The position numbers and the translations under genes were made by a program. Below, one piece after another: positions 1 to 64,000 of a stretch of 64,000 bases of DNA. The DNA lies in the NCBI RefSeq assembly GCF_963921235.1, contig NC_086108.1:22320001-22384000 (forward strand). The letters are read 5' to 3'. The DNA comes from Mobula hypostoma. Its lineage: Eukaryota. The notes under the pieces are model-generated. The model saw nothing but the letters and a program-made list of their open reading frames with translations. It searched no databases and was not told the origin of the DNA. Within the stretch, counting starts at the first letter, position 1, and every line of letters begins with the position of its first letter.

Positions 1-770
1 ACTATGTTATTTATTTATGTAATTTGTAGTAACTTTATGTGTTTGCATTGTATTACTGCCACAGAACAAAAAATTTCATGTCATATATGCCAGTGATAGT
101 CAACCTGATTCTGACCACGTGCTGGAAAGTGGGTCATTAGCAGAACAATTGAAACTTGATGGCTCCAGGACACTGGGTTGAACTTCTGCAGCAAAGTCCT
201 AGAATAGCTATGAACTTTATCTATTATTCTGAGCCAATTGACTATGAATGAGGAATGACAGGAAATGTAATTTTCCTGTTGATTCTCATTTGCTTCAATT
301 TTACGAGGCCCTTGAATTCACAAAGCTGCCGAGAGATGAAAGATAGTAGCTTTCATCTAACCTCAGTAATTAAGCATTTTTGTGCGGGTAAATTCTGGAG
401 CATAGGCTTTCAGTCCTGTGGATTTTGTTCTGTGCTGGGGATTTCTTGATGTCAAGTTGAATCAAAGCAGTTAAATTATAATTCACCCAAGCTTGGTGAA
501 TTAATCATGTTTCTTAATGCTTCAGGTTTACCCTTTGAATTTTTGTGTTGACATCTATCATCTTTAAGAAGAGGGATGCTCGTGGGTTCTGGTTCATTAT
601 GAAATCACTAATTGGTCTGTATCATGCTGACTTTAACTGCATTCTGCAAACTTGTATTTTAACTTCACCATTCTCGTCTTTTAAATTAGTTATGTCTGAA
701 GTTGCTCCTATCATGGCCTATCCAGTCCTCGTTAAATCATTCTAACAGTTAATATTCACACTAATTATTT

Positions 771-3700
771 ACATAGAACATAGAATAGTACAGCACAGTA
801 CAGGCCCTTCGGCCCACAATGTTGTGCTGGCCCTTAAACCCTGCCTCCCATATAATCCCCTAATTTAAATTCCTCCATATATTCCTGTCTAGTAGTCTCT
901 TAAATTTCACTAGTGTATCTGCCTCCACCACTGGCTCAGGCAGTGCATTCCACGCACCAACCACTCTCTGAGTAAAAAACCTTCCTCTAATATCCCCCTT
1001 GAACTTCCAACCCCTTACCTTAAATCCATGTCCTTTTGTATTGAGCAGTGGTGCCCTGGGGAAGAGGCACTGGCTGTCCACTCTATCTATTCCTCTTAAT
1101 ATCTTGTTTACCTCTATCATGTCTCCTCTCATCCTCCTTCTCTCCAAAGAGTAAAGCCCTAGCTCCCTTAATCTCTGATCATAATGCATACTCTCCAAAC
1201 CAGGCAACATCCTGGCAAATCTCCTCTGTACCCTTTCCAATGCTTCCACATCCTTCCTATAGTGAGGTGACCAGAACTGGACACAGTACTCCAAGTGTGG
1301 CCTCACCATAGTTTTATAGAGCTGCATCATTACCTCGCGACTCTTAAACTCTATCCCTCGACTTATGAAAGCTGACACCCCATAAGCTTTCTTAACTACC
1401 CTATCTACCTGTGAGGCAACTTTCAGGGATCTGTGGACATGTACCCCCAGATCCCTCTGCTCCTCCACACTACCAAGAATCCTGCCATTTACTTTGTACT
1501 CTGCCTTGGAGTTTGTCCTTCCAAAGTGTACGGCCTCACACTTCTCCGGGTTGAACTCCATCTGTCACTTCTCAGCCCACTTCTGCATCCTATCAATGTC
1601 TCTCTGCAATCTTCGACAATCCTCTGCACTATCCACAACACCACCAACCTTTGTGTCCTCTGCAAACTTGCCAACCCACCCTTCTACCCCCACATCCAGG
1701 TTGTTAATAAAAATCACGAAAAGTAGAGGTTCCAGAACCGATCCTTGCAGGACACCACTAGACACAACCCTCCAATCTGAATGTACTCACTCCACCACGA
1801 CCCTCTGCCTTCTGCAGGCAAGCCAATTCTGAATCCACCTGGTCAAACTTCCCTGGTTCCCATGCCTTCTGACTTTCTGAATAAGCCTACCATGTGGAAC
1901 CTTGTCAAATGCCTTACTAAAATCCATGTAGATCTACTGCACTACCCTCATCTATATGCCTGGTCACCTCCTCAAAGAACTCTATCGGGCTTGTTAGACA
2001 CGATCTGCCCTTCACAAAGCCATGCTGATTGTCCCTGATCAGACCATGATTCTCTAAATGCCCATAGATCCTATCTCTAAGAATCTTTTCCAACAGCTTT
2101 CCCACCACAGATGTAAGGCTCACTGGTCTATAATTACCCGGACTATCCCTACTACCTTTTTTGAACAAGGGGACAACATTCGCCTCCCTCCAATCCTCTG
2201 GTACCATTCCCGTGGACAACGAGGACATAAAGATCCTAGTCAGAGGCTCAGCAATCTCTTACCTCGCTTTGTGGAGCAGCCTGGGGAATACTCTGTCTGG
2301 CCCCGGGGAATTATCCGTCCTAATGTATTTTAACAACTCCCAACACCTCCTCTCCCTTAATATCAACATGCTCCAGAACATCAACCTCACTCATATTGTT
2401 CTCACAGTCATTACGTTCCCTCTCATTGGCGAATACCGAAGAGAAGTATTCGTTGAGGACCTTGCTCACTTCCACAGCCTCCAGGCACATCTTCCCACCT
2501 TTATCTCTAATCGGTCCTACCTTCACTCCTGTCATCCTTTTGTTCTTCACATAATTAAAGAATGCCTTGGGGTTTTCCTTTACCCTACTCACCAAGGCCT
2601 TCTCATGCCCCCTTCTTGCTCTTCTCAGCCCTTCTTAAGCTCCTTTCTTGCTTCCCTATATTCCTCAATAGACCCATCTGATCCTTGCTTCCTAAACCCT
2701 CATGTATGCTGCCTTCTTCCACCTGATAGATTTTCCACCTCACTTGTCACCCATGGTTCCTTCACCCTACCATTCTTTATCTTCCTCACCGGGACAAATT
2801 TATCCCTAACATCCTGTAAGAGATCCCTAAACATTGACCACATGTCCATAGTACATTTCCCTGCAAAAACATTATCCCAATTCACACCTGCAAGTTCTAG
2901 CCTTATAGCCTCATTATTTTTCCTTCCCCAATTAAAAATTTTCCTGTCCTCTCTGATTCTGTTCTTTTCCATGATAATGTTAAAGGCCAGGGAGCGGTGG
3001 TCACTGTCCCCCAGATGCTCACCCACCGAGAGATCTGTGACCTGATCCGGTTCGTTACCTAATACTAGATCTAGTATGGCATTCCCCCTAGTCGACCTGT
3101 CAACATACTGTGACAGGAATCCATCCTGGACGCACTTAACAAACTCTGCCCCATCTGAACCCTTGGAACTAATCAGGTGCCAATCAATATTAGGGAAGTT
3201 AAAATCACCTATGATAACAACCTTGTTATTTTTGCACCTTTCCAAAATCTGCCTCCCAATCTGCTCCTCTGTATCTCTGCTGCTACCGGGGGCCTATAGA
3301 ATACTCCCAACAGAGTAACTGCTCCGTTCCTGTTTCTGACTTCTAGACATACTGACTCAAAAGAGGATCCTGCTATATTACCCACCCTTTCTGTAGCTGT
3401 AATAGTATCCCTGACCAGTAATGCCACCCCTCCTCCCCTTTCCCCCTCTCTATCTCTTTTAAAACACTTGGTTGGTGCAACTGTAACGAAACCCAATTTC
3501 CCTCAGGATCAATAAAGTATGTCTGTCTATCTATGAAATCCAGGAATATTGAGAATCCATTTCTGCCCTGGTGCCAGCCAAGTCTCTGTAATGGCCACGA
3601 CATCATAATTCCATGTATGTATCCAAGCTCTCAGTTCATCACCTTTGTTCCTGATGCTTCTTGCATTGAAGTACACGCACTTTAGCCCTTCTACCTTACT

Positions 3701-4210
3701 ACCTTTACACCCTTTATTCTGCTTCTCTTTCCTCAAAGCCTCTTTATATGTTAGATCTAGCTTTATTCCATGCACTATACTTGGCAGTTGTCGCATGACC
3801 TTTATCCTCCTCCACCTCACTATCTGCTCTAACACTCTGGTTCCCCTCGCCCTGCAAATCTAGTTTAACCCCCCTGGAGCAGCACTAGCAAACCTTCCGG
3901 CAAGGATGTTAGTCCCCTTCCAGTTCAGGTGCAACCTGTCCCGTCGAAACAGATCCCACCTTCCCTGCAACAAGGCCCAATTGTCCAGAAACATGAAGCC
4001 CTCCCTCCTGCACCAACTCCTTAGCCATGTATTTAGCTGCATTATCTTCCTATTTCTAGCCTTACGTGGCATGGATAGCAATCCTGAGATTGCAACCCTG
4101 AAGGTTCTGTCCTTCGACTTTGCACCTAACTCCCTAAACTCTCTTTGCAGAACCTCCTCCTCCTTCCTATCCTCGTCATTGGTCCCTACATGGACAACAA
4201 CATCTGGCTG
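771..4210 (-). mobile_element. CR1 LINE, long young copy: 3' part of ORF1 (SGNH esterase) and frameshifted ORF2 (APE endonuclease + RT)
   Basis: Fragments RDRLHLNWKGTNILA (ORF1 esterase), YFNARSI/VAITETW/GDFNFP/SDH (APE), PGNYRPVSLTSV, QGSVL and FAEDTK (RT), [14 protein letters not shown]. The (TTCTATG)n tail is at 771-785. Confidence 0.95.
3469..3534 (+). mobile_element. 66-bp 3' tail of a Rex1/Babar-type LINE inserted in the CR1 endonuclease region
   Basis: GCAACTGTAACGAAACCCAATTTCCCTCAGGATCAATAAAGTATG matches the reverse complement of the tail at 59001-59065; it splits the CR1 peptide NIPGF/(Q)CFKRDR. Confidence 0.75.
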
Positions 4211-4931
4211 TTATCTGGTTGATATTATTAGACCAATAGTTCCTAAATTATCTGCTTAACTTTTGTCTCTTGAATTCTTTCCATCTTCCTTTCACTCTTG
4301 TGTTTGCTTTTTCCCCTGTGCTTTTTGTACATTCACATCAAAAACACAGGGAGATGAGAAATAGAATTAGGAATCAGCCTTTTGTGCCTACTCTGCCATT
4401 CAGTAAGATCAAAAATGAAATTTTACTGCACTATCCTGTATCCTTCGATTCTGAATCCTTTATATCCAAAAGTCTATTTCTCTTGGCTGTGAATGTACTT
4501 GGTGACTTTAAGGCAGAGGATTCCATGGATTTGCTGAAATTTCCCTTTATCACAGTCCTGTGTGGCTGATTCCTTCTTCTGAGACTTCCCCCTGATTCTT
4601 AACACCCCACCAAGAGCAACATGTCTACATTTGCACTATTAGACATTCTCAGAAATCTGTTTTGATGAACTAGTTTTCTAAACTAAAGAGAGTTTGGGGC
4701 CAGTCTGTTGAATCTCTCCATGGGGCAATTCCCTCACACAATAAATCATTTTATTTGCTGGCTGTTGAAGATTTTCTTTGATCGTTGCTATTACTGATTA
4801 TCTGGACCTCGCTCCCTTTTCCACTGGGATTCCCCTTTCTCAGCCTGTTATCTGTCTTCTGTTCCTCGTCTTTGATTGTTATTCCTGCTCTTGTACACAC
4901 TTATATCTGTATCTTTATCCCCTTTTAAAAG

Positions 4932-5012
4932 ATGGAGCTGCAACTGAGATGTATCTCCATATCAGCATGGAACAACATCCTCCCACTATTCTTGAAGGTC
5001 TGGAATCACAAG
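4932..5012 (+). CDS. Candidate internal exon of the TOR1AIP gene (81 nt, phase 1-1)
   Basis: Long pyrimidine tract ending ccccttttaaaAG, donor CAAG|GTATTC. Open frame DGAATEMYLHISMEQHPPTILEGLESQ; unique sequence between two CR1 copies. Confidence 0.5.
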
Positions 5013-5198
5013 GTATTCGTATATCCAACTTCCAGTGAAACATTAATTTTCAATTATTTGCACACTTATGGCAAGTTTAAAATTGTGAATGTTTGTATGT
5101 TCTGACCTGGTGTCTACCCCATGTCCTAGTTCTTTTTGCCAGTTGAAAAAGTGGTATTGACATCTTCAGCTTGTCAGCTACCGTACCTGAACAATGTC

Positions 5199-6509
5199 CA
5201 TAGAACATAGTATAGCCAGTACAGGTCCTTCCACCCACAATGTTGTGCTGACCCATAAACCCTGCCTCCCATATAAACCCCCACCTGAAATTCCTCCATA
5301 TACTTGTCTAGTAGTCTCTTAAATTTCACTAGTGTATCTGCCTCCACCACTGACTCAGGAAGTGCATTCCATGCACCAACCACTCTCTGAGTGAAAAATC
5401 TTCCTCTAATATCAGCCTTGAACTTCCCACCCCTTAGCTTAAAGCCATGTCCTCTTGTATTGATCAGTGGTGCCCTGGGAAAGAGGCGCTGGCTGTCCAC
5501 TCTATCTATTCCTTTTAATATCTTGTATACCTCTATCATGTCTCCTCTCATCCTCCTTCTCTCCAAAGAGTAAAGCCCTAGCTCCCTTAATCTCTGATCA
5601 TAATGCATACTCTCTAAACCAGGCAGCATCCTGGTAAATCCCCTCTGTACCCTTTCCAATGCTTCCACATCCTTCCTATAGTGAGCCGACCAGAACTGGA
5701 CACAATACTCCAAGTGTGGCCTCACCGTTGTTTTATAGAGCTGCATCATTACCTCGCAACTCTTAAACTCTATCCCTCAACTTATGAAAGCTGACACCCC
5801 ATAAGCTTTCTTAACTACCCTATCTACCTGTAAGGCAACTTTCAGGGATCTGTGGACATGTACCTCCAGATCCCACTGCTCCTCCACACTACCAGGTATC
5901 CTGCCATTTACTTTGTGCTGTGCCTTGGAGTTTATCTTTCCAAAGTGTACCACCTCACACTTCTCCAGGTTGAACTCCATTTGCCACTTCTCAGCCCACT
6001 TCTTCATCCTATCAATGTTTCACTGCAATCTTCGACAATCCTCTGCACTATCCACAACACCACCAACCTTTGTGTCGTCTGCAAGCTTGCCAACCCACCC
6101 TTCTACCTCTACATCCAGGTCGTTAATAAAAATCACGAAAAGTAGGGGTCCCAGAACCGATCCTTGTGGGACACCACTAGTCACAATCCAACAATCTGAA
6201 TGTACTCGCTCCACCACGACCCTCTGCTTTCTGCAGGCAAGCCAATTCTGAATCCACCTGGCCAAACTTCCCTGGATCCCATGCCTTCTGACTTTCTGAA
6301 TAAGCCTACCATGTGGAACCTTGTCAAATGCCTTGCTAAAATCCATGTAGATCACAGCTACTGCACTACCCTCATCTATATGCCTGGTCACCTCCTCAAA
6401 GAACTCTATCAGGCTTGTTAGACACAATCTTCCCTTCACAATGCCATGCTGACTGTCCCTGATCAGACCATGATTCTCTAAATGCCCATAGATCCTATCT
6501 CTAAGAATC
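5199..6509 (-). mobile_element. CR1 LINE, 5'-truncated, same subfamily as 771-4210
   Basis: Near-identical to 771-2085; RT motifs YMDFSKAFDKV, PQGSVLGP, LADDTK. Confidence 0.95.
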
Positions 6510-7080
6510 CATGATGCCACATGCCTGGAATTGAGTGAAGTAACTATCTTGATGTTCTTTATGTGTGCTTAGATTGCCTTCTAGTAGAAGTCGCAAAAGT
6601 ATTACAATGAACTTAGATTTTTTTCCTTGAGGAGAAGCGAGATCCAACCAGGATCCCTTCATGGGGTATTGCTGAAAGAATGGCTATAGCGGGTTTGAAA
6701 AAAAGAAGATAAAAAGAAGAAAAGAAAAAAGACAAAAAAGGAGATCAATTTTTTCCCTAACTTTAAATAACATTAATTCTGATAGTGCGTGCAGAGCAGC
6801 TGGGATAGACTTCATTCATTTGGGCAATGGAAGTTGAAGGTGGTTTGCAAAAGGAACAGAAAGCTTTGGCAAGCAGAGTTTTGAAGAAGCAATCTGATCC
6901 TACACATGACCTACGGATTCCCTTAAAAGCTGTGTCTCTGCTGTGGGTGGGGGCAAATGGATCACAAGGAGAAGTGGAACCCTAAAACCCAGCATATAAT
7001 GTAACCAAATGACAGAAATCAGAACACTCACAACAGATGTCATACCATTTAGTAAGTATGGAAATTAAGTAACAAAATCA

Positions 7081-7595
7081 CAGTACTGTGCAAAAGTCTT
7101 TGGCATATATATATAGATAGGTTGCGTAAGACTTTTCCACAGTACTGCAGTAGTTTTATGTATTGCACTGTATTGCTACCACAAAAAGTAAGAAATTTTA
7201 TGACACATGTGAGTGATGATAAACCTGATTCTCATATGTTCTCTATTGTGAATGAGAGTGGGAAGTGGGCAGGAAAGGGAAACGGGAGGGGAGGGAAGCC
7301 CCAGAGAGACATTCTGCAATGATCAATAAACCAATTGTTTCGAATTAAATGACCTTGCCTGGTGTCTCAGGGTTGGGCATGGCTACACCCCCACCACCCC
7401 CTGACCCTGGCACGCCTTCTCTGCCACCTGTCCCCCACCCCTCCCGCGACAATTTGCCCTTGTTATTCCCAATGTCCTTTGTTCCCGCCTGATTTACAAA
7501 CTCATTATCTGCTCCAAGTTGACAAATACAGTCCTGTGCAAAACTCGTAGGCGCCCTAGCTATATATACGTGCCTCAGGGTTTCACACAGTACTG
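7081..7595. mobile_element. Composite Tc1/mariner-type MITE with two palindromic 67-bp ends
   Basis: 7081-7147 is CAGTACTGTGCAAAAGTCTT...AAGACTTTTCCACAGTACTG; an inverted copy at 7529-7595 is flanked by TA. Confidence 0.7.
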
Positions 7596-7640
7596 TAAAA
7601 AGAACATTTGTTTGTTGTGTTTGAATTAGTTAACTCACTT

Positions 7641-7930
7641 GGGCAACCCAGTAGCATAGCAGATAGTGTGATGCTATTTCAGCTCAGTATATTCTGAAGA
7701 TCGGAGTTCAATTCTGGCGCCATTCTGTAAGGAGTCTCTGTACGTCCTCCCTGTGGAATGTGTAGGTTTTCCCCAGCTGCTTCAGTTTCCTCCCACAGTC
7801 CAAAGACATACCGGTAGGTTAATGGTCATTGTAAACTGTCCTGTTGGGGTCACTTGGGTTGTGGGCTTGCTGAGGCAACATGGCTCAAAGGGCCATAAGG
7901 CCGACTCCTCATTGTATCACCAAATAAATC
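7641..7930 (+). mobile_element. tRNA-derived V-SINE (HE1-like)
   Basis: B-box-like GAGTTCAATTC; V-domain CAGTTTCCTCCCACAGTCCAAAGAC; related copies at 14759, 48925, 49234, 52580. Confidence 0.75.
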
Positions 7931-9580
7931 TCACCTAATAATATTTGATAAGAGTTTTCTACCGCCAAGTGTACACATAATTTTACTCTGAATGGATGTC
8001 AAATGCATCCTTTTCTTAATGTGTTCTTGTTCTGCTTTTATTGTTTTAAGTGTTTTTTAAAGAAAATTTGGCATAAGTAAATTACTCTGTTTGAAACCTG
8101 CACCTCTCATTATATCATCCATGTTTTCTCCCAGAGACATAGATGTCTAACAAGACATTTCACTTTAAATGTGTGTACGGTTGATAACTGGGAAAGCAAA
8201 CATTCAGTAGTCGGGCAGCTTCTGATATCTTTCACATAAAGCACTAACTTTCTATTTTTCCCACAGTTGCTGCCCAACGTGGTGAATGTTAGTATTGTTC
8301 ACTAATATATCAGTGGCATCATCACAAGCAACGTCCCAAAGATTTGCTAGTGCACTTGTGTATTGCATCCATTAATTAACATATAGTTGCTTCAATATTC
8401 GGAAAAACTTCCATATTTCCTCACAGATCAATGCTTTATGGATGCTCAACAATTCCATTCCCACCCCTAATTCATTTCCTTGTCGTCAGTTCTCTTTCAC
8501 ATACACGGCTGCTGTGCCATGTATTTGGGTTCTAATAATAATACAAATATACAGTACAGGTGTATTGTACTGGACAATTCAAAGAATGAGGGATAAAAAT
8601 TAGATGAAAATAGGCATCAGCTAAACCCTCAGCACAGAAATCGGCCCTTTCAGCCCACCTCATCCACACTGACTGAGATGCTTATCTACAGTAATTCCAT
8701 TTGCACATCATTGGCTGGTCCCCCTGTACAGGCTTGCTTTTCAAGTATCTGTCCATATGCTTTCTAAATGTTGTAATTTTATCTGATTCCACTGTGTTTT
8801 TGTTGTATGTCATTGGTCTGTCTCCACTTGTGTAACTTGATCTAATGGGTACATCTTGTAACCTGGCAATTCCCAGATTTTACGTGCTTTGGGAGTGCTC
8901 TCATTCTTTAACTGTCTCATTTCATTGTTTTCCTTCTTATTTTTCTCTTTCGTCCTCACGGCCCCAGTGAACCATTTGGCCTGATCACCTCTACAATTTA
9001 TCACCATTGCAACCCTGGCCTATCAGCGATATTCCCTCTGTCCTGTCCTCCTTGTCACACATTTTCTGCAACTTAAAATTAACCTATTCCCTCTCTTCAC
9101 ACAGTTCTGACACATAAACTCTTTTTCTCTTTCCACAGGTGCTGCCTGAACTGCTGTGTATTTTCTATTTATAGATTGGGTCCCAGGCAGCTGAAAGCTT
9201 GACTAATGAATGTAGGACAACTGTGGAGGGAATCCATAAAAGAACAAAACATCAAGGAATATAGGATTCCCAGAGTGATGCAAGGCTGGAGGAGGTTACA
9301 GGGAGAGGAAAGTGCGAGGCTCACGGGATAGATTTAAAATAAAAATAAGATTTTTAGGGTAACACTTCAATATAGCCATAACCTTGGTGCTTAAACTGGA
9401 AGATGGCTTGCAAGACTGCTTGGGTAACCTGTTTCTTGAATAGCTGCATTGATTTGGCTTGTTGGTTAAAGTGTGGGTAATGTACCAATCATTCACAACA
9501 CACTGGAAATTTCCATGCAGTTTTGTATGAGTTTGCAAATGTATCAGTATATTTAAAGGTTCTATTTCCTTTTCTTGCAG

Positions 9581-9637
9581 AACCAGAGAAGACAGACTGT
9601 TCAGATGATGTTGGCTTTGACACAGTGCTCACTGCAG
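9581..9637 (+). CDS. Candidate internal exon of the TOR1AIP gene (57 nt, phase 1-1)
   Basis: Acceptor tttccttttcttgcAG, donor GCAG|GTTTAC (weak). Open frame EPEKTDCSDDVGFDTVLTA. Confidence 0.6.
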
Positions 9638-10495
9638 GTTTACTATTTCTGAATTATCAGTATTCTGAAGCTTGTTCACTTTACATTTCTGTATCAGTAA
9701 CCTAGCTCTTGCAACTTTAAAGGTGTACCTTTGGCATGAAGATCAGGCAAACTGATTCATACGGCTAGGATTCAGTGCCCAACTGATGTTGGACAGAGTA
9801 GTCTATAAAAAAAAAATCCCTCTTTTGAGTTAACTTTCATCTTTCTTTGGGTTAACTATTAAGATACATATTGCTATTACACTTTATTTTTGTGAAGATG
9901 TGTCCAAAGCTCCCTTGAGTGGGAAAATTAAATGTCCCCACTGATTCTTGGGAATTCCTGGCCCATGACTTTTCAAAATGGAGGAGGAACACTTGGGATG
10001 ACATTATCCATGCATCAAGCGCATACAGAGCTTCTGTGTAAAAGCTGGAAGAAGTGCAACCACCTCAAAATGTACTCATACACCAGCTCAGGAGATGCTA
10101 ATTGGGCAGGTGTAGGGTAGCCGTGAGTAGAGTCTGTGGAAGAGTCAGCAATTCCCACAGTGGCCTCATCAGTCACCTCAGAAACCACAAATCAGGAGTC
10201 AAGCAAATCATCCTTGATCTTAAAGGTCTGCCTTTAAAATCATAAGTCATTGATAAACTAGCAGTTGAATATTTCTGTATTATTGGCATTAACTGATATG
10301 ATTTGTCTTAACTTGGTTATTAAGTAACTCCTTATCCAATAAATCATACAGCTAGTAGTTTCATGAAAATGAGTTTTTCTCAAAAGGTGAGTGACTCTTG
10401 TGACATAGTTCATGTTCAGGAACTAAAGAGGTTTCAGATAAATGGTTCTTCATGAGAACAACTTCTGGAATTATATGTTTGCAATCTGCTTTCAG

Positions 10496-10558
10496 ATGGG
10501 AACCAGGCTGAAGATGACAAAGAACTTGTGGCATCACTTGAGAGTCCTGCAGATGAAG
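10496..10558 (+). CDS. Candidate internal exon of the TOR1AIP gene (63 nt, phase 1-1)
   Basis: Acceptor tctgctttcAG, donor GAAG|GTAGTA. Acidic open frame DGNQAEDDKELVASLESPADE. Confidence 0.65.
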
Positions 10559-11396
10559 GTAGTATTCCTAAAAGTTAACCTGTACACAACATCCCAGTTG
10601 ACCATTACCAAGATTTGCCCCACCATCCCAAGGACAAAGGACAAAGCACAGCCATTGTTGTGACTTTTAGTTTTTCTCAAACTATTTCAGGTCTTCCAAT
10701 GTAAGCATTTTTGTTTTGTTTCCCTATTTCTCTCAATAAAATTCTGTGAATGAATGCAACCAGTTCAAGAAGGTGCCATGTCCTCAATCACTTTTAATGT
10801 CAAAAATAACCATTGTTGTGTACAGATCGACTTGAATTAGTAAATTGTGGTGTCATTCTTTCTAATCCAGTTGCAGAGAAATTGAGTAAGATAGTGTAAA
10901 CCAAGATTTGTGAATACTTTATTGTTGATCCTCTGCTAGTTAAGCTCCCTTATGTTGTATAACCTATGTCTTCTCAATAAAGCCTGTGCTTTGTCCTTTC
11001 TCCTTTGGGATGGTGGGGTGGTGGTGGGAGATTAAATCTGAGATCCTGGAAAACATTGCAGGTCAAAGGTTTGAGAAGGTGTTGCCAGACAAATGTGTGG
11101 TATAGTGGATCCCCTATTTTTTTTGATAACTACCCATGTGTTCTTTTTCCATCAACACATGTAATTAATGCATTAAGAATAGTCGGGTTCATTTGTAATT
11201 AGATTTCCAATGGAAGTTTAAACTGATTAATTGACAGGTTTAGTTTTCATGCACTTTCCAGATCTGTGGTCCAGTTATCTACCTGATCCTGAGCCAAGAA
11301 AGTAGCATCTGAATGGTTCTCCACTTACGGTTAATAAATACTTTTTCTGAGAGGGTTAATGAAGAGTTTAATTCAAAGGTAAATCTATACTACTTG

Positions 11397-12440
11397 GCAA
11401 CACACATGAAATGCTGGGGGAGCTCAGCAGGCCAGACAGCATCTGTGGAAGAAAGTACAGTCAATGTTTCAGGCCAAGACCCTTCGGTAGGACTGGAGAA
11501 AAAAAGCTGAGGAGTAGATTTAAAAGGTGGGGAGAGGGGAGAGAGAAACACCAGGTGATAGGTAAAACCTGAAGGGGGAGGGCTGAAGTAAAGAGCTGGG
11601 AAGATGATTGGTGAAAGAGGTACAGGGCGGGGGAGAAGGGGGAGTCTGATAGGAGAGAACAGAAGGCCATGGAAGAAAGAAAAGTGGGGAGCAGCACTAG
11701 AGGGAGGTGGAAGGAGATAAGGTAAGAGAGGGAAAAGGGGATGGGAAATGGAGAAGGGGGGGTTGGGGGAATTACCAGAAGATCGAGAAATCGATGTTCA
11801 TACCAGGTTGGAGGCTACCCAGACAGAATATAAGGTGTTGTTCCTCTAACCTGAGTGTGGCCTCATCACGACAGTGGAGGAGACCATGGATAGACATATC
11901 GGAATGGGAATGTGAAGTGGAATTAAAATGGGTGGCCGCTGGGAGATCCTGCTTTTTCTGGTGGATGGAGCATAGGAGTTTGGTGAGGTGGTCTTCCTAA
12001 ACTTGTTGAGTCTTACCGATATACAGGAGGCCACACTGGGAGCACTGGACACAGTCGATGTCCCCAACAGACTCACAGGTGAAGTGTAACTTCACCTAGA
12101 AAGTCTGTTTGGGGCCCTGAATGGTAGTGAGGGAGGAGGTGTAGGGGCAGGTGTTGCATTTGTTCCGCTTGCAAGAATAAGTGCCATGAGGGAGATCAGT
12201 GGGGAGGGACAAATGGGGAGGGAGTCGCGTAGGGAGTGATCCCTGTGGAAAGCAGAAAGTGGGGGGGAGGGAAAGATGTGCTTGGTGGTGGGATTCCATT
12301 GGAGATGGCGGAAGTTGCGGAGAATTATGTGCTGGATGTGGAGGCTGGTAGGGTGGTAGGTTCCTGTTAGAAATGGCGGAAGTCGTGGAGAATTATGTGC
12401 TAGATGTGGAGGCTGTTTCCCCATTGGAGATGGTGGAAGA
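11397..12440 (-). mobile_element. Penelope-like element, 3' part (GIY-YIG remnant and degenerate hammerhead tail)
   Basis: Minus-strand GTYSCKRNKCNTC and LLYIG motifs; shares its tail with 30470-30575 and 52940-53075. Confidence 0.8.
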
Positions 12441-13667
12441 TCTATACTACCTGGATTACTTTTTAAGAGCTTTTTAAAATTTAAGCTGGTTATAGTAGGG
12501 GAGCTCAGTGCCAGGTGTTCTTCAGCCTGCAGTAATGTGGGAATTAAAAGATACTCCTGATAGTATCTTTGCGGGGGGCTTTATTAGAACATTAGCGTGT
12601 GTTTAAACTAATTTAACAGGGAAACGAGACATAAAAGAGAGGTACAGTAGCAGATGAGAAATATACAACTACAGAAGGAAAATGATGTCTATAGACATAT
12701 GGAAGAAATGCAGGATTGGTTTGGATCTATTTTCAGTCAAAGGAGTCTGTTGAGTATGGCTGGAGAATGAAGTAGTGATTAACATCTGAAAATATGGTAT
12801 TGCTGTCAGAGAGACATGATTGAAAGAAGGACAGGTCTGGCAACACAACATTCCACAACTAGAAACTTTAGATCTGACATAGGGATGGCAAATGAGGGAG
12901 TGAAATTGCATTATTAATCAACCATTCAATATTGTTGTAAAGAGGGAAGATATCCAAGCTTAGAAATGAAAAGTAGGTGATCACTTTACTGTGAGTGTAA
13001 AACAATCTCCAAATCGTCAACAGGAAAAGGAAGTATAGGCAAATTATATAGAAGTGGAAAACTAATAACGTAATAGGAGTAGATAGTTTCAACTTTCTGC
13101 AGTAGTGATTTGAGGTGCTTTAATGTGAAGTGCTTAAAGAAACAGCAATTTTTACAATACAGCCAGGAGAACCTTTTGAGCCAGAACGTGGATACTCCAA
13201 TGAGAAAAGGGGCAAAAATAGATTTAAAAAATCTTAGGGAATGTAGCAGAGCATATGGAGGGAGTGAAAATAGTTTTTTTTAAAACTGTAGGTACTGGAA
13301 ATATAAACCATAAAGAAAATGGTGGAAATATTCTGCGGGTCAGCCTGCATCTTTGGCAAGAGCAACAGAATAAATGTTTGGGGTCAGACTCTTTGTTAGA
13401 ACTGAAAAAAGGAGACAAAAGTAGCTGAGAGAGGGGTTGGAGCGTGTTGGGGAGTGAACAGGAGCCGTTAAAGAATGAGAACAGAGACAAAAGAACATAG
13501 ACTCTTGTGGGAGTTATGGAATGCAGAGGAGGAGAACAGGACAGGCAGATCAGGCTGGGCATGTCCTCTATTCTGAGAAAGCAAGGGAGGGGCAAAAAGA
13601 AACCAGAGTGATAAAATATCACAGTTGTGGTAAGGGTAGAGAATGGATAGTAGTGATCCCTCTAATG

Positions 13668-13733
13668 CAGGCCTTCACAACTGGGGTCTGCAGACCCTTC
13701 GGTCATGGCAGAAAAAAACACTGGGAACCCCTG
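13668..13733. mobile_element. Tiny hAT (Charlie-like) MITE
   Basis: Ends CAGGCCTTCACAAC / CTGGGAACCCCTG; 8-bp TSD CTCTAATG / CTGTAATG. Confidence 0.65.
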
Positions 13734-14758
13734 CTGTAATGAGAAGTGAAGTACTTAATTTAATTTAGAGGTCAAAAGCGGGGACACAACATGGTAATGG
13801 CATGTAAAATTAAAGATTCTAAGAGCACAAGGGTATCCTGAGAAATTAAAAGGGTAATTAGGGAGAAAAGAGGCAAATTGTGATTGAAGCCTGAAGCAAT
13901 GGTTAACATCTTAAGTAGTTTTAATCTGTGTTCAATCTGGAGAATGACATTGTAGTTGGAGATTCAGGAAGAGTGGTGAATTTTTTTTACTCTGAATTTT
14001 GTCGATAAAGATGATGTTTTAGCTCACTTAAAAGTGATAAATTCTTGGGGCCTAGCATGGGGTGACAAGGGAGGAAAAATGCCAAATGATTGGAAGATAG
14101 TGAATATGATACCTTCATTCGAGCAGGGCATCAGGGAAAAGCCAGCTGGCTCTGGCCTGTAAATCTAACGTTGGTAATGAAATTATAGGAAAAATTCTGA
14201 GGGGCTGGTTTATTCTGCTCTAGGAATCAGTAATTGATCTGGGATAGTCAGCATGGCTTTTAGGGGAGATGCTGTGTGATTAGTTTGATTGATGCACTTA
14301 GTCACTTCCTTGAAAAATTCACAGAAGATAGTGAGGTTGATGAAGTTTACGTGGAACTCAACAAGGCCTTTGAGAAAGTCCCACGTAGCATACTGGTCCA
14401 AAAGGTAAGAGTCAATGGGACACAGGGCACTTTGATAAAACGGATCTAAAATTGGTTTGGTAAGGAGAGACCAGAGGTAATGGTAGAGGCTTACTTTTGC
14501 AGTTGTAAGTTTGTGATCCTTAATGTTTGATCTATATACTAATGATCTAGATATACAGGAGATATGATCAACTTGTTCACAGGTGAAACTGGTGATGATG
14601 TGATGATGAATACGGTGGTCTTCAGTCACAGAATGATATTCATGAGTTGGTTAGATGGGTAAAGAAATGGCAGGTGGAATTTAATTTTGAAAAATGTATG
14701 ATAGGCATTTGGGAGGATTAGTTATCTCAAAAATGATCCTTGAAGTGCTAAGGGACAG

Positions 14759-15036
14759 TTTATTTATTTATTTATTTTTATTTATTGAGATAGAGCGTGG
14801 AATAGGCCATTCCAGCCTTTGAGCTGCACTGCCCAGCAATCCTGGGGTTTAATCTTCGCCTAATCATGGGACAATCTTCAATGACCAAGTAACCTACCAC
14901 AGTCTTTGGACTGTGGAGGGAAACCAGAGCACCAGAAGAAACTCACGCATTCACGGGGAGAATATACAGATTCCATGGGAATTGCCCTGGGTCTCTGGTA
15001 CTGTAAAGCACTGTGCTAACTACTATGCCACCATGC
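14759..15036 (-). mobile_element. V-SINE (HE1-like) with (TAAA)n tail
   Basis: (TTTA)n at 14759; GTCTTTGGACTGTGGAGGGAAACCAGAGCAC is the reverse V-domain. Confidence 0.75.
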
Positions 15037-15090
15037 TGCTGGATCACTGAATGCAGCAGCACAGATAAGCTAGTTATAAAGTAACATGGG

Positions 15091-15395
15091 TTGGCGCGTG
15101 GCCAAGTGGTTAAGGCGTCAGTCTAATGATCTGAAGGTCGCTAGTTCGAGCCTCAGCTGAGGCAGCGTGTTGTGTCCTTGAGCAAGGCACTTAACCACAC
15201 ATTGCTCTGCGACGATACTGGTGCCAAGCTGTATCGGCCCTAGTGCCCTTCCCTTGGACAACATCGGTGGTTTGGAGAGGGGAGACTTGCAGCATGGGCA
15301 ACTGCCGGTCTTCCATACAACCTCGCCCAGGTCTGCGCCCTGGAAACCTTCTAAGGCGCAAATCCATGGTCTCACAAGACTAACGGATGCCTATA
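15091..15395 (+). mobile_element. Young tRNA-derived SINE with CORE-like domain
   Basis: A box TGGCCAAGTGG, B box GTTCGAGCC, CORE-like TGTGTCCTTGAGCAAGGCACTTAAC; perfect 13-bp TSD AAAGTAACATGGG (15078-15090 and 15396-15408). Confidence 0.85.
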
Positions 15396-15975
15396 AAAGT
15401 AACATGGGACATTCGTCTTCATTAGGCAAGGCATGGAATATAGGAGTGGGAAGCTTATGGTCCAGTTATATAAAACATTATTTTGGGCATAACCAGTCAG
15501 TACGTTGTAGGGAGAATGTAATTGACCATTGTTGCCTGGAATAGAATGTTTTAATTACGAGGAGACATTGGATATTCTGGGTTTGTTTTCCTTGGCATTG
15601 AGAAGGTTAAAGGAGCTGATTGAGAAGCACAAAATTATGAATGGCATTGATAAGCTTGATGGTCAGAAACTTTGCCCCTTAGCTGCGGTATTTATAACCA
15701 GCGCGCAACGGTTTAGGGTCGGGGATAGGAGATTCAGGTGGAAATTGACAAAGAATTTTGTTTTTACCCAGGGGATCATTGAAACCAAGAATTAATTAAT
15801 GGAGGCAGGTTCCTTCACAGCATTTAAGAAATGTCAAGTCATGCACTTGAAATGTCTATGCACAGAAGGGGACCGAGTGCTGAGAAATGGGTTATACGAT
15901 AGAGCCTTTGATTCACTATGTCTGTATCTGTTTCAATGCTTTATGACTATGATTCTAATTGTGGTCCTTTTCCAG

Positions 15976-16044
15976 ATGCTGTTGCAGAATCTGAGATGGA
16001 GTTTGACAGAGTACAGGACTTTTCCGGGCCAACTATGTTTTCTG
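15976..16044 (+). CDS. Candidate internal exon of the TOR1AIP gene (69 nt, phase 1-1)
   Basis: Acceptor gtccttttccAG, donor TCTG|GTATTA. Frame DAVAESEMEFDRVQDFSGPTMFS; its 3' end resembles the 90-nt repeat exons. Confidence 0.65.
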
Positions 16045-17037
16045 GTATTAAATGTTTTACTTTTTTTGTGTGAAATAACAATGTTCTATTTTACTGTTAC
16101 TAGGTCTATGCGTAAAGTCAGATAGTTGGGAACAGACATCAGATAATTGCTGCACAGTCTTGGGAGTTATTTATTTTCAAATGTGCATATTGAAAGTAGT
16201 CCAAGTCTATGATCTTTTTGGTTGGTGGTGGGGGAAGGTGGTGGAGAAATGGGTGAAAAGGACTTTTTATGTTTGTGTGAGAGAGAAGGATTTCCTCGCA
16301 CTCAACTCAAGTATGCTCTGTCTCAGTTCTGTGCTGAAGCATACAACCTTCTTCTGTTCTATATTCGGCCTAAAATAGTACTGATTATCGTTAATCTACA
16401 GCATGGGTTGTGCCATCAATTTAGTTAGAATATTTCTCATTTTATTCTGTCTTTATATTCAAGGGATTTCTTGCTCTTGTCCTTTAGCTATAATGCCAAG
16501 GTTAGTTGCATTCAGGATCTGTCGAATTATGTGTAGAATGATTTAACAAGCGTGGAGCAATTCAAAAAACCCTACAATTAGCAGGAAAGATGTTATTACT
16601 TGAATACTTCCATAATCCATATGTTATTTTGTCCCTAAGAATGAGGGGAAGCTGTGTGAGAGGCTACACAAGTTGATGATTTAATTGTGTAGGTTGCCTG
16701 ATCAGATGGGTTTTGTCATTTACTTCTAATAAATTAATAAAAAAATACTTGTACTGTACTTTGGGAAATGTAGAAGCTGCTGATTAATTTGTTGGGAAAT
16801 AATATATTAAACCAGAGAGCTTCAATTGTGTGTCACCTTCTCTATGGTAATATGCTAGAAATATATTTGTTTCATAGAAATGCTTCTCTTTTTCTGTGTT
16901 CAGATACTGCTACAGTGAGGAGTCTATGTTAGCTACACAGCAGTTTGAGAATTTAGCACAATGTACACCATAATACACTAGGTACACTGCGCTGCTCCAT
17001 TCACTGACTGAGTGCAGATATCATTTAATATTCTCTA

Positions 17038-19673
17038 AAATAGAAACAAAGGAATGTAACATTTTGTGCATCGTGGAGGCGTGGCTGATGGATGAGATAC
17101 CAGATCACGCCATCGAGCCCTCTGGATTCTCCCTGTTCCAGATGGACACATCAAAAAACCTCTCTGAGAAGAGTAAAGGAGGTGGGAGTATGCTTCATGA
17201 TCAATAATGCCTGGTGCGACCCCTGGAATATGCATGCTATCAAATCCTTTTGTTCCCTGGATCTGGAGTACCTGGTGCTGCTGTCTAGACCTTTCTGGCT
17301 GCCTAGGGAGTTCACAGCTGTCATTATCACAGTTGTGTATATTCTGCTGCAGGCTGATACTGACCTGGCCCTCAAGGAACTGTATGAGACCATCAGCACC
17401 CTGGAATCTGCACACCCAGAGGCTGCCTTCATCGTTGCCAGTGACTTTAATAGAGCATTGCTGACTAAAGTCTCTCTGAAGTTTTGTCAACACATCCAGG
17501 TGAGCACATGGGGAGACAGCATACTCGACCACTGCTACTCTCCCTTCCGCAACACTTACAAAGCGCTCCTTCACCCCGATTTGGAAGATCAGATCACGCC
17601 TCCATTTTGCGGCCAAAGTACAGGCAGAAACGGAAACAAGAGGCGGCCATAGTTAAAGCCAAACACTGTTGGTCCAACCAATCGGCCTCCATGCTACAGG
17701 ACTGCTTTGATGACATCGACTGGAATGTCTTCCATGATGAGGATGTCTCAGAATTCATGGATGGGGTCATGCGTTTCATCCAGAAGTGCATTGGGGATGT
17801 TGTCCCCCAGAAATTGGTCAGGGTCTATTCAAACCAGGAACCCTGGATCAACAGTTCCGTGTGAGCAGCACTTACCGTGCGACAGAGAGCTTACATTGCC
17901 GGTAATCAGCAGGAACTCAAGAAATGCAGCTACGATCTGTGCAAAGTCATCAAGGCAGCAAAACAGCGATACAAAGATAAGATTCAGACTCAACTCTCTA
18001 TCAACAACACATGTAGTTTATGGCAAGGCCTGCAAACCATTACAGACTTCAAAGCTAGATGCAGTGGAGTTTCCAACATCACTGCCTCTCTCTGAGGCAA
18101 GCTAAATCTTTTTTACGCTCGATTCGATGTTGCCAATTGTGAGCCCTTGAGAAGACTTATAGCTGATGTGACCTGCACCTCGGTCATCTCTGAGGCTGAA
18201 GTATGCAGGTGTTTTTAACAAGTGGACAGTCGCATGGTTGTGGGACCGGACGGCATCCCAGGGCGGGTACTCAGGATGTGTGCGGTACAACTTGCAGGTG
18301 TGTTTACAGACATTTTTAATCTCTCCCTCTCCCAGTGCCCTCCTGCTTCAAAACATTCACCATTGTTCCTGTACCTAAAAAGACCAAGGTAACATGTCTG
18401 AATGACTGGCGTCCTGTCACACTTACCTCAATAATAAATAAATACTTTGAGAGGCTAGTCAAGGACTACATCTGCAGCGTGCTACCACCCACACTGGACC
18501 CCCTACAATTCGCCTACTGACACAACTGATCGACAGATGATGCAATAACCACAGCTCTTCAAACCCCGCCTTGCACGTCTAGAGAAGAGGGATGCTTATG
18601 TGAGAATGTTGTTCTTGGACTACAGTTCAGCATTCAACACCATAATTCCCTCCAGGCTTGACAAGAAAGCTTTGACCCTGCCTTGTGTTGCTGGATCCTG
18701 GACTTCCTGTCAGATCGCTGGCATGTGGTAAGAGTGGGCTCCCTCACCTCTGACCCTCAACACAGGTGCCCCTCAGGGTTGTGTACTAAGCCCCCACCTT
18801 TACTCTCTGTATACTCATGACTGTGTCGCCACCCACAGCTCCAGTTTGCTGATGACACTACACTGATTGGTCTAATCTCAAATAATAATGAGGCAGCCTA
18901 CAGAGAAGAAGTCATCACCCTGACACAGTGGTATCAAAAAAACAACCTTTCCCTCAATGTCGCAAAAACGAGCTGATTGTGGATTACAGGAGGAACGGAG
19001 ACAGGCTAGCTCCGATTGACATCAATGATCTAGGGTTGAGAGGGTGAACAACTGTAAATTCCTCAGCATAAACATCAAGGATTTCACATGGTTTGTACAT
19101 ACTGGCTGTTTGGTGAAAAAGGTGCAACAGCGCCTCTTTCACCTCAGACTGTTGAGGAAGTTTGGTATGGGCCCTCAAATCTTTAAGAACTTTCTACAGG
19201 GGCACAGTTGAGGGCATCCTGATTGGCTGCATCACTGCCTGGTATGGAAATTCCTTCATTTTCAGGACTCTACAGAGTGGTGCGGACAGCCCAGCGCATC
19301 TGTAGATGTGAACTTTGCACTATTCAGGACCTTTACAGAGACAGGTGCGTAAAAAGGTCCCGAAGGATCATTGGGGACCTGAGTCACCCCAACCACAAAC
19401 TGTTCCAGCTGCTACCATCCAGGAAGCAGTACCACAGCATAAAAGCCAGGACCAACAGGCTCCGGGACAGCTTCTTCCACCAGGCCATCAGACTGATTAA
19501 TTCACGCTGATACAATTGTATTTCTATGTTATATTGACTATCCTGTTGTACATACTATTTATTATAAATTACTATAAATTGCACATAGCACATTTAGACA
19601 GAGATATAACGTAAAGATTTTTAATCCTCATGTATATGAAGGATGTAAGCAAGAAAATCAATTCAATTCAATT
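17038..19673 (+). mobile_element. Rex1/Babar-type LINE, decayed (APE + RT)
   Basis: [70 protein letters not shown]; (CAATT)n tail. Confidence 0.9.
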
Positions 19674-19900
19674 GTTCCATGCATTAGCTACACTAAAACA
19701 AGTGTATTTAATATTGTTTAGAATCAGATTTATTGTCATTGTCTTTGATGTGATATTTCTAGTCTTGTGAGAACACTACGTGCAATGACATAAAATTACT
19801 GTAAATTACAAAACAAATAGTGCAAAAAAAAGGAACAAGAAGGTAATATTCATGTTTTGCTGTGCTCTAACTTCTATTTCTGTTTATTTTCTCCTTGTAG

Positions 19901-19990
19901 ATGCTGATTGCCATCACTTGAACAAAAGAGAGCCACAAGACTATGTTGATGCAAAACAAAGTTCACAGTTTAGTGGGCTAAATACTTTTG
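19901..19990 (+). CDS. TOR1AIP internal exon, 90-nt repeat copy 1
   Basis: Acceptor ttattttctccttgtAG, donor TTG|GTAAGT. DADCHHLNKREPQDYVDAKQSSQFSGLNTF. Confidence 0.8.
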
Positions 19991-21355
19991 GTAAGTTTGA
20001 CAAGTTAAAATTAGTTTGCACGCCTATACTTTGCACCTTTCAGATGTTTTGAGATCATTGCTGTATTTATTATTACCATGGATGTAATTTTATCTATGAG
20101 CTTCACTTATGCATGGAATTTTATTGCAACCTGGTGTATATGACAATAAACTAATCTGAGTTTGACTTGAACTTACAATTTTGAGAGTTGTACGATTTGT
20201 TACTATCTTGTACTTGAATTCTTATTTGATTTAGCAATGTTACTTGTAGATTTGGTTTGCAAAATATACTACAGTTCTCAAGTGTCTGAAGAAGTCATCT
20301 TTGATATTTCCAGAGTGGAATTAATGGAGAGAGGGGACCCCTTACTGATCACCCTTTGACAACTCACTGAATAGCAAGAGCATACAGGCCATTGCTGTGG
20401 CTTCTGCTCACTCACATTGGGGTCAAAACACGTGCTGGCACTTGCTATCAAGGCTGCCTTGTAAGTTACCACCCTGGAGGCAAATTTTTGAAGGAAAATC
20501 ATTTACAAGTTTGTGCTGCTGCCAAAAAGCAATGTGGATTTGATCCTGGCACCTTGTGTAGTTTGCCTGCTTCCAAGTGTCTGTATGGTTTCCACCTGGA
20601 GCTCTGGTTTTCTACTACACATCAAAGATGTGTTCCTAGATTAACTGGCTCCTGTAAATTACTCCCAGTATAGGAAGGTGAAAGAAAAATCAGGTGCATC
20701 GATGAGTATGTGAGGATAGGTGGAAGGGAATAAAATGGAGGAATGGCACTGACGAGTGTGCTCTCGGAGCTGGCATTAACTCAGTGGACCAAATGGTGTC
20801 TGAGTCATGAGTAGTTGTGAGAAAGTTGATCTTGCAGGAGCTAACTCATCTGGTTTAGGGTAGCTACAAGGAGATTAGTCTCAGCGTCCCTGGTTATTAA
20901 AGTTCGGGGTCATACAGGGAGTATTGTGAATATCAGGTGTGTATATGATTCGATGCATCCTTGATCTGTGGAGTCAAAAGAGCATATTGGTACTTTTAAG
21001 ATTATCTTGCAAAGGTAACTGGAGGTGTTGAAAGTGAGCCATTGGAATATACTCTATTAAAGACAGCTGCAGGAAAAAGGATTCCATCCGATGTTAATAA
21101 CAACCTGCAAATGAGCTCATTTTGGCCAAATTAAGAATAATTCTGTGCTTCAGTTATTCCCAAAACAGGGAGATGATATTACAGTCACAGATTGTAATAG
21201 TTATCAGTCTTCCAGATGGTCGCCTTTTAACAGCACAGAGAGTGATTTCAAAAGCCAAATGGAGTTTTTAGGTTGTTGAATATTTGAAAAAGTCCCTTTA
21301 AAATTCAATGTGTTGCAGTCTTTAATTTCTTCTTTCTATTTTTTCCCTTGTGTAG

Positions 21356-21445
21356 CTGATGCTCTCCCACACTCAAGCAAAAGGGAGCCCTGGGGTTTCA
21401 CTGATACAAAGCATAGTTCACAGTTAACTAGGCCAAATGCTTCTG
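21356..21445 (+). CDS. TOR1AIP internal exon, 90-nt repeat copy 2
   Basis: Acceptor ttttttcccttgtgtAG, donor CTG|GTAAGT. ADALPHSSKREPWGFTDTKHSSQLTRPNAS. Confidence 0.8.
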
Positions 21446-21757
21446 GTAAGTGGTTGAAGCAAATACAATTGCATTGTGTTTAACAGTTACAGGAGCAGGC
21501 AGGGAATGGAGGGAAATAGAACATACGCCAGCATGTGATTAGTTAGATTGGCATTGTGGTCAGCAGAGACATTATGGGACAAAGGGCCTGTTCCTGAGCT
21601 GTAATGTTCTTGGAGCAGTTGTGATCCGCTGTGTTACAGGTTGCCAGACGACTGGGACACTTTAATATTATTAAATATATTGGGAAAACACATTAAATTT
21701 TCATGTTTCGCAGTACCCCCCAATCTAATTTTCTGTTTATTTTTTTCACTTTTGTAG

Positions 21758-21847
21758 TTGGTGCCCACCAGCGCACAAGATACAGGGAGCACTGGAGTTT
21801 CACTGATACTAAACAAAGTTCACAGTTTAACAGGCCGAATGCTACTG
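21758..21847 (+). CDS. TOR1AIP internal exon, 90-nt repeat copy 3
   Basis: Acceptor tttttcacttttgtAG, donor CTG|GTAAGT. VGAHQRTRYREHWSFTDTKQSSQFNRPNAT. Confidence 0.8.
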
Positions 21848-23941
21848 GTAAGTTATAAGTATCTATTAAGCAGTGGTGCATTTGCATGGATTCTTCAGTG
21901 CTGGTATTCAAATTCTGGCTTGGTTACTTTTTGCTTTTGTATTTGGATTGCGAAATACTTCACAGTGCACAGGTATCTGGTGAATGCTATCTTTGGGCGG
22001 AGTGTAGCCAGTCAAAATCAGAGTTGATTGTTTTCAATGGACACAGTTTGGATTCTCTCACACACTGACATTTCCCAGAGTGTTTTTAGCACAACGGGAA
22101 GAAGAAACATGCTCTAGCCTTGACTTCCGGTCTGTCCCTCGATTTCAAAGTTGACAGTGGTCAACTAGCACTTAAATTCCCTGCGTTGTCCAGACTTATG
22201 TCCTCTGGAGTTTCAGCAGGTTGTGGAAGCTTAAATGAGTTTGGAATTGCTGTGTCACCTGCTGTTCCAGCAGAGGTTCAACGTACCATAAGACATAGGA
22301 ACAGAATTAGACCATTTGCCCCACCAGGTCTGTCCCACTGTTCAATCATGGCTGATTTATTTTCCCATTGTACATGGTCTGACAACATATGAAAAGTTTC
22401 AAGAGGGACAATCATACAACATAGTGCCTGTCCTGTCCTTTTTGGAAACTATTCATTGTAGAATTTTCCAACCTTGTTTAAGTTAAACATGACAAATTAA
22501 CTTTCTCAAATGCCTCTGCAAACCACCAAACCTGTATCTACTGACAATGCAATAACCAATTACACATCACCCGCAAATGGAAAAGTTGTTCAAACCTGGC
22601 AAAGTAAATCCACCATTTAATTGTTTGGAATTCTCAAGTGACTTGGCATCTAGATCATGGTCTCTTACAATTCATTGGTTTCAGTGGAAAATTATACTCT
22701 TGTAACATCACAGTCTCAGGTAAACTGGGAGTAATATCCAAGTCTAGAAAATCTGCCAACCTAGCAAAGTCCTCAGTATGCTGGATTACTGGACTTTTAC
22801 TGAGTGTCCCCTTAAAATTGTTCAGTGGACTGAGACAGGAGGGTGAAACAATGGTGCAGCCAGCAGAGCTGCTGCCTTACAGCTCCAGTGACCACACTCA
22901 GTCCTGATCTCCTGTGCTGTCTGAATCTGTGGTTCCCTTCAGGATTCTGCAGATTGGTTCATTCATTAGATGATAAGGATAAATTTCTTTTCTCTGCTGC
23001 TACTTCATTAATCATTTGTTTTCCTTTTGATATTGGGTTTTATATAACTCTGATAAAGTGATTTCTTTGTCAATTAACTTGAGAATAGTGACTCCTTTGT
23101 TTCCCAATACATATGTGAATACCCTTAGTTGAATCAGAATGGAACTCAGAATGGATTTTAAAATATTTTTTGTTACAGAAGGCTCATTAGGATGTTATAG
23201 GATATGACTGGATATCCTCTGAGGAAATGTTGTGAAGGTTATAACTCTTTGGAATTGACAAGAATGTGGGAATATCTTCTGCTGGTTTCTTAAGGGGCAA
23301 AATGAGGGAGACGCTGAGAGGATGTTTCCCACATGGGAAAGTCCAAAACCAGCAGTTGGGCTCTCAGAATAAAGAGGATCCCTATTAAAGGCAGAGATCA
23401 GGAAGAATTCCTACTTTGAGGATTGAGAGTCTTTGGAACAACTTGCACAAGAGAGTCACAAAGCCAGAATGTGTGTACAGTATATTCAAAGCTGTGATAG
23501 ACAGATTTCTTGTGATTAAGGGAATTAGTGGTCACAGGAAAAGAGACAAGGCATGAAGAGTTTCCAGTTAGCTATGACCAGGTGGATGACAAATTGGACC
23601 TCTTGGCCTCACAGTCTTATCCTGGCCTTGCACTGTATTTTGTCTTTAATTGTAACACTCGTTTTTGGGATTCTGTTATTGTATATTTTCCTGTACTGCC
23701 CTGATGCCCCAATGTGATGAAATGATCTACATGGGATAGCATGCAGAACAAAAGTTTTCACTGCTTTTTGGTACATGTGAGGATAATAAACCAATTGCCA
23801 AATTCATATAGGTGGCAGAGCAGGTTCAACAGGCTGAATGGCCTACTCCCGTTTTCACTTCTTGTGTCTTATAGATAGTGAGTTATTTGTGGAGGATGCT
23901 TTGCTATCCCTTAATTACTTTACCATTTCCTTTTTTTGAAG

Positions 23942-24031
23942 TGGTTAGTCATCAACGCTTCAGTTACACGAAGCCCCAGATTTACACTGACAGAAAGCAA
24001 AGTTCACAGTTTATCGGACCAAATGTTTCCG
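23942..24031 (+). CDS. TOR1AIP internal exon, 90-nt repeat copy 4
   Basis: Acceptor tttcctttttttgaAG, donor CCG|GTAAGT. VVSHQRFSYTKPQIYTDRKQSSQFIGPNVS. Confidence 0.8.
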
Positions 24032-24883
24032 GTAAGTAACAAACTGTGAAAGTGCCAAGGTTGCATTGCTAATTCACAAAGACTTTTAAAATCTGAATTT
24101 ATTAGATCTTCCTGAGTTTCCATTCACTTAGAAAAATGGATTACAAACACTATCTGCTGATGGAATGCAGCCTTGGATGGGCAGTGTTGGTCTCCTTCAT
24201 ACACTTCAGTTACAACAGAAAGACATTTCACAGATTTCACATATTCCCTCCACTCCATAGTGAGAGTTTGAAGGCTGTTGGTGTTCAGGGGATATGTGTA
24301 TTCCTGTCAACAAACACTAAAAATTAATATGAAGATACAGCAAGGAAATGATGTCTTAGCCTGTTCTGCAAGAGGAGTTGAACATGACTGACAACTTGCT
24401 CGAGTTATTTTGGGTCCTATATATGACAGTGCATATGGAATATTGTCTACCGGTCTGGTCTCCTAACAGGAGATAATATTTGCAGTGTTGGGAGCACAAG
24501 AGTTCATGAAACTGATTTCTGAGATGGCAGATTTTTTGTGTGAGAAGGGATTAAATAGACTGTATCTAAACTTATAACAATATAAAAAAATAGGAACAGG
24601 AGACTAAAATCAGGCAAGATCCTCTTCCTCCAAACACTTTTTATTTCCCTTCCCTATCCCCTGACAAGTAGATCCTCTCCCAAATCAAGAATCGGGTTCA
24701 AAAAGGCAGCACTTGAGCAAGTAATAGCACTGTATTGTTATGGTGAGGTGTAATGCACATTAGGCTCATATACTGTATCTTAGTGATGTCACATTATCAC
24801 ATTAGCTATTTAATCTTTGAAGAAATGCCTTTGTGATATATTTAATGTTTATCCTTAAATCTGTAATCCCTTCTCTCTTATAG

Positions 24884-24927
24884 ATGAGGGAGTCAAACAT
24901 TCAGCACACAAGAATAAACTGAGTTAG
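24884..24927 (+). CDS. Candidate further TOR1AIP exon (39-nt internal exon or stop-containing terminal exon)
   Basis: Strong acceptor cccttctctcttatAG. Phase-1 frame DEGVKHSAHKNKLS then TAG (24925-24927); possible donor CTGA|GTTAGA after 24922; AATAAA at 24960. Confidence 0.4.
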
Positions 24928-27900
24928 AGTTCCATTATAACACAAAATACTAATGCATTAATAAAAGGCAGTGTGTTTTTCTCATGATTCAATTATATTT
25001 TAATTTCTTTTTCTTTGAGATGTGTGGATTTTTTTTCTTTTATGATGCATGAGGAACTATGGGCTTAAAGGGAGCTGTTTCTGCTAAGTGAGGATTCACA
25101 ATGTGAATATACCAGATACCAGTGAGCAAGTATAGCCTCAGTTCTACATTTTACTTGGAGGAGTTGCAGTGCAATTGATAGTTAACACAAGAGATTCTAC
25201 AGATGCTGAAAGAGCATAAAAGTGGGGGATGATGCACAGATGGAACCAGGTGAGGGAGGGGATAGAAAGGTGAAACAAGAGAGAAGAAAGAAGAAACCCA
25301 GAGGAATAGGAATGTTGGTGTCGAACAGATGGAAACCAGGTTTGAGGAAGGTGAAGAGAAAGTGAGACTTCAAAATGCTCTGCCTGTTAGATAGACAGAT
25401 AAAAAGTTTGTTTAAAGAGAATTACTGTGCATGTAATTTAGGCCAACCTTAACATATTTGGGGATCTAGACATCACTGAGAAAGTCCATCCCTAATTACC
25501 CTTTAGAAGGAGTTGATGAGTCATCTCCTGTAACTATTCTTCCAGTGAATGTGATACCATAATGTTTCTGGGTGAGAGTTCCTGGATTTAGACCCATCAA
25601 TGGTGAAGGAATTTCAATACAATTCCATGTTGCATTGAGAAGGCAGCTTAGATGGTTGTCCTACTGTTGTTGATCTACTCAAGCCACCCACAGGTTTGGG
25701 AAATGCTCTCTGAATAGATGAGGGAAGCAATTAGAGTTCATGATGAAGATGGTACATATTGGACCCATTGCATTGGCAGTGGAGGGAATGAATGTTTTGG
25801 ATCATGATAGGGTATTAATTCAACAGGATGTTTTGTCCTGGATGATCTTACGCTTCTTAAATGTTGTTAGAAAAGTAATTTATCATGCTCCTGACTTGCG
25901 CATTATAAATGGTGGAAAGGCATTGAGGTATGAGGAAGTGACCTTGGAAAACATACATATTTTCAGAATTATATTTGCACATTGAAAATTAAATTCTGAG
26001 ATGAGATTACATTGACTAGACTTGCATTTATTAAATATAGAAGATTAATTGATGATTTACCTGAGTTTGCTTAAGATACCTCATGTACTTTATCCTCCTC
26101 CGTTGTGGGCAGTCCCTCAGAATCAAGAATAATGTGTGTTCACTCAGATTTTGAAGGTTTTGAGGTGGCTTATGAGGCCCATATGGAAACAGCAGATAGT
26201 AAATAGGATGGGGCAGTTGATAGCCAACCGCGTTAGGGAAAAGGTAGTTTGCAAGTTGGTGCACTCCTTCTGCACATACACACAAATTGATTATTCTCAT
26301 AGTATATGATGTCGAGATTAAGACCATAAGAGATAGAAGCAGAATTAAGCTATTTGGCCCATCGAGTCTACTCTGCCATTCCATTATGGCTGATCTATAA
26401 TCCCTTTCAACCCCATTCTCCTGCCTTCTCCCCGTATCCTTTCACACCCTGACAACAAAAACTTATCAGCCTCTGCCTTAAATGTACTCAATGATTTGGC
26501 TTCCACAGCCACCTATGGCAATGAATTCCACAGATTCACCACCCTCCGGTTAAGGAAATGCCTCTTCATCTCTGTTCTAAATGGATGTTCCTCTATTCTG
26601 AGGCTATGCCCTCTGGTCTTAAGCTTCTCTCAATATAGGAAACATCTTCTCCACATCCACTCTATCTAGGCCTTTCAACATTTGATAGATATCAATGAAA
26701 TCCTCACTCATTCTTCTAAATTCCAGTACTCACTGGTCGAGAGCCATCAAACGCTCCTCATATGATATCCTTTCATTCCCAGAACCATTCTCATGAATCT
26801 GCTCTGAAATCTCTCTAATGTCAGCACATCCTTTCGTAGATAAGGGCCCAGAACTGCTCACAATACTCCAAGTGAGGCCTCACCAGTGCCTTATAATGCC
26901 TTTACATTATGTCCTTGCTTTTATATTCTAGGCCACTTGAAATGAATGCTAGCATTGCATTTGTCCTTCTCAGCACTGACTCAACCTGTAAATTAACCTT
27001 TAGGGAATCCTGCATGAGGACTCCCGAGTCCCCTTGCACCTCTGATTTCTGAATTTTTCCCGTTTAGAAAATAGTCTATGCCTTTATTCTTTTTACCAAA
27101 GTGCATGACCATACAGTCCTTACACTACATTCCATTTCCACTTCTTTGCCCATTCTCCTAATCTGTCTAAGTCCTTCTGCAGGCTCTCTGCGTCCTCAGC
27201 ACTACCTGCCCCTCTACCTATCCTTGTATCATCCACAAACTTAGCCACAAAGCCATCAATTCTGTCATCCAGATCATTGAAATATAACGTAAAAAGCAGT
27301 CCCAACACTGACACCTTTGGAGCACCATTAATCACTGGCAGCCAACAAGAAAAAGCTCCCTTTGTTCTCATTCTTTGCCTCCTGCCAATCAGCCAAGCTT
27401 CTATCCATGCTAGTATCTTTCCTGTAATACCATGGACTCTTATCTTGTTTAGCTGTCTTACATGAGGCACCTTGTCAAAGGCCTTCTGAAAATCCAAGTA
27501 CATAGCATCCACTGATTCTATCTGCTCATTATTTCCTCAAAGATTTGTCAGGGAAGACTTTCCCTTAATTAAACCATGTTGACTTTGGCCTATTTTATTA
27601 TGTGCCTTCAAGTATCTTGAGACTTCATCTTTAACAATCGGTTCTGATATCTTCCTAATCACTGAGGTCAGGCTAACTTCCCTATAATTTCCTTCCTTCT
27701 GCCTCTCTCCCTTCTTGAAGAGTGGAGTGACATTTTCAATTTTCTAGTCCTCTGGAACCATGCCAGAATCTAGTGATTCTTGAACGATCATTACTAATGC
27801 CTTCACAATCTCTTCAGCTACCTCTTTCAGAATCCTGGATGTAGTCCATTTGATCCAGGTGATTTAACTGCCTTCAGACCTTTCAGCTTCCCAAACACTT

Positions 27901-28185
27901 TCTCCCTAGCAATTTCACTCAATTCTGCACCCTGACACTATCAAACTCCAGCATACTGTTAGTGTCTTCTAACAGTGAAAACTGGCACAAAATACTTATT
28001 TAGGTTCTCCACTATTTCTTTGCCCCCATTACTACCTCCATGGTGTATTTTTCCAGCAGTCTGATATATACTCTCTCTCTCTCTTTTACTCTTTATTTAT
28101 CTGGAAAAAAGTATTTCTTCTTTGATAGTATTGGCTAGCTTACCTTCATGTTTCATCTTTTCTCTCCATATGGCTTTTTCAGTAG

Positions 28186-29864
28186 TGTTACAAGAATCAC
28201 CCCTTGTTATAATGATTAGTGAGGCACAGTGAATCTGTATTTACCGACAAGTAACTTTTATTGTCTCAACTAAAAAGCATGTGGGTTCACAAACTGGATC
28301 CCATTGGAATTCCCTGACCCTCCATGAGCAGTTAATGAAGAGAAAAGGTATTACCCAGGAAAGGAGTCTATGCTGACCAGGCGTCCCTCGTGGTACCGAT
28401 CTCCACGAGTTCATGGGGTCCTCTTTATCCACAATGGTTGGTCTCTAATTGCTGGAGAGTTATTGCCCCTATGTATTTGGAGCTCCTGACTCTTCTCGTG
28501 TTCCTTAGCAGTTGAACTGGTGGATATCCATCCCATTGGCTCAATGTCACCTGACCTACTTGGGTTACCCTCTTACTGGTTCTTGTCCAGGGCTACAACT
28601 GACATTGTTCCATGGTTCTGTCCACCCCAGCCTTGTGTATTTGCATCTTCTAACTCTGACTGCTTCAAACCAGTTAGGCTATGTCCACACTAGACCGGAT
28701 AATTTTGAAAACGAAGCTTTTTCTTTTCGTTTTGACCCTCCGTCCACATTGAAATGGTGTTTTCATCCCCCAAAAATGGAGCTTTTCTAAAACACTCTCC
28801 AGAGTGTGTAAATTTGAAAACGATTGTTGCACATTGTAGTGTGGACGGGGTAAACGGAGATATTTTAAAACGTTGTCATGACAACACCACAACAACAGTG
28901 CTTTTTCTGCTTCTGCTTGGTACTGCGCAAGCACTGCTGGACGGCTGTTATAACACGCAGTCGGTGTGAACGGCGTGAGAGTTAAATTGTAAAGTGAGCT
29001 TTTTTGACTAGATCCCCTAAATTGATTTGATTGAGTCTATCTTTAAAAATATTAATGTCAGAAATACTGTGCAGATCTGGCAGCAGAAGATTCCACTCTC
29101 TTGTTGATCTTGGGTAGAGGACAGCTTCATGCGTGTGTTGTTTACTTTATTGTCTACGTTAATAGCTTGTTTGGAGTTAAACATCTCCACTTTCTCCACT
29201 GCTTTGCTTGACTCCATTGTCTGTCTAAACGAAGAAGTCCAGTCTGCTTCTTCCAGCTGAGGTTTTCATTGTATTCCTCGAAGACATTGTTGAAAACTTT
29301 CTTTCGCTGTTGTTGTTGGTACTCTAGTTTTTGACCAATAGAAATAGCACAACGCCGCCACAGAAACGTAAATATTATACCGTTTCGTCTCCGCTTGTTT
29401 TCTGTAGATGTGTCTGCACATGCCCAGTAGGAGTAGATTTGCCCAAATATCCGTTTTAATATGGACAGAGATGTTTTGAAAAACGCCTAGTGTGGACGCC
29501 TGTCGTTTTTACTCGAAACCAGCGTTTTCAAAATTATCCGGTCTAATGTAGACGTAGCCTTAAATGAAGTGGCCCAGACAGAGACTAACGAGATTACAGA
29601 CTGCTTCTTTGGTAGGTCTGGAACTTTACATAATAAATAGCTACTCATCTGAGAATGGTCTCAGGTTTAGCCGGCCGTTACCTGAAGCTCCTTGTGTCCA
29701 CATTCAATTGCTCTGATTAGATTATCCAAGAGCAAGAGTCAGTTCAGAGCCCACAAAATGGGGGGGGGGGCTGTGGGGGAACAAAGACAACTGGTTCGTC
29801 TGCTTCCCTTGTCCTTGATTCATCAAATCCACTCATTGTAAAGTGTAGTTTCTTCTGGCCAGCA
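28186..29864. mobile_element. Probable solo LTR (about 790 bp after removing the nested MITE)
   Basis: Begins TGTTAC, ends CAGCA; 4-bp TSD GTAG/GTTG; cleanly interrupts the CR1. Confidence 0.55.
28677..29559. mobile_element. Non-autonomous PIF/Harbinger DNA transposon
   Basis: 37-bp TIRs GGCTATGTCCACACTAGACCGGATAATTTTGAAAACG / CGTTTTCAAAATTATCCGGTCTAATGTAGACGTAGCC; TTA on both flanks. Confidence 0.85.
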
Positions 29865-29984
29865 GTTGTCTTCTGTTAGTTTTTCAAAACAACCCAAATC
29901 TCTAATTACCCACTAATTTTTGCTATATTAGATGCTTTTATGGTTTTTTTGACTTCCCTTTTCAGGCATGGCTGTGTCATCCTG

Positions 29985-30575
29985 CCTGTATATCAGTGAG
30001 GCCTGACATAGCTTGAGAGACCTCTTCACTAAGCAGCTATGCTCCACCCCCAGAAAAAGTGGGGTCTCCCAGTGGTCACACATTTTAATTCCACTTCTTA
30101 TTCTCACTCTGATATGTCTATCCATGACCTCCTTCTCTGTCATGACAAGACCACACTCAGGTTGGAGGAATAACACTTTGTATTCTGTTTGGGTAACCTC
30201 TAACATTGATTTCTCGACCTTCTGGTAATGTGTCTGCCCCCCCCCCCACCTTATCTCCTTGTCTGCCCATCGCTTCCCGCTGGTGCTCCTGCCCCCTTTT
30301 CTTCCATGGGCTTCTGTACTCTCCTATTAGTCTCCTCCTTTTCCAGCCCTGTGTCTCCTACCGATCAGCTTCCCAGCTCTTTACTTCACCCCTCCCCCTC
30401 CCAGTTTCACCTAACACCTTGTGTTTCTCCCTCCCCACCCCCCACCTTTAACTCTACTCCTCATCTTTTTTCCTCCAGTTCTGCTGAAGGGTCTTGGCCC
30501 AAAACGTCGACTTTATTCTTTTCCATAGATGCTGCCTGGCCTGCTGAGTTCCTCCAGCATTTTGTGTGTGTTGTT
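29985..30575 (+). mobile_element. Penelope-like element 3' fragment
   Basis: GIY-YIG remnant (LYI.E...V..HFNS) followed by the tail with a mutated hammerhead at 30476-30513. Confidence 0.8.
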
Positions 30576-32009
30576 TAGAATACTTCTTCTTCTTTGGGAT
30601 GTATCTATCCTGCACCTTTTCAATTTCTCCCAGAAATTCCAGCTTTTGCTACTCTGCCATCAACCCTGCTAGTGTCCCCTTCCAATCAATTTTGGCCAGC
30701 TCATCTCTCATGTCTGTGTAATTCCCTTTACTCCACTGTAGTACTAATAGATCTGACTTTAGCTTTTCCCTCTCAAATTTCAGGGTGCAATCTATCATAT
30801 TATGATCACTGCTTCCAAAGAGTTCTTTTACCTTAAGTTCCCTAATCAAATCCAGATCATAAAACAACACCCAATCCAGAACAGCCTTTCCCTTAGTGGG
30901 CACAACCACAAGCTGTTCTAAATAGCATCTCATGGGCATTCTACAAATTCTGTCTCTCAAGATCCAACAACAATCTGATTTTCCCAAACTACCTGCATAT
31001 TGAAATCCTCCATGACTAACATAACGTTGCCCTTTTGACATGTGTTTTCTATTTCCCATTGTAATATGTAGTCCACGTCCAGGCTACCTGTTCGGATGAC
31101 TCTGTATAACTCCCATCAAGGTCTTTCTACCCTTGCAGTTTCCTAACTCTACCCAAAAGGATTCTATATCTTCCAGTCCCGTGTCACCTCTTTCTAAGGA
31201 TTTCAATTCATTTTTTTACCAACAGTGGCACCCCACCCCATCTGTCTACCTGTCTGCCCTTTTGATACAATATGGATCCTTGGTTGAACTTCTTTCAACC
31301 ACGACTCAGTGATGCCCACAACGTCAAACCTACTGTACCAAGATCTAACTGTGCTACAAGATCATCTACCTTATTTTGTATACTGTGTGCTTTTAAATAT
31401 AACACCTTCAATCCTGTATTAATCACCCTTTTTGATTTTTGTCCCCATGTTACACTGCAACTCATCCCACTGACTGCAATTTTATCCCATCATCTGCCTG
31501 TACTTCCTGACGAGTCTCACTGCTCACTGCACGTAGTTATGTACCAACTGCCAAATTAGTTTAAACCCTCCCTAATAATTCTAGCAAACCAGCCCACAAG
31601 GATATTCGTCTCCCTTCAGTTCAGGTGTAGCCCGTCCCTTTTGTACAGATCATGCCTACCCTAGAAGAATTCCCAATGATCCAGAAATCTGAAGCCCTCC
31701 CCCGGCACCAGTTCCTCAGCCACGCATTCATCTGCCAAATTATCCTGTTCTTACCTTCACTAGCACATGGCACAGGCAGCAGTCTAGGAGGTCCTGTTTT
31801 TCAGCTTTCTACCTTGCTTCCTAAATTCTCTGTTCAGGACCTCCTCCCTTTTCCTACCTATGCCATTGGTGCCAATATGTACCAAGACTTTTGGCTGGTC
31901 ACCCTCCCCTTTTAGAAATGTTCATATCATATATCAGTGAAAATCTAATTCTGATATGATTGAATGGTGATACTCAGCAACTTTCAGTGAACTGTGGACT
32001 TGGACAAGA

Positions 32010-33090
32010 CTTCGCAGTACCTCAGTGTTATTAAGGAGTATACAATGAATTACATATTTTTTCTTTCATTCGATTTCCAAAGTGCAACACTTTACACTTA
32101 GCTAGATTCTGCCATGTCTGTGTCCACATTTGCAATAATTGATCCGTAGCTTTTTGTATTCTTTGATAATCCTTTACAATGTCTACATATCCACCAATAT
32201 TTGTTTCATCTGTAAACTTGCTGATTCATCCATCTATATTTTCCTCCAGATCACTGATGTGTATCACTAACAAGGGTCCCAGCACCGATCCTTACAGACC
32301 ACCACCAATCACGGACCTCCATTGGAATAACAGCCACCTGCCCGTACACTATTTCTCTTCTGCAGACAAGGACATTTTGAATCCAAATTTTGCAATTCAC
32401 CTTGTATTCCATGCAGCTTTATCTTGGAATCAAACTACCAAGAGGGAATTTATCAAGTGGCTTACTGAAGTCCATTAAGATAATATCCACTGCCTTACCC
32501 TCATCAAGCGCCTTTGTCACTCCTCAAAATCTTGATCAAGTTTGTAGGAAATGACTTTGCAAAGCCATGCTGACTTCCCGAAGTAGGTCATGCCTTACAA
32601 AGTGTGCATTAATCCTATCCTTCAGTATTCTCTCCAAGGGCTTCCCTACCACTGCTATGAGGCTCACTGGCCTATAATTACCCCTATTTCCCTTCTTGAA
32701 CAAGGGCAGAGCACTTCCTACACTGCAGTCTCCCGAGTTCTCACTTGCTGCTAGTGAGGTCACAAAGATCCTTGTCAAAACCCCTGCAATCTCCTCACTT
32801 GCTTCTTTCGATATTCTGTAATGTATTGGACATGCTTTTCAGATTAAGGCATAAATTTTCGAGCAACATAAAAAACAAGATTTTTTTACACAGTGAGTGG
32901 TAGATGCTTGGAATGGGTTACCAGGGTAATAGTGGAATAGGCACTTTAAGGAGCTTTTAGATACATGAACATGAAGGGAATGGATGAATATGGATGATAA
33001 ACAGCAGGAGAGTATGCAGTATAAATCAGCATTAAGATCAGCACAACACCAGTCTTAAATGGCCTGTCAATATTGTACTGCTGTATCTTC
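32010..33090. mobile_element. Old CR1 fragments (minus 32010-32815, plus 32815-33090)
   Basis: PLFKKGNRGNYRPVSLIAVVGK on the minus strand; CR1 3'-UTR-like sequence on the plus strand. Confidence 0.7.
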
Positions 33091-33378
33091 TTTGAATTCC
33101 AGAGGTGAGAGCCTAGACTGCTGAAGTTCCTAGAATATCATAAGTGTGAAGACATGTACGGGACCAAGAACTCCAAAGTGCCATAAAACAGCTTTGCGTA
33201 GAAGTAATTCTAATTGTTTTCTTTTAAATATGTTATTTAATTTTGCCTATTGTATCCAAGACTGAGAATCTTCACTGCTGATCTATAAAAACATGTTTTG
33301 ATGTGGTGTGAGGCATTGCAATCTATTTTTCCAGGAAGTACACACAAAGGGACTTATTTCACTCCTATCTTTCCTCAG

Positions 33379-34157
33379 GATCCAGGCTCCTTTTCTGGAA
33401 GTTTGCAATTACGCTAATTGGACTGATTGTAATTTTGAGCATCTTTGCATACTGGCATTGGACATCTGAAAGTACTGCTCATCAGTTGATAAAAGAGAGA
33501 GAGGTTTGCTTCCTCAAGAATTGGAACAAGATCCAGAACAGGTTCCCAAATCAATGTGAGGAACTATGGATACGCAGTGAGATTTTATTGAAGAATCATG
33601 CAGCCAAAGCAACACCCACTTGGCCTGCTGTACTAATATTTGCTGCTGCTCAGGATGCACAGAAAACCTTGCATTGTCTTGCACGTGAGGTCGCGGGGGC
33701 CTATGCCTCAGCCTTCAACTCTGGTGTGGTAGAAATTGATGGATCTGTACAGTACCTCAACAGCAATGAAATGAAGTTGGCCATGGACAGCCAGTTAATG
33801 TCTGAGTTTAATAAGGGAAGAAAGGCAGCAGTTATTTATCACTTTCAGGATCTGCCACTAGATTCTTCCCTTCTGTTCTACAAATACTGTGACCATGAAA
33901 ATGCAGCCTTCAAGGACATCTCCATGTTGATCACAGTGACACTGGATAATTCAACACTGAAACCAGATTTGTCTCTTAAAACCACAGAAGAAATAGTGCA
34001 CAACTTCCTCAAGAAGAAATTTTGCTCTGACACCCAGGCTGCACACCGTGAGGTGGCTGTAGACAAACTGAGTGGCCTGTGGAGCCGCATTGCCCATGTG
34101 GTGCTCCCAGTCAGGCCCGAAAATGAAATTGAAGCTAAGGGCTGTCCAGAGATTTAA
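33379..34157 (+). CDS. TOR1AIP1: Last coding exon of a torsin-1A-interacting protein (LAP1/TOR1AIP1 or LULL1/TOR1AIP2 family): TM helix plus luminal AAA+-like torsin activator domain
   Basis: Acceptor ctatctttcctcAG at 33378, phase 1. Translation GSRLLFWKFAITLIGLIVILSIFAYW (TM)...LLFYKYCDHENAAFKD...DKLSGLWSRIAHVVLPVRPE...GCPEI*. The FYKYCDHENAAFKD and LWSRI motifs are family hallmarks; the arginine finger is codon 34086-34088. The family call is firm; TOR1AIP1 versus TOR1AIP2 is inferred from exon architecture only. Confidence 0.9.
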
Positions 34158-34396
34158 AGAAATACACTTTTAGCACTACATTGCTAAAAATGTCTGGTTA
34201 GGTCAATTGTGGAGAATATTTTATAAATATTATCATAGATAGAATCTGGATCTTGTATTTTCTAGGGTTGGTGCAGAAAAATAATATATTTTGAAGCTCT
34301 GCTTATAAGAATTTGTATTATTATTACTACTGGTTTTTCTGTGTCCTCTTTAGCATATTGTTGTCACCTCTAACCCGAACTTGCGCAGCCAATTTA

Positions 34397-35992
34397 TAGT
34401 GGCATGCAAAAGTTTGGGCACCCCGGTCAAAATTTCTGTTACTGTGAATAGTTAAGTGAGTAGAAGATGAACTGATCTCCAAAAGTCATAAAGTTAAAGA
34501 TGAAACATTCTTTTCAACATTTTAAGCAAGATTAATGTATTATTTTTGTTCTGTACAATTTTAGAGTGAGAAAAAGGAGCACCATGCAAAAGTTTGGGCA
34601 CCCCAAGAGATTTGAGCTCTCAGATAACTTTTACCAAGGTCTCAGACCTTAAGTAGCTTGTTAGGGCTATGGCTTGTTCACAGTCATCGTTAGGAAGGCC
34701 AGGTAATGCAAATTTCAAAGCTATAAATACCCTGATTCCTCTAACCTTGTCCCAACAATCGGCAGCCATGGGCTCCTCTAAGCAGCTCCCTAGCAGAATG
34801 AAAATTAAAATAAATGATGCCCACAAAGCAGGAGAAGGCTATAAGAAGATAGCAAAGCGTTTTCGGGTAGCCGTTTCCTCAGTTCATAATGTAATTAAGA
34901 AATGGCAGTTAACAGGAACGGTGGAGGTCTGGAAGACCAAGAAAACTTTCCGAGAGAGCTGCTCAAAAGAGAGCTGCTAGAAAGGCAAATCAAAACCCCT
35001 GTTTGACTGCAAAAGACCTTCAGGAAGATTTAGGAGTGGTGTGCACTGTTCTACTGTGCAGCGACACCTGCACAAATATGACCTTCATGGAGGAGTCATC
35101 AGAAGAAAAAGTTCCTGCGTCCTCACCACAAGATTTAGCGTCAGAAGTTTGCAAAGGAACGTCTAAACAAGCCTGATGCATTTTGGAAACAAGTCCTGTG
35201 GACTGATGAAGTTAAAATAAAACTTTTTTGGCCGCAATGAGCAAAGGTATGTTTGGAGAAAAAAGGGTGTAGAATTTCATGAAAAGAACACCTCTCCAAC
35301 TGTTAAGCACAGGGGTGGATCGATCATGCTTTGAGCTTGTGTTGCAGCCAGTGGCACGGGGAACATTTCACTGGTAGAGAGAAGAATGAATTCAATTAAA
35401 TACCAGCAAATTCTGGAAGCAAACATCACACTGTCTGTAAAAAAGCTGAAGATGAAAAGAGGATGGCTTCTACAACAGGATAATGATCCTAAACACACCT
35501 CAAAATCCACAATGGACTACCTCAAGAGGCGCAAGCTGAAGGTTTTGCCATGGGCCTCACAGTCCCCCGACCTAAACATCATTGAAAATCTGTGGATAGA
35601 CCTCAAAAGAGCAGTGCATGCAAGACAGCCCAAGAATCTCACAGAACCAGAAGCCTTTTGCAAGGAAGAATGGGCAAATATCCCCCAAACAAGAATTGAA
35701 AGACTCTTAGCCAGCTACAGAAAGCATTTACAAGCTGTGATACTTGCCAAAGGGGGTGTTACTAAGTACTGACCATGCAGGGTGCCCAAACTTTTGCTTC
35801 AGGCCCTTTTCCTTTTTTGTTATTTTGAAACTGTACAAGTTGGAAATAAAAAAGTAACCTAGCTTAAAATATTAAAGAATTGTGTCATCTTTAACTTCAT
35901 GCCTTTTGGAAATCAGTTCATTTTTTACTCGCTTAGCTATTCACAGTAACAGAAATTTTGACCAGGGGTGCCCAAACTTTTGCATGCCACTG
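34397..35992 (+). mobile_element. Full-length decayed Tc1-like transposon (DD34E, IR/DR type)
   Basis: TA flanks; imperfect TIRs of about 210 bp, each with two copies of GCAAAAGTTTGGGCACCC. Transposase pseudogene 34768-35772: HKAGEGYKKIAKRF, GRPRKLS, VLWTDE, QQDNDPKH-34aa-E, with frameshifts and an internal stop. Confidence 0.95.
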
Positions 35993-37387
35993 TATATGAA
36001 AGATGCAATTTGAATGTTGGCTGTTGCACAACACTGTGTTATGCTGTGCGTTGCATAAAAGGAGAATCTGGCTGGATGGACTCCTGGAGCTTTCATTACT
36101 CTCACTGTTTGCTCCAACTGCCTCACCTCCAGCTATCGAACTATTAAAGTGTCTATTGTTACCGGTGGGAAAGTGAATTTTCATTCAGAGATGCATTTTC
36201 TTCAGAGCTTCAACATCTTTGTAATGAATAAACAAGTGTTTTGAGAGAATACTTTTAAAACCCTTTAGCTTTCTTTCTCTTTCATTCTAAGTGGTTAATA
36301 ATTCACCAGAGATCAGTTATTAATCCAAACTATGTGCATAGCACCACTAATGTCCATACTTTGGTGAGAATAATCTGGGAGTGGAGGGTTGAGTTAATCA
36401 GCACCTTAGTAGTATCCTGGACAAGACTGAAAAGCAAACCTATTTGTGTAACCCCTTGACTGTAGTAATTCCATGTTCCACGGTAAAATTGGAGAGAAGA
36501 TACCAGAAGAAGCTTGTTCACAGATAAATATTTGTGGGTTTGCTGGACCCAAATCTAATAAAAATCCAATTCAATTATTCCTGGTGCTATCTTGCATACT
36601 TCGATATTGTCATTGATAACCCATTCCATCAAAAGCGGCATCAACATTTTCTCAGCAAGCCGTTGGTGCTTTTATTCTGAAACCTATAGCAATGCTTTGA
36701 GTTGGGATTGTATATATTTTTATAAAGCTATTTTATGTATTTGTTACCCTGAGGAAGGTCCAAGATTTTCATCAAGTTGCATTTGATTAGAATTCATAAT
36801 AAAAGCTTGTAGGAAACTTATGATTGACATTTTGTTCCTCTTTTGAAAACAAGTTTGATGAAAACACTACTTTTTTCCAATTTTTGTAGTGGAAATTTAA
36901 GTTCACACAGTGCCCTTGATTGAAGGCTGGGAAATGAAAGGAAGTTGTAGCAGCATGGAGATAAAATTGGCTAAGCAGCAAGAAACAGTGAATGGTTGTA
37001 TATTAGATGGCGGAGAATTTGTACAGTGCAATTCTCTGCTCTCGCTCTCTCTTTCCATCTACTTATGTATATGTATCTATATCTCCAATAGGACTAGTGG
37101 ATTAGCAAATTTCTGCACAACTGTATATTATTTGAATAATGCTAAACAAATTTTAGTTTTCTTTTTAAGCTGTTGCACAGTATTATAATAAATTTCCTCG
37201 ATAAGTTTAAAGGGAATATGGGAAATGGGATGCTGGTCAGTTTAAAGACAGACACAAGCAAGACCCCTTAAAAGTTGGAAGGAGCATGGGACTTGGGCCC
37301 CTGTGAGCTGGAAAAGGACACATCAATCATTAACTAAGCCAGATACAGAACCATCAGGTTTTCTGAATGGTTGGATCAAGGACACCC

Positions 37388-37830
37388 GTACAGCTGCACA
37401 TTAATGCAAATATATAATCGGCCAATCAAGTGGCAGCAACTCAATGAATAAAGGCATACAAACATGATCAAGAGGTTCAGTTGTTGTTCAGACCAAACAT
37501 CAGAAAGACCATGGAATGATTGTTGGTGCCAGATGGGGTGGTTTCTCAGAAACCTCTGATCTCCTAAGATTTTCTCTAGAGTTTACAGAGACTGGAGCGA
37601 ATAACCAAAAAAAAAATCCAGTGACTGGAGTTATGCTGGAAAAAAATGCCTTGTTAACGAGTGAGGTCAGAGAATGACCAGACTGGTTCAAGCTGACAGG
37701 AAGGTGATGTTAACCAAAATAACCACACATTACAACAGTGGTAAGCAAGCAGTAGAGCATCTCTGAATGCACCTTGAAGTGAGCTACAACAGCAGAAGGC
37801 TACAAACATAACCACTTTATTAGGTACAGG
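37388..37830 (+). mobile_element. Deleted Tc1-like element of a second family
   Basis: Remnant GMIVGARWGG..SETSDLL..SRVYRDW N-terminal transposase; CCACTTTATTAGGTACA terminal motif. Confidence 0.65.
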
Positions 37831-38339
37831 AGGTATTTCCTCTAATGAAAGATCTTTCTGCACCTTTCTCATTTTTCAAGGTTTAGCTTTAGTGTATGAT
37901 TATTTCTGGAAAACCCTAAAATGTGTGAAGAGCGTCTGCAATATTCACATCCCAACCAATGTATACACTTGGAACACAACTTCTAAAGGTAGGTTGTCAT
38001 TTCTCTTATAAATTATCTGGCTCTATGTATCAACCTGCTTTGCCATGTACTAGTTTTGATCTCTACTTGTCTCGGTCAGCTACAATGTAACATGATGAAG
38101 TTGTTAGCTGTTGAATGCAGATTTCAATCTGACTAATAGCTACTATTCAATCTCCATTTCAAGTTTTACTTCTGTAAATGAAACATTGGAGTTATTACTA
38201 AATTGACATTCAAACAATTATTAGCCCACTCTTTTAAGTTGATTAAGATGAAATTGTCACTTTTACTGTTTTTTTTCTATATAAGGACTGTCTTTATTAA
38301 TTGTTGGGAATATTGCTTTCCATTCAGGTGCAAAAGAGA

Positions 38340-38760
38340 ATTAGAATCAGCTTTATTACCATTGTCTTATATGAAGTGAAACTTGTTTTTGGCAGTGGTA
38401 CAAAGCAAGTACAAAATTAAAATAAACTACTAAATAAATAGTGCAAAAAATGAATGTGCTAGTGTTTATGTGTTCATGGACTGTTTGGAAATCTGATGAC
38501 AGAGGGGAGGAAGATGTTTCTGAATTGTTGGGTGGGGTCTTCAGGCTCCCCTACCTCCTCACTGGTAGTAATGAGGAGAGAACACGTCCCAGATGTTGAA
38601 GGTCCATAGTCATGGTGTCACCTTCTTGAGGCACCACTTGAAGGTATCTGTGATGGTAGTGAGGGTTGTAGCTGTGATGGATCTTGCTAAGTTTCTGACC
38701 CTTTGCAACCAGTTAGAAAGCTCACCACTGTACACATGCATAAAATTGGAAAGAATCTCC
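38340..38760 (-). mobile_element. Rex1/Babar-type LINE 3' fragment
   Basis: AGAATCAG tail; similar to 56096-56640. Confidence 0.65.
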
Positions 38761-39299
38761 TATCAGCATTATTGTTATCCTTGTTGAACTATCTTCTCGT
38801 TTAATATTCTGATCACCTAAATCTTTAGTCACGTTCATTTTTAAAAATTATTCTTATTTTTTTTTATATATGTATCTGGTTTGAAGTGGCAGCTCCCTAT
38901 ACGATAATTTTAGCTGTTGGGATCTGAGGGTAGAACAGAAGGCAGAAATCAGAGATAGGATTCAGGCGAGGCAGTATTTAGGAAAGCATTTAAGGGTGCA
39001 AGTCTAAAACCAGTGCCCTAATCTTAAACAATGGGAAAGACGATAGGAGGACAAAGCAGGCAAAAATGGACTTGCGAAACTAATTTACAGGAGTAAAGCA
39101 GAGGACTTCTATTGCAATATCTCTTGGATCTATGCATAGGTATATTCCAATGAGAAAGAAGGGAGAAATCTGAAATGACCTTTACACTAAGGATTAAAAA
39201 AACAGTCCCAGGCAAAATAAAACGGTGAAAGAGGGCCAGGCCCTGGACTCTTAATAGATTGTATTCAATCCTGCAGATATACTAAATAGAATGGTTGTA

Positions 39300-40205
39300 G
39301 TTCACCAACAGTCCCCCTTCTGGAAAGTCCTGGAGGATAGGAAATCAGCGAATATAACTTGTGTAACAAGCAGAAGGGAGATAGAAAGCGGGATATTTTC
39401 ACCTACCACCCCACTAGCCTCTGTGTCCAGCACATAATTCTCCATAACCTGCCATCTCCAAAGGGATCCCGCCATGAAGCACGTCTTTTCAATGCCCCTC
39501 CACTTTCTGCTTTCCACAGGGATCAGTTCCAATGCAACTCCCTCGTCCATTCGTCCCTCCCCACTGATCTCCCTCCTGGTACTTATCCTTGCAAGCAGAA
39601 CAAGTGTCACACCTGCCCCTACACCTCCTCCCTCACTACCATTCAGGGCCTGAAACAGTCCTTCCAGGTGAGGTGACACCTTCACCTGTGAATTCATTGG
39701 GGTCATCAACTGTATCCAGGGATCCTGGTGTGGCCTCCATATATCCGTGAGACCCGATGTAGATTGGGAGATCGCTTCGTCGACCACCTACACTCTGTTG
39801 CCAGAAAAAGTGGGATCTCCCAGTAGCCACTCATTTCAATTCTACTTCCCATTCCCATTCCAACATGTCAGCCCATGACTACCGTGATGAGGCCCCAGTC
39901 AGGTTGGAAGAGTATCACCTTATATTCCATTTGGGTAGCCTCCAACCTGATGGCATGTACAGTGGTTTCTCAAACTTCTGGTAATTGCATCGCCCTCCTC
40001 TCCTTCACCATTCCCATTTCCCTCTCTGATCTCATCTCCTTACCTGCCCATCACCTCTCTCTGGTACTCCTCCCCCTTCCCTTTCTTCCATGGTTATCTC
40101 CCCTCTCTATTAGATTCCCTTTCTCCACCTCTTTCAACTTCCCAGCTCTTTCCTTCCCCACCCCTCCCCCTTTCTCAGCTTCACCTATCACCTGCCACCT
40201 TCTAA
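39300..40205 (+). mobile_element. Penelope-like element fragment (GIY-YIG region)
   Basis: PPGTYPCKQNKCHTCPY...SFQVR; highly similar to the reverse complement of 11500-12360. Confidence 0.8.
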
Positions 40206-41455
40206 CACTATTGTGCCAGAAATCCCAAACTTCTATTGGCACTCTTCATTAGTCCCTTGTGCTGTATACTTATTTTGTAATTTATACAGTAGTAATATTA
40301 TGTCTTTGTATTGTTTCTACCAAACAACACACTTCATGTCATATAAGATAATGATAATAAACCTGATTGTGATTGCTCATGGAGTAGCACATACAGTTTG
40401 CACTTCTTATTTAAAATGTCCTGCCATTGAGGGTGTACAGAAGAAGTTCACAAGGCTGATACCGAGAATGCAGAGGTTAAGACCATAAGACATAGGAGCA
40501 AAATTAGGCCATTTGGCCCATTTCATCATGGCTGATTCGTTTCCCTCACAACCCCATTCTCCTGTCCTATACCCATAACTTTTCATGTACTGAGTAATCA
40601 AGAACCTATCAACCTCTGCCTTAAATACACTCAATGACTAGGCCTCCATAACAGCCTGTGGCAACAAATTCCACTGATTTACCACCCTCTGGTGAAAGAA
40701 TTACCTCAACTCTGTTGTAAATGGGCATCCCTCTATTTTGAGGTTGTGGCCCTCTGTCCTAGGCTTCGCCACCAACGAAATAATCCTATTCACATCCACT
40801 CTAGGCCTTTCAAGATCCAATAGGTTTCAATGAGATTCCCCCTCATTCTTCTAAATTCTAGTGAGTACAGGCCCAAAGCCATCAATAGCTGCTCATATAA
40901 TAACCCTTTCATTTCTGTGAATTATTCTTATGCACCTCCTCTGAACCTTCTCCAATATCAGCACATCCTTTCTTAAATAGGGGTCCCAAAACTGCTCACG
41001 ATACTCCAAGTGAGGGCTCACCAGTGCCTTGCACAGCCTCAGCATTACATCTTTGCTTTTATATTCTAGTCCTCTTGAAATGAATGCTAACATTGCATTC
41101 GCCTTCCTCACCACCAATTCAAACTGCTAATTAACTTTTAGGGAATCCTGCACAAGGGCCCCAAAATCCCTTTGCACTTCGGATTTTTGAATTTTCTCCC
41201 AATTTAGAAAATAGTCTATGCTTTTCTTTCTTCTGTCAAAGTGCATGCCCATACACTTCCCAAGACTATATTCCATCTGCTACCTCTAGCCATTCTCCTG
41301 CTCCATCTAATTCCTTCTGCAGATTCCCTGCTTCCTTAACCTTATCTGCCCCCCACCTAGTTTTGTATCATTTGCAATCTTGGCCACAAAGTCATCAAAT
41401 CCATCATCCAAATTGTTAACATACAACGACAAAGAAGCGGTCCCAACACAAACCC

Positions 41456-42985
41456 CTGATGGAATGCAACCCAGGGTACTGAAAGAAATAGCAGAGGTTG
41501 TAGTCGGGGCTTTGGTGATAATTTACCAAAATTTTCTGGACCCTAGGCAAGTCCTGGCAGATTGGAAGATGGTGAATGTCATGCCACTGTTCAAAAAATG
41601 ATATAGGCAAAAGGCAGGTAACTATAGGCCAGTTAGTTTAACATCTGTAGTTGGGAAACTGCTTGAAGCTATCATTAAAGAACTAGCAAGGCATCTAGAA
41701 AGAAATGGATCCACCAGGCAGACGCAGCATGGATTCAACAAAGGCAGGTCCTGTTTGACAAACTTACTGGAGTTCTTTGAGGATGTAACAAGCGCAGTGG
41801 ATGGAGGGGAACAGATGGATGTTATTTACTTGGATTTGCAGAAGGCTTTTGATAAGATGCCACATAAAAGACTTATCCATAAGTTGGGCATAGAGTTGGG
41901 GTGATCTATTAACGTTGCTAAAGAATTGGTTAACTAATAGAAAGCAGAGTTGGGATACATGGGTGTTACTCTGGTTGGCAATCAGTGGTGAGCGGTCTGC
42001 TGCTGGGGTTGGTGCTGGACCTGCAACTGTTCACGATATACATTAACGATCTGGAAGAGGAGACCGAGTGTAGTGCATCTAAGTTTGCTGATGATACTAA
42101 ATTGAGTGGAAAAGCAAATTGTGCAGAGGATACAAAGAGTCTGCAGAGAGATATAGATAGGTTTAGTGAGTGGGCAAGGGTCTGGCAGATGGAGTACAAT
42201 GATAGTAAATGCGAGGTCATCCATTTTGGAAGGAAAAATGGAAGAGCAGATTATTATTTAAATGGTAAAAGATTGCAGCATGCTGCTGTGCCGAAGGACT
42301 TGGGAGTGTTCGCTCATGAATTGCAAAAGGTTGGTTTGCAGGTGCAGCAGGCTATCAAGAAGGCAAATGGAATGTTGGCCTTCAGTGCTAGAAGGATTGA
42401 GCAGGAAGATTATGCTACAACTGTATAGGGTACTTGTGAGGCCACATGTGGAGTACTGCATGCACTTTTAGTCTCCTTATTTGAGGAAGGATATACTGGC
42501 TTTGGAGGCAGTGCAGAGGAGGTTAACTAGGTTGATTCCAGAGCTGAGGGGGTTAGACTATGAGGAGAGATTCAGTCACCTGGGACCATACTCAATGGAA
42601 TTCAGAAGGATGAGGGGAGATCTTATAGAAACATATAAAATTATGAATGGGGTAGATAAGATAGAGGCAGGAAAGTTGTTTCCACTGCTAGGTGAGACTA
42701 GAATGAGGGGACATAGCCTCAAGATTTGGGGGAATAAATTTAGGATGGAGGTGAGAAGAAACTGCTTTTCCCAAAGAGTGGTGAATCTGTGGAATTCTCT
42801 GCCCAATGAAGCAGTGGAGGCTACCTCAGTAAATATATTTAAGACAAGGTTGGGTAGATTTTTGCACAGTAGGGGAATTAATGGTGGAGATGAGTCTATT
42901 GTCAGATCAGCTATGATCTTATTGAATGGCGGAGCAGGCTCGACAGGCCAGATGGCCTACTCCTGCTCCTATTTTAATCTTCCTA
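41456..42985 (+). mobile_element. CR1 LINE inserted antisense into CR1
   Basis: PDGMQPRVLKE, KFADDTK, LVRPHVEYC, RRMRGDLIETYKI. Confidence 0.9.
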
Positions 42986-43195
42986 TGGAACACCACTAGT
43001 TACTGGCAGCTAATCCAAAAAGGATCCCTTTACTCCCACTCTTTGCCTGCTACCAATCAGTCAATCCTCTATCCATGCTAGTATCATTCCTGTAATGCCC
43101 TGAGCTCTTATCTTGTTTAGAAGCCTCATGTGGCACCTTGTCAAAAGCTTTCTGAAAATCCAAGTACACAACATCCATTGATTCTCCTTTGTCTG

Positions 43196-44533
43196 TCATA
43201 GAAACATAGAAAACCTACAGCACAATACAGGCCCTTTGGCTCACAAAGTTGTGCCAAACATGTCCCTACCCTGGAAATTACTAGGCTTACCCATAGCTCT
43301 CTATTTTTCTAAGCTCCATGTACCTATCCAAAAGTCTCTTAAAAGACCCTATCATGTCCGCCTCCACCACCGTTGCCGGCAGCCCATTCCACGCACTAAC
43401 CACTGAGTAAAAAACTTACCCCTGACATCTCCTCTGTACCTACTCCCCAGCACCTTAAACCCATGTCCTCTTATGGCAACCATTTCAGCCCAGGGAAAAA
43501 GCCTCTGACTATTCACATAGTCAATGCCTCTCATCATCTTATACACCTCTCATCCTCCGTCGCTCCAAGGAGAAAAGATCAAGTTCACTCAACCTATTCT
43601 CATAAGGCATGCTCCCCAATCCAGGCAACATCCTTGTAAATCTCCTCTGCACCCTTTCTATGGCTTCCACATCCTTTCTGTGGTGAGGCGACCAGAACTG
43701 AGCACAATACTCCAAATGGGGTCTGACCAGGGTCCTATATAGCTGCAACATCACCTCTCGGGTCCTAAATTCAATTCCACGATTGATGAAGGCCAACACA
43801 CAGTACGCCTTCTTAACCACAGAGTGAACCTGTGCAGCTGCTTTGAGCATCCTATGGACTTGGACCCCAAGATCCCTCTGATCCTCCACACTGCCAAGAG
43901 TCTTACCATTAATACTATATTCTGCCATCATATTTGATCTACCAAAATGAACCACTTCACACTTATCTGGGTTGAACTCCATCTGCCACTCCTCAGCCCA
44001 GTTTTGCATCCTATCAATGTCCCGCTGTAACCTCTGACAGCCCTCCACACTATCTACAACATCTCCAACCTTTGTGTCATCAGCAAACTTACTAACCCAT
44101 CCCTCCACTTCCTCATACAGGTCATTTATAAAAATCACGAAGAATAAGGGTCCCAGAACAGATCCCTGATGCACTCCACTGGTGACCAATCTCCATGCAG
44201 AATATGACCCGTCTACAACCACTCTTTGCCTTCTGTGGGCAAGCCAGTTCTGGATTCACAAAGCAATGTCCCTTGGATCCCATGCCTCCTTACTTTCTCA
44301 ATAAGCCTTGCATGGGGTACCTTATCAAATGCCTTGCTGAAATCCATATACACTACATCTACTGCTCTTCCTTCATCAACGTGTTTAGTCACATCCTCAA
44401 AAAATTCAATCAGACTCGTAAAGCAAGACCTGCCCTTGACAAAGCCATGCTGACTATTCCTAATCATATTATACCTCTCCAAATGTTCATAAATCCTGCC
44501 TCTCAGGATCTTATCCATCAACTTACCAACCAC
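43196..44533 (-). mobile_element. CR1 LINE (third subfamily), 5'-truncated
   Basis: CATAGAAACATAGAAA tail; QGSVLGP, KFADDTK, YMDFSKAFDKVPH. Confidence 0.9.
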
Positions 44534-44739
44534 TCCCACTTGTTATTTCTTCACAGGATTCCAACAGATTTGTCAGTCAAGGTTTTCCCTGAAGGAAACC
44601 ATGCAGAGTTCCAGCTATTTTGTCATGTACCTCCAAGTACCCCAAAACCACATACTTTGCAATCAACTCCAACATCATTCCAACCAGTGAGGTCAGGCTA
44701 ACTAGCTTATAATTTTGTTTTTTTTTTCCCTGCCTCCGT

Positions 44740-45322
44740 TGTTAAAGTCGAATCTGAATAAAACTCAGGAGACCAGCTTCTTATAGTTACAACAGTTTAT
44801 TGCTCACCCTCCTGCAGGAGTTTGAGACCCAGTTGTCAAAGGGAAGGCAAGTAAGTACTGCCACCATCCGACAAGTGGGCCCGTTCCCTCAGGTTAAAGC
44901 CATATATTCATATATAGTAAGCCCCATACATTACTGTTGCAAGATGTTATTTGAACTGGTACACCCACCAAGTCCGTTGGTGCAAAACTTAGTTACAGAT
45001 AAGACAGTCTGCTAGATCAAGGCTTAATTACAAGTGGATGTGCTGTCCAGTCCTTATCAATTATTCCCTTTGCTAGGCCCTGACTTAGTTATAGATGGAT
45101 GTTCCTTCCTATCCTTATTGGTGAGCCCTCCTTCCCCTACTCAAATGAGGGTACAATGTACAATGTTATCAAACTCTCAATGTCTCTCTGCAAACCAGGG
45201 AGAACTATAATGAGTCTGTCTTAGCTGGCTGCTGAAGACAGAATTTACTTCAGTTCAAAATTATTCTTTTAGCCAGAGATTACATAGGTTCAAAATGATT
45301 TTTATATATCCTCAATTCCTCA
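44740..45322. mobile_element. Probable solo LTR (583 bp)
   Basis: TG...CA ends, TSD CCGT/CCCT, interrupts CR1; TTTATT near 44796 (minus-strand polyA signal). Confidence 0.6.
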
Positions 45323-45628
45323 CCCTCTCTTTTTGAAGAGTGGAGTAACACTGCATTTTCCAGTCTTCTGGAACCCATGGCAGAATCTATTGATTCTTTA
45401 AAAAATCATTACTAATGCCTCTACAATCCCTTTAGCTAACTCTTTTAGAACCCTGGGGTATAGTCCATCAGGTTGTAACTACTTTCCGACATTTCAGTTT
45501 CCCAAGCACTATCTCCCTAGTAATAGCAAACTTCTGGCATATTACTAGTGCATTCCACAGTGAAGACTGATGCAAAATACTTATTCAGTTCATCTGCCAT
45601 TTCTGTGTCCCCTGTTACTACTCTCTAG

Positions 45629-46431
45629 TGTCACGTACCCCGAGATGGGTTAAAGAACCAGCAGAAATGGAAAACACTTTGGAGTCCAGTATTGCTATTA
45701 ACTAATAATATTTATTAGTAACTACACAATACAGTAACATAAATATAGATAAATCAAATGATTTATATAAGTTAGCAATGATTATATATAAGTAAGTGTG
45801 GAATATATATGAAAACCAAGCTTCTTCAAGTCTAAGGGTAAATAGATGGTCTTATGACAATGAGTAAAGTTCAGTTCAATTCATGATAATGTGGTGGAAT
45901 CATCAACCCAGGCAAGGGTGGACACATGGACAAATCCCCATCGGTCAATCCCTTTTCTCACTGCAAGAGCTACTGATCAATCCTCCAAAAACCCACTTTT
46001 TCTGCGGGCACAACAAAGCTCATTCAGTGTTCTAAAACATGTGCCTGAGGTCTATTATCTGACCTCCTATTTATCTCACCGTACTGAGTATCAACTGACT
46101 CTCAAATAACTCCTATCTCTGTCTGTGTAAGAATGTACTAGCAGGCAAATGTCCTTGGAGAAAGTATAAACACGCTCCACCAGAGAAACTATAACATCGA
46201 TTGTCCATCAAATAACTCCGCCCTCGGTCACCATAGCGACTTACGAGCTGCTCGGTGCTCTCTCTCTCCAACTCAGCAAAAAAGTTAGTCTCAGTTTCTC
46301 CTCGTGCCTTAAAGTGACAATCCAAAAGTTATTCATCTCTCTCTTTTCAAAACAAGATGTCGGTGTCAAATACCTCTCTCTCTCTCTTTTCAAAAGCACA
46401 GTTCATTGGGGTAATTCAGGACCCCGTCACA
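45629..46431. mobile_element. Solo LTR (803 bp), Gypsy- or ERV-like
   Basis: TGTCACG...CGTCACA ends; perfect 4-bp TSD CTAG. Confidence 0.8.
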
Positions 46432-47579
46432 CTAGTGTCATTTTCCAGTGGTCCAATATCTGCTCTCACTTCTTTTACCCTCTATATAAGACCATAAGAC
46501 AAAGGAGCCTCATGTGTGGATATATATCCAAATATATCTGAAAAAATCTTTTCATATCATTTTTGATATTATTGGTTAACTTGCTTTCATATCTCATCTT
46601 TTCCCCCCTTATGGTTTTTCAAAATTTCCTAATCCTCTAACTTCCCACCAACGTTTGCTCAATTATATGCCTTCTCTTTTGCTTTTATGCTTGCTTTCAC
46701 TTACCTTGTTGGCCACAGTTATGTCATCCTGCCTTCAGAGTACTTTCTCTTTCTTTGGGATATAACTATCCTGCGCCATCTGAATTGCTCCCAGAGACCC
46801 CAGCCATTGCTGCTCTGCCGTCATCCGTTAGTGTACCCTGACAATCAACTTTGGCCAGCTCCTCTCTCATGCCTCTGTAATTTCCTTTCCTCCACTGCAA
46901 TACTGAATCTTCTGACTTTGGCTTCTCCCTCTAAAATTGCAAGGTGAATTCTATCATATTATGATCACTGCTTCCAAAGAGTTCCTTTACCTTAAGCTCC
47001 CTCATCCAATCCGATTCATTACACAACACCCAATCCACAATTGATGATCTCCTAGTGGGCTCAACCACAAGCAGTTCCAAAAAAGCCATCTTGGAGGTAC
47101 TACACAAATTCTCTCTCTTGGAATCTAGCATCAACTCAGTTTTCCCAATCTATCTACATACTGAAATCCCCCATGACTAATGTCACATTGCCTTTTTGAC
47201 TGCTTTCTCTATCTCCCACTGTAATTTGTAGACAACACCCTGGCTACTGTTCAGAGGTCTGTAAATAATTCCACCAGGGTCTTCTTGTCCTTGCAGTTTG
47301 TTAACTCTACTCACAAGGATTCACCTTCCAATCCAATGTCACTTCTTACTTGGGATTTGATTTCATTTTTTACTGGCAGAGCTACTCCACCTTCTGTACC
47401 TACCTGCCTGCCTGTCCTTTCAATAGATTGTGTATCCTTGAATATTAATTTCCCAACTACAATTGTATTTCAGCCATGACTCCATGATACTATAACATCA
47501 TACCTGCCAATCTCCAAGTGCACTACAAGATCATCTACCTTATTTCATTAACTGCATGCAGTCAAATGTAGACCTTCAG

Positions 47580-48334
47580 GTGGAGGCGGAGTTATGATGG
47601 CACTCAATGGCGACTTCTTGGAGTTCAAATGCAAAAATAGCTTAATTTCTTCCTCTGATGTCTCTCCTTTTCCTGTTCAGGGTGGATGGGGTTTTGTTGA
47701 AGACCCTGACTTGTTACACCCAGACTTCGGCTCTTTGGACCAACCGCTTTTTGAAATCCCAAGGACGCAGCTGAGAAGACAAGCGCACCTTCCGTATTCT
47801 GAGGCTTCGCAGCCCCGTGGACAGGCTGGTGCCGTTGACTGAAGTGACACGGGAGAAAACGGAACATTGGATCAGCTGTTGGGGGCTCTGTACTTGGTGA
47901 ATTATGCTCTCTCTCTGGTGGGGAAGTTTGCTGTTGATTCTCTAGTCGGAGAAAAAAAGCCAGCACAACAGACTTTATCATCGTAAGTCAGTGAGTTGTT
48001 TTGTTATATCTCCCTTATCGCTGTGAAAGGTGTCGGGTGAAGATTAGTTTGTTGTACTACAGATTATGGTCTGTCTTCGGGGCTTTGCTATTGCTTGCTT
48101 GGTGGGGTGGAGGGTACTGATGTTTTTTACGTATGTGGGTGAGGGTGGGGGAAGGTCATTGCTTTGCTGCTGCTTGTACATGGGAGGGGGGAGCAGGAGG
48201 GCTTTGGGTTCTAAAGTTTTTACCCTCACTCATTCTTTAGGGCACTCTTCTGTTTTCGTGGATGTCTGCAAAGAATAAGGATTTCAGGTTATATATTGTA
48301 TACATTTCTCTGATAGTAAATGAAATTATTGAAA
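47580..48334 (+). mobile_element. Non-autonomous retroposon without coding sequence (LINE-like 5' leader and tail)
   Basis: 6-bp TSD CTTCAG (47574-47579 and 48335-48340); starts GTGGAGGCGGAGTTATGATGGC; 3' end TTTCAGGTTATATATTGTATACATT resembles the LINE tail near 52530. Confidence 0.65.
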
Positions 48335-48924
48335 CTTCAGTCCCATATTTGTTACCCTTTTCAATTCTGTCCCCCTTTTACACAAGAAGAAAGTTTGTGT
48401 AGTTGGGAAGATTCTCCTTTAATTCTAGAAGAATAAGAGGTGATCTTATTGATTCTCAGGCCATTGAGTCATACAGCGCCACAGCACAGAATGGGAGGAT
48501 GGATTCCAAAAAGGTACATTGGGGTTGGCAGGATGGATGACGAGAGTAAATATGTTTTATTATTGCCCCAATTTTTCAAACATCTCAATAAGAGCTACTT
48601 CAATGCCTTTGAATTATCAGATCCCAGTTTTGTAAGGTAAAGGACAGTAGTCTAAACCATGCTGTGCTTCTTGCTGAAATAACAAATGACAACAATATTA
48701 TCAAAACTAGTGCACTAATTTTGCATGTGGGTCATCAGTAATCTTGTTATGATTTCAGTACATTTTCTGCAATGTAGCATAAAATCTGATGATAACTTTG
48801 AGGTAAATATTTTCCGATAGAGGAACAGCAGTACACCATGATGTATCAGGTAAAAGAGAACAAGCTGGGCTATTGCACAATATTATAATGTGAGTGTAAT
48901 TATATTAGGAAATGCCATGAATGT

Positions 48925-49390
48925 GCCACGGAAGCATAGAGGTTAGCGCAACGCTATTACAGCTCAGGCCATTGGAATGCAGAGTTCAATTCCGGCGTCC
49001 TCTGTAAAGAGTCACTGTGCATCCCTCTTGAGGGATGTGGGCGTTTTCCTTGGGTGCTCCAGTTTCCTCCCACAGTCCAACGATGTACCTAGTATGTTGA
49101 CTGGTCATTGTAAATTGTCCTTGGATTTGGTTGGAGTTAAGTCGGGGTTGTCGGTGGTTGCTGTGGTGCCGCAGCTCAAAGAGCTGGGAGGGCCTACTCC
49201 CCACTATATCTCTAAATATAAAAAAATTATTAGGATGCCACGGTAGCGAGTTGTTAGTGCGGCGCTAATACAGCTTAAAGTGTCAGAGCTTGGAGTTCAA
49301 TTCCAGTATCTGCTGTAGGTAAGTTTGGACATTCCTTCCTGTATACATGTGGGTTTCCTCCCACAGTCCAAAGACATCATTGGTTAATTG
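48925..49390 (+). mobile_element. Two tandem V-SINEs (48925-49225 and 49234-49390)
   Basis: Both have a GAGTTCAATTCC B box and GTTTCCTCCCACAGTCCAA. Confidence 0.75.
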
Positions 49391-49505
49391 GCCTGAAACG
49401 TCGACTGTACCTCTTCCTAGAGATGCTGCCCGGCCTGCTGCGTTCACCAGCAACTTTGATGTGTGTTGCTTGAAATTCCAGCATCTGCAGAATTCCTCAT
49501 GTTTA
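49391..49505 (+). mobile_element. Penelope-like tail fragment (3' half of hammerhead)
   Basis: GGCCTGAAACGTCGACTGT...GATGCTGCCCGGCCTGCTG...CCAGCATCTGCAG. Confidence 0.7.
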
Positions 49506-50169
49506 GGTATCTCATTTGCTTCTTTGTCTATCACTCCTTATATATACTTGTCTTGTTATAAATTGAATTAAGGATAGACATTGAGCACTGTCTAGCAAAC
49601 GTTAGACAGATAGGAGTTGGGGTAGAATTGCGACGCATGATAAGAGTTCATTGGTAGTGTACTAACAGCCTTGGCAACTTTTTTTCATCTAAAAAATCTA
49701 TCTTATCACAGAGAGCTGTGAATCTCTTTCCTAGTGGTTATGGAGGTAAGATTACTACAGCTGCTTCAGAAACAATTTTCAAAGAATTACAGTATCAGAA
49801 AATTGAGGGCCATGGGAAACTGGTACAGAAGTTGAGGCCAGCATAGATCAGCCATGATCACATTGAATGGTGGGGCAGGCTTAGGAGCTAAGTCGCCTAG
49901 TTTTGCTGTTGCTCCAGGTTCCAGTATCTGCAGTCTCTTATGAGCTCGAGATTTACCCTTAGTCTTTAAGATAAAAGAAAACCTGTGGTTAACCGAACCT
50001 TAAAGGAAGATTATGCTGGTAACAGTCAGTCAGTTGAAAGAGACACAGAATTGTTAAAACGAATTGTATCTCTCGCCACAGATGCTGCCTGAGCATTGTT
50101 ACATTTTCTGTATTGTTATTGCCGGGGGCTCATCTGTTCCATCCTTGCACTACCCTTTCCACCCATTCG

Positions 50170-50620
50170 TTTGACACAGCATGGCCCGAGAAAGGCGCAC
50201 AGAACGCGTGAGGGGGCCGTCCAGGCTGGGAGTTACCAGAGTTACCCTGGCCATTCGGTTCGCACTGGGAGAGCCAGAACACCATGGGTGCCGTTGAAGT
50301 AAAGCGGACGGGAACCGAAGCGAGCGGCACCACCACTCCGGCCTCCCCGGTTGACTGAGCGACACTTCCGGTCGCTGGCGTCACTACCGGAAAGGGTTTC
50401 TCTTTCCCTCCGGCTGTTCGGTCCCTGCAACTGGCTGAGCCGACAAGATGAAGCCCGGCTCCCCGACCCAGGCGCGCAGAGGTGAGGACGGGCTGGAGGG
50501 TCACCGTCGGTGCCCGGGGCTGCCGTGACGTGACGTTAAGTGGAGGTGGATATGGAGTGGGTCGTGGGGGGAGAATGCAAATCAAACGCGGAAGTGGGCC
50601 TGCCGGCGAGACAGAGGGAG
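50170..50620. promoter_or_regulatory. CpG-island promoter of a second gene
   Basis: The most CpG/GC-dense unique stretch in the window. ETS/GABP sites CACTTCCGG (50363-50371), ACCGGAAA (50386-50393), CGGAAGTG (50589-50596); CRE-like TGGCGTCA (50376-50383) and GTGACGTGACGT (50525-50536). Confidence 0.8.
50390..50481 (+). other. Candidate first exon of the downstream gene (start approximate)
   Basis: Donor AGAG|GTGAGG at 50482 inside the CpG island. ATG at 50448 gives MKPGSPTQARR, either the true start or a uORF. Confidence 0.55.
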
Positions 50621-51979
50621 GGAGGGAGTGAGAGAAAAAGTAACTTGTTCTGTTGTTCCAGTGTACGTACATTGGATTAAGAGAGTTTGGTCTTATGCTC
50701 AAGTAGGGAGCTCCTAAACTGGGGACAGCCAGAATGCTGAAATCTGTTTGTGGGAAAGCAAGCCCGTGTACTTTGTTCCATTCCACTCATCTCCTGACTC
50801 CCAACTTTTAAGATTACAAGCCGAATATGGGGACTTTTGCTCACTACCTGAGCTTAATGGTTGTGCTTGAACTGCACGAACAAAATCTCATTGCACAGTT
50901 AAGGAATACAACAGATGGATGGTGCAAAAACAAAATAGACAAGGATATAAGGAAGAGAGATGAGGCTATGCAGTCTCTTCAGAAGTGTTATTCAATAAAA
51001 TGGTAGCTAATGTGATCTTAGCTCAACACTTTCCTGCCTGGTTCACCTAACCTTCGACAGTTGTGTTGTTCAAGCAACTTTTTATCTCATGCTTGAATAT
51101 ATTTAGAGATTTAGTTCTCTGGGTAGAAAATCCCAACGGTTAATGATTATCTGAGAAAAAGGTCCTTCTCATCCTTGTTTCACAGCCTGATAGCGAAACA
51201 CCAATGCTCTTAAATGGAAAATCCTCCAAAAAGTAGTTACGGCCCAGTCTATCATGAGTAAAGCCCTCCACTGTTGCTCACTGTTGCTACACAAAGTGTT
51301 ATCGCGAGAAAGCAGTATCCATCATCAGGGACCATCACCACCCAGGACAAGTTCTCATTGCATATAAATTCCCTGTCCTTGGAGCCTAAACCGATGTATT
51401 ATCAGAAAATCTAGTATCAGTCTGTTCTACAGCTAGAGAGATTCAGTGTACAAGTAATGCGGGGGATCATCAGGAGTACAAGAGGTTTCTCTTTTAATGT
51501 TAACCTTTTGAAACTGATCAGCAAACAAGATTTAAATCAGAACTGTGGCATTGGGACCAAGTCCAAGCCTTTGAAGTTTACAACAAAGTATTCTGTCATC
51601 CACGGTATCTGGAGATATTTATTTGGTGCAGTAATGTTACAACCACACCTCAACAGATCAGCAAAACAGTGTCAATGCATTTTTACATAGGAAGAAGAAT
51701 ATATGTCCAAAGTCCTTGAGCTAAAGTTATAACTGCTGCAGCAGGAATTGATTTTAAAACCAGAATTAAAAGAAAAAAAAACTGGAAAGAGAGAAAGAAT
51801 TTGTGTTTGTGGCAAAGCTAGTTTTTAGAAGGAAGTAGCAATGGTGAGCTGTGTACTTTCTGTGTGAGTGCCTTTCTATAAAACAGCTTGAAAGCCACCT
51901 TTCAGAGTTGAATGTCTGCTATTTTACTGAAAAGCAAAGCATCCAGATTCAGGAAACCTGAAATAAAACAGAACATGCT

Positions 51980-52570
51980 GGGTGTACTCAACTGGCCAGA
52001 TGGCATCTGCGCTTCCACATTGGTATGGAAACACCAATGCCCTTGAACGGAAAATTTTACAAGAAGTAGTAAATAGAGCCTGGTCCTTCACGGGTAAAGC
52101 TCTCCCCACCACTGTACATCTACACAGAGCGTCGTTGCATGAAAGCAGCATTCATCATCGGCGACCCCCACCACCCAGGTCATGTTGTCTTCTCACTGCT
52201 GCCATCAGGAAGAAGGTACAGGAGACTCAGGACTCAGCCACCAGGTGAAGGAACAATTATAAGGCTCTTGAACCAAAGGGGATAACTTCACTCAACTTTA
52301 CTTGCCCCATCATTGAAATGTTCTCACAACCTATGGACTTACTTCTAAGGACTGTTCATCTCATATTTTCAATATTTATTGCTTATTTATTTATTCTTTC
52401 TTTCTTTTTATATTTGCACCGTTTGTTACCTTTTGGTTGAACAGCCAAGTTGGTGCGGTCTGTCATTGATGCTTTTATGGTTATTATTCTATTATGAGTT
52501 TATTGAGTATGCCCACAAGAAAATGAACCTCAGGGTTGTATATGGTGACATATATGTACTTTGATAATAC
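51980..52570 (+). mobile_element. Rex1/Babar-type LINE 3' fragment
   Basis: WYGNTNALERKILQEVV; tail TCAGGGTTGTATATGGTGACATATATGTACTTTGATAA, with a reverse copy at 54285-54480. Confidence 0.75.
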
Positions 52571-52789
52571 ATTTTCAGTGAAGTGTGTCACTTGTGTCTT
52601 TGGCAAACACAGCCCAAGGACGTGCTAGGGGCAGCCTAAAAGTGTCACTATGTTTCCAGTGCCAACATGGCGTGTCCACAATTTGCTGACCCTAATCTGT
52701 GCATTTTTTGGAATGTAGGAAGAAACTGGAGTGCCCAGAAGAAAGCCACAGGGAGAGTGTACAAATTCCTTACAGACAGTGGCTAGAAT

Positions 52790-53075
52790 TGCCGGGTCTT
52801 CACTATTCCCTCTGACCTGCCCCTCTCTGAGGCAGAATGTTCTGCCCTCAGTAAGGCCTCACCTTTGTACCCTTGCACCCACAAAAAAGGCCTCCTCCTC
52901 CCCCCCTCCCCCAGCTTGCTCTAACTTGTCATCTTTTTTTCCGGTCCTGATGAAGGGTCTCGGCCCGAAACGTCGACTGTTTACTCTTTTCCATTGATGC
53001 TGCCTGGCCTGCTGAGTTCATCCAGCATTTTGTGTGTGAGGCTTGGAATCCCAGCATCTGCAGATCTTCTTGTTT
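52790..53075 (+). mobile_element. Internally deleted mini Penelope-like element
   Basis: 5' ORF remnant CRVFTIPSDLPLSEAECSALSK(G)LTFVP joined directly to the 3' tail with a hammerhead. Confidence 0.7.
52942..52979 (+). ncRNA. Minimal type I hammerhead ribozyme motif (Penelope-associated)
   Basis: CGGTC-CTGATGA-A-GGGTctcgGCCC-GAAA-CGTC-GACTG: intact core, stem I CGGTC/GACTG, stem II GGGT/GCCC, palindromic ACGT at stem III, GUC cleavage triplet. Confidence 0.75.
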
Positions 53076-55724
53076 TATTCGCACAATGTGGTTAGCCAGG
53101 AGGTCTCTGCCTGTTGCAAAATAGATCGTGTTGTTGGTTTAAGTATTAATATTGGCCAGTGCAGAGAGTAGCCTTGTTTCTCTTCACATTAGTGGTGCTG
53201 ATCATTTACAACACTATCCAGAATGCATGCTGTTGCTGTTTTTCTCATTCTTCCTGGAAACGGCTATTATGTGTCAATGTGAAGGCTTTTGCAAAAAGAA
53301 TTTGGTTCGGTATACTTCTGAGTTGTGAGATTAAGAACTTGACTCCCGCTGAGATTTGAACAAATAGTGAAGTATAATATAATGGAGATGGTACAGAGGT
53401 GGAGGTGGTATTTTTCAGATCAGAAATTGTACTGTCCATCAACTCCCACAAGAACCCGATAGATACTATAACAATTTGTCACAGGTAGATACTATACAAT
53501 TTTAGGAATTCTGGGTTTGTAAGTGGAGGCATAGAATACAAAAAAACTTTAGGAAGTTACAACCAGTTATGATCACAGTTGGGAAAAAAAGTGTGAAGAC
53601 AGTGGAGAGGGCTCAGTAAAGGTTTCCTTGAAATTTCCTAAGGAAGAGAGAATTCAGTTAAAACTTTATACTAGCGTAGAGGTTTATAAAAATGTGAGGT
53701 GCATAGACGGTCTTTTTCTCAGGGTTCGGACAGTCTAAAAGTAGGGTGAAAAGTGAAAGGCTGAAGGGGATCTGAGGAGCAAGTTTTCCACACAGAGGAT
53801 GTGAATGGAATGATCTATCATAGGAGGTAGTAGAAACAGCTACAGTTTGGGCAGGTGTAAGGATAGGAAGGGTTTTGAGGGCAAAACACAGGCAAGTGGG
53901 ACTAGTTTAATTAGCATGGCAAGTTGAGCTGAAGGGCCTGTTTTTGTGCTGTAGAACTTCGACAGTACAACTCCAAAAATATAGACCAGAGAATAGGAGG
54001 TTTTGGTTTATGAAGCAGAGAGGACTTAGAAGAAATTTATACTGGTGTGCAAATTTTTACCAATATTTCATTTTACATTATTGACATTAGCAGAGGAGTA
54101 AAACACCAGAGAACACATTTGAAATCAAGGCAAAATAATCCCTGGTTATTATGAATGTGAAGTTTAGTGTGAAGAAATGTGATGTCTTGTTTAGATAGAA
54201 AGCTAAAGCAAAATAATATAGAATAAAAGGTACCTCTTAAAAGAAGAACTGAAAAAAATGTAGGGACTTTGAAAGCTCAACGTAAATTTATTATCAAAGT
54301 ACATATATATCACCATATACAACCCTGAGATTCATTTTCTTGTGGGCATACTCAGTAAATCCAAGAAACATAGTAAAATCAATGAAGGACCGTACCAACA
54401 AGGCAGATAAACAACCAATGTCCAGAAGACAACAAACTAAAGAAGATAATAATAAATAAGCAATAATTATTGAACTGTCCATAAATCAGTTTCTCAGTAA
54501 GTCAGAAACATGCACCTTCTATTTCTCCCTATATCGTATCATTTTACATTTGCGAACTATCATTTTTTTTTAGTTCCAATGAACCTTAGCTATTCATAAT
54601 TAATGTAATGAAATGTCTGCTGTATCCAGTCATAAATGAAAACCTTGAAACATGTTCGTTCATTCATAATCTGGATTCCCCTTATATATTTATTTTTGTT
54701 AACAGTTTAATCTGCTCATTTTGTTCAACTTTATTTTGTTGTTGTGGGTCGAAGGAGAAATTCAGTTCTCTATGACTCCATTTCTCTGCAGGCTATTAAC
54801 AGCCTTTAGATTTTAATGAATTTGTGTTTGTTCCCATGCTCTCTGTCAAAAGAAAGGTAATTTCTGAGCACTTCCTATGTCTTTCAGTAGTAATGTCTCC
54901 TTGAAGTCAGTTACAACCATATCATTCCCTAGGGGGAAAAGATTCCCCCAAGTCTCTTGCCGTAGCACCTTCAGACTCCAAAATATCAAATGCTTGGCCT
55001 TCCAGTCCTCATAGCACTTTTGGCGCTACCAAATTGTTTGATGATACACTTCAGACTGTCTTTGATGTTCATGGCTCCAGTAAAACTTTTCTTAATTTGG
55101 TCATTCTTCCTTCAGTTCAAGGAATATAGATTTGAATGATGGTGCCAAGAAGCTTGTTGGATTACAGAAATCTACCCCAGTTCTCCCCTATTTCCTCTGT
55201 CTCTGTTTCTAAGCCATAGAAAGACTTTGAGGACATATTCATAATTGAAATTGAAACCACATGTTCAGTTGTCTCTTTTGCTCAACTCCCTGATCTTGTA
55301 TACAAAGCCAAGTGTGGCCAAAGGTTCTTATTGCTCTCATCTGACTATAGCTTTGAGTTATCTCTTATCTGCCTTCATGCCCTCAACTGATTGTCCTTCC
55401 TTGTTAGGTTAATTTTCTGCTCTCTCAACCAACTTGTCATTAAATGTCTTTCTGTTACCATCACCAACCTCACTTCTACCCAATAAAACACCCTTTATTT
55501 CAGATGTTATTCACTCAACTCAAGTACGTGGTCCTTATTCCTGCAAACCTTTGTCACGTTACCCATTCATGTTTTTTCTCATTGGCAAAGAAATGGGCTG
55601 TTCAGCCCACTGAATTCCAACTGACCATCAGCTACCTATTTATCTGAAATTTATGTTAATCACATTTTCTATTCTCCCCACATTCTCCTCGAGCCCGCTC
55701 GGATTCTTGTTCTCACCAACCCAC

Positions 55725-57640
55725 ATGGAGTCACAGAATACTACAGCACAGAAGTAAGCCCTCCAGTCCACCTAGAGTGTGCCGAACTATTTGTCTGCCT
55801 AGTCCTGTTGTCCTGCACACGGTCCATAGCCCTCTCATCCATCTACTTATCCAAATTTGTCTTAACTGTTGAAATTGACCCCACATCCACCACTTCCTCT
55901 GGCAGCTGGTTCCACACTCTCACCACCTTCTAAGTAAAGAAGTTCCCTCTCATGTTTCCTTAAAACATTTCACCTTTTACCTTTAACCCATGACTTCTTG
56001 TTGTAGTCCCATCCAACTGCAGTGGAAAAAGCCCGGTCGTATTTATCTTATCTATACCCCTCATCATTTTGTATATGTTTTTCAAATCTCCCCTCAATCA
56101 GAATCAGAATCAGGTTTATTATCACCGGCTTGTGTTGTGAAATTTGTTAACTTAGCAGCAGCAGTTCAATGCAATATATAATATAGAAGAAGAAGAAGAA
56201 GAAAAAAATAAATTTATTACAGTATACATTGAATAGATTAAAAGTCATAAAAAGCAGAAAGAATATGTATTTTAAAAAAGTGAGGTAGTGTTCACTGGTT
56301 CAATGTTCATTTAGGAATCGGATGGCAGAGGGAAAGAAGTTGTTCCTGAATCGCTGAGTGTGTGCTTTCAGGCTTCTGTACCTCCTACCTGATGATAACA
56401 GTGAGAAAAGGGTATGCCCTGGGTGCTGGGAGACCTTAATAATGGACGCTGCCTTCCTGAGACATCTCTACTTGAAGATGTCCTGGGTACTTTGTAGGCT
56501 AGTACCCAAGACGGAGCCGAATAAGTTTACAACTCTCTGTAGCTTTCAGTCCTGTGCAGTAGCCCACCCCCCCCCCCCCCAATTCCAGACAGTGATGCAG
56601 CCTGTCCAAATGCTCTCCACGGTACAGTACATCTATAGAAGTTTTTGAGTGTACTTGTTGACATGCCAAATCTCTTCAAATTCCTAACGAAGTATAGATG
56701 CTGTCTTGCCTTCTTTATAACCGCATTGATATGTTGGGACCAGGTTAGGTCCTCAGAGACCTTGACACCCAGGAACTTGAAACTGCTCACTCTCTCCAAT
56801 TCTGATCCCTTTATGAGGATTGGTTCATGTTCCTTCATCTTACCCTTCCTGAAGTCCATAATCAGCTCTTTTGTCTTACTGACGTTGAGTGCCAGGTTGT
56901 TACTGTGGCACCACTCCACTAGTTGGCATATCTCACTCCTCTATGCCCTCTCATCACCACCTGAGATTCAACCAACAATGGTTGTACCATCCCCAAATTT
57001 ATAGATGGTATTTGAGCTATGCTTAGCCACACAGTTATGGGTATATAGAGACTAGAGCAGTGGGCTAAGCACACACCACTGAGGTGCACCAGTGTTGGTC
57101 ATCAGTGAGGAGGAGATATTATCACCAGTCTGCACAGATTGTGGTCTTCCCGTTTGGAAGTCGAGGATCCAATTGCAGAGGGAGGTACAGGGGTCCAAGT
57201 TCTTCAAACTCTCAATCAGGATTGTGGGTTAGCTGGTGTTAAATGCTGAGCTATAGTTGATGAGCAGCTTCCTGACATAGCTGTTTGTATTGTCCAGGTG
57301 ATCTAAGGCTGTGTGAAGAGCCTTTGAGATTACATCTGCCATTGACCTATTGTGGCAATAGGCAAATTGCATTGGGTCCAGGTTCTGTGTTCTATGTTCC
57401 AATGAATAAAGTCCAAACTTGTTCAACCTTCTGCTATAACTCAGGTCATCAAGTCCTGGCAACATACTTGTAAATTTTCTGTGCACTCCTTCAATCTTAC
57501 ATTTCTCCTGTAGGTCAGTGACCAAAACTGCACACAATACTCCAGATTAGGCCTCATCAGTGTCTTATACAATTTCAACATAACATCCCAACTCCTGACT
57601 TCAATACTTTGATTTATGAAGGCCAATATGCCAGTAGCTT
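55725..57640 (-). mobile_element. CR1 3' fragment interrupted by a Rex1/Babar LINE
   Basis: [14 protein letters not shown] at 57441-57626; CR1 3' UTR at 55725-56095. Confidence 0.75.
56096..57385 (-). mobile_element. Rex1/Babar-type LINE, 5'-truncated
   Basis: (AGAATC)n tail; [37 protein letters not shown]. Confidence 0.9.
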
Positions 57641-58214
57641 TCCGAAATTGAAATGAACCTGCATAGTAAATGATATTTTAAAAAACATCTAAAGAACAGA
57701 AAATGATGTTCATACAAAGTGAATTGTGCCTTGAGAGACAGAACACTCCCTACCTGACATCCATCAGATGTCAAACATAACTAGTGAAACTAAGTCAAGT
57801 TATCATTTCGTTACGTCTTTGGCAAAAAAAAGGAGGACAGTCTTAGAGACATGTCTTGAAATAGTTTTACTGCACAGTCTTTAACCATTCTTGCTTCAAA
57901 AATGTCAGCCTTGATGATATACTTGCTCGTGCTAATGTCTGATAAGCAAAGTGGTGACACAGTGCTCACCCAGACTGACGATTGGGTGAGTTGCTTCTGA
58001 AGTGAGTTTGCTCTCTTAATACATCCTCCAACTCGCAGTAGTTCATCAGAGTCAAGAAAGGGACAGAGTTTAGTAGGGTAATGTTAGATTGTGAGAAGCT
58101 CCTGCTTGGTGCTGCAATGCACTTCCTCTGCATATACCTGCCTTTGAACAATGAGGATTCTAACTTCTGCCTGATTCAGTCGCTCCGCTCTGAGAGGTTG
58201 CTTACCTCCTTGTT

Positions 58215-58555
58215 GTTTCGGTCCCTGAATGTTGGTTAGAGAGGAATTGTTGGGGCAGGTGCAACACTTGTCACACTTGCAGGAATTGATTTAACAAGCA
58301 AGTCACACAGAGAGCGATCCCTACGGAAAGGAGAACGGGAGAGGAGAGGTAAGATGTGATCGGATCTTATTAGACATGGCAAAAGTTACAGAGAAAAATG
58401 TGCTCAATACAAAGGCTCATGGGGTCGTAGGTATGGGCAAGGGGAACACTGTTATGTTGGTGGGTGATTGTGTAAGGGCAGATGTGGGAAATGAAAGATA
58501 TGCGGACAAGGGCTGTGCTGAGGGCAGAAACCCCTATTCTTTCAAAAAGAGGAGA
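58215..58555 (-). mobile_element. Old Penelope-like fragment
   Basis: Similar to 12110-12360 (GGTCCCTGAATG, GCAGGTGCAACACTTG, GATCCCTACGGAAAG). Confidence 0.55.
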
Positions 58556-59000
58556 TTTTAGATAGAGCATGGAACATAGCACAGTACAGGCCCTTCCGCC
58601 CATAATTTTGTGATGAAATTTGGACCTATTCTGAGATCCATTGTACCTTTCCCTCAGTCCTAGCCCTCCATTTTTCTTTCATCCATGTGCCTTTCTCAAA
58701 GTCTTTTAAATGTCCCTAATGTATCTCCCTTTACCACCAGCCCTGCAGCGCATTTCACCCACCACCACTCTTCATGTAAAAAGAAAAGCTACTTCTGACA
58801 TCCCCTCTCCCTTATATATTTCTATAATCACTTTAAAATTATGCCTCTCTCGGATTAGCCATTTCTTCCCTGGGAAAAGTCTCTGGCTATCCACTCGATC
58901 TATGCCTCATATCATCTTGTATACCTCTATCAAGTTAACTCTCATCCTGCTCCACTCCAAAGAGAAAAGCCATAGCTCACTCAGTCTGCCCTCGTAAGAT

Positions 59001-60438
59001 ATAGTCATAGTCATATTTTATTAATCCCGGGGGAAATTGGTTTTCGTTACAGTTGCTCCATAAATAATAAATAGTAGTAGAACCTTAAATAGTTAAATAG
59101 TAATATGTAAATTATGCCAGTAAATTATGAAATAAGTCCAGGACCAGCCTATTGGCTCAGGATGTCTGACCCTCCAAGGGAGGAGTTGTAAAGTTTGATG
59201 GCCACAGGCAGGAATGACTTCCTATGATGCTCAGTGCTGCATCTCGGTGGAATGAGTCTCTGGCTGAATGTACTCCTGTGCCCACCCAGTACATTATGTA
59301 GTGGATGGGAGACATTGACCAAGATGACATGCAACTTAAACAGCATCTTCTTTTCAGACACTACCGTGAGAGAGTCCAGTTCCATCCCCACAGCGTCACT
59401 GGCCTTACGAATGAGTTTGTTGATTTTGTTGGTGTCTGCTGCCCCAGCACACAACAGCAAACATGATAGCACTGGCCACCACAGACTCGAAGAACATCCT
59501 TAGCATCGTCTGGCAGATGATAAAGGACCTCAGTCTCCTCAGGAAATAGAGACAGCTCTGGCCCTTCTTGTAGACAGCCTCAGGGTTCTTTGACCAGTCC
59601 AGTTTATTGTCAGTTCGTATCCCCAGGTATTTGTAATCCTCCACCATGTCCACACTGACCCCCTGGATGGAAACAGGGGTCACCAGTACCTTGGCTCTCC
59701 TCAGGTCTACCACCAGCTCCTTAGTCTTTTTCACAGTAAGCTGCAGATAATTCTGCTCACACCATGTGACAAAGTTTCCTACCATAGCCCTGTACTCAGC
59801 CTCATCTCCCTTGCTGATGCATCCAACTATGGCAGAGTCATCAGAAAACTTCTGAAGATGACAAGACTCTGTGCAGTAGTTGAAGTCCGAAGTGTAAATG
59901 GTGAAGAGAAAGGGAGACCAGACAGTCCCCTGTGGAGCCCCCGTGCTGCTGATCCCTCTGTCGGACACACAGTGTTGCAAGCACGCGTACTGTGGTCTGC
60001 CAGTCAGGTAATCAAGAATCCATGGTACCAGGGAAGCATCCACCTGCATCGCTGTCAGCTTCTCCCCCAGCAGAGCAGGGCGGATGGTGTTGAACGCACT
60101 GGAGAAGTCAAAAAATATGACCCTCAGTGCTCGCTGGCTTGTCCAGGTGGGCGTAGACACGGTTCAGCAGGAAGACGATGGCATCCTCAACTCCTAGTCG
60201 GGACTGGTAGGTGAACTGGAGAGGATCTAAGTGTGGCCTGACCATAGGCCGGAGCAGCTCCAGAACAAGTCTCTCCAGGGTCTTCATGATGTGGGAGGTC
60301 AATGCCACTGGTCTGTAGTCATTGAGGCCACTGGGGCACGGCGTCTTCGGCACAGGGACGAGGCAGGACATCTTCCACAGTACAGGAACCCTCCGGAGCC
60401 TTAGGCTCAGGTTGAATACATGGTGAATTACTCCACAT
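59001..60438 (-). mobile_element. Rex1 LINE, 5'-truncated, relatively intact RT
   Basis: FFDFSSAFNTI, GAPQGTV, QKFSDDSAIVG, YKYLG; (ATAGTC)n tail. Confidence 0.9.
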
Positions 60439-60825
60439 ATGCTGTGTAGTCCAGGCAGCATCCTGGTCAATTCCCTTTGCACCCTCTCTGAAGCTTCCAA
60501 ATCTCCTTCCTATAATAAGATAACCAGAACTAAACACAATATTCCAAGTGTGGTCAAACTACAGTTTGATAGAGCTGCAACATTAGCTGGCAGCTATTGA
60601 ATTCAGTGTCCCAACTCATGAAGGCTAACATACCGTGTGCCTTCTTAACCACCCTATCAACTTGTGCAGTAACTTTGAGAGATCTATGGACATGGACCCC
60701 AAGATCCCTCTCTTCATCCAAACTGCTAAGAATTCTCCCAATAATGAGCTACTCTGCCTTCAAGTTCAAACTTTTCAAAGTGTATCACCTCACACTTCTC
60801 CAGATTGAACTCCATCTACCACTTC

Positions 60826-61860
60826 TCAGAATCAGAATCAGGTTTAGCGTCACTAGCATATGTCGTGAAATTTGTAGTTTTGCAACAGCAATGCATTGCA
60901 ATACACAATAAAAGTGAAAATGAAATTAGCTCTGGTGCCGCCTCCTTGATGGTAGCAATGGGAAAAGCCCATGTCCTGGATGATATAAGTCGTTAATGAT
61001 GGGTGCCCCCCTTTTGAGGTATCACCGCCTTGAAGGTGTCCATGATGTTGGTGCAAGTGCCCATGGTGGAGCTAGTTGAGTTTACAACTTTCTGCAGTGG
61101 CCCCTCCATACCAGACATTGATACAACCAGTTAGAATGCTCTCCACGCTACATCTGCAGAAATTTGCAAGTGTCTTCAGAGATTAAGGGAGCTAGGGCTT
61201 TACTGTTTGGAGAGAAGGAGGATGAGAGGAGACATGATAGAGGTGTACAAGATAATAAGAGGAATAGATAGAGTGGATAGCCAGCGCCTCTTCCCCAGGG
61301 CACCACTGCTCAATACAAGAGGACATGGCTTTAAGGTAAGGGGTGGGAAGTTGACGGGGGATATTAGAGGAAGGGTTTTTACTCAGAGAGTGGTTGGTGC
61401 GTGGAATGCACTGCCTGAGTCAGTGGTAGAGGCAGATACACTAGTGAAGTTTAAGAGACTACTAGACAGGTATTTGGAGGAATCTAAGGTGGGGGCTTAT
61501 ATGGGAGGCAGGGTTTGAGGGTCGGCACAACATTGTGGGCCGAAGGGCCTGTACTGTGCTGTACTATTCTATGTTCTATGTATCTATTCCCCTCAAACTC
61601 CTAATGAAATATAGCAGCTGTCATGCCTTCTTTGTAGTTGCATCAATATGTTCAGCTCACGATAGATCCTCAGACATGTTGACACCTAGGAACTTGAAAC
61701 TGCTCACCCTTTCCACTTCTGATCTCTCGATTAGCACTTGTATGTGTTCCCTCAGATTCCCCTTCCTGAAGTCTACAATCAATTCCTTTGCCTTACTGAC
61801 GTTGAGTGCAATGTTATTGTTGTGACACCACTCAACCAGCTGATCTATCCTGCTACTGCA
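60826..61860 (-). mobile_element. Rex1/Babar fragment split by a young CR1 tail
   Basis: (AGAATC)n tail at 60826; WCHNNNIALNVSKAKEL at 61657-61866. Confidence 0.75.
61176..61580 (+). mobile_element. Young CR1 3' end, same subfamily as 771-4210
   Basis: Near-exact reverse complement of 771-1180; ends TTCTATGTTCTATG. Confidence 0.9.
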
Positions 61861-63660
61861 CACCACCTGAAGCTCTGCTCAGCTCTGCATCCTGTGAATG
61901 CTGATATATTCTACAACAACCTTCTACACTATCCACAGCACCGCCAATCTTTGTGTTATTACAAACTTACTAAGCGACTTTTTCATCCAAATCATTTATA
62001 AAAAACAGTGTAGAGGTCTCAGCACATATCACCGTGGAACATCATTGGTCACTGATCTCCAGGCAAGATATGCTCTGCCTTTTGTGGGCAAGCCAATTCT
62101 GAATCCATGCAGCCACGTTTCCCTGGATCCCATGCCTCCTAACTTTCTGAAAAAACCTATTCTAGGAAACCTTGTTACTTGCTTTACTAAATCCATATAC
62201 ACGACATCCACTGCTCTATCTGAATCAATTTGTTTGATGACTTCTCAAAGAACTCAGGCTCATGAGGAACAACCTACCCCTCAAAAAGCCATGCTGACGA
62301 TTCCTAATTAAGTTATGCTTCTCCAAATGCTCATAAATCCTGTCTTCGAAAATTCTCTCCAATAGTTTGCCCACTACTCACTGGTCTATAATTCCCAGGA
62401 TTATCCCTAAAACCTTACTTGAAGAAAAGAATAACATTTTCCATCATCAATCTTTTGGTAATACTCATATGGCCACCAAGGATACAAAGATTATCACCAT
62501 TGTTACAGCAATCTGTTCACTTGCTTCCCATAGTAACCTTTTGGTATATCACGTCCAACCGTGGGACTTGTATATTGTAATGATTTTCAGAGTTTCAGCA
62601 TATCCTCTTTTTTTCACATCAAAGTGTTCCATAAATCATTCTGTTTTATGATTTTATCACATTTAACAAGTTTCTCTCACTGGTGAATACTGAAGCAAAT
62701 GTCATTAAAGACCTCCTCTAACTTAAGGCACATTTCCTCTTTTATCCCTGATTGGTCCTACACTCACTCTAGTCATCCTTGTACTCTTCACGACTTGTGG
62801 AACACCTTAAGGTTTTCCTTAATCCTACTTGCCTTCTCATGTCCCTTGAAGCTCTCCCTAAGTCCTCTCTTAAGCTCCTTCCTGGCTACTTTGTAATTCT
62901 CAAGAACCTTGTCTGATCCTTGCTTCTTAAACTTTATGTAAGATTCTTTCTTCCTCTTGACGAGATGTTCCATCTTTCTTGTCAACCATGGTTCCTTCTC
63001 CCTGCCATCCTTTCCCTGCCTCAATGAATCAAACCTTTGCAGAACTCCATGCAAGTGCTTCCTAAGCATATTTCCTTTGTATATTTCCCTGAGTATATCT
63101 GTTCTCAATTTATGCTCCCAAATTCATTATAATTCCCTCTATTCCAATTAAATACTTTACCATACCATCTGCTCCTGACCCTTCCCAAGTCTATGGTAAA
63201 GATCAAGAAGTTGTGATTACTATCTCTGAAATGCTCACCCATCAAGAGATCTATTAATTGACCAGGTTCATTGCTTAGTACCAGATCCAGTATAGCTCTG
63301 CATTAATCGGTCTGTCTGCATATTGTATAAGGAATCCTTTCTGGGCACACCAAACAAATTCTGTCCCATCTAAACCTTTTGCATCAAGTAGGTGCCAATC
63401 AATACCAGGGAACGTGAAGTCACTGAATACAACAACCCTGTAATTTTTTTGCACCTTTCCAAAAATTTGCCTCCTGATCTGTTCCTCAGTGACGCTGTTT
63501 CTGTTGAGGTATCTATAGATACTCCCAGTAGAGTGATTACACCTTTCCTGTTCCTGACTTTCACCCACATTGGATCAGTAGACAGCCCTTTCATAATGTC
63601 CTCCCTTCCTGCAGTTGTGATACCACCCCCTGGTAATCAATGCTGCCTCCCCAGATCTTT

Positions 63661-64000
63661 TAAGACCATAAGACAGTGGGGCAGAAATAGGCCATTCAGC
63701 AATTGATTCTGTTCTGACATTTGATCGTAGCTGATCCATTTCCCGCTCAACTATAATCTTCTGCCTTCTCCCCCTACCTTTCACGCCCTGAATAATCAGG
63801 AACCTATCAATCTCTGTGGTAAATAATCACAATGACCTGGCCACAGCTGCCTAAGGCAACAAATTCCACGGATTCACGGCCCTCTGGATAAAGAAATTCC
63901 TCTTCATCTCCATTCTGAATGGATGTTCCCCCATTCCGAAGTTTGCCCTCTGGTCCTGGATGCCCCCACTAATGGAAACACCCTCTCCACATCCACTCTA
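63661..64000 (-). mobile_element. CR1 3' end running off the window
   Basis: TAAGACCATAAGAC tail; similar to 26320-26660. Confidence 0.8.

Follow-up and report, generated by a model that had tools for sequence, protein, structure and literature searches.

Gene content and family placement

The window analysed here is a 64,000-nt stretch of the genome of the ray Mobula hypostoma (contig NC_086108.1, positions 22,320,001 to 22,384,000), within a locus that carries three tandem LAP1_C genes, designated A, B, and C. Four repeat exons (r1–r4) belong to the middle gene, B, and precede its last coding exon (Table 1). In LAP1 and LULL1, the luminal domain stimulates torsin ATPases through an arginine finger, and the arm lies on the opposite side of the ER/nuclear membrane.

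Table 1. Exons of gene B located in the window (P0121, RefSeq model of gene B)
Feature	Position	Strand	Evidence or remark
Arm exon a, 81 nt, phase 1-1	4932..5012	+	P0121 tblastn 100%; splice sites
Arm exon b, 57 nt, phase 1-1	9581..9637	+	P0121 tblastn; splice sites
Arm exon c, 63 nt, phase 1-1	10496..10558	+	P0121 tblastn; splice sites
Arm exon d, 69 nt, phase 1-1	15976..16044	+	P0121 tblastn; splice sites; RNA depth
Repeat exon r1, 90 nt, 30 aa	19901..19990	+	30/30 match to P0121 residues 393-422
Repeat exon r2, 90 nt, 30 aa	21356..21445	+	P0121 residues 423-452
Repeat exon r3, 90 nt, 30 aa	21758..21847	+	P0121 residues 453-482
Repeat exon r4, 90 nt, 30 aa	23942..24031	+	Final exon upstream of membrane anchor; missing from Hypanus isoform P0003
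Last coding exon: transmembrane helix and luminal LAP1_C domain	33379..34157	+	Pfam, PDB matches, AlphaFold2

The last coding exon matches the LAP1_C family (PF05609) with an E value of 2e-71 (score 240 bits, cut-off 26.8), as well as the PDB chains 5J1S_B (E 1e-56) and 4TVS_A (E 1e-54). The arginine of a WSRI motif in gene B aligns to position 211 of 231 in chain 4TVS_A, which corresponds to R563, the LAP1 arginine finger, if the chain ends at residue 583; the LAP1 construct in 4TVS spans residues 356–583, according to PMC4358337. The conserved cysteines are likewise found in gene B, in helix 1, in a YKYC motif, and at the C terminus. AlphaFold2 models the hydrophobic stretch that opens the exon as a helix from residue 515, and most of the arm has a pLDDT below 50; gene B thus has a single transmembrane helix following a predicted disordered N-terminal arm. 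No RVxF-like PP1 motif was found in this arm, and basic clusters in its first exons could serve as nuclear signals.

The earlier note had assigned the repeats to a LAP1/TOR1AIP protein. Membership of the TOR1AIP family is borne out by the Pfam and PDB matches; the identity as LAP1, however, is not. In a tree of 33 luminal domains (LG+G4, no outgroup), the approximately unbiased (AU) test rejected a clade of gene B with tetrapod LAP1 (p = 0.0007) and with tetrapod LULL1 (p = 0.000075), gene conversion being a process that could blur orthology here. Judged by these sequences, gene B is a one-to-one orthologue of neither and is one of three elasmobranch-specific torsin-activator paralogues, set apart from all bony-vertebrate LAP1 and LULL1. 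Since gene B falls outside both clades, the placing of its arm on the nucleoplasmic side, facing lamina and chromatin, is putative.

The four repeat exons

The coordinates, the common length, the 1-1 phase, and the G/GTAAGT donors reported for r1–r4 were all reproduced, and the acceptors consist of a pyrimidine tract followed by AG. The four peptides also read as described once the G contributed by the preceding exon is counted, with D17, K19, S21, S22, Q23, and N28 invariant, phenylalanine or tyrosine at position 15, and 16 residues in common between copies 2 and 3. Pairwise nucleotide identity amounts to 52–69 of 90 positions (58%–77%), and the similarity among the copies is far above chance. 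A DNA profile derived from r1–r4 scores those same exons at E values of 1e-35 to 1e-41 (a circular result), the next site in the 64 kb scoring E 4.1, and no fifth copy of the 90-nt unit was found in approximately 184 kb of the locus.

Phase 1-1 is not peculiar to the repeats: exons a–d, bounded by AG and GT, have it too, and their lengths are multiples of three. All four repeat exons carry the full GTAAGT donor, which is absent from exons a–d. Because all arm exons are symmetric, duplication of any one of them preserves the reading frame, and r1–r4 are adjacent homologous exons of identical symmetric phase, as is characteristic of tandemly duplicated symmetric exons. The best explanation, and a probable one, is that r1–r4 are tandem copies of one exon, likely spliced together, which add 120 residues ahead of the membrane anchor and probably serve as a spacer under loose constraint.

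Splicing and transcripts

The joining of r1–r4 to the last coding exon, for which the earlier note had proposed a search in transcripts, is already present in RefSeq model P0121. All four copies occur in series in 20 of the 21 ray and skate proteins that include the arm, among them all four (4/4) of the Logan transcript-derived proteins; serial inclusion is therefore directly seen in skate transcript contigs and in gene models. For Mobula itself, it is derived by arithmetic from contig ends in three informative same-organism runs (X1–X3), which are presumed to be RNA—none is recorded as such—and which have near-zero depth in intron bins. Three contigs from these runs would end 3–4 nt beyond an exon boundary only with all four copies included. 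By the same arithmetic, the contigs are unbroken across r1–r4 and are interrupted at exon a and farther upstream, with the proviso that contigs lose rare isoforms. RNA depth in the bin of exon d fits a single 69-nt exon of the contig.

These data bear on two other readings of the array. Mutually exclusive splicing, as the earlier note envisaged, or a dispersed repeat foreign to the gene, is exceedingly improbable: homologous exons of equal length and phase would suit the former, and the occurrence of related units on a second contig the latter, but serial inclusion in 20 of 21 proteins and contig ends that fit four-copy inclusion alone contradict exclusivity. The units on the second contig (C90) prove, moreover, to be an intronless copy of gene B's own exons, a, c, and d included, and genome searches gave no further noteworthy site beyond gene B and C90 among the matches listed.

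A regulated cassette array, in which the skipping of copies sets the length or valency of the arm by tissue, is very unlikely. One Hypanus isoform (P0003) lacks copy 4 whereas another (P0123) retains it, the isoform sets of sharks vary in arm length, and in mammalian LAP1 some transcripts lack arm exons through skipping (PMC4252041). The idea of an adjustable arm is thus favoured slightly by a single ray isoform, but it is opposed by the four-copy series in nearly all ray and skate proteins, by contigs that run unbroken over r1–r4, and by the full GTAAGT donors that distinguish these exons from a–d. Exon a is, by comparison, likely to be an alternative cassette: it is skipped in the skate isoform P0125, and two RNA contigs start 3 nt inside its 3′ end.

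Distribution and history

Four copies are present in all eight (8/8) ray and skate orthologues that have the last exon of gene B, and 13 sharks carry two to four copies of the 30-mer, in part through separate expansions. A scan of chimaera and bony-vertebrate proteins did not find the 30-mer, so the view of it as a lineage-specific expansion holds for elasmobranchs. A profile search of 1.84 billion representative sequences returned five matches with E ≤ 0.001, comprising three elasmobranch orthologues and two unrelated repetitive proteins; a search with the whole repeat region recovered five proteins among 30 candidates, every one from a ray or skate.

A related 30-mer is thus common to sharks and rays. 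The tree and the best matches suggest that the unit had reached four copies by the time skates and stingrays diverged, with independent copying in several shark lineages; on this sequence evidence, the four copies are old. The intronless copy on C90 holds eight 30-mer units. Set against these eight, the constant four of rays and skates may reflect selection on arm length.

Growth of the arm is not confined to this unit. A diagonal scan detected unrelated internal arm repeats in 18 of 21 chondrichthyan proteins (A, B, and chimaera), including units of 36–110 aa in paralogue A, a 21-aa exon in gene B of sharks, and an 8-aa repeat in chimaera; the same scan detected none in seven paralogue C proteins (0/7). 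No similarity was detected between the 30-mer and these other units.

Structure and constraint

AlphaFold2 assigns residues 393–512, which correspond to the repeats, a pLDDT of 25–32 and no secondary structure, and the ESM Atlas yielded no usable fold or feature match for them; the repeats are accordingly predicted to be disordered. Disorder is compatible with binding, since residues 184–337 of human LAP1B, the part of its arm nearest the membrane, are disordered and yet bind the lamina (PMC7773337). N-glycosylation sequons at the ends of the units were considered as a separate candidate and rejected because of their extraluminal position and their loss from many orthologous units.

Across eight ray and skate orthologues, tree length per site is 0.89 for the repeats, 0.70 for the other arm exons, and 0.66 for the luminal domain; identity to skates is correspondingly 56%–59%, 61%–62%, and 68%–70%. 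Two comparisons were counted against the spacer interpretation, namely those with closer rays (repeats 92%–93%, luminal domain 88%–89%) and with sawfish (78% and 73%). Among 33 batoid units, no significant rate variation among sites was found (lnL gain 0.8, alpha 9), the luminal domain having an alpha of 1.0. Between copies, pN/pS is 0.67, and tests on 29 codons, which have little power, did not reject an omega of 1 (P 0.12–0.28) but rejected an omega of 0.3 or less (P ≤ 0.006). Six invariant residues compare with 4.5 expected under neutrality (P 0.29), a number that shared ancestry leads one to expect. Relative to their flanks, the repeats therefore exhibit neither slower evolution nor site-specific constraint, apart from a residual clustering signal at S-S-Q: r1–r4 share an identical 11-nt run over these codons (P ~0.004, a statistic picked post hoc and counted against a spacer).

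The earlier note took the repeats for a selected binding module and the preserved length, frame, and splice sites as a sign of selection. The first proposal fares poorly given predicted disorder, an evolutionary rate no lower than that of the remaining arm, the pN/pS value, and invariant residues within neutral expectation. The second loses its force because frame and splice sites are kept by any exon that is spliced in ahead of a domain the protein requires; nor is length fully kept, copy 1 of skates being shorter by three residues.

One alternative that retains the binding idea is a multivalent array of short motifs, in which each unit contributes one weak site (D-x-K-x-S-S-Q-F) that may be an S-Q phosphosite of the ATM/ATR type and adds avidity for the lamina, chromatin, or another extraluminal partner. 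It is considered unlikely. The S-Q pair is the consensus of ATM/ATR-type kinases, and an S/T-Q cluster domain is defined by at least three S/T-Q per 100 residues, conserved and phosphorylated; all four S-Q pairs of the gene B repeats fall within approximately 92 residues. Five of the invariant residues lie inside seven positions in the second half of the unit (P 0.016 under neutrality, 0.09 at an omega of 0.5), and of 24 batoid units, 22 retain D17, 23 retain K19, and 20 retain the S-Q pair. The repeat region is also net basic and rich in aromatic residues (16 K/R, 11 D/E, 13 aromatic), whereas the remaining arm is acidic, and avidity of several disordered regions keeps human LAP1B at the inner nuclear membrane (PMC7773337). 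On the other side stand the lack of significant rate variation among sites, the faster overall evolution of the repeats than of the remaining arm, and the shark units, only one of which in 24 has S/T-Q at that position (by eye). Gene B, furthermore, is not the LAP1 orthologue, and its nuclear localisation is putative.

A broader proposal treats the three tandem genes as one combinatorial locus, in which upstream phase-1 arm exons would be spliced to a downstream membrane and luminal exon, and the 30-mer array would act as a transferable multivalent S-Q phospho-module that re-targets torsin activators to lamina or chromatin. Gene models of this kind exist, joining the A arm to B in six species and the B arm with its 30-mers to C in two; as a whole, the proposal is regarded as quite unlikely. 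If true, it would make elasmobranchs a natural mix-and-match experiment on the function of torsin-activator arms, a question of the LAP1 and dystonia field.

The spacer interpretation thus remains the likelier account of r1–r4 than a selected binding module, and as exon duplications go this one is fairly unremarkable. Selection would maintain an open frame and splicing for the sake of the downstream activator domain while hardly constraining the residues themselves; by analogy, the luminal domain would activate a torsin ATPase through its arginine finger, with the arm and its repeats serving as a flexible tether on the opposite side of the ER or nuclear membrane. So read, the repeats matter little in themselves, being a clean example of the growth of a disordered arm via symmetric exon duplication, for which the eight-unit intronless copy supplies a neutral comparator. 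Elasmobranchs have their own set of three torsin activators, and LAP1 or LULL1 labels for these need a tree first.

Comparison with known systems

The four exons are real and already present in public gene models; they are undescribed in the literature searched, which covered subscription journals thinly and gave no account of these repeats, or of chondrichthyan LAP1, LULL1, or torsin, among the matches listed. Gene B resembles LAP1 (TOR1AIP1) and LULL1 (TOR1AIP2; PF05609, PDB 4TVS and 5J1S) in its small symmetric arm exons, disordered arm, single transmembrane helix, AAA+-like luminal domain, arginine finger, and conserved cysteines; exons 2–9 of human TOR1AIP1 are likewise all multiples of three (PMC4252041, Table S1). 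Unlike the bony-vertebrate proteins, it sits on a separate branch, carries a 30-mer not found in those scanned, and has no RVxF-like PP1 motif; mammalian members have PF20443, which is absent from the precomputed domains of gene B. The other chondrichthyan TOR1AIP arm repeats represent the same recurrent expansion of the extraluminal arm in the same cluster, but with different units.

Tandem duplication is a frequent origin of symmetric disordered exons (Schad et al. 2013, PMC3632108). The exons in that class share one symmetric phase, are predicted to be disordered, and lie next to homologous exons to give a protein repeat. In kind, r1–r4 do not differ from this class; the copies are ancient, have held a stable position in rays, and stem from an exon that expanded separately in several sharks.

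The repeat exons and their gene

The four repeat exons r1–r4, each encoding one 30-residue unit, are a genuine array within a gene that public models already annotate, and their positions, 90-nt length, splice sites and frame are all as the earlier note described. Each follows a pyrimidine-rich acceptor that ends in AG and closes with a G|GTAAGT donor; pairs share 52–69 of 90 nt and 10–16 of 29 residues, with D17, K19, S21, S22, Q23, and N28 invariant across the four copies. A four-copy profile found no fifth copy in the 64-kb window (next-best site, E 4.1) and no further copy across approximately 184 kb of the locus. No description of the array was found in the published literature searched.

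Coordinates of the gene cluster, the repeat exons, and the intronless copy
Feature	Position	Strand	Remark
Genes A, B, C	G000:C50:22242660-22399285		window 4932-34157 is part of B
First coding exon, gene B	near C50:22301880		upstream of window
Repeat exon r1	19901-19990	+	90 nt, open in frame
Repeat exon r2	21356-21445	+	90 nt, open in frame
Repeat exon r3	21758-21847	+	90 nt, open in frame
Repeat exon r4	23942-24031	+	90 nt, open in frame
Decayed intronless gene-B arm copy	L008:7540-9716 and L009:424-573 (G000:C90, about 1199500-1202570)		eight 90-nt units
G000, genome; C50, contig carrying the window; C90, another contig; L008 and L009, stretches of genome DNA.

Exon 33379–34157 encodes the transmembrane helix and LAP1_C domain of gene B. 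Its product is homologous to the solved luminal domains of LAP1 and LULL1, with the arginine-finger residue and cysteines present (LAP1/LULL1 background, PMC4358337). P0121, the Mobula hypostoma RefSeq model named torsin-1A-interacting protein 2-like, matches the window exons part for part and already splices r1-r2-r3-r4 directly to exon 33379, the junction that the earlier note had proposed. Besides r1–r4, the arm—the extraluminal part before the helix—comprises exons a–d (81, 57, 63, and 69 nt) within the window and four more upstream. Exons a–d are symmetric (phase 1-1) like r1–r4, and every one of human TOR1AIP1 exons 2–9 has a length divisible by three (PMC4252041 supplementary Table S1). 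Symmetric phase thus characterizes the family and is no mark peculiar to the repeats.

Two upstream arm exons of 48 and 54 nt (L017:6493-6541 and L018:7796-7846 on two further stretches of genome DNA) resemble an older duplicate pair, and a similar exon is repeated at a 21-residue period in several sharks. Downstream, a Tc1/mariner-like transposon remnant with inverted ends (34392–36000) starts approximately 235 nt past the gene-B stop codon, and RNA contigs extend at least to its edge. It holds an open frame (35335–35769) that we take to be transposase-like.

Three tandem paralogues

LAP1_C exons occur three times in the genome, tandemly arranged on a single strand (A, C50:22264884; B, 22353378; C, 22398560). 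In a luminal-domain tree of 33 rows, built without an outgroup and open to gene conversion, A, B, and C each form a strongly supported shark and ray clade, and bony-vertebrate LAP1 and LULL1 share a separate branch (support 85/94). The same tree rejects a clade of B with LAP1 (AU p 0.0007), so the gene is not the one-to-one orthologue of LAP1, and equally one with LULL1 (AU p 0.000075). Because B groups with neither, 'nucleoplasmic' is an extrapolation for its arm, although the arm begins with basic clusters.

In rays, branches for the gene-B luminal domain (33379–34157) are about twice as long as those for A and C, which suggests that the gene as a whole has evolved under relaxed constraint or adaptively. 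Two Callorhinchus milii chimaera paralogues, P0025 and P0168, are almost identical in central luminal sequence and differ at the ends. The transmembrane segment of P0168 starts as in B, and its arm contains an 8-residue repeat; gene conversion could possibly explain this pattern.

RefSeq models place A-arm exons onto gene B in six species (P0121, P0001, P0122, the Hypanus isoforms P0003/P0123, P0017, and P0022) and B-arm exons onto gene C in two (P0038 and P0171). These predicted joins may reflect read-through or annotation, and they could stay in frame because every gene-B arm exon checked has phase 1. The gene-C arm lacks repeats. At 50001–51000 lie a CpG island and a short exon (+ strand ATG near 50450) whose translation matches the start of the gene-C protein P0175; these are probably this third paralogue's promoter and first exon.

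Splicing of the repeats

Among the joints of the RNA contigs, which transposon matches dominated, no direct junction reads for r1–r4 were seen; the path through them comes from contig-end arithmetic. Contigs over the last exon from three same-organism sequencing runs, all matching the window exactly, reach 634 (X1) and 552 letters (X2, X3) ahead of exon 33379. Summed backward with all four repeats, their ends fall 4 (X1) and 3 nt (X2, X3) beyond an exon boundary, as against 12–154 nt off with three or fewer. Overhangs of 3 and 4 nt are endings common to alternative upstream exons, as expected for an assembly branch, and a skate isoform does skip exon a. The assembled path thus appears to run unbroken through all four repeats, in contigs of a kind that lose rare isoforms.

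The mutually exclusive cassettes envisaged in the earlier note are ruled out: four units lie in series in 20 of 21 arm-bearing ray and skate gene-B proteins (two partial proteins without the arm omitted, one cluster member unlisted), among them all 4 from Logan contigs of 2.0–2.4 kb. Repeat exons may occasionally be skipped, as r4 is in one Hypanus isoform (P0003). A regulated cassette array is a very improbable reading. P0131 (Amblyraja isoform X5) lacks the transmembrane exon, stopping right behind repeat 4, and would yield a soluble arm-only protein.

Origin of the units and the intronless copy

An iterated profile, whose counts are circular for its training species, found four units in all 8 ray and skate orthologues having the B last exon, 2–4 in 13/13 sharks, and a single unit in the model of an electric ray. 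None turned up in three chimaera proteins or the bony-vertebrate proteins among 284 scanned, and database searches placed the unit in elasmobranch orthologues only; the expansion is thus lineage specific, as first proposed. In 93 of 120 comparisons, the best match of a ray unit was the unit at the corresponding position of another species. In a unit tree resting on 29 columns, and hence weak, units 1 and 4 cluster by position and units 2 and 3 are badly resolved; units from Heptranchias, like those from Heterodontus, group within the species, and those of two Scyliorhinus species within the genus. Position matches and grouping together argue for four copies older than the skate–stingray split and for separate expansion of the exon in several sharks. 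Unrelated arm repeats (8 to 121 residues) occur in 18/21 chondrichthyan A, B, and chimaera arms, 0/7 C arms, and 7/89 bony-vertebrate arms.

The only other genomic site found, by searches that give lower bounds, is on C90. At this site, exons a, c, and d of the arm are joined without introns; an insertion follows, then part of r1, then r2, then six hybrid units, each nearest r3 in its 5′ half and r2 in its 3′ half. LINE sequence splits one unit, stops and frameshifts are present, and the 50 kb examined yielded no r4 and no last exon. This site is a decayed processed copy of gene B itself; a dispersed repeat is rejected. Its units are approximately 72%–85% identical to the gene-derived halves and, where intact, approximately 60%–75% to one another, levels that would fit a copying burst near the time of insertion, via slippage or unequal crossover.

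Constraint on the repeats

The earlier note proposed a selected binding module, a claim that the following results do not support. AlphaFold2 with 23 orthologues leaves the repeats without structure (pLDDT ~27). Across eight ray and skate orthologues their tree length per site is 0.89; the other arm exons reach 0.70 and the luminal domain 0.66. Rate variation among sites is not significant across 33 units. Comparison of the four copies with one another gives a pN/pS of 0.67; omega of 1 is not rejected (P 0.12–0.28), and omega of 0.3 or less is. Six invariant residues compare with a neutral mean of 4.5 (P 0.29), as expected from ancestry alone. Of the conserved length, frame, and splice sites, 90 nt, an open frame, and GTAAGT hold in all four window copies, but copy 1 of the skates is missing three residues. 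The array is thus probably a loosely constrained spacer.

Several observations count against a spacer. Conservation of the repeats slightly exceeds that of the luminal domain in stingrays and the sawfish; the 11 nt that cover S-S-Q do not vary (P about 0.004, a statistic chosen post hoc); five invariant residues fall within seven positions (P 0.016); S-Q is present in 20 of 24 ray units; and copy number is constant at four. The membrane-proximal arm of human LAP1B, moreover, is disordered yet binds lamina (PMC7773337 section 6). Given these points, an array of weak multivalent or phospho-motifs, unlikely as it is, or a splicing element might be present. The r1–r4 array fits a known route, described in PMC3632108, by which disordered regions grow through the duplication of symmetric exons.
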